Shown here in pieces: positions 1 through 64,000 of a stretch of 64,000 nt of DNA. A program made the translations under genes and the position numbers. Origin of the DNA: Octopus vulgaris (taxonomy: Eukaryota); the NCBI GenBank assembly GCA_951406725.2, contig OX597828.1:50096001-50160000 (forward strand), in the 5' to 3' direction. Position 1 is the stretch's first letter. Each line of letters begins with the position of its first letter. The notes below the pieces were generated by a model. It was not told where the DNA came from. It ran no database searches and saw only the letters and a list, made by a program, of their open reading frames with translations.

Positions 1-213
1 TCGTCGTAACCGACGGAGTGCTTCCATCCCCATTAAAACAAAACAAAACAAACAAAAAGAAAAACGAACTATATTCCAGAAATAAGATGATAGGGATAAA
101 TACACTAATTATCTCAGTCATAAAGTGCAGCTTCGGTATAATGTATTAGAGGTTTGAGGAACCCCTAACTGAGGTGGAAAATGGAAATAGCAGCTAGGTC
201 CTGCGATTATACC

Positions 214-414
214 CTTTTACTCTTTTACTTGTTTCAGTCATTTGACTGCGGCCATGCTGGAGCACCGCCTTTAATCGAGCAACTCAACTTATTCTTTTTG
301 TAAGCCCAGTACTTATTTTATCGGTCTCTTTTGCCGAACCGCTAAGTTACGGGGACATAAGCACACCAGCATCGGTTGTCAAGCAATGCTAGGGGGACAA
401 ACACAGACACACAA

Positions 415-451
<37 letters not shown>

Positions 452-613
452 CGACGGGCTTCTTTCAGCTTCCGTCTACCAAATCCACTCACAAAGCTTT
501 GGTCGGCCCGAGGCTATAGTAGAAGACACTTGCTTAAGGTGCTACGCAGTGGGACTGAACCCGGAACTATGTGGTTGGTAAACAAGCTACTTACCACACA
601 GTCACTCCTACGC
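214..613 (-). mobile_element. tRNA-derived SINE family A
   Basis: Sense head gagtg(g/a)ctgtgtggtaag (A box), ggttcagtccc (B box), internal TA/TG microsatellite, tail gaaacaagtaaaagagtaaaa; many copies in window. Confidence 0.9.
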
Positions 614-1557
614 CTTGTTTCTAAGTGGAAGAGGTTCTTTAACCTTTAACACACTGGATTTTCTCTAGAATCGTTTCCTTTACTTCAGGGGAGAGAACTC
701 ATACGATGACATAATGCGCCTACAGATATTTGTTTTCATGCCTGTATTTTGATACCATCCCTTAACTTCTCTTGTGTCTCCTGAAAGGTGGTGTCAATGG
801 CTTAACACTACCACTAGACATGTTGTCTGCCTCTAGTTAAGTCGAATATGCTGCAAACATTCCAGCAAAGTTTGTAGTTTGAGGATACTTTTCTTTCCCG
901 CCCTTCAGCCAACATCAGAGGCCCTGTAAAAGGTCAAGTCGTTGACCTCTCTCTTGACTAAATGCATGAGATCTAAAATATCTACTAATTCAATAATTTT
1001 TGATGTCTTATTACCAGGATCGAAAATATCCTCTTCAAATATAATGATTTTTTCCTTTTAATAAACTTGCATTAATTATATCAGTTATTAATATCTCATA
1101 CAGTTATTAATCTTTTATACAGCAACGACTTAATTTTCACTTTCTTGTGCATTTGAAAACATCATTTTATTCTAGTACATTAATTTTATTTTCAAATGAA
1201 TCAAACGAATTTTTTAATTGTATACGAAAAATTAATTACAAGTTCGGAAGATTAGTGAAGTCTATGTGTTGTAAGGAGTGTAGAATATGGCATTTCGTCG
1301 CTCTGGTTCTGTGTCTGAGAATAAGGAAACACGGTCGGAATCACTGAGACAGCGAAGTGTGCTTGATGATGTGAGAGGCGAGAAGTTAATGAAGTGTAAG
1401 GAGCAAAGGAAAAAGGCCAAATATTTAAACAGAAGGATCACTCAATACTTTTAGTAGAGTAAATTTTATTAAACTTTTATATGGAGAAAGTTGCCAGTGA
1501 CTTTGAAGTACTGACTAGCTCAGAGTTAATTCATGTATATATAAATAAATAATAAAT

Positions 1558-1780
1558 GCACCCTTTTAAAGCATAGCCAGGCTCATGGGCCCGGTTTCTC
1601 GGTTTATATGGAGTATGTGTTCTCGCAGCGTTACTCACTTTTGCCAGCTGAGTGAACTGGAGGAACGTGAAATGAAGTGTTTTGCCCAAGAACACAACGC
1701 GTCGCCCGGTCCAGGAATCGAAACCACAATCTTACGATCATGGTGCTGACACCCAAACCACTAAGCCACGCTCCTCCACC
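1558..1780 (-). mobile_element. SINE family B-related subfamily (also 28003-28240 minus, 50868-51110 plus)
   Basis: Head gtggag(g/a)cg(c)gtggcttagtgg; body ttgggcaaaacacttcatttcacgtt. Confidence 0.8.
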
Positions 1781-1797
1781 ATATATATATATATATA

Positions 1798-2945
1798 ATT
1801 TCGCCAATCTCTTTCTTGGCTACATTGAGGCCCAAGTGTTCTCCCAGTTCTCTGGGCCGACCCCCGAACTATACGGTCGCTATATCGACGACTGTGTAGG
1901 TGCCACCTCCCTTTCCCGGGAACTTCTCGGCCAATTCATCTCTTTCCTTTCCAACTTTCACCCCTCTCTTCAATTCACCTCCACCATCTCCAACACCTCT
2001 GTCAACTTCCTTGACATCTCTCTCCGCATCGATCACCCCTCCAGCTCTCTCACCACCACCGCCTTCTTTAAACCTACGGATTCCCACCTCTATCTCAACT
2101 TCTCTTCCTCCCACCCCTTCCACACCAAACGAGCCATCCCCTACTCCCAGTTCCTCCGCCTCCGACGTTTGTGCAGCCGCGACCAGGATTTCGAGACCCA
2201 ATCTCAATACCTGGCCCGCATGTTCAGACTCCGAGGTTACCCACCCACACTCCTCTCTGATGCCCTCACCCGCGCCCGTCGCATCGACCGCACTACCGCC
2301 TTGTCTCCTTCCCCCCGCCCACCCCCCAACCGCACCCCCTTCCCCCTCCTTTTCCACCCCTCTACCCTACCCCTTCGTCGCAAGATACTACGTGCCTTCC
2401 GTCGCCTCCAGCTTGATCCCACCACCCGCCCCATTTTCCCTAACCCACCCCTGTCCTCTTTCAAACGAGCCCGCAATCTGCGTGACCTCCTGGTCCACAG
2501 CACCCTCTCCCCTTCCCCCTCAGCCCCACACGGATCATTCCCTTGCTCTAGATCCCGCTGCAACACTTGCCCCTTCATCACCAACACCACCGCTGTCACC
2601 GGCTCCAACCTGCATACTGTACGCATTAGGCACTCTTTTACGTGCACCTCGTCTGGCCTTATTTACTGCATTAAATGCAACCTATGCGGGATGCTGTATG
2701 TAGGTCAGACGGGACGCCGGTTGTCCGACCGTTTCACTGAACACTTGAGGGACGTTCGCCTACACTCTTTTTCTCCCGTCGCACGCCACTTCCGCTCGGC
2801 CGGCCATTCCCGAGATGACATCTCAGTGTTTGGTCTCGCCCCCCACAATGGTCGCCCACTTTCCAGGCTCCACTTGGAGCAACGCTACATCTTCACCCTA
2901 CAAACTACCACCCCACACGGACTTAACACAGCCCCCTCCTCTTGA
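1798..2945 (+). CDS. Penelope-like retroelement ORF, 5'-truncated (RT C-terminal half + Cys linker + GIY-YIG endonuclease), Neptune-like architecture
   Basis: Open frame NFANLFLGY...RYIDD...FLDI...FKPTDSHLYL..SSHP..KRAIPYSQFLRLRRLCS, then CSRSRCNTC, GLIYCIKC..C..YVGQTGRRLSDRFTEH, PHGLN. The ORF-track start at 1677 lies in upstream SINE/(TA)n and is not part of the element. Confidence 0.93.
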
Positions 2946-5830
2946 GACCGTTTTTTTTTTTTTTTTTTTTTTTTTTTTTCCGGACACACCACCCACACAC
3001 ACCCACCCACCTACCTCCCACCCACCTACCTACCTCCCACACGCCTGTTCACACACACACATACGTAGACCCATCTACGTACATACATTCACACATTTAA
3101 TCACACACACTTACAGACACACATGCACATACACACACACATACATACACACACGCATACATACTTACACACACACACACACACAGACATACATACACAC
3201 ATACACACACACATACATACGCACATACATACACACACACTCACACACACACACCGCACGTACATACCTCACACACACACACATGCACACATACATGTAG
3301 GCACATACATACATACATACCCACACATGCACACCCGTACACTGAATGCACACACACATACACCTTTTTGCATCCAGGCAGCCCCCCTCTTTTCTGCTTT
3401 CCGGTTTTGGCTGATGGATCCTCGGTTCCCGCGTAGCGGGGCGTTCGAGGGCCTTTGCGCTCGCGCGCCTTGGCGCGCGCTGGGGGCTCGGTCGGCCCCT
3501 TTGGGCTTGCGTTGCACTGCTTGTGCGTTGTGTGCGTGAGCGCGCTTCGTGTGTGTGGGCTTGCTTCGGTTGTGCGCTTGCGTATGTTTGCATACATACC
3601 CACACACTCGCATGCATCCCTACCCACATACATACACGCACACCTACTCACACACACACATACACACACACACATACCCGCACACACACACACATACATA
3701 CATACACACACATACCCACTTCAGACATACACACACACAGACATACACCCATACACCCACACTCACACGCATACACACACACACATACACACGCACACGT
3801 ACACATACACACACACACACACCCACATACATACATTACACTTGTATACGCACACACTTACATTCATACACACACACACCTACACAGCCATACCCTCACT
3901 CAGACACACACATCTACCTACACACACACAAACACACACTGACACACACCCATACATAGATACATCTACACACTCACGCCTACACACATACATACACACA
4001 TACATAAACACACACACATACACATACACACACATACGCACACACGCATATACTTATACACATGCACACACACACACATACATACACCCATATACATACA
4101 CACACACATACCTACATACTCCTATACGCACATACATACACACAGACATACACACATACACACTCACACAAACATACACACACACATACTTACACACACA
4201 CTCACCTGCACGCGCACACACATGCATGACAAACACTCATACACTCACACTCACATACGCACACACCAACATAAACACGCACACGCACACACACACCTAC
4301 ACTCCCACACACATACACACGCACCTACATACACACACGCACGCATACACACGCATACACACATACATTACACACGTACACACACACCTACATACACATG
4401 CACACACACACACACACAAACATGCACGGACACACCCAGACATACATACATACACCTATATACACACGCCTACACACCTACATACACACACATATACACA
4501 CGCCCACACAGCTACATACACACACATACATACACACATACACGGACACACCCATACATACTTACATACATACACCTATACACACACGCCTACACACCTA
4601 CACACACACATGCACACACACACACATGTACGCACATACACACACATATACGCACACACATATATACCCACACACATGCACACACACACACATACGCACA
4701 TACATGCACGCATGCACACGCGCACACCTACACGCATACACACACACACACGCACGTACACATACATACATACACACACGCATACATACACCCATACACA
4801 TACATGCATCCTACACACACATACATACACACTCACACATACATACACACACACGCACTCACTCACACACCTGTATGTTCGCGCACACACATGCACATAC
4901 ACACACTTCCCCACACCCACACGTACATACATACACACTCATACACACATACACACACACACACACACGGACATACATCTATGCACACACATATATACAC
5001 ACATACTCACATACATTCATCGGACACACTGCCACCCAGACATACACACAGACACACTCACACATCCACACGCACACATACGTACGCGCACACTCGCAGG
5101 CTCGCGCACACACGCGTTTGCGCCGGTTCGCGCACGCATGCGCCCGCATGCACCTCGCCCTTGGACCCGACGAGACCTCCCGCCCGTTCCTGGGATGTCG
5201 CTTGTCGTTGGGTTTTCCCACGCCCGTCTCCGCGGGACCACTCTTCCATCTTCCCCTCCGCTGGAGTCCTTTTCCTACCCCCCCCTTTTTTTCGTTACAC
5301 ACACGCGCACACATATACACACATTGCTTAAACATATACATCACTCTTACACACATTCAATCTACTCGCCACTAATACTACCACGACACTGGACACACAC
5401 ACACACTACTACTCAACACACGCTGGCACGCTACATACGCCCCCACCCCTTCCCCTCCCTCCCTTCCTCCTTCCTCCCTTTTCTCACTACTGACCTTTGT
5501 CTGCTATGCTGCTGCTATGCTGACCACCGTCTCGCCCTACCTCACACGCCTACACACAGACGCACACACTAACACATACATATATTTTTTGTTTTTTTAC
5601 CTCGCCTCACACACACACATACACACACGCACACGCACACACTCACACATACACACACATCTGTTGCGTTACCAACCTTGTCTCCACTCTTTTGCCTTTA
5701 AAAACCCACTTTGCTCTTGTTATCGTAAACATCCGCCTTTCACCATGTGCTACTGCTAACACCAGCCGTTTTTTTCTCTATCTCCGTTGCCCGCTCCGGG
5801 ATCTTTCTTTCCTCTCTCTTCCTTCTTTAT

Positions 5831-5865
5831 GTTTCCGACGAAGAGCTCCGCTCGAAACGTCATAC
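5831..5865 (+). ncRNA. Minimal type I hammerhead ribozyme motif
   Basis: gttt-CCGACGA-a-gagc(tcc)gctc-GAAACGTC-atac; palindromic ACGT in place of stem III; one stem I mismatch. Confidence 0.75.
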
Positions 5866-5951
5866 CTCCCTGCTTCCATTTCCTGAGCGCCTATTAATAA
5901 TAATACTGTAATTGTTCCCTTGTTGTTGTTTTTTTGTTTCCCGTTTGGATT

Positions 5952-6407
<456 letters not shown>

Positions 6408-6904
6408 TTGCTATTATGTTAAACTATCGAATGTCCAAATTTGGCCAAATGCGTTTTTCGCAATATTTATTTTTGCTTGCAATATCCTGTTCTTTTGGTC
6501 AAACTACCGTATCTCTAGCTTCAGATGCCAAGATATCAAATATACGAGGGGAAGTTAAAAAGTTACCTGCACTTTTGCCAGTGCACGTTGCCAGTGGAAC
6601 GGCCATGCTGGCACTGTAAAGCCAGAAAGAAAGATGGCGCGATCAGGCTCAAACTTCGACTACGTGACCAACATAGTACCAACTATAAGCACGCATGCGC
6701 AGAAGGCAGTGTGACAATAATAAAGATATGTTATGGCGAAAGTGCAGATAATTTTTGACTTCCCTTCATTTATGCATGTATGTATGTATGTATGTATGTA
6801 TGTATGTATGTATGTATGTATGTATGTATATATGTATGTATGTATGCATGCATGCATGCATGTATATATATATACATACATACATACATACATACATATG
6901 TATG

Positions 6905-6949
<45 letters not shown>

Positions 6950-6962
6950 GTATATATGTATG

Positions 6963-7020
<58 letters not shown>

Positions 7021-7066
7021 CATAATAAATACATACGTACATACATACATACACACACAAACACAC

Positions 7067-7100
<34 letters not shown>

Positions 7101-7557
7101 ATGTATATTCTGGCTAGTACATGCTATTATTGAATTGTTAATCAGAAATTCTAGCGCAGCTGGCGGTCATTTGTAGCTATTCTACTGAAGCATCGTGTTA
7201 TCCACTTGTTTTGACTTATTGTATGGAATTGAGTTTTCGGACATGAGTATGCCGAAACTACACTGATTCATGTTTCCATGGCTAACGAGAGGTATTCCGT
7301 TAATTGACTTTCAGTTGTCTCACTATATTTTGACTACATATAAATGTATACACATACATACATACATACATACATACATACATACATACATACATACTTA
7401 CACTAATACGTACATATACACATATACGCATGCGCGCGCACATTTGTGAAATTATTCGATCATAAAGAATTAATGGCCTGATTCTTACTTTTGGAGGTTA
7501 TTTTGGTCAGCCTTCTCTTATAGCAGAACATTTTCATTCCCCTGTAACCAAATCATT

Positions 7558-13187
<5,630 letters not shown>

Positions 13188-13323
13188 GTATCCCCATCGT
13201 TCATCATGTGGTGATTAGTAAATTTAACGACTTTCTTATTTGTATTCATTTCATATTTAAATACATACACACATACATCCAACACGCACATACACAACCC
13301 ACCTCGAAACATAAATGTGTGTG

Positions 13324-13362
<39 letters not shown>

Positions 13363-13456
13363 GTGTGTGTGTGTATACAGGTAAATATACAGGTAAAGAA
13401 TGTTTCGTCTTTGTTTTTCTCTTCATCAGCTGGAGAACCATTGAAATCATTGACAG

Positions 13457-13886
13457 TAGGAGTGGCTGTGTGGTAAGTAGGTTGCTAACGAGCCACATAG
13501 TTCCGGGTTCAGTCCCACTGCGTGGCACCGTGGGCAAGTGTCTTCTACCATAACCTCGGGCCAACCACAGCCTCGTGGGTGGATTTGGTAGACGGAAACT
13601 GAAAGAAGCCCGTCGTATATATGTATGTATATATATAAATATATATGTGTATGTATGTGTGTCTATGTATGTTTGTGTGCTTGTGTTTGCCCCCCCCCAA
13701 CCAACACCGCTTGACAACCGATGCTGGTGTGTTTACGTCCCGTAACTTAGCAGTTCGGCGAAAAGAGACCGATAAAATAAGTATTAGGCTTACAAAGAAT
13801 AAGTCCTGGGGTCGTTTTGCTCGACTAAAGGCGGTGCTCCAGCATGGCCAGAGTCAAATGACTGAAACAAGTAAAAGAGTAAAAGA
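13457..13886 (+). mobile_element. SINE family A, full length
   Basis: Same head, body and tail as 214-613. Confidence 0.9.
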
Positions 13887-14360
13887 GCATTAATTCAAAC
13901 GATGGAGTGTCCGAGACAAAGTAACAGCCAAGTACCCTCACGGAGCCTCTCATATCACCACATTAATACAAGACACCGAAGAAGTAAAAATATGAAGAGT
14001 TCGTGCTTAGCGGCACAGCTCCTCCATGTGTCCCCAGTTTCAGGAGTGGAAGAATTTAATTTATTCGTAATCGATGGCATTGATTCTGATCAAATACACT
14101 AGGCAACAAAAAATATTTTAATGTCTGCTACCCTTCCTCTCAGGTGTCCCGGATGAACCAACTTCACGGCAGGAGGTGCAGATGAGGGCAGCTGCATCGA
14201 ACTCTCTCATGCACCAAATGGCAGTTGCTAAAAAGCATTCGTGAAGTAAAATCATGTAGCAACACCAAATGGCGGTGCCCCAGCATGGCCACAGCTCGTG
14301 AGCTGAAACTAGATAAAATAGAATAAAAAAAAATACCCAGACAAATAATGCTGTACCAAA

Positions 14361-14557
14361 CTAAATCGAGTAGGCTGATTCTGAATCTGAACTCAGAATT
14401 GCTATAGCACGTCAGGATTTTGAGTTAAGCGCATAATTATATATTAATACTATATAGACGACAGTATAGTTACAATCTTGCGCATGCGCATAATTCAAAA
14501 CCCTGACGTGCTAGAAAAATTCTGAGTGCGGATTCGGAATCAGCATCCTCGATTTAG
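14361..14557. mobile_element. Hairpin-forming MITE-like element
   Basis: ~70-bp imperfect inverted arms ctaaatcgag..gctgattctgaatc..tagcacgtcagg / cctgacgtgcta..gattcggaatcagc..ctcgatttag. Confidence 0.75.
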
Positions 14558-14931
14558 CTTAAGACACCTGCTTTTACCCCAGCAGCAAAATCTTTGTTGT
14601 TCCGTGTTATTGTGTTTGGTGATTTATGAAATATCTGACTTTCCTTCTTGATTCATCATTTTCGTATTGCTGGCAAAGTCGTTAGAGCGTCGGGCATATG
14701 TAATTTAGTATTTATTCCGACACTTTGAGATCTGAGTTCAAATCCCGCTGAGGTCAGCTTTGTTTTTCAGCCTTTCAGAGTCAATAAATGACATAACCTA
14801 GGACACTGAACTGGTAGAGGTATTAGAGCATCGAACCTAATACTTTACGGTATTTTCTGCTTTGGGCATTCTGAGTTTGAATTCCACATGGACAACTTTG
14901 TTTTTCATCCTTCGAAGGTTAATAAATAAGA

Positions 14932-15165
14932 CCGTGAAGATAGGACGGTGGTGTTGAGAACCTACTCCAAGGCACTCGACACCATCGCCCTATTCGAAAA
15001 GACGACAATTGAAAAGGAGTTGGCAGAGTATTTGCCAACAATTAAATTCATTTCCAGGGGTGTTAGATATGCAACGGTGTGGTTGCTATTTGACACCCCT
15101 GAAGAGGCTTGCAACTTTGCTAGTAAACCCCTGGAGGGTAAGGAAATTTTATTTCTGCCCACGTA
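14932..15165 (+). pseudogene. Possible LINE ORF1-like fragment
   Basis: Non-repetitive 84-aa ORF (RTVVLRTYSK..KFISRGVRYATVWLLFDTPEEA) with RRM-like pattern; family is inferred only. Confidence 0.3.
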
Positions 15166-16414
15166 CCACGTCCAACCGGATGCTTTGCGGTATTTGTTCT
15201 GATTCGTTGCATGCTGAATTCCAATTTCGCCATGGCCTTCATGAGTGGTAGCCTTAATTCATCACTCAGTCTTACATCTCCACTTGGTGCTTTGAGTATC
15301 TTTTGTGAAGAGAACCACTTTATTGCAAGCGTTCAAGTCAAGCGTTCAGTTTCAGTATAATTTCCCTATCACCGGACTCTGGGCTGCTTTTCTCACTTGA
15401 CCAAAAAGAACAAAAAGCAACAGACAAAAAACAAAAAAAAAAACAAAAAAACAAAAAAAACCTCTTTCATCCAAAAAAAAACAAAGAATCTTTTTCTTTC
15501 ATAGAACTGAAAATTATTTATTTCCGTTTCTCGAATCCAACCAACCTAAATTAAATAAATACGTTACATTATTTAATCAACAATATCTAATTAACACCCA
15601 AACCATAATAACAAACATTAAGTTAAAAGAAATTTGTTGAGAAATATTTACAAAATTTCGAGATGAAAGATCAAAAATGAAATTAAAATATAAAGACATT
15701 TTCCTTATAGAAAAGAAACAAAAGATATTTTCTTTTCAAATTTCGAAATTAAAATCACGTGACTACATCAATTAAATTATAATAATTAATTTTTATTTTG
15801 ATATTATGATTCGTTTTAGAAAGTAAAGAATTTTTATAATGTTGAGTTCTTTAGAGCGGATACATATGTTTGAGTATTATTTTTGTGTGAATGACCAATG
15901 TTTCTTGGTCGTTGCACAAATCCTACGGAAAGGAAATAGTTAAAATATTTCTGGGGTTGTAGAGCGGATGTTAAACGGTAGGGGTAGACAGCGATCAGAA
16001 AACCATTGCTCAAAGCAGAGACCAAGAAGTCATTCGTCGATGCACATCAAATTCTCTCAGCAGAAACACAATATGAAGTAATAAGAAGATATATAACTTT
16101 GGCGGCTTCTACCGCAAACTTTTCCTTCAAAATAACAATACAAAAATGTCTTCATTTTGTTTTGTTCACAACCAATTTCACTTACGTTGTTTTATTTACT
16201 ACTATTAACAGTGGCTACGTTATAACAATTTTCTTATTGCAGACGACCGCCAACCTCCTGGTCTTCGCCGTAAATATATTTTCTCAATATCTGAATGTTT
16301 GACGCACAAAATACTGTAATTTTTTTCTTTGTTTTCTACAAGTTCTCGCTAAATCATCTAATTTCTGTTTACACAAGAAATGTATCTCGTTACCAGAATA
16401 GCCAGACAATCGTT

Positions 16415-17715
<1,301 letters not shown>

Positions 17716-17990
17716 TACTTTTAGCAGTTATTTCGGGTTCAAGTATGATTCCAGTTCTGAGTTCAGTTCATTAGTTTGTCATTACCATATTCTTACTACC
17801 CACCCAGCTCACCTCCACGTCCACAGAACCATTTCACCGTCTGCTACAAGTTCACCAATCTTGACTGCCATCTACAATATAAAAAGTAACGGGCAGAATA
17901 TGGAGACGGTTTGAGAAGACGGCCAATTATAATGTCTCTGGAGATTAAGTGTTGTTGATTTTACTCACCTCCCCACATATATGTATGCAC

Positions 17991-18294
<304 letters not shown>

Positions 18295-18303
18295 GTATTT
18301 CAG

Positions 18304-18356
<53 letters not shown>

Positions 18357-18692
18357 ATTTGAATAGTGAGGGCGTGTGGACTGTAATTCAAGTTTGAGTT
18401 TTCATGTTTTCATGAGTTTTCATGGCTGTAATATCGTGGGTTCAATTTCTGGGCTGTGCAGTGTGATGAACCCTTTGAGTAAGGCACATCACTTCATGTT
18501 GCTAAATCTACTGAGCTAAAAATATGAACCTGCCGAGTGCCGGTGCAGCTCTCTGTCTTTCTCCCCCCACCTCCAGTTACCCATCCTGGATATGTCACTA
18601 GGTCAAAAGTTGGGAGAGTCGAGAGGATCCCTATGCCTCTGCGACTACACAGTCATCTAAAATAATTAGAGGTAAGCTTGGTTCATGTTACC

Positions 18693-18932
18693 TATTTCTT
18701 TATTACCCATAAGGGGCTAAACACAGAGGGGACAAACAAGGACAGACATAGGTATTAAGTCGATTACATCGAACTCAGTGCGTAACTGGTACTTATTTTA
18801 TCGACGCCGAAAGGATGAAAGGCAAAGTCGACCTTCGACCTCGGCGGAATTTGAACTCACAACGTAACGGCAGACGAAATACCGCTAAGCATTTCGCCCG
18901 GCGTGCTAACGTTTCTGCCAGCTCGCCGCCTT
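18693..18932 (-). mobile_element. SINE family C, Tx1-like tail subfamily, with 11-bp TSD ttcatgttacc
   Basis: Head aaggcggcgagctggcagaaacgttag, B box gagttcaaattcc; TSD at 18682-18692 and 18934-18944. Confidence 0.9.
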
Positions 18933-19559
18933 ATTCATGTTACCGAGCCATACCCGCTCGCGAGTGACGATTGGCGTTAAGTTGCTAATCAGAAATAGGA
19001 AACACTGCCGTTTCCAGCTCTGAACCGATGTCTGCCAGAACACACATGAAAACCCAACAAGAAAACACCCTGCATTTAGTGCTTCAGCTGTGTTTCGTGC
19101 ATTTGTTTCTGGTCTAACATTTTAGACATAGTTTCACTTGTCCTTTATCCACAGAGAATGACATGACATCCCATAAACACAACTGAAATGATAATAATAA
19201 TTACACTCTTCCTCCCGCTCCCCCTTTCTTTCAGCAGTGACCTGTGTCTATTTGCAGCTGTATGGACACAACGTGGTCAAGTGGTTACGAGGCTCGCCTC
19301 GCAATCACAAAGATCCTGGTTCGATCACACTACATAGCATCTTGAAAAAGTATTTTTTTTTACTATTGCCTCGGCTTTACTTGTGATTCATGAGTGAAAT
19401 TAGCTAGAGCAGTAATTTTCAACTGTTTTTACCTATGGGCAGTAGCGTAACTAAGGGGGGGGGGGAGGGAAACAAGGGTGGCACGTGCCCCAGGCGCCGA
19501 TTGAGGTGGGGGGCACAGAATTGGCCATAATACTTGAACTTCATTTGTGAGCCGCTCTC

Positions 19560-20165
19560 TGGCTACCTATCTGATGCTTTATATAGCTATGGTGTGACCT
19601 CACCTGGAATTTGCATCACCGGTCTGGAACCCCTATCTTGTCCAGGATATTAATCGTCTGGAAACCGTTCAGCGACATGCAACCAAGAGAATACCCTTCA
19701 TCAGGCATTTGCCATATTCTGAACGCCTTACTTTCCTGGGCATGTATACATTGAAACTCCGACGACTGGCAGCTGACTTAGCAGACACCCACAAAATTAT
19801 TAACCCTCTTACCAACAATAACTCTGAGCACTTTTTCAAACTCCACCTGTCTAACAGCCGTGGACATGTTTACAAAGTCAGAAAACAACACAGCTCCCAT
19901 GACTTTTGGAAACATTTTTTCACGCTAAGAGTTGCTGAAGTATGGAACAAACTGCACTGCATCCTTCAAAACTTCCATGCTTCCTGAGATTCGCCAACAC
20001 TGCACCTGATTTTCTCCCCTCCATACACACGCAAGCATGTATCTGACTCATACACTGTTCACTTCCCAGACATTTGTACAATACTGCATATGCTTTATAC
20101 GCACTTTTGACAAGTTGTGGTGCACCTGAGCACTGTATACAATAATTTCATTATTGTATTATTAT
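19560..20165 (+). pseudogene. CR1-clade LINE 3' end (post-RT region + 3' UTR)
   Basis: PHLEFASPVWNPYL..DINRLETVQRHATK..LPYSERL..L.LRRL..D..RGH..K..FF.LRV..VWN.L; ends in att-rich tail. Confidence 0.88.
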
Positions 20166-20429
20166 TAAAACTGCAATCGTAAAGATGGATCTCCAGCTTA
20201 GCGTTTTATGGTGTTATTGAAGGTAAACACAATATGATGGCTGTCTACATTCATGTCTGGACATTTTTACAAAGCGCGTCAAAAATGGTTTGAGGCTCAA
20301 ATTGAGAGAAATCTGCATATTTTCGCCTTGCACAAATAAGGGTATAAAATTAAGTGTGGTGGTAAACACTCTATATTAAATTTACTTAACCGTCATTTAT
20401 TCATTTAACTGATAATCATTCTTTGTGGT

Positions 20430-20800
20430 GTGGAGGCGCAATGGCCCAGTGGTTAGGGCAGCGGACTCGCGGTCATAGGATCGCGGTTTCGATTCCCAGA
20501 CCGGGCGTTGTGAGTGTTTATTGGGCGAAAACACCTAAAGCTCCACGAGGCTCCGGCAGGGGATGGTGGTGATCCCTGCTGTACTCTTTCACCACAACTT
20601 TCTCTCACTCTTACTTCCTGTTTCTGTTGTACCTGTATTTCAAAGGGCAGGCCTTGTCACTCTCTGTGTACTCGAGAACTACGTTAAGGGTGCACGTGTC
20701 TGTGGAGTGCTCAGCCACTTACACGTTAATTTCAGGAGCAGGCTCTTCCGTTGATCGGATCAACCGGAACCCTCGTCGTCGTAACCGACGGAGTGCTTCC
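20430..20800 (+). mobile_element. tRNA-derived SINE family B (tRNA-Arg-like head; resembles octopus OR-type SINEs)
   Basis: ggaggcgcaatggcccagtggttagggcagcggactcgcgg..ggtttcgattccc A/B boxes; tail cgtcgtaaccgacggagtgcttcca, also seen at 1-27. Confidence 0.85.
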
Positions 20801-21674
20801 ATTCTTTGTGGTTCTAAAAATAGTTCATTCTTATCTTTTCAGTGTAAATCGATTTTCCATTTCAGCATAACTTGTAACTTCGGGTAAATGGTTCGTTATG
20901 TTATCAATAAAGATTTCGACTTCCTACCTCGAGTGGACGTGTGGTTGCCAATAATATCATTCATTTCTATCCTTGGAACCTGTTAAAGTAACCTTGAGAT
21001 AAAGCCATCTGCTAGAGATTAGATTCGCAGCCTTGGAATACTTTCCTACACTATAAAATTAAAAGGAAAGTTTAGGTTTGGAAAAGAAATAAGGAAATAG
21101 AATTCTGATTTGGAAGACTTCTCGTGCCAAGAAGATATATATCCTAGCAGTCTAATTGGTAAAGCATTCTTTTGAGTCTATATGGATACAGTTCTTGTAC
21201 AGCAGGCTTCAAAATAACATTAAAGAATTACATATATCAATACAACTCTTCGTATTACATGATTATTCCGATCTGAGAAATCTTAAATAGCCGCCATTGG
21301 AGATTTTCTTTTACCGCCAGAGAATGTAAAAGACGGTGATTTGAGGAATCAGGAAAATCGATGGAAAACGGAGAGAAAAACAAAATTAAAAATATACAGA
21401 AATAAGCAACAGCAAAACAGGAAAAAATTTACGAAGAAATAACAAAATTCTTTCAGTTGTTGCTTGTGTTGTTGTTGTTGTTGCTGAAGTTTTTGCAGTT
21501 GTTGTTTCGCAGCTTCTCGCCATACAGACAACTAATCACTTCTTCATCGCAACAACTTTCACATGTACTACTACTACTGCTGCTACTACTAATAGTACTA
21601 CTACTACAACTACCACCACCACCATCACCACCACCACCACCACCATCACCACCACCACCACCACCACCACCACC

Positions 21675-21742
<68 letters not shown>

Positions 21743-21789
21743 CACTACTACTACTACCACGACCACTGCTGCCGATCACGAATAGCCAG

Positions 21790-21958
21790 TGAGAAAGAAG
21801 AAACTCTGCTCCGCATGGAATTACATGGTCAGTTCCATCGTGATACTAACAACTTAAAAGACTAGGAGGCATCATGGAGGTGGCTCAGCAAGGGTCACCT
21901 AAAAGAAGACTGAAAGCCTAATCATCGCCGTCCAGTAACAGGTATTGATTACTAACTG
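21790..21958 (+). pseudogene. R4/Dong-clade fragment (post-RT segment)
   Basis: ELHGQF..SWRWLSKGHLK..TESLIIAVQ*QVL.TN with a frameshift and stops. Confidence 0.7.
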
Positions 21959-21999
21959 ACAGATTTGCTTGTCAATTGTTTGACCTTAACCAATAATTG

Positions 22000-22407
22000 A
22001 CCTTGTCAATTGTTTGACCATGACCCTTAGTGGCTGACGATATGTGCATCTGTGATCACGAGCAGAAATAGTGGGGGAGCATCATAGCCATGTGCTGAGA
22101 GAGATTCTTTGGGGTTTGAATAATTCACTTCTGGAAACATGGGTGGTTCTTTCAACATCCTTAAACAACCCTTATTCAAGGACCTTTTGAGCAGGATGGG
22201 TTACTCGACCTGAAGAAAATTCTAACTGGGCCCCACCTGCAAGGTCATGTGCTGTCTATCTTGATATGAGATCACCATGTCGCGCACATGTAGTTGTGAT
22301 GCATGTGCCTAGTGTACCATTATCAGACGGGTAGTCATGATGGGTATGCTGGGCTTCGTATATTTTACCCCAGTGTCACTTTGATGGCATGCCCTGCTCT
22401 CTCACTC
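22000..22407 (+). mobile_element. Unclassified retroposon 3' end with (AAT)n tail
   Basis: GC-richer block ending ctctctcactc-(aat)n and splitting two Dong fragments. Confidence 0.45.
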
Positions 22408-22500
<93 letters not shown>

Positions 22501-22501
<1 letters not shown>

Positions 22502-23310
22502 GTTGGAAAACACGTCTTTCTGTAACAACCAGCACAGCCGAGGTAATAATCAAAAGAGGTATCTCTCAAAGAGATTCTTGTTCCCCTCTGTTATTTGTTA
22601 TAGCCTTGACCTCACTTTCTGTAGTCCTACGCAAAGTCAACGTGCACTTTGAGCTAAGAAAGAATGGACCTCGTCTCGGCCACCTTCTCATCATGGATGA
22701 TTTAAAACTGTTCGCAAAATCAGAGCCTGAGATGGAGAGGCCGGTTGAGACTGTGCAGATGTGCAGCAAAAATATAGGGATGGACTTCAGTATCTCAAAA
22801 TGTGTGGTGCTCACATAGAAACGGGGGAAAAGAGTAGATTGTAAGGGCATAGAATTGCCAAACGGAAAGAAAATGGAAGACCCGGATGATGATGAGTACA
22901 AGTACCTTGGGATCCTGGAGCTGGACAATATCTTGCACAGAGAAACGAAAGAAAAACTCATCACTGCATATTTGAAGCTCCTCAAACTTCTCCTGAAATC
23001 AAAACTAAACTCAAGGAACCTTGTAGCTGTCATTAACATATGGGCTGTTGCTGTATTCCGTTATAGTGCACTCATCCGGAAATGGACACGAGCGGAGATT
23101 AACCAACTCGATCGCACTACCCGAAAGACCAGGGCAATGCATGGTGTCCTCCACCCTAAGGCGAACACACACAGGCTCTACATGAGGAGATGTAAAGGTG
23201 GACGTGGGTTGATTAGCGTACGGGAGTGCATCGACAGTGAAAGAAGAAGCATGGCAGAATATTTGGCAAACAGAAAACAGGGCCTGCTTTAGTATGCTGC
23301 TAATGTAGAA
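22501..23310 (+). pseudogene. R4/Dong-clade non-LTR retrotransposon RT fragment
   Basis: KRGISQRDSCSPLLF..HLLIMDDLKLFAK..YKYLGI..KSKLNSRNL..IN.WAV..RYS..HPKA..RLY..GGRGL; in-frame stop at ~22816; begins directly after (AAT)n. Confidence 0.88.
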
Positions 23311-23467
23311 GGATTATTATTACCACCAACACCACCATCACCATCACCACCACCACCACCACCACCACCACCATAAAAATCATCACCATCATCATCATTA
23401 TTCATATATACACAAAAGATTTGACTGTTGGAAAAGATAAATTTCTAACATCGGGCTACAGCAAGTA

Positions 23468-23795
<328 letters not shown>

Positions 23796-23796
23796 C

Positions 23797-23830
<34 letters not shown>

Positions 23831-24191
23831 GCATCATCAGATGTTATTATTTGCTTCTGCTGTAATTTAACAGGTATTGTACAGAACGAATAAAGCGACA
23901 TTGAAATATTGAATCAATAATCGATCGGGGAATTGTGATTCCAAGCCAGTCTTTGATTACAGAGTTTCAAGTTTCATAATTCAACTGAAAATGAAAGAAA
24001 AAAGGTAAAAAGAGAAAAAAATACCCTGTTGTTTAATTTAATGAGGGAGAAAAATTGATGTCAATGGAGATATATCTTTATTTTTTAAAACAAAAAGAAT
24101 TTTCTTTTGATAGCAAGTGCTTAGAATACTTCGGTATTTTAGTAAATTATTGAAGACTAATGAAATCGTTTCAAAGACAAAAGAAAAAAAA

Positions 24192-24667
<476 letters not shown>

Positions 24668-25907
24668 AGTAGCAGTTGAGCACTGGAATCGATGTAATCG
24701 ACTTGCACCACCTCCCTCGAAATTGCTGGCCTTGTGCCAAAATTTGAAACCAATATAAGGTTAATGAGTAGGATACTCTCAGAAGTTTTCAAATTTGAAA
24801 TCGCTCCCCATCCCGTTGACAAATCTCTTTAAAAAAAATCCACGTGAAAAAAAAAATAAAAAACAAAATGCACCCAAGACTAAAACGATAATTGAGTATA
24901 AATTGCTTTGAACAATCTCGTGAAGTATTTAATATTGGTTGGGGTCCCACGCCTGACTTGTTTCATTAACCACGAGTCGGAATACATACGAATTAATGAC
25001 GTCAAAATCCTAATTTTATTACAATCAATTAGCATTAGCATTTAGCTTTTAGCTGTTCGTATCCTTATTAACGGCGGACTTCACGATATGCGAGCAGTCA
25101 CAGGCTTTAAAAAGAAGCCACAGTAAAAGACAGCAGAAGCCCTAATCGAAATCGTAAAAAGAGCCGCAGATCTACTGTTACTCTTTTACAGTCACAAATT
25201 GGTTATTAAAACGAGTGGAACCATTTATATTAAACTCTTTACTGTTAAATGGTAATCGATGCATGAGGCCACCAGAGCCAAATATATTTCTTTTTTTTTT
25301 TTTTACAATCCAGGAATCGCTTTTAACCTACAGAAAAAAAACAACTCTAAAAATATATAAAAAAAATACTTAGTTATGTAGTTACGAGCGGCTCTCAATC
25401 TATGAGAGGCTATCAGAAAGAAATTGATGCCTTGATCAGTAAAAAATTGGAAAACCGTCAACTGGCTACCATATTAGTGTGTCATCGTGTATACATCAAT
25501 AAAATTGATGCATTCGCCTCCTGAGAAGGAATAATATATAAGAAGATGAAAGTGATAAGAAAACGTATTCATTTGGCGAGATTGAACAAGAAGAAAATTT
25601 TAAAGAAGATTTGAAGACCTGCATAACAGTGTTTGGTAATTTATTGTAGGGCGGCGGGGTTCGTTCGATACGCAAGGAATGTCTGCTCAAGTGCTTCTTT
25701 GACTTGAAAGGCAAAGTGAAACTCTTGACGGACGTTAAACGTATTTCCATTATGTAATTAAAAGATGAAAGCTGATGATGTGATTTCGAAATTTATAGTG
25801 AATCTGATTAGATAGTTCAATGATCTGAAAACGGTGGCTGAGTTTGGAGTTAAAAAAACAAAACAAACAAACAAACAAACAACAGTGACAACAGAAACAA
25901 CAGCAGC

Positions 25908-26110
25908 AGTGGAGGCGCAATGGCCCAGTGGTTAGGGCAGCGGACTCGCGGTCGGTCGTAAGAACGCGGTTTCGATTCTTAGACCGGACATTGTGAGTGT
26001 TTATTGAGCAAAAACACCTTAGCTCCACGAGGCTCCAGCGGGTGTGTGTGTGTGAAAACCCCAGCTGTACCCTTTCACCACAACTTTCTCTCGCTCTTTC
26101 TTTCTACTTC
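25908..26110 (+). mobile_element. SINE family B, 5' part
   Basis: Similarity to 20430-20620. Confidence 0.85.
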
Positions 26111-26624
26111 TGCCACAAAGCAGAAGAACCATGGTGTAACCCACTATGGTGTGGTAAACTTTCAGACCCTAGTCTAGATTGCGAATCCTCTGTACCCCAG
26201 GATGGTTCAGCTCTCCACCCATTAAAAGCCACCGTTTACGGAATGAGGATAACAACGTAGCTTTCGCACCCGTGCAACCGCCAGTCTATCGCGTGTGGTG
26301 GGTGGATCTTCAAGTTGCCACACGCATTCTTAGTAGCTTAGAGTAGGCTCGAATTAGAGATTATTGTTTGTAGCTAATGGCGTGAGTCCTGATTGGAAGA
26401 AGAAGAAGACAACAGCAGAAAGAGTTAATCCACCGTTGCAACAAACATTTTTATACTTGGTATATATTAGAAATATGAATAGATATTAAAATGTTCGCGA
26501 ATATCGGTACGTCGCTGTATATGTATATATACATACATACCCATGCACATACACGCACTCACACGCTCACACACAGAGGCGCACACACACACGCGTGCAC
26601 ACACACACTCGCGCACACACAGAG

Positions 26625-26924
26625 GCGTAGAGTTAAGACGCTTGCTTCCAGACTAAGTGGTCCTGAGTTCAGTCTTACTGTATAACATCTTGGGCAAATG
26701 TCTTCTACTATAACATCGGACCGACCAATGCTTTGTGAATGAAGTTTGGTAAACAGAAAATGTGTGGAAGCTCATCGTATATATATATATATATATATAT
26801 ATATGCATACACACACACACTTATATGTTTTGTTTGAATTTGTCCCTACCACCACTTGACAACGGTGTCGGTTTGTTTACGTCTCTGTAACTTAACCGTT
26901 CGGCAAACGATTTCGATAAAATGA

Positions 26925-26925
<1 letters not shown>
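26625..26925 (+). mobile_element. Diverged SINE family A
   Basis: cttgggcaaatgtcttctactata..accacttgacaac..gtttacgtc. Confidence 0.7.
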
Positions 26926-26960
<35 letters not shown>

Positions 26961-27017
26961 GCATGCATACAGACTTGCTTACATACATATATACACACAC
27001 AACGTGTGTGTGTGTGT

Positions 27018-27059
<42 letters not shown>

Positions 27060-27320
27060 AAGACTATGTTTGTATGTATATATATGGGTGTATATACAAA
27101 ACTAGAACATTGGTTCATGGACTAATTAATTAATTAGCTAATTAATTATACGACTCTCCAGTTTTAATTCTTTCTCTGTAAGCTTTCTAATCGTGGAAAT
27201 TAGTCAAAGAAATTGAGGGCTATAATACACTAGTTTCCTTTGTAGTTTTGTCTTTCGGTACACATAAAGTTCTAAATACTGGCTATATATCATGCAATTT
27301 AGATTTAAATCGCACTATCA

Positions 27321-27442
<122 letters not shown>

Positions 27443-27923
27443 TTTTTGAAATGGAAGCTGAAACTGAAACTCGAGTTTCATGTCAATGCAATCTTCAGGC
27501 CTGGATTGTTACAATTCGGTATTGCTGGTGTATGTATATCCTTTTGTGCATGATCTAGTACTTGCGTGTTTGCATCGGTTTGTTTTTCATGCTTATTGAT
27601 TGAGCGATGTTTTTCTGGCCTCTTAATTAGTTGTATAGGTATCATCCACCATAGCGGCATAATTTTCACCAAACTTATCCTACACTCTGTCAAGGTATCA
27701 ATGTGCAACTAGCCAGCACAACATGACAAAGAGATCTCAGTATATCTAGTGGGATGTTTTTCCTACACCAAGTACCGGAAGTGACATAGCTGCACTGATT
27801 GACTCAACGCAACCAAGTGCACAATATCCTACTTCTACTGGACAGATGCAAGATGGGTCGAAACGATCGACATCCTAAATCCATCTTCCCTTTCCTTTAT
27901 CAAATGTGTATATATATATATAA

Positions 27924-27961
<38 letters not shown>

Positions 27962-28002
27962 TATATATATATGTATATATAAGTGTGTATATATATATAT
28001 AT

Positions 28003-28236
28003 AAATGCGCCCTTTTTAAAGCCTAGCCAAGCTCATGGGCCCAGTTTCCCGGTTTCTATGGCGTATGTGTTCCCCAGCTGGACGGGACGCCAGTCCATCG
28101 CAGCGTTACTCATTTTTGCCACCAACGTGAAATGAATTGTTTTGCTCAAGAACACAACGCATCGCCCGGTCTAGGAATCGAAACCACAATCTTACGATCA
28201 TGGTGCTGACACACTAACCACTAAGCCACGCGCCTC

Positions 28237-28240
<4 letters not shown>
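28003..28240 (-). mobile_element. SINE family B-related subfamily
   Basis: Similar to 1558-1780. Confidence 0.8.
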
Positions 28241-28267
<27 letters not shown>

Positions 28268-28285
28268 ACACACACAGAGACACAA

Positions 28286-28323
<38 letters not shown>

Positions 28324-28381
28324 GAGAAAGATTGAGTTCAATTGGAACAGTTTTACTTTGGGAGGTCCAAATCTAGGTTTG

Positions 28382-28458
<77 letters not shown>

Positions 28459-30164
28459 TATGTATGTATATACAGACAGATAATCTCTGCAGTAATATAT
28501 AACCTATGATATCATGCATTACATCTAGATTTCAATTTATCATTTTCAGTACTGCCTTTGTCTAAATAATATATCACCCTTTTTTTTTTATGCTCTCACA
28601 AAATATTGCAAAAATCGGATATTCCTAGGGAAAAGTTTCCCGGAAGAAATTTCTCTTAAAAATAAATCTTTACTATCTGTGCTATTTAGTGAGAATGTGT
28701 AAATTTAATTCTTTAGGCAAGAAAAATGATTTACTGTAAAAATATTAAAAATCTAATTGGAAAAATTCTAATGCTAAACGAACCAGTTTATGGGAAACTT
28801 AATTCTTCAACGCAAAATATGAGAGAAGAACATTATTGTCTAACAAATTCTTAGTGCGTTCTACACCCGCAGGATATTTTGAAATGATGTCTGGAATAAA
28901 TAAAATCTCGGAACTCTTGCTAAAAATGGTAAATATTCATCAACCAATTAGTTTTAATTAGTTGTTCACCATTAATTTAAGCATAAAGGTGATCATTGCT
29001 GGATTCTAAGATGATTAAACAAAATACATTTTATATGCTTTTTGGATAAAGAAGCAAACTTCACCAGAAGTTGAGTCTTCCCGCCAAGAATATCAGGCAG
29101 AAATAATTTTAAAGACTGCGAGTTGGCAAAGTCGTCGACGCGTTAGCTGGAATTCTCCGCAGTATTTGTCTCAAATACTTGTGCCCTTAGTTGAAATCAT
29201 GCCAAGGCTAATTTTTCTTTTCGTCCTTCAGGAGTCGACAAAAAAAAAAAAAAAATACCAGACCAGTACTGGGGGCGATTTTCTTCTCTTTTTTCCTCAT
29301 TTCCTTTCTCTCTGAAAGAAATCAGCTGTATCTAGGTCTGGAGATGGATGAACCCCGCCAAATTTAGTAGGGCCAAGGCATACTGTAATTTACGACGACT
29401 TCCCTACAATGCCATCTCAAAATGAATCCCTACCCCAACAAGGATAGCCAACAGAAGTAATTTAATGCTTAAAAATGGCCACCGAAGCCTTTGATTTATT
29501 TTGTTATTTTGTTCCAGGATATATCTTATTCTTGTTCTGGGATAATCTTCAGTGATATTCTTAGGGCCTTAAGGAGTTTCGGGTGTTTCGACATGAGGCA
29601 CCCTCACTCAGATGAACCAACGGGGGTTGTTCAAATCCGAGCTTGCATCGCAGCAGCGACAAACTGTTGGTCTGCCTTGTTTAACCCAAGTCCTCTTGTA
29701 GCTTCTGAGGTTTCAACGGATCGAACATACTCCTCAGCTCTTTGATTCACCTGTGATTCCCATCCCAATCAGTCTCTTTGTCGTTCAACTGACCAAACAT
29801 CCAGAATGCATGAAATACTTTGATAATACATTATTCCAATACAGCTGCCAAACATCTTCCTGTTATGACTGAAGTAAAACAAATTGGAAAATTGAGGAAA
29901 TACATTGAACTTGGAGAAACATGGCCCTCGTGCTAGTTTTCTTCTACATTATGTAATACACACACCCACACCCACACACCCACATCCACACACCCACACC
30001 CACAACTACACCCATCCACACCCACACACGTTTATATGTATATATGTCTGTCTATGTATGTATATATATATACATATACATATATATACACACACACACA
30101 CACACATATATACATATATGGATCTCTCTCTCTCTCTCTATCTATCTATCTGTCTATTTATCGG

Positions 30165-30223
<59 letters not shown>

Positions 30224-30248
30224 GTTCGTCTGTCTATTTATCTGTCTG

Positions 30249-30419
<171 letters not shown>

Positions 30420-30424
30420 GTCTG

Positions 30425-30545
<121 letters not shown>

Positions 30546-30554
30546 GTCTATTTA

Positions 30555-30647
<93 letters not shown>

Positions 30648-30849
30648 ATTCACCTACCAACCTACCAATCTATCTAGGAAGCTACCTAGCTAGCTAGCAA
30701 TCTTTTCATTTGTCCATCTATCCATCCATCTATCAATTTTGAAACGTTGTAAATCGAAGATATTTCTCGATGCTCGAAATATTATTTTAACACTTCAATT
30801 TCAGTTTTGATAGAAGTGTAGTGAAATATATTGAAAAGTGATGATGATG

Positions 30850-31200
30850 CTAGAATTTCACCTTGTTTACGCCCTCGTCTATGACAATCTCTTCTGAAAG
30901 CTCTCCATCATATGCATCCCCAGCTTTCATATTGTGATGAGGCTTTTCAAGAAAACGCACAAATTTTTTCTGGACTGTCAAGTTCGTGAAAGGCGTCCAT
31001 AACGCTTCTCTGCTGACTGCATCAAAAGTTCCAGTAAGGTCAACAAACACTTGATAGAGTGCTGCTTGATGGTCCGAAAAATGTGTTCTTTCCATCTTTT
31101 TATTATATCAGAAACTTTGAGAAATGGAGATGTCGTGGATGCAACAGATGAGAGTTGGAAATGCACAGTCTTTGTGAGAGACATCTCCTGTCAAAAGCTC
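30850..31200 (-). pseudogene. RTE-clade RT fragment
   Basis: LYQVFVDLTGTFDAVSREALW..KFVR..HHNMKA..GELSE.I.I..GV matches RT motifs around FVDLxKAFD. Confidence 0.8.
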
Positions 31201-31577
31201 GTTCCATCAGCGAAATGAAATTACAGTAATTTGCGAAATTAAGATGCAGCTTACAATGAATGACTTGTCACCTTTATGTTGTGAAATCTGCCGGAATAAC
31301 CCGGATTTTAAAAGTACATAAAACTAAATGAGATTACCGTACCAACATTAATCTCTATAAACTCTGTAGAAGTTTTGAGTCTTATCTATTACATATGTTT
31401 GAACTGCTATTTTTAAGAGTAATCTCATAAAACGCAGACAATAGTGGAGATTATCGGGATGATGCTAATTAATTGAGAGAGAGCTATCATCTATCAAGAT
31501 GAAATAATGATGACGATGATGATGATGATCACACACACATACATTCGAGTGTGTAACTATATTCAAACATGCATGCA

Positions 31578-31665
<88 letters not shown>

Positions 31666-31804
31666 TATTCTTTTATTCTTTTACATCTTTCAGCCACTTG
31701 ACTACGGCCATGCTGAAGCACAATTTTGAAGGGTTTGTAGTCGAAGAAATCGACCGTAGGACTTATTCTTTCTAAGCCTTGTTCTTAGTCTATCGGTGTC
31801 TTTT

Positions 31805-32166
31805 TAATGCATTACGATCGTTTCATGCGACTCCATTTAATTGAACAATACAAGTTTTACATCAGTTTTAAAATGTAGAGCAATCTTCAGCAGCATAAAA
31901 ATATAGAATTTAGTTAAATTCAAAAGATTCATTTTTATAGTTATTCCATTAACCAAAATCACAATTGTTGATGAAACTTGTCCTTTGTCTGCCTACTTAC
32001 CCTCTTTGTGATTTTGGTTAATGGAATAACTATAAAAATGAATCTTTTGAATTTAACTAAATTCTATATTTTTATGCTGCTGAAGATTGCTCTACATTTT
32101 AAAACTGATGTAATACTTGCATTGTTTAATTAAATGGAGTGGCATGAAACGATCGTTCTGCATTAC
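31805..32166. repeat. ~160-bp-arm inverted repeat (fold-back), Penelope-type inverted terminal repeat
   Basis: 31805-31964 is the reverse complement of 32006-32166 with few mismatches; cassette continues to (TA)n at ~32297. Confidence 0.9.
32074..32164 (+). ncRNA. Type I hammerhead-like motif (partly decayed), with inverted copy at ~31805-31895
   Basis: atgctg-CTGAAGA-ttgctctacattt..aaatggagtggcat-GAAACGATCGTT-ctgcat; palindromic ACGATCGT; one stem I mismatch. Confidence 0.6.
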
Positions 32167-32294
32167 CTCTGGATATCCTTGTTTCTTATTTTGATTATAA
32201 TCACCCCATTTTGAATTATATGGATAATACCATACCAAATTCTGGTGCCTTTAACTTAAGTACCATATTCAATTGAATCTAAATTTTTACTGAA

Positions 32295-32353
<59 letters not shown>

Positions 32354-32622
32354 TTTATAAACAAACCCGAAAGGCTTTGCGAGTTACGGAGAGAAAGCTA
32401 CTATGGAAGGCTCATAGTATAATAACTGTACAATAACTGTATATCATATATATCATAATGATATTTAATCTCCGATTTTAAAGCGATAATTTTTAAATAT
32501 AAACAAATGACCAAAAAATGATGAGCTAACCTAAGGCTGAATCGAACACACATGTGCATACACACATACATATAGACATCATGCATACAAACATACGCAC
32601 ACACACATATAGAGAGACTGAG

Positions 32623-32670
<48 letters not shown>

Positions 32671-33517
32671 TGAGAGAAGAGAAAGAGAAAGTGAGTGAGA
32701 GAGAGAGAAAGAGAAAGTGAGTGAGAGAGAGAGAACCGTAAGTTTTGAGAGATGGTGTTCAGGATGGAACGTTGAAATTAAGACATATGTTATTGACATT
32801 TTAGATTGATCTTTAGATGTTATTTAGAGTTTCGGTTATATATCTTGATATACCAACACGATCACCTTACACATAAAATACATTTGAAGTTGCGTTACCA
32901 GTTAGACAACCATTTTAATCTGTAGTTCAAAAGTTGAGACATACTTTTGGAATTGTAAAAATTCCAAAAACAAAGAACAAATTGATTAGTTGCTTTTGGT
33001 TATCCTCTGAGATAGACTATATCTTGATGATTCATTTGCAGGCAAATTAGGCTTTTGTTTCCAATTGTAATAAATGCTATCCTGGAGATTTATAGTATAA
33101 GTGTGCTTTAACAACATTCTGAAGAACACCAGAAGTTGCCAATATCTCTCTGCTTAGAGGAATAAATCTTGTACGTGTCAGTTTGGTATACATATTGTTT
33201 GATACGTCGCTCTAATGCAAATGAATATAATCTTTAAGCATCGTGTTTCTATTTCGGCAACCAATAAATGTGTCATTTTGATATTATCTGATATTTGAAA
33301 CTTGATTTCAGGATAATGTTCTACTTGGTTTAAATATAAATGCTTTGTGAATGCTGATTGTATAGACACAGTCTGGAGACGTTATGTGTATAAACATTTT
33401 TGGTATAAATATTGGTTAAGGCGAACCATTTCGGGGGAGAAGGTAAGTCGATTACATCTGGTACTTATTTTCAACTGGTACTTATTTTATCGACCCAGAA
33501 AAGACGAAAGGCACTTA

Positions 33518-33960
33518 CACATTGTATCGGCCTTCTGCCAATGCCCTAAGGCAACCGTTCAGAATGTAATTCAGGGTGCAGAGAACTGGTTTACACTGCT
33601 TGTAGGATGGGTTCTCCAGTCTGCCACATATTTTAAGGTTAGTTGGTAATAGCAAGAGGTCACAAAAAGAAGGACAAGTTTTCATCGTCAGTGATTCAGA
33701 GTTCCCCCAGGTTAATGGGTCGTCGTGTCCCACTGCATCGATTATCCCTAGTAGACAAGTCCTATCGCTTTTATATGGCGATCTACCTCTGTTGAACCGC
33801 GGATCCTTTGCACTGGCGTTGGTATTTTCCCAACTCATCGTACAGTAGCGGAATAGTCCTTGTCTTACTTAACCAACATATTCCAAAATCTCCTGGTAGG
33901 TTTCCGCTTCCTTCAAAACCTCCTCGGGCTTTCACTTCTTGTCGCCTTTTATAGTCTTGA
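33518..33960 (-). pseudogene. Hero/NeSL-like (RLE-type) LINE fragment, zinc-knuckle region
   Basis: DLLLLPTNLKICG..PSYKQC..CTLNYILNGC..ALAEGRY resembles the CCHC region preceding the RHD motif. Confidence 0.6.
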
Positions 33961-34143
33961 TGGTGTGTTTGGGTTTCTCATACTCACATAGGAATAGTCT
34001 AATATTTAACTTAAACTTAACTATAATATTCGATTTTCCATTAAGATAATCGGCTGATAATCGGTCAAACACACAACGCACTCACACGCACACACACACG
34101 CGCACACACAAACACAAACACAGACACACACACACAAGCACGT

Positions 34144-34184
<41 letters not shown>

Positions 34185-34480
34185 TAATTATAAATTAGGG
34201 TATCTACGAGATACCACCATGCTGAAAATAGCAGCCATTATCGAACTTTAAAACCACTTAAATTGTCTATATATCAACACGGAGAAAAAAAACAAAGAGA
34301 CAAGATGAAATTAGTAAAAAATTACTGGATAATTCTAGATCCGGATTTCTGACTTTGCATTTCTGGTATCTCGTAGATACCCTAATTTATAATTTTAATA
34401 ATTATTACCTTTGAAGGTTACTTTTTCCATGCTGACCACTTGATAAAATCGTTATTTTATTTTTAAATTAACGATCTTAT

Positions 34481-34553
<73 letters not shown>

Positions 34554-34560
34554 CACACAC

Positions 34561-34778
34561 ACGAGGTGTGCTGAAAAGTAGCTGGGTTTAAGGGTATTAC
34601 AAAAAGCCTGGCTGGAGGTCCAGCCGTCTGAGTTCTGTTACAGGGCTTAGAAAAACTGAGGGACCGCTGCACTAATTATGTGTGAATATTAGAGGGGAAT
34701 ATGTTGATTAAAATCATAATTAACTGATCCTCCTGTATTTAGTTTTACTTAAAGCCAGAAACCTTTCTGCACCCTCTA
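34561..34778 (+). mobile_element. Mariner-derived non-autonomous element (MITE)
   Basis: Imperfect TIRs acgaggtgtgctgaaaag / cctttctgcaccctct; internal GLEKLRDRC..CVNIRGEYVD* transposase C-terminus; TA-rich flanks. Confidence 0.75.
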
Positions 34779-35222
34779 ATATATATATATATATTTTTTC
34801 TTATTTACTTAATTACTTCCACTTGCACCTTTTAAACCTCTTTTCTCCTGGAAGTACCGATAAATTGCGGGAGAAAATTTTTTAATAAAATCTCTTTTCA
34901 TAATGGAACATAAATTAGCCCGAAATCGATATTTGGGTCCTTCTAACGCTCAATATAATCTTAAACCATATAATTCTACATTTTTTAAAGTTTTAGCAAT
35001 TTTAGTCTTCCATATTTCTATTTAAAGTAGTCAGGAATATTGCCATTAGCAATGATAGATTGATGACAAAAAAGAAAAAAAACACCCAGAAATGTAATAA
35101 AATATTTGTAAACTATCAACACGCTCTTTCCATCTAATCAGATTCTAATTAAATCAGAATTATAATTATCAATATTCCAAATTCAGAATTAAATTTCAGA
35201 AATTGAACTTTAAAAGTCTACA

Positions 35223-35323
<101 letters not shown>

Positions 35324-35582
35324 GTTGTCTAAAAACCAAAATAAAATGACTTTTCCCACAGCCCAGTGGTCTATGAATACCGTTCGATAGTTATTTAACT
35401 AATACCTAAATATCATTAGCTGAAATTTCAAAAACAACTTCGTATAATTATCAATATTTTTGTTTTGTTCTTGATAAAATCATATTTTTATACCCATAAA
35501 TTGAAATGTTCACGAAAAAAATTCTTGTCCGTTCAAGCGTTTTAACGTTACTACCCGTTTGCAACCATAATTTAATGTGTGT

Positions 35583-35631
<49 letters not shown>

Positions 35632-35992
35632 CGCGCGCGTATCTATTAAGGCGAGCGAGTTATGTACTTGGTTTATTGCATTCCTCTGGTCGCTGCCTTC
35701 TCGAGAGAAAACGCAGTGTGCAGCACCACACTTCACTGGATTCACCATTAATGATGCTAAACGGTTACAAGGACCCCTTTTTTTTTGTTAAGTGTGAATT
35801 TTATTGGTCCCAGCCGTTCTATATTAGCGAAGAGATAAAAATCTAGAACCCGTTCCATGTTCTGCAACTCCACTACAACAATCTTTAAAATTCAACCGTA
35901 GAATTCTATTCAATGCGTTTCGTAGTTATACTGAAGTCATTAAGAATCATAACATCCCTATCATAAATATGTATTATTTTCTATCTTACACA

Positions 35993-36446
35993 GGGGGCGA
36001 GCTGGCAGAATCGTTAGCACACCGGACAAATACTTAGCAGCATTTCATCCGTGATTACATGCTGAGTTCAAATTCTACCGAGGTCAACTTTGCCTTTCAT
36101 CCTTTTGGGGTCGATAAAATAAGTACCTATTTCTTTATTACCCACAAGGGGCTAAACATAGAGGGGACAAACAAGGACAGACATAGGTATTAAGTCGATT
36201 ACATCGACCCCAGTGCGTAACTGGTGCTTAATTTATCGACCTCGAAAGGATGAAAGGCAAAGTCGACCTCGGCGGAATTTGAACTCACAACGTAACGGCA
36301 GACGAAATACCGCAAAGCATTTCGCCCGTCGTGCTAACGCTTCTGCCAGCTCGCCGCCTAATAAAATAAGTATCGATAAAATAAGTACCGGTTGAGCAAT
36401 GGGGATCGGTGATATCGACTTACCCCTTCCCCTAAAATTGCTGGCC
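35993..36446 (+). mobile_element. SINE C (alternative tail) interrupted by an antisense SINE C (36128-36359)
   Basis: Host resumes after duplicated tcgataaaataagtacc (36111-36127 / 36373-36389). Confidence 0.88.
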
Positions 36447-36610
36447 TTTTCCTTCCCTTTAGTTTGTACTTCACCTTGCAGCATGGACTCGCTTCAGTTT
36501 GAAACCCGACTGTCTTGTTTGTAAGCGCAAAATTGAATCTTTCAAGTTGAGTGATGACGTCATGAAGAACCTTACGAATAATGTCCCACGACTGTACCCC
36601 AGATTATTTA

Positions 36611-36831
36611 CTCTTTACTCTTTACTCTTTTACTTGTTTCAGTCATTTGACTGCGGCCATGCTGGAGCACCGCCTTTAGTCGAGCAAATCGACCCCGGGA
36701 CTTATTCTTTGTAAGCCCAGTACTTATTATATCGGTCTCTTTTGCCGAACCGCTAAGTGACGGGGACATAAACACACCAGCATCGGTTGTCAAGCAATGC
36801 TAGGGGGACAAACATAGACACACAGACACAT

Positions 36832-36890
<59 letters not shown>

Positions 36891-37032
36891 TATGACGGGC
36901 TTCTTTCAGTTTCCGTCTACCAAATCCACTCACAAGGCATTGGTCGGCCCGGGGCTATAGCAGAAGACACTTGCCCAAGATGCCACGCAGTGTGACTGGA
37001 CCCGGAACCATGTGATTGGTAAGCAAGCTACT
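36611..37032 (-). mobile_element. SINE family A, full length
   Basis: Similarity to other copies. Confidence 0.9.
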
Positions 37033-37707
37033 TACCACACAGCCACTCCTGCTCAGAGTCTATATAAAAAATTAAACGATTCAAAATTGTTGATTGAAAA
37101 CCAGTCAAACATCGATTATGCTAAACAGAACTTATGAAAAAAAAAAAAAAGAGTAGAGAACAACAGACAGCGTGTATGAGGCACAATCATGGAGAGAGTT
37201 GGACAGATGGACACAGGAGGGAGACAGTCATACGATCAGTCAGACTGAGTTCAACTGGACTTGTCAACACGAACATTTTGCAACACCCAATGACCAAATA
37301 ACTAACTTAAAAATCAGCCATAGTAGAAAACACCTGTACTCTTTTTCTCCCTCTTTTTCATCTACACTCAATCAAATAAGCTTTCCAATTTAGATCCTCT
37401 TACAGAATCAGATCACTATGTCAATCATATTTCTCCGACTTCATTACATTACTTACTTTTCTTGGAACGGACGTGTTCCATTTTCCACTATTAACAATAA
37501 AATATGATAAACTTAAACGTCAAGGTACTGTTATATTTCATTAGACCTGTCCATCACTATCAAAATATATTCCCTCATGTTCCCTTTCTCTCTGTTCACA
37601 TTGAATACCTTTATTTTTCTTATATTTTTTTTGTGTATTGATCATATCGCTTTTTTTTTCTTTCTATCTTACCTATTTTTCCTTTTTAACCTGTTTAAGT
37701 ATAAATA

Positions 37708-37807
<100 letters not shown>

Positions 37808-37808
37808 C

Positions 37809-38936
37809 TGACCGAACTGCAGTCGTGGATCAAAAAAAGGCCGAGGAAGGGCGAATGGCACCGCGAGTGTCGCGTTGCTCTCAAGCAACTCTGCCGTCTC
37901 GGGTCGACCTTGAGTGACTCCATCACAACCAAAGCATTCTATAGGGGATTAGTGGAGGGGAGGTACGACGACGAGGAATACCTGACCTGCCTGTTCGGGA
38001 CGACTTTCGGGCCAGAGCCCATGGACAACTTCCAGAGATCCCTGGCCTGGCAGTGCTACCGAGAAGCGCTACCCGTTCGGGATAAGCTCTACAGACACGG
38101 CTCGAGAAACACGGGGCCGACCTGTCCGAGATGCGGTCAGAGCGACGAAACCGTTCTGCACGCACTCGTGCAGTGTCCAACAATTTCCGACCTGTGTGCT
38201 TATGTCGAACAACTGCTGTCACGTGTGGGACGAGTCGGTTTATCAGCTGAGTCTATCGTCAATATTGTCACGCCTCCTTCCTTCAAACGGGAAGGAAGAG
38301 CTATTTTCATCATCCTTGTGGCTATGGCGAAAGAATGTATCAGGTGGACGCGTCTGAAAGGATTGGAGACAAATACTTTCCTCTCTGGTCAATCTCTCAT
38401 CAACTTCTTCAAGTACCACTTGAAAAGGAAAGTGAGAGTAGAGAGGCAAGTTTTGTCTTGCGAATGTTTTAAAAAAAGATGGGTGAATGACGAAGCCACC
38501 TTGAGCATAATCCTATGAACCCAGAAATTGAAAATAGAGGGTTACCCACTTGCAAACAAATGTGGTAACATATAACTATATTGACCGAGGTTACCGTGGT
38601 TTTTTTCGTAGGCTTTTCTTCTCACGGACAAACCTTATCTGCTTACCCCTTTACACCGTACATCATGACACTGTGATACACGATCCCTATTGATCATTTT
38701 TTCCCTCTTCCCCTTTTTTCCTCTTTTTTCCTTTTCCTTTCTTTTGTTTCTTTTCCTTTTTTTCCTTTTTTTCTTTTTTTTTTCCCTTTTACGATACCTT
38801 TTGATCGAAAACCTACGCCACTTTTTTTTTGTTTCTTCTGTTTTTTGTTTTTTGTTTTTTTCATCCCCTAAAAGAAAAGCTCTACCTTGTAATTTGTCCC
38901 ATCTGTGTGCAGCCCTGTGTGGCCAATAAAGAAACT
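37809..38936 (+). mobile_element. Tx1/L1-clade LINE 3' end (C-terminal zinc finger + 3' UTR) inserted in (TCTA)n
   Basis: W...REALPV...CPRCGQSDETVLHALVQCP zinc-finger motif; T-rich 3' UTR; aataaagaaa end; TCTA repeats on both sides. Confidence 0.85.
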
Positions 38937-38952
38937 TATCTATCTATCTATC

Positions 38953-39360
38953 TTTGTTCTTTATTGTCCACAAGGGGATAAACATAGAAGGGACAAACAA
39001 GGACAGACAAAGAGATTAAGTCGATTACATCGACCCCAGTGCGTAACTGCTACTTAATTTATCGACCCCGAAAGGATGAAAGGCAAAGTCGACCTCGACG
39101 GAATACAGAACGTAACGGCAGACGAAATACCTATTTCTTTACTAGCCACAAGGGGCTAAGCACAGAGCGGACAAACAAGGACAGACAAACGAATTAAGTC
39201 GATTACATCGACCGCAGTGCGTAACTGGTACTTAATTTATCGACTCCGAAAGGATGAAAGGCAAAGTCGACCTCGGCGGAATTTGAACTCAGAACGTTAC
39301 GGCAGACGAAATATGGCTACGCATTTCGCCCGGTGTGCTAACGTTTCTGCCAGCTCACCG
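38953..39360 (-). mobile_element. Two stacked SINE C copies
   Basis: Second copy's tail joins at gaaatacc (39131) within the first. Confidence 0.85.
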
Positions 39361-39447
<87 letters not shown>

Positions 39448-39689
39448 GTCTGTCTGTCTGTCTGTCTATCAATCTATCTACTCACACGCACACACTCATA
39501 CATACACCCACTCACACACAAGCATACATACACACATACACACACAAACGTACATACACATGTGCACATACACGCAGACACATACATATATACACCTACC
39601 CATCCACACATACATATGAATATTAATTAAGCCAGTGAAGAGTCGAATCGGTTTAATTACTGAGTACTGCTGAAATGATATGTATCAAA

Positions 39690-40350
39690 ACCATATATGC
39701 TGCAAGCCTTCGAAAATAGATTAACGGTTACAAAACTCATTATAGATTTACTCAATTCGATATTGTTGGGCTGAATTCTTTCATTTAGAAACACAGACCA
39801 GCACATTAATATTTGATCAGAAATATCGCACTGTAAATGATGGTAACTTAGAAATAATTTGCACGCCCCTTAAATACCGCTGCTTGATAAAAATCCGCTT
39901 GGGTTTAAAAACATACAAAACAAGTGAATTTGATGTTACTAGTATAGGATCGGTTGATAGCGCTGAGATATTAAAAAATCATGGGCTATAAATCTTAAAA
40001 ACCCTAAAAAATAAATTGAAAACATAAAACACAGATTTATACAAACACAGTATGTTAGTCCTCACATATTCCACTAAATGCCAAGAATTAAATTTAAAAA
40101 TAAAAGTTTTAACTAGCACTTTCAATGGCTTTGGCTTTCGAATCCAGGAATATAAGAATTATTAATATGATAAAATAAAGCTTTGGATTTCATACGAATA
40201 AATATCAATAAACAGAATGAAAAGCTTATGTATATAAATGAGAAATACCTCTCAGCACTTTCCGAAATTTAGGTGATAAAACAAGAAAAGAATTTCTTAA
40301 TACGAAAGAAACATTCGTAAAAGCTATTACAATAATGAACTAAAGCACCA
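39690..40350 (+). pseudogene. Highly decayed Penelope-like RT
   Basis: Frame-broken FDIV..., EFDVT-IGSVDSAEI (cf. FDVTMGSFDGAE), DLYKHSML (cf. GLYRDDGL). Confidence 0.6.
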
Positions 40351-41852
40351 AATTCTTTAAAAGCCATTCACTTTGTTCACAATCTCCACAGCTACCAATC
40401 ATAAAAACTGCCACATTACTTTACTTAATTCGAAACTGTAAAATCAACATAGCAATTATTTCAACCTCGACTAACACACCCCAATCCTTTATCTACAGGC
40501 ATCAAAACACCATCAAGGTCTATTAGAAGCCCGCAACTATTGAAATTATCTAATCGTAACGATCTATCAATCTAAGGAACATAATATAAGGTACGCTTAT
40601 ATTATGTTCCTTATAGAGATAATATGCTGACGTTGTTAATTAGTATGAGCGTCTGTTTTTTCTAGCCCCTGGATTTTCAAACAACTACACACATATATGT
40701 ATACATGTCTGTCCTGTCCGTCTGTCTCTCCCACTTTCTCTCTCTCACTGTATACACCCCACCACACACATACACACACAAATATAATGCAAGATTTATA
40801 AAGTGTATCAAATGTTCCCGACTGTCCTTTGGCGAAACTCAGAGCAGAATATCAATTATGAAAAGTAAAGGACATATCTACTCACTCATCTCACATACTG
40901 AGTTCTACACACACAAACACACGCACACGCATGCACGCACACACAGACACACAGACACACACACACAGACACACAGACACACACGTACACGTACATAAAC
41001 ACACACAAACACGCACACAATATCACACATACACCTACATACAGATATGTAGCATCTATTCATGGACAGATCGGGGATTGACATCTAATCTCTGAAGATT
41101 GCCAAAAATAGGCCCGAAACTAATAAGGCTAACATCTCTTTTTCGTCCACTGCATTAAATCTATTGCAGCGCCGGCTAAAAGTTTTCCTCTACATCCAGA
41201 ACATACTGTACAGAACATCGACATGATATAAATTTACAGCAAATAGTCTGAAATACATGTTAATCGGCGTTCCACGTAGGCTTCCAGATTATTCCGTGAT
41301 TGAAAGGAATATTGAAACTAGAGGCGAAAAAAATCGATATTTCAATGTAATTTAGAGTTTTCAATTATCGACTGTTTTATACAAATTGTAGTAAACACTC
41401 ACGTGGACGGTTGAGTTTCACATATCCTAATATGGTAAGTTTAAAATCTTTGATTAAGAGAAAGATTACCGATGAAATTTGTAAATAAAAAACAAAAATG
41501 TACCTCTTGAAGTGAGTAAAATCTAAAAACTACAGGGGAGACAACTACAATAAAATCAGATAATTGAAATTGGCAGATCTAAAAGTTTCTAGTAAAGGAG
41601 TGGATTTAGTCACGTAACGAAAAGTACTTACTGGATGACCAACTGAATTGATTTAATAAACTCGTTCTTTTTCCTGTAACTTTTCTTGTCTGTTTGTGCC
41701 TTTCTTTCTTTCCTTCCTTCTTCCTTTCTTCCTTTCTTTCTTTCACTCTTTTTTTCTTTTGCTCCCTTTCTCTGGCCACTCGCATTCTCACACAATTAAA
41801 CACACACACACATATAAGCACACATACATACTTCTATGCACATACAAGTACA

Positions 41853-41894
<42 letters not shown>

Positions 41895-42029
41895 CATACA
41901 AACACATACACACATCGAACACAGACATATACGTACAAAACACACACATCCATATACATATATATATATATGTATATTTATCTATATATATGCACGTATG
42001 AATGTATATAGATGTATACAACATATATG

Positions 42030-42061
<32 letters not shown>

Positions 42062-42062
42062 C

Positions 42063-42124
<62 letters not shown>

Positions 42125-42443
42125 TATATATGTATATATGTAGGTATGGTATGCATGTGCGCACACAGAGATACGCGCATATATATATACATATATAAAA
42201 CATACACACACACACACTCATACTCTCCTGCATGTGTTTGCGCGCGCGTGTGTATGTGTGTATGTGTGTATGTGTGTATGTGTGTATGTGTGTGTGTGTG
42301 TGTGTGAGTATACGTGCTTATGACATTGTAACACTATGATTTGTAGAAATCATTTTCCTGCTGCGAGTAGAATTCATACAAACACACACGCACACACACA
42401 TGTTCACACACACACACACACAAACAAACAAAAGATTAAAGAC

Positions 42444-42522
<79 letters not shown>

Positions 42523-42588
42523 CTTTCTTTCTCTCTCTTTCTCTCTCTCTCTCTGTATGTATATATATATATATATATATATATACGA

Positions 42589-42686
<98 letters not shown>

Positions 42687-43326
42687 TCACACACATACGC
42701 GTGCGCGAGCACACACACACATTTATATATGTAACATTTTGAATAAAAGTATTGCATACCAAAATAAAAGCAAAACTTCTATTTCAATTAAAGCAAAAAA
42801 AAAAAAAAACCCAAAAACAAAAACAAAAAAACATAGCTGTATGATTTACAATAAAACAACATTTAACTCATTTCGAATTTACCCTTTTTTTTCTTCTCCG
42901 CAACGATATTCATTTCGTTGGATTGACTCTGACTACATCGAAATGAAAGATTACTTCAGATTTACAACTTAAATATCCCAACAAATAAGAATACGTAACA
43001 CCAAACAGAAACAGTACAAAGAAAGGTTAGAGCTCTAATATTAAACACAAACACAGAATATCTCCATTCTTTTTTCCTCCCCCTTCTTCCCTACTCTCCC
43101 TCGCTCTCCATCACCGTGTTACTCTCTTATTTTCTCCTTCTCTCTTACTATCTCTTGTCTAAATTTTCCCTCTCTTTGTCTCTCTATCTCAACCTCTCCC
43201 CCCCTCCTCCTCCTCCTCCTCCTCCTCTCTCTCATTCTTTCCTTTACTTAGCTCAACTTTCTATCACTCGCAGCGCTTGTCTTTTCTGTTTTCGTCCTCT
43301 CGATTTTTCTCTTTTCTTTATTCATA

Positions 43327-43375
<49 letters not shown>

Positions 43376-43627
43376 TTTGTTTGTGTGTGTGTGTGTGTGT
43401 GTGTGTGCTCACGCGTGTGTATGTATGCGTATATGTGTGTATATATATGTATGCATAATAAATATATGTATGAATGTATATTTAAGTATATGTATATACA
43501 TACATACACATACGTTATATATACGCAAACAATCATATATACTGTATATATGTATGTATAAAAAATCGTATGTATATGTCTGTATACATAATTACACACA
43601 CACACACACATGTATGTGCCCTATATA

Positions 43628-43671
<44 letters not shown>

Positions 43672-43848
43672 GGTACATAAGTATGTATGATACACACACA
43701 TGCATGTAATGTATATATATTATATATATGTACATATATATGATATATATATAATGTATGCATATATGTGAGTGTGTATATGTAGGATGCTTGTGTGTGT
43801 GTGTGTGTGAGTGTGTACATATACACATACGCACCGTTATGTTATATA

Positions 43849-44022
43849 TGTATTTGCATATACATGTATTTGCATATACATGTATTTGCATATATATGTA
43901 TTTGCATATATATGTATTTGCATATATATGTATTTGCATATATATGTATTTGCATATATATGTATTTGCATATATATGTATTTGCATATATATGTATTTG
44001 CATATATATGTATTTGCATATA
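43849..44022. repeat. 16-bp minisatellite (TATTTGCATATATATG) x11
   Basis: Direct count. Confidence 0.95.
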
Positions 44023-44331
44023 CCAAACAGCTAACCGATGTAGAGTGTACATTTATTGATTATGTATTAAAACTTAAGATATTTCTAAATTTTTCGTGTT
44101 TCAAGTTTGAAGAGTATTTATGTATACTTTCATATTCTTCATATCCAGCACACGTACAATGACTCGGTAAAAATGAATTACCACTTACGGACTGGGGTGA
44201 GGTGATCGACTGTCCCCCAACTCTCAAAAATTGCTAACCTGCCTACGTTAGAAACGATCAATCCCACAAGCTTTTGTTCATTTATAATGATAATAATAAT
44301 AATAATAATAATGATGATGATGATGATGATG

Positions 44332-44386
<55 letters not shown>

Positions 44387-44388
<2 letters not shown>

Positions 44389-44932
44389 CCAACATTATGG
44401 AATAACAACAGAAAAAAGATGGTATAAGCACACACCAGAAAAGGTCACAGAAAACGAGAAAGCAACCATACTCTGGGATATGCCGATACACACAGATAGA
44501 GAAATTAAGGCCAACAGACCAGATATAGTTGTCAGAGATCATGAAGAAAAAAATGCTTTCTAATTGATGTATCAATACCGGCAGATGACAACGTGTCTCT
44601 AAAAGAAATGGAGAAACTCTCAAAATACAAAGACCTGGAAATAGAGGTAACTAGAATGTGGAATCTGAAAACAGAAACAATTCCTATCATAGTAGGTGCA
44701 TTAGGCATGATAAAAAAATATTCAGACAAATACATAACAAAAACACCAGGACTTACAAACACATATAACATACAGAAAATTGCACTACTAGGCACTGCAC
44801 ACATCCTACGCAGAACACTTTCCATACAATAACCATCAGAGCATCACAACAAATCACAGCACATACCCAAGGCACACAGAGCTGCGCTCGGTAGTGAAGT
44901 GAAAGCACGCTATAAAAATAAAACTACTGAAT
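44387..44932 (+). mobile_element. R4/Dong-clade 3' end with restriction-like endonuclease, inserted in (TAA)n
   Basis: ILWDMPIHTDREIKANRPDIVV..IDVSIP.D..KE.EKLSKYKDL..PIIVGALG..LLGTAHILR*; (TAA)n on both sides. Confidence 0.92.
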
Positions 44933-44933
44933 G

Positions 44934-45007
<74 letters not shown>

Positions 45008-45169
45008 CCGTTCTATTAGAGGCACAAGACCTGAAATTTGTGGGGTGGGGTCTAGGATGAAAGGCAAAGTCTACCTCGGCGGAATATGAACTTAGAACGT
45101 AGCGATGGGCGAAATACTGCTAAGCATTTCGTCCAGCGCGCTAACGTTTCTGTCAACCCGCTTGATATT

Positions 45170-45455
45170 TATTCTATCGGTCTCTTTTGCTGAACTGCTA
45201 GTGTACAGGAACGGAAACGTACCAACACCGGATGTCAAACACAAAGCACACCCACACATTCACGCCTATACAGACAGAGAGACAGACAGACAGACAAACA
45301 GAAACACACACACACACACATATATATAAGACGGGCTTCTTTCAGTTTCTGTCTACCAAATTCACTCACGAGGCTTTGGTCGACCCGAGGCCGTAGTAGA
45401 AGACACTTGTCCAAGGTGCCATGCATTAGGAAAGCAAGCTTCTTGCTACACAACT
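45170..45455 (-). mobile_element. SINE family A, partial/diverged (SINE C piece at ~45010-45160)
   Basis: Similarity to other copies. Confidence 0.75.
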
Positions 45456-46103
45456 ATCATAATAATAACTAGCAGTATAAGCCGGCTTTGACCGGGAATA
45501 AGTTAGGATTATTAGGCTAATCAAGTACGTACACCTATTGCATATATGTTTTTTGTACGCATACATGTTCATAAACAGAAATAAATGGAAAAAATGTTGG
45601 TAAATTTGTGGATAAACACTCGCACGATTTTCACTAAGAAACAAAATTGGATTTTTTGCGTGGAATCAACTAGTCTGGCTTCCTAATATGCTACAAAACC
45701 CTTTTTGTGGTCCGAAAAACGGGGTGGAGTGTGGTGGAAGTCTCGGAAATTGTCCTAATTTATATTGTGTAATTCACTGACAAATTGTTACCTACCTCTT
45801 TGTTTCTTTGTTGTTAAATATATGGATTCTCAACAAAACACTTTTTTACTCGGCATAAAATAAAAACAAAACTCTTTCGCGCCCAAAGTAATGTATGTGT
45901 GTGTAAGAGGGGAAGAGGCATGAACGATTTAAAATAAATAAATGATTTAAAATATATTTTAATTGGTGTATGAGAAAGTATATATAATCTGATTATAAAA
46001 TATAGTGTCTTTCAAAACATACTAAATTTGAATACTATATCTCGTGTTTAAGAAAAACAACAAAACATTTTACATTTTTATTTTTGATGAACGCTGTCAC
46101 TCA

Positions 46104-46138
<35 letters not shown>

Positions 46139-46324
46139 ACACTTTGTCGTTACCTTTTTTGTTAGACGCTGTCAAACTCTCTCCCACTTTTCTTTACTTT
46201 TTTTTGTTAGATGCTATCAAACTCTCTCCCTCTCTCCATCTCTCCCTTACACATATTTTTTCTTTACTTTTTGTTAGATGCTGTCAAACACTTTCCTGGT
46301 ATCTGAGCTAGGTAGCAATCAGCC

Positions 46325-46430
46325 CCTTTTGTTATCATTCGTAGGTCACCTATAACAACAGGTATTGTTTTGGTTTTCAGGTTTCACACTTTGCTAATTT
46401 CTATTTCAAGATCTTTATACTTGCTCAGTA
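46325..46430 (-). pseudogene. Small R4/Dong endonuclease fragment
   Basis: SKYKDLEIEISKV*NLKTKTIPVVIG, adjacent to (TTA)n. Confidence 0.75.
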
Positions 46431-46479
46431 TTATTATTATTATTGTTGCTGTTGTTGTTGTTGCTGTTGTTGTTGATGA

Positions 46480-46588
<109 letters not shown>

Positions 46589-47021
46589 TTTATCATCATC
46601 ATCATTATATTATTAGTTGCAGCAGTGGTAGTATTAGTAGCTGCAGCAGCAGAAGTATCTATGCAATAGTTGAGCACATAACAAGTTTGTTGAATGTGTA
46701 ACAACATTGAAAATGAAGAAAAGTTTAAAATGTCACATAGTCAACGTTGAATTTCTCTTTAAAAATAACACACATGTAGCTAGAAGCTCATAATAGAGCC
46801 TATGTGGTATTTCGAATTTGTAGATTTTTGATTAAATATTTCGCAAAATAATGTAAAGAATGACAGAATACTCTTATGGAGAATTTATAAAATCATAAAT
46901 TTAATGTTGTTACTTATTTTTTCGTACACACACAGACACACACAAAACAGACAGACACACACACACATAGACATACACAAACGTATAGTGTTTTATATCA
47001 TATACCAAATATTCTGTTTCA

Positions 47022-47190
47022 TTGAAAGAAAATAGACAAAGGAAGTTATTATGGTATAATCCCCTCATTAGTCTTAATGTGCGTACTAATGTTTTTAGAA
47101 TCTCCTTAGATCCAGTTCATAAACATGTCCTGTCAGGACACAATGCAAAATCTTTAATAATTACAATGTTAAAATTTAGCTACATTCGTG
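47022..47190 (+). pseudogene. Penelope-like element fragment (post-RT linker)
   Basis: RQRKLLWYNPLISLNVRTNV..KH..KFSY (cf. RKIIWFNPPYSxNVKTNI..KHFP..KxSYSC). Confidence 0.7.
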
Positions 47191-47764
47191 CTATTTACTA
47201 TCTCAATTGCAGAAATAAATATTGCAGACTTATTGAGCTAACCATTCAAATCAATCTCCGCCAAATAGTCTTCTGCATTAACGTTGTACCGATTCTGCCC
47301 AAGGTAGCCTTTCAAAGGCATTAGTATTTAGGGCGAATCTACATAGCAATAGAAAAGAAAAGGAAAATAAACTACCTCAAAGGCGATGTCTCTCAGAATG
47401 TCCATTTTAGAGAATATTCAGAGAACACATAAGCTTTCGAACATTCGGTACGGAAAATTATTACGTCTTTGTCAAAGTATTTATGGAATCAATAGGTAAA
47501 CAACGTTGAAAATTTCAAAATAATGTAGTGAAACATGCTGCTGCATATGAAAATGTCTTGAATAGAATGTGAAGTGCCTCTTTCTCTCGCTCCCTTTCTC
47601 TTTCCCTTCCTCTCTTCATGTATACGCAGACACACATGCGCACACACTCGCATGCACACACACACACACACACACACATTCTAATTCATAATTTAATATT
47701 CTTTCACGTGTACAACGCTGCACACACCAACAAATAGACTCCATTCTATTTGCATATAATATAT

Positions 47765-47992
47765 ATTTGCTACCCACAAGGGGCTAAACACAGAGAAGAC
47801 AAACAAGGACAGACAAACGGATTAAGTCGATTACATCGACCCCAGTGCGTAACTGGTACTTAATTTATCGACCCCGAGAAGATGAAAGTCAAAGTCGACC
47901 TCGGCGGAATTTGAACTCGGAACGTAACGGCAGACGAAATACGACTACGCATTTCGCCCGGTGTGCTAACGTTTCTGCCAGCTCGCCGCCTT
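47765..47992 (-). mobile_element. SINE family C
   Basis: Similarity; flanking duplication tatttgcatataa. Confidence 0.88.
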
Positions 47993-48150
47993 ATATTTGC
48001 ATATAAGTACCATACCAGCGATCCATTTCGTTTCGAGGGGATCCGAAAACATGGTATTGAAGAGCCACAATAATGGCGAAATGAGCATTTAAACAAAAAG
48101 GGAACAGCAAATGGGCGTTTAAACAAAACGCAAACGCTATATGTGTGCGA

Positions 48151-48181
<31 letters not shown>

Positions 48182-49238
48182 GCTGTATGTACATAAATAT
48201 ATGCATGTCTTAAATATTCATGCAGATATATATATTGTTTTATACTTTATCACTGCGTGTAAGAATGTGCAAGGTGCAAATATTCATTTTAACATTGTCT
48301 TCTCTCATGTTGTGAGGCGTGTCTATACAAGCAATCTTCTAGTTATAATACCAGAAAATCACATGCATAAACACATACACACACACAAGCACATATACAA
48401 ACACTCACACATACACTCACACACAGACACACACACACAGCACATTTGAATATTTATTGATCATACCTTTGTGTTTTAGCGTTGTAAACTGAATGATGTG
48501 GTAAGAATCGAGAAACGATCTTGAGTCACAAATGTCAGTATACATTACTGGAAAATTCGACATCATCCTTACCTTCTTCAAATATCGTTTCTTTGAGACT
48601 CATATTCATACGGTAATTTGGAGCTAAAGCGATGCTGGGTGCAGGCTATTTTTGTTAAATAACATATTTACAGAAATCAATGAAAAATATTTATGAAACG
48701 AAACTCAAGAAAATATATAAATTAACCACAAAATGGAAGCAATTTACTGTAGTATCAGTGTAGTTCACTCTTTTCAAAGTGCATAACAACATTTGCATGG
48801 AAAAATTTTACTAGTCGCCATTTGCAATTAGCATTCTCATTTTTCTTCTTATATCGTTTCTATATTTTTTTCTTAGAAAAAGGAAACATTTATTTAAAAT
48901 ATTTTTCGATTAAAAGAATTTGAAATACAAAATACAAATATTTATCAATATTTTTTTATGCTCCTTTTATCAAGTTCGTCGACCACTGGTTTCAATTAAT
49001 GGATTTCAGTTAAGTTAAATCGCAAATACTCAGAGGAACCAACTACTTATTTTTTAAATAATAGATTCTGTGTCTAAAGCAAGTGATGTAATTGACAATT
49101 TGCTGTGTATGGATTTGTCTTTGATACACTGGTGGTGGATTTCCGTCGTTTGACGACGAGGATCCACATGTTCACTCAAATAAATGACCTGCTCCTGAAT
49201 TAACATGTAAATGACGACGTTTCACAGACACATGTACC

Positions 49239-49398
49239 TATTTCTTTATTACCCACAAGGGGCTAAACACAGAGCGGACAAACAAGGACAGACATAGGTA
49301 TTAAGTCGATTACATCGACCCCAGTGCGTAACTGGTACTTAATTTATCGACCTCGAAAGGATGAAAGGCAAAGTCGACCTCGGCGGAATTTGAACTCA
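49239..49398 (-). mobile_element. 5'-truncated SINE C inserted into a decayed SINE B tail
   Basis: TSD cacaga(c/t)acatgtacc at 49223-49238 / 49397-49412. Confidence 0.88.
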
Positions 49399-49951
49399 CA
49401 GATACATGTACCCTTAATGTAATTCTTAGGCAGAATCAGCGTCCCGCAATGCGTAACAAGATGAGCCTTTTTTTGAATTACAATCTAGCTAACGGGCCTT
49501 TATACAGTTTCCGTCTACTCAGTTTCATTCACATGGTATGGGTTGACCCGAGGCCGTTGACCTTCCCAAGATGTCACACAGACCCAGGGAAAAGTATTTG
49601 CAAAGTCAACGTCTTAACTATTTGGCCATATTACAACTACATTACAACTACACTAAATTACAATTAAATCAATCACTGCTATTCCAACAAACCAGCAGAT
49701 CTCAGTATATTAAACGTGTGTTAATTTCTGTTATTGAAATCTGAAGGGGTTAATATGTTGACCTCTCAGTTTCCACCGTATCTCTGGTAGTCGGCTATAA
49801 AACATCTTCAACATTTTCTCTCTCAATATGATATCCTTTTATCTCACTAACATGACATTTCTTTCCTGTATCACTCACATGGCATTTTCCTGTCTCATAT
49901 GTTCTGCCTAATTAAAACTACTTCGGTACTTTTGTATCAGCATAATATCTC

Positions 49952-50162
49952 TCTTTTACTCTTTTACTTGTTTCAGTCATTTGACTGCGGCCATGCTGGA
50001 GCACCGCCTTTAGTCGAGCAAGTCGACCCCGGGACTTATTCTTTTTGTAAGCCCAGTACTTATTATATCGTTCTCTTTTTGCCGAACCGCTAAGTGACGG
50101 GGACGTAAACACACCAGCATCGGTTGTCAAGCAATGCTAGGGGAACAAACACAGACACACAA

Positions 50163-50200
<38 letters not shown>

Positions 50201-50371
50201 ATATATACGACAGGCTTCTTTCAGTTTCCGTCTACCAAATCCACTCACAAGGCATTGGTCGGCCCGGGGCTATAGCAGAAGACACTTGCCCAAGATGCCA
50301 TGCAGTGGGACTGAACCCGGAATCATGTGGTTGGTTAGCAAGCTACTTACCACACAGCCACTCCTGCGCCT
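49952..50371 (-). mobile_element. SINE family A, full length
   Basis: Similarity to other copies. Confidence 0.9.
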
Positions 50372-50867
50372 ATTATCTGTTATCCTTTCCAACTAAACTT
50401 TTCTGTTCTCTTTCATCAACTTGACATCTGTTTCTCTCATCACCTAAAATCCTTTCTACTATAGGCATAAGGCCTGAAATTTGCGGGGAGGGGGTAAGCC
50501 GATGACATCGACCCCAATGTTAAACTGATACTTATTTTATCGACTCTGAAAGGATGAAAGGCAAAATCGACTTCAGCGGAATTTTAACTTAGAACGTAAA
50601 AACGGACGAAATGCCGCCAAGTATTTTGCCCGTCATGCTAAAGATTCTACCAGTTTGAGGCCTTTCTGATAAACTAAGACATCTGTTCTGTCGCATTAAA
50701 GCAACAACTACCCTTTTATCCGAGTAAACTCTTCTGCTCTGTTTCATTAACTCGATGCCACAAGGGTCATCATTTTAGAGAGTCTTAATTCGTTATTGGA
50801 GTACACGATATGAGGTTGGCTGTTTGTGAAGGCGAGGTGAGACTGGGTGTGTTAGTAATGCGAGGAA

Positions 50868-51110
50868 GTGGAGGTGCGTGGCTTAGTGGTTAGGATGTTG
50901 AACTAGTGATCGTAAGACTGGTTTCGATTCCTGGACCCGGCGATGAGTTGTTTTGAGCAAAACACTTCATTTCACGTTGCTCTAGTCTGCTCAGTTGGCA
51001 AAAATGAGCAACCCTGCGACGGACCGGTGTTCCGTCCAGGTGGGTAATATATACGCCATGAAACCGGGAAATCAGCCCTTATGAGTCGGCACGACTCGAG
51101 AAGATACCTT
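50868..51110 (+). mobile_element. SINE family B-related subfamily
   Basis: Similar to 1558-1780. Confidence 0.75.
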
Positions 51111-51938
51111 CAATGCGAGGATGAAGCGATAGATGACGCCAGTAGTTTATCGAAGCTTCGTTCTTGATATTTAATCCTAAGGTCAGTTCTGAATTAGCTG
51201 ACCTTTAACGAGCGTCACTTAGCCCTGATCATTCTTTCTCTTGTCACACATAGCGAATCAAGGGCTGCATGATCTCGTGTATCGTTTAAAAGTGAAAATG
51301 ACAGTAGAATGTGTTTTGAGAAAGGTCTGACTGCTACTTTCAGCAGATCGAACAACCAAGTAATGGTTTCATGGTTGGATCGTTAACCAAGAAATTTACA
51401 ATGGAGACAGACAACGGAGACTGATATTAACGAGTTCAGTAATCACTAATGAAAATGTTTAACGAAATTGATAAAATAATTACGCGAAACCATCAATTTA
51501 TGACGATATTGTATTTGACGTGAAACTATTTCTGTTTTAAATCAAAACTTAATTTCCTATTTTTGTCAATGCAATTTATTACACGATAACAGGAGAGTGT
51601 ATATATAAGTAAAATAATGGTAAATGGTTTACGTAGACGTCTCTTATATGACATGATTGAATTGAAGTCCATTACTGGTGTTGTCGTGTTGTTTAAAAAT
51701 AAAAACGTCAATGGAAGAACGAAATTTACTCTTGTTTTGGTGCTGTTTGATTCTTTGGTGGTAATGTTTTTTTGCAGCAATTCTCTTAATGCTATTTAAG
51801 TGTCTAATGTAGAAAAGAAGAGGTCAGATAAATGTGACTGGAACGCCTTTATTCATTGTTGTGTCCGATCGGGGCTGATTATAAGGTTAAACAACAACGA
51901 TAACAAGAACAATAACAAAAACATTTTAGATCGATTCT

Positions 51939-52101
51939 CTTTTACTCTTTTATTTGTTTCAGTCATTTGACGGCGGCCATGCTGGAGCACCGCCTTTAGT
52001 CGACCAAATCGCCCCCAGGACTTATTCTTTGTAAGCCTAGTACTTATTCTATCGGTCTTTTTTGCCGAACCGCTAAGTTACGAGGACGTAAACACACCAG
52101 C

Positions 52102-52103
<2 letters not shown>
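51939..52103 (-). mobile_element. SINE family A 3' half
   Basis: Similarity to other copies; ends at internal microsatellite. Confidence 0.8.
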
Positions 52104-52134
<31 letters not shown>

Positions 52135-53613
52135 CATATGTATATAGATATATATACGGGGGGGGGGGGTGATTGTGTATAGAAGAATATATTAATAAAA
52201 GGAATTCCTACCTTATCTGATTTTCACGTTTTATTTACATTATATTATCTTATATTATATCATTATAAGATTGTAAATAAAACGTGAAAATCAGACATGG
52301 TTGGAATTCCTTTTATTAATATATGTATATATATATATATGTATGTATAAATATATTTGTGCGTGCGTTTTTGTGTTTAATCCCACCACTTGACAACCAG
52401 CGTTGGTTTGTTTACGTCTTCGTGGTCCTACAAAAAAGAACCTGATAGAATAAGTACCAGATTTATAATGAAATGTGCTTTAGATTCACCCTTTAAGGCC
52501 GAAGTAAAAGAATAAAAGAAAATAATGTATATGTATAATACACACACACACACACACACATGTGTGCTCATATATGTATATATAAATACTAGCAAACGCA
52601 CCTGTCCTTTGGACGTCTTCAGTTGCTTTGGTGATATTTTTTCACCAAATAAATGAACTACCGAGAAGGTTTATGAGTAGTACGGCAATCTATATTTCCG
52701 ATTAACCAAGGAACGGAAAACCAAATTGAAGGCTGGTTATTGTGGAGATCGTTTCACTTTAATGATCATAGGACATATAAGTTTGCAAGCGATGCAAAAT
52801 AGAGTTACTGAAGTGTTTTGGGAGTAGATTACGGATAATGACTACAAAATATAGTTGTTTTATATGAAAAGGAAATTTCTTGTGATTGTTTAAAAAGGCT
52901 TCAATGACAATGCTAAAACGTATTTGAAACAATGGACAACAGTCGAAATATTATAATGGATGAGTAAATAAGCATCCTTAAAGCAAAAGAACGCATTGGT
53001 AGGTAAACAAAGGCATCAATAAATAGAAGAGAGGGAAGGGAGCATCAAGATAGATAAAGGTAAACATGCCAAAATATAATGCAGTTTAAATATGGAGATT
53101 AAGATTGTTTAGTATTGGACATTCATCGCGTACAGTATTCCTAGTCAATTTAATCACTGTCGCAGGTGGACAGTCGAAATAAATAGACAAAATCCATTCA
53201 CTTTTATAATAATCTCTAACTAAAATACTCAATACACACCAATACGTATATAAAAAATATAGAAAGTAATAATACACAATTACAACATATAAATAAATAA
53301 TAAATACATAAATGTGAAAACCACTAAAAAATATTCTCTAATGCCAATACACGACCAAATAGATTAAAAAATTATGGAAGACTCTACATACAAAAAACTA
53401 TGTACATACAACGAATTAGAGAAAAGTTGGTCCATTTATGTGGGAGCTCTGGGCAAAATGTTATAGTGCATGACCATCTTTGGGACATAAATAATGTGTG
53501 TGTAAAGTGTGGTGAAAAACGGTTGAGAATTGTGGAAATGCATGCGCTATCAATATACACACACATACTGTAATTTATATATACTAGATATATATATATG
53601 TTTGCATATACTC

Positions 53614-53646
<33 letters not shown>

Positions 53647-55554
53647 TGTATGTATGTATGTATGTATGTATGTATGTATGTATGTATGTATGTATGCATG
53701 CATGTATGTTCGTATGTATGTATATATGAATGCATATTAATATTTACATATGTATCTAATAATACATACATAGACGCATACAGTTACATATATACACACA
53801 GATACTTACATCTGTACACGTGACACATCTTGAACGAAATATTTATTTAAGAAACATAAAATAACGAGAAAATCTAATTAGTTTCCGTTAATTGGTAAAT
53901 CGTGAAGAGATTAATTTAGTAATTATCCAATAGTGACGATATTAACATTGACTGAAAAAAGATTTAGAATATTTTAAAGGACCGAATTTGACAATTCTTA
54001 GCACAGCAATTATAGTCGGATTTAGTTACATAATTAAAGAAAATAGACGATAGAAGGAAGAGAAGAAAATGAAGAATAAGAGAGAGAGAGAGAGGGGGGA
54101 AGAGGTAGAAAGAGGGGGAGAGGGAAAGAGAGAGAGAGGGGGAAAGAGAGAGAGAGAGGGGGAAAGAGAGAGAAAGGAGAGATATAATTTAAATACGAAA
54201 GTAAAAGAAAAGAGATAAAGAGATAGTTAAATTATTAGCTGGATTTTATATTCTTAAAAAAATAATAAATCTAATTTTATTTTAATCAAATTGAAGATTG
54301 TGGTTTAAATTTTCGAATTATTATGATTAAACATGATGAATCATATAATGTTTCGCATAATGAATTGAGTAAGCAATGAGGTTTCAATATCCGTTGGAAG
54401 TAATTTCACACAGGGAAAGCAAAGATTTCGCTATGCATAATTTAGTCTTCTCTAAATCCTTGTGTCAAGCCGGAGTAATTTCTTTGGAATCATTCGTCCT
54501 ATGTCTTTAAGAGATATGTTTCAGGTGAACCGAATCTAGGATCGATCGTTGAATGTCGAGTGTTAGATAATCAGTCATGCGAAAAGATATAAACTTAATT
54601 AGAAAATCGGAATCGCTTGAAATACTGCATAAAAAAAAAAACTATGTAAAGCACTTTATAAAAAGAAAACAAAAATATATTATAACAAAATTATGTGAAA
54701 TACGTTATAACAAGTTATATTGAAATACTTTATGAGAAGCTTAACTAAAATTCTCTATAACAAAACTTTGGCGAAATACGTTTATAATATGATATCTAGA
54801 ACTATTGCATAACAAAACTAACAAAATTAACCGAAATACTTCATCACAAAACTGTTACAACGAACTTTCTTGAAATACTTTGTAACAAAACTGAATCCTT
54901 ATAACCACATAACTTCCGCTTCCGTTTGCAACTTCTCTTTCTCGCTCCCTATGTATGTATGTATGTATGTATGTATGTATGTATGTATGTATGTATGTAT
55001 GTATGCATGTATGTATGTATGTATGTATGTATGTATGTATGTATGTATGTATGGCGGTTGCTAGTACACTGCCGGCATGTTCCGAAACCCCTTCAGTGGG
55101 AATTGTGCCACCGGAGGGGGGGGATTTGAGGACTCTCCCTATGTGGAGGAGGAATTTTGTTGTCCTGTTCCACAAGGGAGGGGAAATCCCCCCAAAATGA
55201 TAAAAATGTTTAATAAAAAAAGGTCGAAGGGAAGGGATTCTTACCTGTACCAAGAACCCTAATTGGCCTCTGCAGGTAGCTGCGGAGGTCGTGTGGGAAG
55301 CAATTTGTTCGAGGTAATGGATTCCTTCCCCGAAGACATATTCCGCTTCATACTGAAGCACCTCAAACTAGCTCCATGGAAGTGCTTGAGTGAAGCATTG
55401 AGCCTGGTCAGGTGACGGCAGGGAGAAAAAAATTAAGAGGCTTAGTGCCTCGTTTTGTGTTTCAAAATGAAGGTAAGAGGTTTAATACCTAGTATTGTTT
55501 TTACTGTGTAAAAAACAAACAAACAAAAAAAAAAGAATAATGTCTTTGAGAAGC

Positions 55555-56163
55555 AAAAGATCGGTGCATTTTCATCTTGGGAAAGAGATGGAAGTCCGCA
55601 GGTGCCAAATCTGGTGAATAGAGTGGATGTGGAAGCGGTTCTACGTTGTTTTTGGCGAGAAACTCGCGAGTGCAGAGAGCTCGGTGAAGAATCCATTTCT
55701 CCGCGTTCCAAAGACCCTGTCTCTTTTGCCAAATGTCCTCCCTCATACGCTTCAAAATGTTGCAGTAGAACTTCTGATTGACGGACTGGTGCTGGGGGAC
55801 GAATTCTCGATGCACAACACCACATTTCCGGGGTGACCCTTGTGATAGATCTTTCAGAAATATTGCGAACGACCCATTGCCTCGTCGTCGTAAGCTTGCC
55901 GAAACATGCTCAATGTCTCTGTAGCAGACATTTAAAGTTTAACGCAAAATTTCACATTGGCTCTTTATTCTTGTCCATGACAAAATCGCAGACTACAGCA
56001 AACACATGATCGCAAAAACGCAAATTTCACAACTTGCAAAGTAAACACAGTAATGTCACTCGGCCGAATGCCTCATGAATTTCACTGCTTGCGCACACAG
56101 TCGTGTGCTGCCATCTGTTGGCGCGCTGTAGAACTAGTCCGGGAATTTTTTGATATCAATTCG
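55555..56163 (-). mobile_element. Mariner transposon remnant (deleted transposase + one TIR)
   Basis: HREFVPQ.QSVNQKFY..ILKR..WILH..LPHPLYSPDLAPADFHLFPKMK; terminus tacgaattgatatcaaaaaattcccggac. Confidence 0.9.
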
Positions 56164-56250
56164 TATGTATGTACACACACAAACACACACACACACAAAC
56201 ACACACACATACACACACACAAAGACACACACACAAACACACGCACACAA

Positions 56251-56297
<47 letters not shown>

Positions 56298-56510
56298 CAC
56301 ACACACATTTCTCATCACGGTGGTTAAAGACAAAAAAAAAAACAGTTTCGAAAATAAAAGAATCTTCTTTTAACAAGTAGATTTGTTATAAAACGGAAAG
56401 AAAATGATGAATCTCTGTTTTATAAATTTTTCGTAAGAAAACTTACTAATGAGTATTTGGCTTTCTCTATTAAATTTTAGTAAGTTACTTTCTTCGTAAT
56501 AAGAAATGCC

Positions 56511-56580
<70 letters not shown>

Positions 56581-56596
56581 TTATCTATCTTTCTAT

Positions 56597-57088
56597 CTAG
56601 ACCTTTAGAGAGGCAACTTTTGTCTAGCGAATGTTTAAAAAAAAGATGGGTGAATGTAGCAAGGATGGCACGTATGAATGACGAAGCCACCTTGAACATA
56701 ATCCTATGAACCCAGAAATTGAAAACAGAGGGTTACCCACTGGCAAACAAATGTGGTAACATGTAACAATATTGACCGAGGTTACCGTGGTCTTTTCCGT
56801 AGGCTTTTCTTCCCACGGATAAACCTTATCTGCTTCCCCCTTTACACATGACACTGTGATACACGATCCCTATTGATCGTTTTTTCTTTTTCCTTTCTTT
56901 CTTTCTTTCTTTTTTTCTTTTCTTTTGTTTCTTTTGTTTCTTTTCTTTTTCTTCTTCTTTCCCTCTTACAATCCCTTTTGATCGAAAACCTACCCCACTT
57001 CTTTTTTTCTCCAAAAAAAAAAGAAAGAAAAGCTCTACTTTGTAATCTGTCCCGTCTGTGTGCAGCCCTGTGTGGCTAATAAAGAAAC
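56597..57088 (+). mobile_element. Second, shorter copy of the same Tx1-like LINE 3' end in (TCTA)n
   Basis: High similarity to 38440-38936; TCTA repeats on both sides. Confidence 0.88.
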
Positions 57089-57426
57089 ATATCTGTCTAT
57101 CTATAAATGTTTTTAGTTCGATCTTTCACTCAATACATCTTCTCACTCGCTTCTGCTCTTCGTCTCTATGTACACAGACAGACAGACAGACACACACACA
57201 CATACACACACACACACTCACACTCACACACACACACACGCATTTCTTAACACGATCGTTAAAAACATTAAACTTCTACTTTTGATAATAAACTTGTTTT
57301 TAAAAAAGAAATAGCTTACAAGATACGAAAAAAAAAATTAATCTCTATTCTTACCTGCCTCTCTCTCCCTCTCTTTCGCTCTCTTTTTCTTTGTATGTAT
57401 AACGACACATGCGTACACACGTACAC

Positions 57427-57518
<92 letters not shown>

Positions 57519-57854
57519 ATTTTACATATGAGCCTAAAGAAAAAGCAGTGCTTGTGATCTTTCACGGGACCTTCGAGGCTAGTGGAACGGACGGAAGAAT
57601 GGAGGAAGGTACTCTCGTACCGGAGAGCTGCACTGAATGCTTGCAACAGAGTGGAATCTCTTAAAAGCTCCGAAGATGTCAGGTAGTCATGTTAAACCGA
57701 GCGAACAACAGTATTACCACCCACCCCTCCCTTTCTTTCTATGTGTAATGCTGCATGTCTGTCTGTACACGCATACACCGTAAATGTACATACAAATATA
57801 ACAACTGTATTACCTCTGTATTTGTCTGCATGTTTCTCTGTCTATCTCAGTATT

Positions 57855-58465
57855 TATGTATGTATGTATGTATGTATATATATGTGTGTGTGTATGTATG
57901 CATGTATGTATGTATGTATGTATGTATGTATGTATGTATGTATGTATGCATGTATGTATGTATGTATGCATGCATGCATGCATGTATGCATGTATGCATG
58001 TATGTATGTATGTATGTATGTATGTATGTATATATGTGTGTGTGTGTATGTATGTATGTATGCATGTATGTATGTATGTATGCATGCATGCATGCATGTA
58101 TGCATGTATGTATGTATGTATGTATGTATGTATGTATGTATATGTATGTATGTATGCATGTATGCATGTATGCATGTATGTATGTATGTATGTATATGTG
58201 TGTGTGTGTATGTATGTATGCATGTATGTATGTATGTATGTATGCATGCATGTATGTATGCATGCATGCATGTATGCATGTATGCATGTATGTATGTATA
58301 TATGTGTGTGTGTGTGTATGTATGTATGCATGTATGTATGTATGTATGTATGCATGCATGTATGCATGTATGTATGTATGTATGTATGTATGTATGTATG
58401 TATGTATGTATGTATGTATGTATGTATGTATGTATGTATGTATGTATGTATGTATGTATGCATGT
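57855..58465. repeat. (TATG)n/(CATG)n microsatellite
   Basis: Direct observation; (TCTA)n arrays also at 17990-18358, 30120-30650, 37708-37808, 39360-39480, 42443-42655, 56510-56598. Confidence 0.97.
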
Positions 58466-59165
58466 ACCCACTTATTTCTCAACAGGATCATTAAAGACAT
58501 CTAATTAACTTATAAAGTTACCAATTTTGAAAATAAGAAATTTCTTGTTTCAAAAGAAGTAACTTATTACAACATAAACATCGGAAGAAAAAAATACGAG
58601 TTTATTACAAAATGGTTATTACAAAACGAAAAGAAGATGATGAATTTCCATCCTTCAAATTCGCCTAATGAAAACTTACAAATAAATATTAGTTACTCTT
58701 TGATGAATTGTAAAATTTTTCTGCAATAAAAATGCTATCTCTCCCCATCTCTCTGTCTCTGTTTGTCTGTCTGTCTCTCTCTCTATCTGTCCATCACTGT
58801 TTTTACCTCGATTTTTTTGCCCAATATACAAATAATATAGGCGATCGCAGGCATTGCTCATCTTAGGTTCCTGCATGCATTCACTTCAGAAAAATTGTTC
58901 GATAATTTTCTTTCACCCATTTTTGTATTTCTCTACAGCTGTTTCACGATGTAAACATAGTATTTTACTCTTAAAATAAAGGAGATTCAACAACACAACG
59001 GCAACGAACTCCATGGAAGTAGGCCATGCAGCAGTGACAAGACAACTTGCTGTTTGAGAATTGTCGTACATAATATCGTGTAGAGAAATAGAAGCAGTTA
59101 AAAACTGATGTGTAGCTTGATCTGTTAAATGTTTCTTGCATTTCAATATTGTTTTATCTTCTTAT

Positions 59166-59541
59166 ACTCTTTTACTCTTTTACTTGTTTCAGTCATTTGA
59201 CTGCGGCCATGCTAGAGCACCGCCTTTAGTCGAGCAAATCGACCCCAGGACTTATTCTTTGTAAGCCTAATACTTATTCTATCGGTCTCTAAACACACCA
59301 GCATCGGTTGTCAAGCGATGTTGGGGGTACAAACACAGACACAAAACACACACACACACACATATACATACATATACGACGGGCTTCTTTCAGTTTCCGT
59401 CTGCCAAATCCACTCACAAGACTTTGGTTGGCCCGAGGCTATAGTAGAAGACACTTGCCCAAGGTGCCACGCAGTGGGACTGAACCCAGAACCATGTGGT
59501 TGGTAAACAAGCTACTTACCACACAGCCACTCCTGCGCCTA
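59166..59541 (-). mobile_element. SINE family A with small internal deletion (diverged 3' piece also at ~59980-60230)
   Basis: Similarity to other copies. Confidence 0.88.
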
Positions 59542-60157
59542 TACTTTATTCTTTCTTGCATATATACTTATATTTCAATGTTTTCGGGTGTTAGAAAGTA
59601 ATTCAGAAAAATTTGATCCAAGCTATTTCGAGGTGATTTTCTTATGAATACCCACTGTATGACTTATTGTCTTATGCCAGGAATAAGCAAAACTGTGCGT
59701 CATTGAAATATAAGTGTAAATGCAAGAAAGAATAAAGTATAGGCGCAGGAGTGGCTGTGTGGTAAGTAGCTTTTTTACCAACCACATGGCTCTACCGCAA
59801 TGTATCATCAGATGAAAGGATGAGCCTATATGAGCAGACGACTATTTTAATAGAAACTGATGGATAAAGAAATCTTACGTAATTACTATTTAACTTTGGA
59901 ATGCATCGCCCATATTCAAAGAACCTTCTTGGTTTAGTGGTACGGAACGTTTTCTTGTATTCTTTTCTTCTTTTTCTTCTTTCAGCCATTTGACGGTGGC
60001 CATGCTAGAGCACCATCCTTTAGTCGAAGAACGTGACCCCTGGACTTATTCCCTGTAAGCCTGAAGCTTATTCTATCAGTTTCTTCTGCCGAACAGTTAA
60101 ATTACAGAGACGTAAACGCGCCAACATCGGTGTGAAGCAATGGTGGTGGTGGTGGGA

Positions 60158-60207
<50 letters not shown>

Positions 60208-61080
60208 TACATACATACATGATGGGCTTGGAGGTAGTGGTGATGCTGGCTGGTGCGATTTTGTGATTTGCTGGTATGCTGAAAGGGATCCAGCGCACAA
60301 TCATTTACATACATATATATGCATACACATACACAAACCTATACCTAGAGAGAGAGAGGCAAACAGACAGACAGTGTCAGATAGTCCACAATGAAGTTTT
60401 CACCTCTCTCTCTCTTACGCCGGGCAAAATGGTTAGTGACATTTAGTCCGTTTTTACGTTCTAAGTTAAAATTTCGCCGAGGTCGATTTGCTTTTCATCC
60501 TTTCGGGTTCGATAAAATAAGTACCAGTTGAATACTGGGGTCGATGTAATCAACTCACCCTACCCCACCAAATTGCAAAATTTGAAGCCATTATTACCTC
60601 CACCTTAGCGAAGGCTGATGTATTGTTTTCAGTCGTGCTTGTTTGTTTGTCCGTGACAAGATATCTCAAGAACCGCTCGATGGATTCGGATGAAACTATC
60701 AGGGATGTTTGGCCTCGTGACAGGGACGAACTAGTCTGGTACCGAACAAGGATTATGGATTATTTGTTATATTTACTTTACTTTACATGATTACGATCTT
60801 ACGCTGACTTTCAAGTCTTTCTCAATTATCTCCCTTTAGGCTGTTTCCAAAGTTTAATTTCTGTTTCTCTATTATTAATTTTACTCACGTCTCTATTTTA
60901 ATAGAAACAGATGGATAAAGAAATCAAACTACATAAACAAACGGCAGCAAAATCGTTCAGAAATTGAACAACACTAACAAATTTTTATAATATATATATT
61001 ATACATACATACAACACTTTAAAATATACTTATTTATATAAATAATCTGTTGCCTCGTGGAATATATATTCCCCTTGGCT

Positions 61081-61188
61081 TCTTTGCCGATGAGACGGGC
61101 CATTGGTAAATTGATTTAATTAAATTAAATTAAATTTAATTGGGCTGGTTTGCCAATATGTACGTCGAAACTATGCATAGTCCAAAGA
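61081..61188 (+). ncRNA. Type I hammerhead ribozyme motif with extended stem II
   Basis: tctttg-CCGATGA-gacg..(attggtaaa/tttgccaat)..cgtc-GAAA-ctatgcataGTC-caaaga; perfect 6-bp stem I and palindromic ACTATGCATAGT. Confidence 0.85.
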
Positions 61189-61519
61189 TGATAAGGGTAA
61201 ATGTTTTTAATTTTCCTTTGATTTCTGAATTACTACTATTTAGCGGTTTGAGTTTGGCTGCTCGTTTTAGTGAGTCGAATGGCCTATCAAGGCCATTCCT
61301 TAATATTATTGTTATATATCTAAATACATACATCTATACATCGATCTAAAACAACAGGAATACTAAGGGAAGACCGGAATTTAAGAGAAGAGAAAACGAA
61401 AAGGTCTCATTGTATTCATTTAAAAATTCCTGAGTAGAACTTATTATTACCTCCGCCTTTGATACTATTTTGAATGGTGAGTTTATTAACTTTGGTTTGT
61501 TTTAGATAAGGATAAACTA

Positions 61520-61825
61520 TTTGTTTTGTTCCTTCTCGAGCCGCGCTTGGCTCAGAGGGCCGGTTTCCCGGTTTCCTTGGCGTATAGGTTCCCCACCTGG
61601 ACGGAACGCCGGTCCGTCGCAGGTGAGCTGCAAGATGCAGGAGGAAAGAGTTAGAGAATGTTGTGGAGAAAGAGTCAGCAGAAGTTCGCCATTACCTTCT
61701 GCCGGAGTCGCGTGGAGCTTAGGTGTTTCGCTCATAAACACATACATCGTCTGGTCTGAGATTCGAACCGACGATCCTTCGACCGCGAGTCCGCTGCTCT
61801 AACCACTAGGCCATGTACCTCCACA
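61520..61825 (-). mobile_element. SINE family B variant
   Basis: Head gtggaggtacatggcctagtggttagagcagcggactcgcgg on minus strand. Confidence 0.85.
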
Positions 61826-62519
61826 AGGATAAACTATTGCTGTTACTAAATTTTCTACAGCCACTTTCACATTCCATGACTTCCACTGGAATCGATCAGG
61901 TGCCGGACAAGGAATCTGGATTATTTTTCAGGTTTTTTTCATTTAATTTTTGAGAGCGGTCGGCTTCATTTTTAGTATTCTCGTTTATGAGAGCAACCAA
62001 GCTTATTTCAGATATTCTCATTTAAAAAAATCATCTCTAGCTAATCGTTGAGAGGACATTGGTGTTGCCTTGGAGGAGTTTTGCGCTCTCTGAGTGCTCT
62101 TGTTATTATTATTGTTGTTGTTATGGTGGTTGTGGCCAACAAGTAATTTATCATAGTATAATATTTTATGTTTTTTAAAGTGAATATTTAAATTAGAAGC
62201 CAAAGATTAAACAAACAAACAAAAAACCGTACCATCCTCAACCGCCTCTTTTTTATCCCCAGTAGCCATTTAAAATTTTCCACCACTCCGGGGTTAGATA
62301 CTGTCTCCTCTGAGAAACCCTGATCTAAAAACTATTGTGAATTTTTTTTGACATAATATCCTCTTATGTTGTCTGCGATTACAACTTTTTGATTTGATAT
62401 GTAAAAGAAAGGAAATTGATATGAGGAAACCAATGTTGCGGTTGTCTGAGGTTATAAATAGGTGACGAGTGGATCAATAATTATAGATAGGTCGAAGATG
62501 TTATGGAGGAAGAGATGGC

Positions 62520-63147
62520 GTGGTGGTGGTGGTAGTGGTGGTAGTAATGGCAGTGATGAAGGTGGTGGTAGTGGTGGTGATAGAGATAGTGTTGATGATG
62601 GGGATGATGATATGGCGTGCTGATTACGATGGAAATATTGGTGAGGGTGGTGGTGGTGGTGGTGGTTATGGTGGTGGCTATGATGGTGGTGGTGATGTAA
62701 ATAATGATGATGATGATGATGATGTCGACGACGACAATGATGACGATGGTGATGACAATGGTGACGACGATGGTGATATGACTACAACCACGGCGACGAT
62801 GTTGATGATGATGATGATGATGATGATGACGACGATAATGAATACAACCACGGCGACGATGTTGATTGATGATCAGGATGATGATGATGATGGTGGTGAT
62901 GGTGATGAAGAAGAAGAAGAAGAAGGAGATGGTGATTATGATGACGACGACGGCTGTGTAAACACTTCAGAAAAATGTCTGACAACATTACGTTTTGTTG
63001 GGTGCCACTTCAACTTAGATTAAATCACTTTTAATCATAAATCATATTTTATTGTTGTGTCAGTGTTAACTGGATTCGGCCGTAATAAGAATCCTCTTTT
63101 TCTTTTTCACACGTCGTCTTCATCATCATCATTATCGTCATCATCAC

Positions 63148-63196
<49 letters not shown>

Positions 63197-63240
63197 GTCA
63201 TCGTCATCGTCATCGTCGTCGTCGTCGTCGTTGTCGTAAT
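62520..63240. repeat. Mixed GGT/GAT and CAT trinucleotide arrays
   Basis: Direct observation; similar CTA/CCA array at 21565-21770. Confidence 0.9.
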
Positions 63241-63371
63241 GACACTTGTCACCATTATCTCGCTCTCACATTCGCTCCCAAGCATCACCACAAACCACCA
63301 CGAAGGTAAAAGCAATTATGACTTCTCAAAGAAGCTCTGAAAGTGATAACTACCTACCTACCTACCTACAC

Positions 63372-63402
<31 letters not shown>

Positions 63403-63408
<6 letters not shown>

Positions 63409-63590
63409 TAATACAAACAAGAAAACAAAAACAAAAAACAACAACGCAAGGACGTGGAACAATAAAGTATTATTGGACGCTCAGGAAAGAAGGGAAGAAG
63501 GAGGGTTTGACGTTTCGAGCGGAGCTCTTCGTCGGAAACTTACGAGAAGGAAAGATCCAGAGAAAGGAAGACAGGGGAAAAAATCGCTAG
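63403..63590 (-). mobile_element. Solo Penelope-like terminal repeat (pLTR) fragment ending at (TA)n
   Basis: Similar to 5760-5953 (tcctgagcg..aataatact..ttgttcc..gttgttgtttttt); abuts (TA)n at ~63376-63403. Confidence 0.75.
63505..63539 (-). ncRNA. Minimal type I hammerhead ribozyme motif (same family as 5831)
   Basis: Reverse complement gttt-CCGACGA-a-gagc(tcc)gctc-GAAACGTC-aaac with perfect stem I. Confidence 0.8.
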
Positions 63591-63676
63591 TGATACAGAC
63601 GAGGTCACTTCCTCCACCTCACTCTCTATTTTATATCTTATCTAAATTAACTATTTCTTAACTATCCTCTCACACA

Positions 63677-63724
63677 GTCTCCGATGAAGGGATATAATAA
63701 ATATCCTAGAAAGAGCTGTAAGAC
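63677..63724 (+). ncRNA. Type I hammerhead ribozyme motif
   Basis: gtct-CCGATGA-a-gggata..tatcct-a-GAAA-gagctGTA-agac; stem III one change from the palindrome ACAGCTGT. Confidence 0.72.
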
Positions 63725-64000
63725 CTTCTATCTGTAAATGTTCTAAAATCTACCCAGCCTTGTTTTATTTTTTATCCCATTAAGAAATAACATTCTTATA
63801 TACACACGCTGACATATGACCAACGTTGAACCCCTTATTCACATAATCACCGAACTTGGAACTTAACTGCGCTCCATCTATAGCACTTATTCAGCATTAC
63901 CTGACACCTTTGGGTCTCAACGACACCATTATCTCTCATAACCTATATATTTTATTAACAAATCTCATTTCTGCCCTAACTGTTGCGCCCTCAGATTCAC

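What the first reader, a model, noticed from the sequence alone, without database searches (positions are those of the whole stretch)
38890..39000. SINE C shares its 3' tail with the Tx1-like LINE (SINE-LINE partnership in the L1 group)
Seen: LINE end tttgtcccatctgtgtgcagccctgtgtggccaataaagaaa vs SINE C consensus end tttgtcccctctgtgtttagccccttgtgggtaataaagaaa, 35/42 ungapped by my alignment, both with a small stem-loop (gcc-ctgtgt-ggc vs gccc-cttgt-gggt). Here the two tails sit convergently, separated by a few TATC units. Established: stringent SINEs borrow the 3' tail of their partner LINE, best documented for CR1/L2/RTE. Inference: a tRNA-SINE mobilised by a Tx1-type LINE.
Basis: partly seen in the sequence, partly recalled or inferred. 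Interest (0 to 1): 0.7.

Follow-up and report, generated by a model that had tools for sequence, protein, structure and literature searches.

The report
Octopus SINE with Tx1-type LINE tail
A short repeat (SINE) in this likely octopus genome ends in nearly the same 42 bases as a microsatellite-flanked L1-group retrotransposon, so it likely borrows the copying enzyme of that element or a close relative, a tail-sharing partnership not found in print for animal L1-group elements in the papers searched.

Summary
Observation confirmed. The LINE end (38893-38934) matches the SINE C majority tail at 35/42 without gaps. The best of 300 shuffled tails anywhere in the window was 28. A second LINE copy (57046-57087) has the same end and no SINE beside it, so the tail belongs to the LINE. 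The LINE is L1-group: its ORF2 piece folds like human L1 ORF2p (Z 14.4). Tx1 membership is likely but untested: both copies lie in (TATC)n, but no named Tx1 reference was obtainable. Both elements lack poly(A), end 2 nt after AAAGAAA, have 11-17 bp duplications and are of similar age. Against this exact family being the mobiliser: the SINE inserts at GGTA sites (3 of 5) or in the microsatellite in the opposite orientation. The tails also differ by 17%, while copies differ by 2-8%. Hairpin covariation is not significant. Older copies of the same SINE carry two other tails with the same loop motif, which points to tail swapping. Verdict: a real SINE-LINE tail pair with an L1/Tx1-type LINE. The mobiliser is this family or a sister; capture of a SINE end by the LINE is not excluded.

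The parts
37802..38518 (+). 3' end of ORF2 of a 5'-truncated L1/Tx1-type LINE, copy 1 (wrist and C-terminal zinc-knuckle region; no RT retained)
   Evidence: zf-RVT E=3e-7; 62-66% identical to 5 longer LINE proteins, 3 with RT; model matches L1 ORF2p residues 808-1254, Z 14.4
38519..38892 (+). LINE 3' UTR with pyrimidine-rich stretches
   Evidence: shared with copy 2 at 164/174 and 107/118 aligned columns
38893..38936 (+). LINE 3' tail (42 nt plus 2 terminal nt) with weak hairpin and AATAAA, no poly(A)
37708..37807 (+). (ATCT)25 microsatellite, 5' flank and target of LINE copy 1
38937..38953 (+). 17 bp TATC spacer between the two tails (likely target duplication of the LINE)
38954..39363 (-). 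SINE C quasi-dimer: head, body, tail (39134-39175), second body restarting at the internal GGTA, tail (38956-38997); flanked by (GATA)n on its own strand
   Evidence: 178-bp period
39361..39480 (+). (TCTA)30, remainder of the microsatellite target
56606..57089 (+). LINE copy 2, shorter, same tail (57046-57087), (TATC)n on both sides, no SINE next to it
   Evidence: tails 39/42 identical
18693..18931 (-). SINE C full-length copy, 11-bp duplication starting GGTA
36128..36359 (-). SINE C full-length copy inserted antisense into an older copy of the same lineage, 17-bp duplication starting GGTA
47760..47991 (-). SINE C full-length copy with irregular 3' end, 13-bp duplication (GGTAC lies just upstream of its 5' copy)
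49239..49398 (-). SINE C 5'-truncated copy, 17-bp duplication (1 mismatch) starting GGTA
23607..23795 (+). older SINE of the same head/body with a different tail (type 1); a type-1 3' fragment also at about 24673-24750
50452..50664 (-). older SINE of the same head/body with a third tail (type 2); another at about 45008-45161

Best explanation
SINE C and an L1-group LINE share a 42-base 3' end, and the SINE likely took it from this LINE lineage and is likely copied by the reverse transcriptase of this family or a close sister Tx1-type family, which would recognise the tail rather than a poly(A). Shown: shared tail, L1-group protein, same end position, similar duplication lengths, similar age, no poly(A), and a sharp tail exchange within the SINE lineage. 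Inferred: an older SINE (polymerase III head plus CORE-like body) swapped its 3' module for the LINE end by template switching. ORF2p binds the tail hairpin and starts cDNA synthesis 2 nt after AAAGAAA. The insertion site is chosen partly by pairing of the nicked DNA with RNA running past the tail: UAUC repeats for the LINE, GGUA for the SINE. That would explain why one enzyme type gives different targets. The tail-to-tail arrangement at 38.9 kb is likely two successive insertions into one microsatellite, not a functional unit.
For: 35/42 identity, far above shuffles. 2 of 2 LINE copies carry the tail, one with no SINE nearby. Identity falls to 8-12/40 directly upstream. L1-group assignment: domains; RT-bearing relative P0004: L1 ORF2p E about 1e-50, R2 1e-24 or weaker; top 4 Foldseek rows are L1 ORF2p, though E>0.1; Z 14.4, rmsd 3.5, 199 aligned; R2 chains 9.8 and 7.9. 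In 2 of 2 LINE copies and 5 of 5 SINE insertions the duplication starts 2 nt after the AAAGAAA position; junctions were placed by hand and are ambiguous inside repeats. Duplications are 11, 13, 17, 17 bp for the SINE outside microsatellites and about 14-17 bp for the LINE. LINE copies are 347/372 identical; SINE C bodies are 92-98% identical. SINE bodies with other tails are 78-87% identical to C bodies and diverge sharply after GATGTAATCGACT.
Against: Targets differ: the LINE is in TATC orientation in 2 of 2 copies. The SINE is at GGTA in 3 of 5, at (GATA)n (opposite orientation) in 1 of 5, and irregular in 1 of 5. In the published Tx1/SINEU case the shared target was the main argument for partnership (PMC4494074). 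The tails differ at 7 of 42 positions, more than copy decay explains. The SINE loop (CTTGT) equals that of the older SINE tails, not the LINE's (CTGTGT). The hairpin is weak, without significant covariation. Only 2 LINE and 5 SINE insertions are available, and nothing outside the window was found.
Confidence: 0.75

Rival explanations
1. Reverse direction: the master LINE captured the 3' end of a SINE C copy (giving it an AATAAA signal), and the SINE's true partner is another LINE clade.
For: All three SINE tail types share a CCTTGTG-N8-(A/T)GAA layout: 8 of 9 window matches are SINE tails, 0.46 expected by chance (pattern derived from these tails). The LINE deviates in the loop. SINEs are abundant in octopus genomes (11.6%, PMC13282606).
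Against: Outside the hairpin the C tail is unrelated to the older tails (at most 17/27 around it), which fits module exchange from different donors. The LINE lacks the 19 SINE bases upstream of the shared 42 and the TAGGTA end. Both LINE copies end at the SINE's register and without poly(A).
Confidence: 0.13
2. The tail came from this LINE lineage, but the SINE is now moved by an unrelated or relaxed LINE; the homology is a relic.
For: Different target preference and orientation; 17% tail divergence.
Against: Same end register, similar duplication length and similar age; no poly(A) for a relaxed enzyme to use.
Confidence: 0.09
3. Chance, or a local artefact (inverted duplication of the adjacent SINE tail, or shared poly(A) signal only).
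For: 10 of the 35 matches are the A-rich end; the two tails are adjacent and inverted.
Against: LINE copy 2 has the tail without any SINE. The adjacent tail is not the best match (33 against 34 for distant copies). 25/32 remains without the A-rich end, where fixed-register shuffles reach 22 at most.
Confidence: 0.03

Closest known systems
Stringent SINE/LINE pairs (UnaSINE/UnaL2, MIR/L2, tortoise SINE/CR1, Bov-tA/BovB; Table 1 of PMC3747384)
   Same: Polymerase III SINE with a short LINE-like 3' tail and a predicted hairpin.
   Different: The partner here is L1-group. The SINE/LINE table seen (section 21, part 1 of 2) lists no animal pair with an L1 or Tx1 tail.
Plant and algal L1-tail SINEs (ZmSINE2/3 with LINE1-1_ZM; SINEX-3_CR with L1-1_CR; PMC3472496, PMC3747384)
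   Same: L1-clade LINE sharing a structured 3' end with a SINE; 45 nt conserved in the monocot case.
   Different: Those are the only three L1-tail SINEs of that 2012 survey, all in green plants. This one is animal, microsatellite-targeted and has no poly(A) or poly(T) end.
SINEU / Tx1-Mar of crocodilians (PMC4494074)
   Same: SINE proposed to be mobilised by Tx1 elements.
   Different: That case rests on shared targets and snRNA heads. SINEU ends in poly(A), and no LINE sharing the SINEU-1 3' end was found. Here the tail is shared and the target is not.
Kibi, Koshi and crocodilian microsatellite-targeting Tx1 families ((TC)n, (TTC)n, (TTCC)n, (TTTC)n; PMC4494074)
   Same: L1-group LINE inserted in a simple repeat in one orientation.
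   Different: Target here is (TATC)n; phylogenetic relation not tested.
Octopus CORE-SINEs OR1/OR2 (Ohshima and Okada 1994, known only from citations in PMC4824008 and PMC4758252)
   Same: Octopus tRNA-type SINE. The body looks CORE-like by eye against a CORE-SINE printed in a supplement; the tail exchange point falls near the end of that motif.
   Different: OR1/OR2 sequences were not obtainable, so the SINE family itself may already be named. Its partner LINE was not found in print.

Membership tests
L1 group of non-LTR retrotransposons (L1/Tx1) | ORF2 with APE endonuclease, RT and C-terminal zinc knuckle, no RNase H or restriction-like endonuclease | tested here: met
   Window piece has zf-RVT. 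P0004 (62% identical to it) has RT + zf-RVT; P0010 (54% to P0004 in the RT region) has endonuclease + RT + zf-RVT. Endonuclease and RT are absent from the window itself.
L1 group of non-LTR retrotransposons (L1/Tx1) | C-terminal region folds like L1 ORF2p wrist/CTD | tested here: met
   Z 14.4, rmsd 3.5, 199 residues; R2 9.8 and 7.9; others 5.0 or less. No RTE, CR1, L2 or I protein appeared in the PDB hits as a comparator.
Tx1 clade | RT phylogeny groups with reference Tx1 elements | not testable with these tools
   No hit listed was named Tx1. The tree places the element with an Argonauta protein and 5 unnamed ones (100/100) but has no clade references.
Tx1 clade | Target-sequence preference | tested here: met
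   2 of 2 copies are flanked on both sides by (TATC)n, which covers 1.6% of the window; n is small.
Stringent SINE/LINE pair | Homologous 3'-terminal sequence | tested here: met
   35/42
Stringent SINE/LINE pair | Conserved stem-loop supported by compensatory changes | tested here: inconclusive
   An extended hairpin is the minimum-energy fold in 7 of 8 tails with shifting inner register; 91-93% of cells pair, but covariation is not significant.
Stringent SINE/LINE pair | Same insertion signature: duplication length and end position | tested here: met
   11-17 bp; both end 2 nt after the AAAGAAA position (hand-set junctions)
Stringent SINE/LINE pair | Same target preference as the partner LINE | tested here: not met
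   0 of 5 SINE insertions in TATC orientation against 2 of 2 LINE copies
Stringent SINE/LINE pair | Concurrent activity | tested here: met
   LINE pair 93% identical, SINE C bodies 92-98%; few copies
Stringent SINE/LINE pair | Trans-mobilisation dependent on the tail | not testable with these tools
   needs an assay
tRNA-derived SINE | Internal A and B boxes | tested here: met
   6 A/B-box matches in the window, all heads of this lineage, including 4 of 4 full-length SINE C copies, spacer 53-54 nt (box patterns recalled)
tRNA-derived SINE | Detectable homology to a tRNA | tested here: inconclusive
   ARAGORN 0; no Rfam tRNA match in 2 of 2 copies tested, common for diverged SINE heads
CORE-SINE (octopus OR1/OR2) | CORE central domain | tested here: inconclusive
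   resemblance by eye only; no alignment run

The most novel reading that the evidence does not exclude
Octopus Tx1-type LINEs are stringent, poly(A)-independent elements that read a 3' hairpin. One SINE lineage has hopped between several related donors (three tails sharing one loop layout). Target choice is set by RNA read-through pairing, so the same machinery sends the LINE to (TATC)n and the SINE to GGTA sites. This would be the first animal L1-group SINE/LINE pair with a shared tail.
Probability: 0.35. Interest if true: 0.7.

Novelty: new variant of a known kind. Interest (0 to 1): 0.5.

Why it matters
Whether L1-group elements were ancestrally stringent, and how mammalian L1 became a poly(A) reader, is an open question (PMC3472496, PMC4176376). 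The known L1-tail SINEs are three from green plants. A high-copy animal SINE with a Tx1-type tail gives a defined 42-nt RNA for binding and trans-mobilisation tests. It also offers a natural experiment on whether endonuclease or RNA-DNA pairing sets the target. It would further name a driver of part of the large octopus SINE expansion. The mechanism class itself is well known.

Tried and rejected
Copies outside the window: protein-based and tail-pattern scans of bacterial and archaeal genomes found none, nor did blastn of plasmids and phages. No eukaryotic DNA collection was available; metagenome and viral contig collections stayed unchecked. Named Tx1 references: none among the listed hits; the ESM Atlas gave only 'hypothetical protein' zf-RVT clusters; cluster names could not be looked up. 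Rfam: the 150 listed of 227 whole-window hits are simple-repeat noise below gathering score. Joint insertion of LINE and SINE in one event was rejected by reasoning: priming at both nicks would put the tails outward, not facing. The match at 26102-26120 is antisense to another SINE family and was treated as chance. Position 46955 is a TG repeat. Whole-tail folds gave z from +1.5 to -2.9, with only 1 of 12 beyond -2. No other LINE 3' end was recognised in the window to compare. Literature searches gave no report of this pair or of an animal SINE with a Tx1 tail. Repbase, Dfam, SINEBase tables, Ohshima and Okada 1994 and the supplements of PMC3531059 and PMC4494074 could not be seen and may hold one.

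Full report
Setting. The window is 36% G+C and rich in microsatellites and SINEs. It is likely an octopod: the nearest named relative of the LINE's RT-bearing homologue is from Argonauta hians (71%), and a piece of this LINE occurs in a predicted Octopus bimaculoides protein (83% over 19% of the query). The species is not determined.

Observation. The LINE end at 38893-38934 matches the majority of six SINE C tails at 35 of 42 positions without gaps, and single copies at 29-34. Fixed-register shuffles (20,000) averaged 12.6 with maximum 26. The best window-wide match of 300 shuffled tails was 28. Removing the A-rich last 10 bases leaves 25/32; fixed-register shuffles then reach 22, and 2 of 300 window-wide shuffles reach the single-copy value of 24. 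The 40 bases upstream share only 8-12; a gapped alignment adds 5 bases for LINE copy 1 only. A second LINE copy at 56606-57089 has the same tail (39/42) and no neighbouring SINE. The tail is therefore part of the LINE and not a local copy of the adjacent SINE.

The LINE. Copy 1 keeps the last 238 codons of ORF2 and the 3' UTR. It has a zf-RVT zinc knuckle and is 62-66% identical to five longer proteins, three with RT. Further relatives have endonuclease, RT and zf-RVT in about 1150 residues. One RT-bearing relative hits human L1 ORF2p at about 1e-50 and R2 at 1e-24 or weaker. An AlphaFold model of the window's own piece (pLDDT 84, 85 sequences) matches L1 ORF2p residues 808-1254 at Z 14.4, above R2 (9.8, 7.9) and unrelated chains (5.0 or less). 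Foldseek ranks L1 ORF2p first but with E above 0.1. L1-group membership is well supported. Tx1 membership could not be tested by phylogeny: the tree of 67 rows (drawn from the 144 aligned) has no named clade references. It is inferred from targeting, since both copies have (TATC)n on both sides and such arrays cover 1.6% of the window. Microsatellite targeting is described for Tx1 families (PMC4494074). In copy 2 the 14 bases at the 5' junction and after the tail have an imperfection at the same position, which supports a real duplication. Neither copy has poly(A), despite an AATAAA.

The SINE. Five insertions carry tail C; one is a dimer, giving six tails. All four full-length copies have A and B boxes 53 nt apart, though ARAGORN and Rfam see no tRNA. 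Duplications are 11, 17, 13 and 17 bp, and undeterminable inside (GATA)n. Three start with GGTA (background 0.0024 per position), and the dimer's second unit restarts at the SINE's own internal GGTA. In both elements the duplication begins 2 nt after the AAAGAAA position (junctions set by hand). LINE copies are 93% identical and SINE C bodies 92-98%, so their ages overlap. Older copies with the same head and body (78-87% to C) carry two other tails, switching sharply after GATGTAATCGACT. All three tail types share CCTTGTG-N8-(A/T)GAA: 8 of 9 window matches are such tails, against 0.46 expected, but the pattern was derived from them. Their stems differ around a common CTTGT loop. Tail exchange is a known SINE behaviour (PMC4824008, PMC5786205, PMC11481361; passages).

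Structure. Seven of eight 42-nt tails fold into a similar extended hairpin, but z-scores are +0.1 to -2.4. The LINE and SINE inner stems are one base out of register, and covariation is not significant in either register. In the three GGTA copies, a subfamily-specific TACCTAT at the tail start pairs with the terminal ATAGGTA in both minimum-energy and centroid folds (z -0.8 to -1.3). This hints that GGUA is part of the SINE RNA. The hairpin remains a prediction.

Mechanism. Shown: shared tail, L1-group enzyme, common end register, duplication size and age, and a modular tail swap. Inferred (0.75): the SINE took the tail from this LINE lineage and is copied by its ORF2p or a sister family's, which recognises the tail. 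A sister family is at least as likely as this exact one, because the tails differ by 17% and the targets differ. The LINE lies in TATC orientation in 2 of 2 copies and the SINE in 0 of 5. One reconciliation, untested, is that RNA running past the tail pairs with the nicked DNA and chooses the site. The tail-to-tail layout is best read as sequential: the SINE entered the array first. The LINE then inserted 17 bases from the new array end, as copy 2 did about 15 bases from a natural array end (n=2). Rivals: LINE captured a SINE end (0.13); relic homology (0.09); chance (0.03).

Known systems and novelty. [quoted passage not shown] Crocodilian SINEU is attributed to Tx1 by shared targets, without a shared tail found (PMC4494074, passages and sections 15-16). 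Bivalve SINE partners are CR1, CR1-Zenon, L2 and Nimb (PMC11481361, passages). Octopus repeat papers list abundant SINEs and active L1-Tx1 but, in the parts seen, no partnership (PMC13282606 first third and supplement search; PMC8967140 and PMC9115989 passages). Also seen as passages: PMC4758252, PMC4824008, PMC5786205, PMC3531059, PMC4176376. Nine searches found no report of this pair.

Verdict. Real, non-random and of a known kind, with an unusual partner group. New variant of a known kind, interest 0.5. It is limited by small copy numbers, an untested Tx1 placement and a target mismatch.

Noticed in passing
window 1671-2945 (+): 424-codon open frame with a weak GIY-YIG hit (E=0.004, below cut-off); looks like the 3' part of a Penelope-like element.
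   Followed up: partly
window 7556-13187: 5.6-kb degenerate (TTCT)n array, about 1400 units; (TTTC)n is a target of some Tx1 families elsewhere, but no LINE piece was seen in it by tblastn.
   Followed up: no
window, whole: Strand bias: TATC arrays total 968 bp on + against 32 bp for GATA, and all five SINE C insertions are on the minus strand.
   Followed up: no
window 18758-18749, 36193-36184, 49304-49295 (-): One SINE C subfamily has three substitutions at the tail start that make it complementary to its own 3' end (TACCTAT/ATAGGTA); these are the three GGTA-target copies.
   Followed up: partly
window 33520-34070 (-): G+C-richer stretch with broken reading frames that look protein-coding; unidentified decayed element.
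   Followed up: no
window 230-615, 13455-13869, 24192-24667, 36634-37053, 49969-50373: A second abundant SINE-like family with an internal (TA)n/(TG)n tract; 24.7 kb shows it fused to a type-1 tail fragment of the SINE C lineage.
   Followed up: no
window 20429-20626, 25909-26112, 61633-61825; 1555-1779, 28004-28236, 50868-51071: Further tRNA-headed SINE families with variable 3' parts.
   Followed up: no
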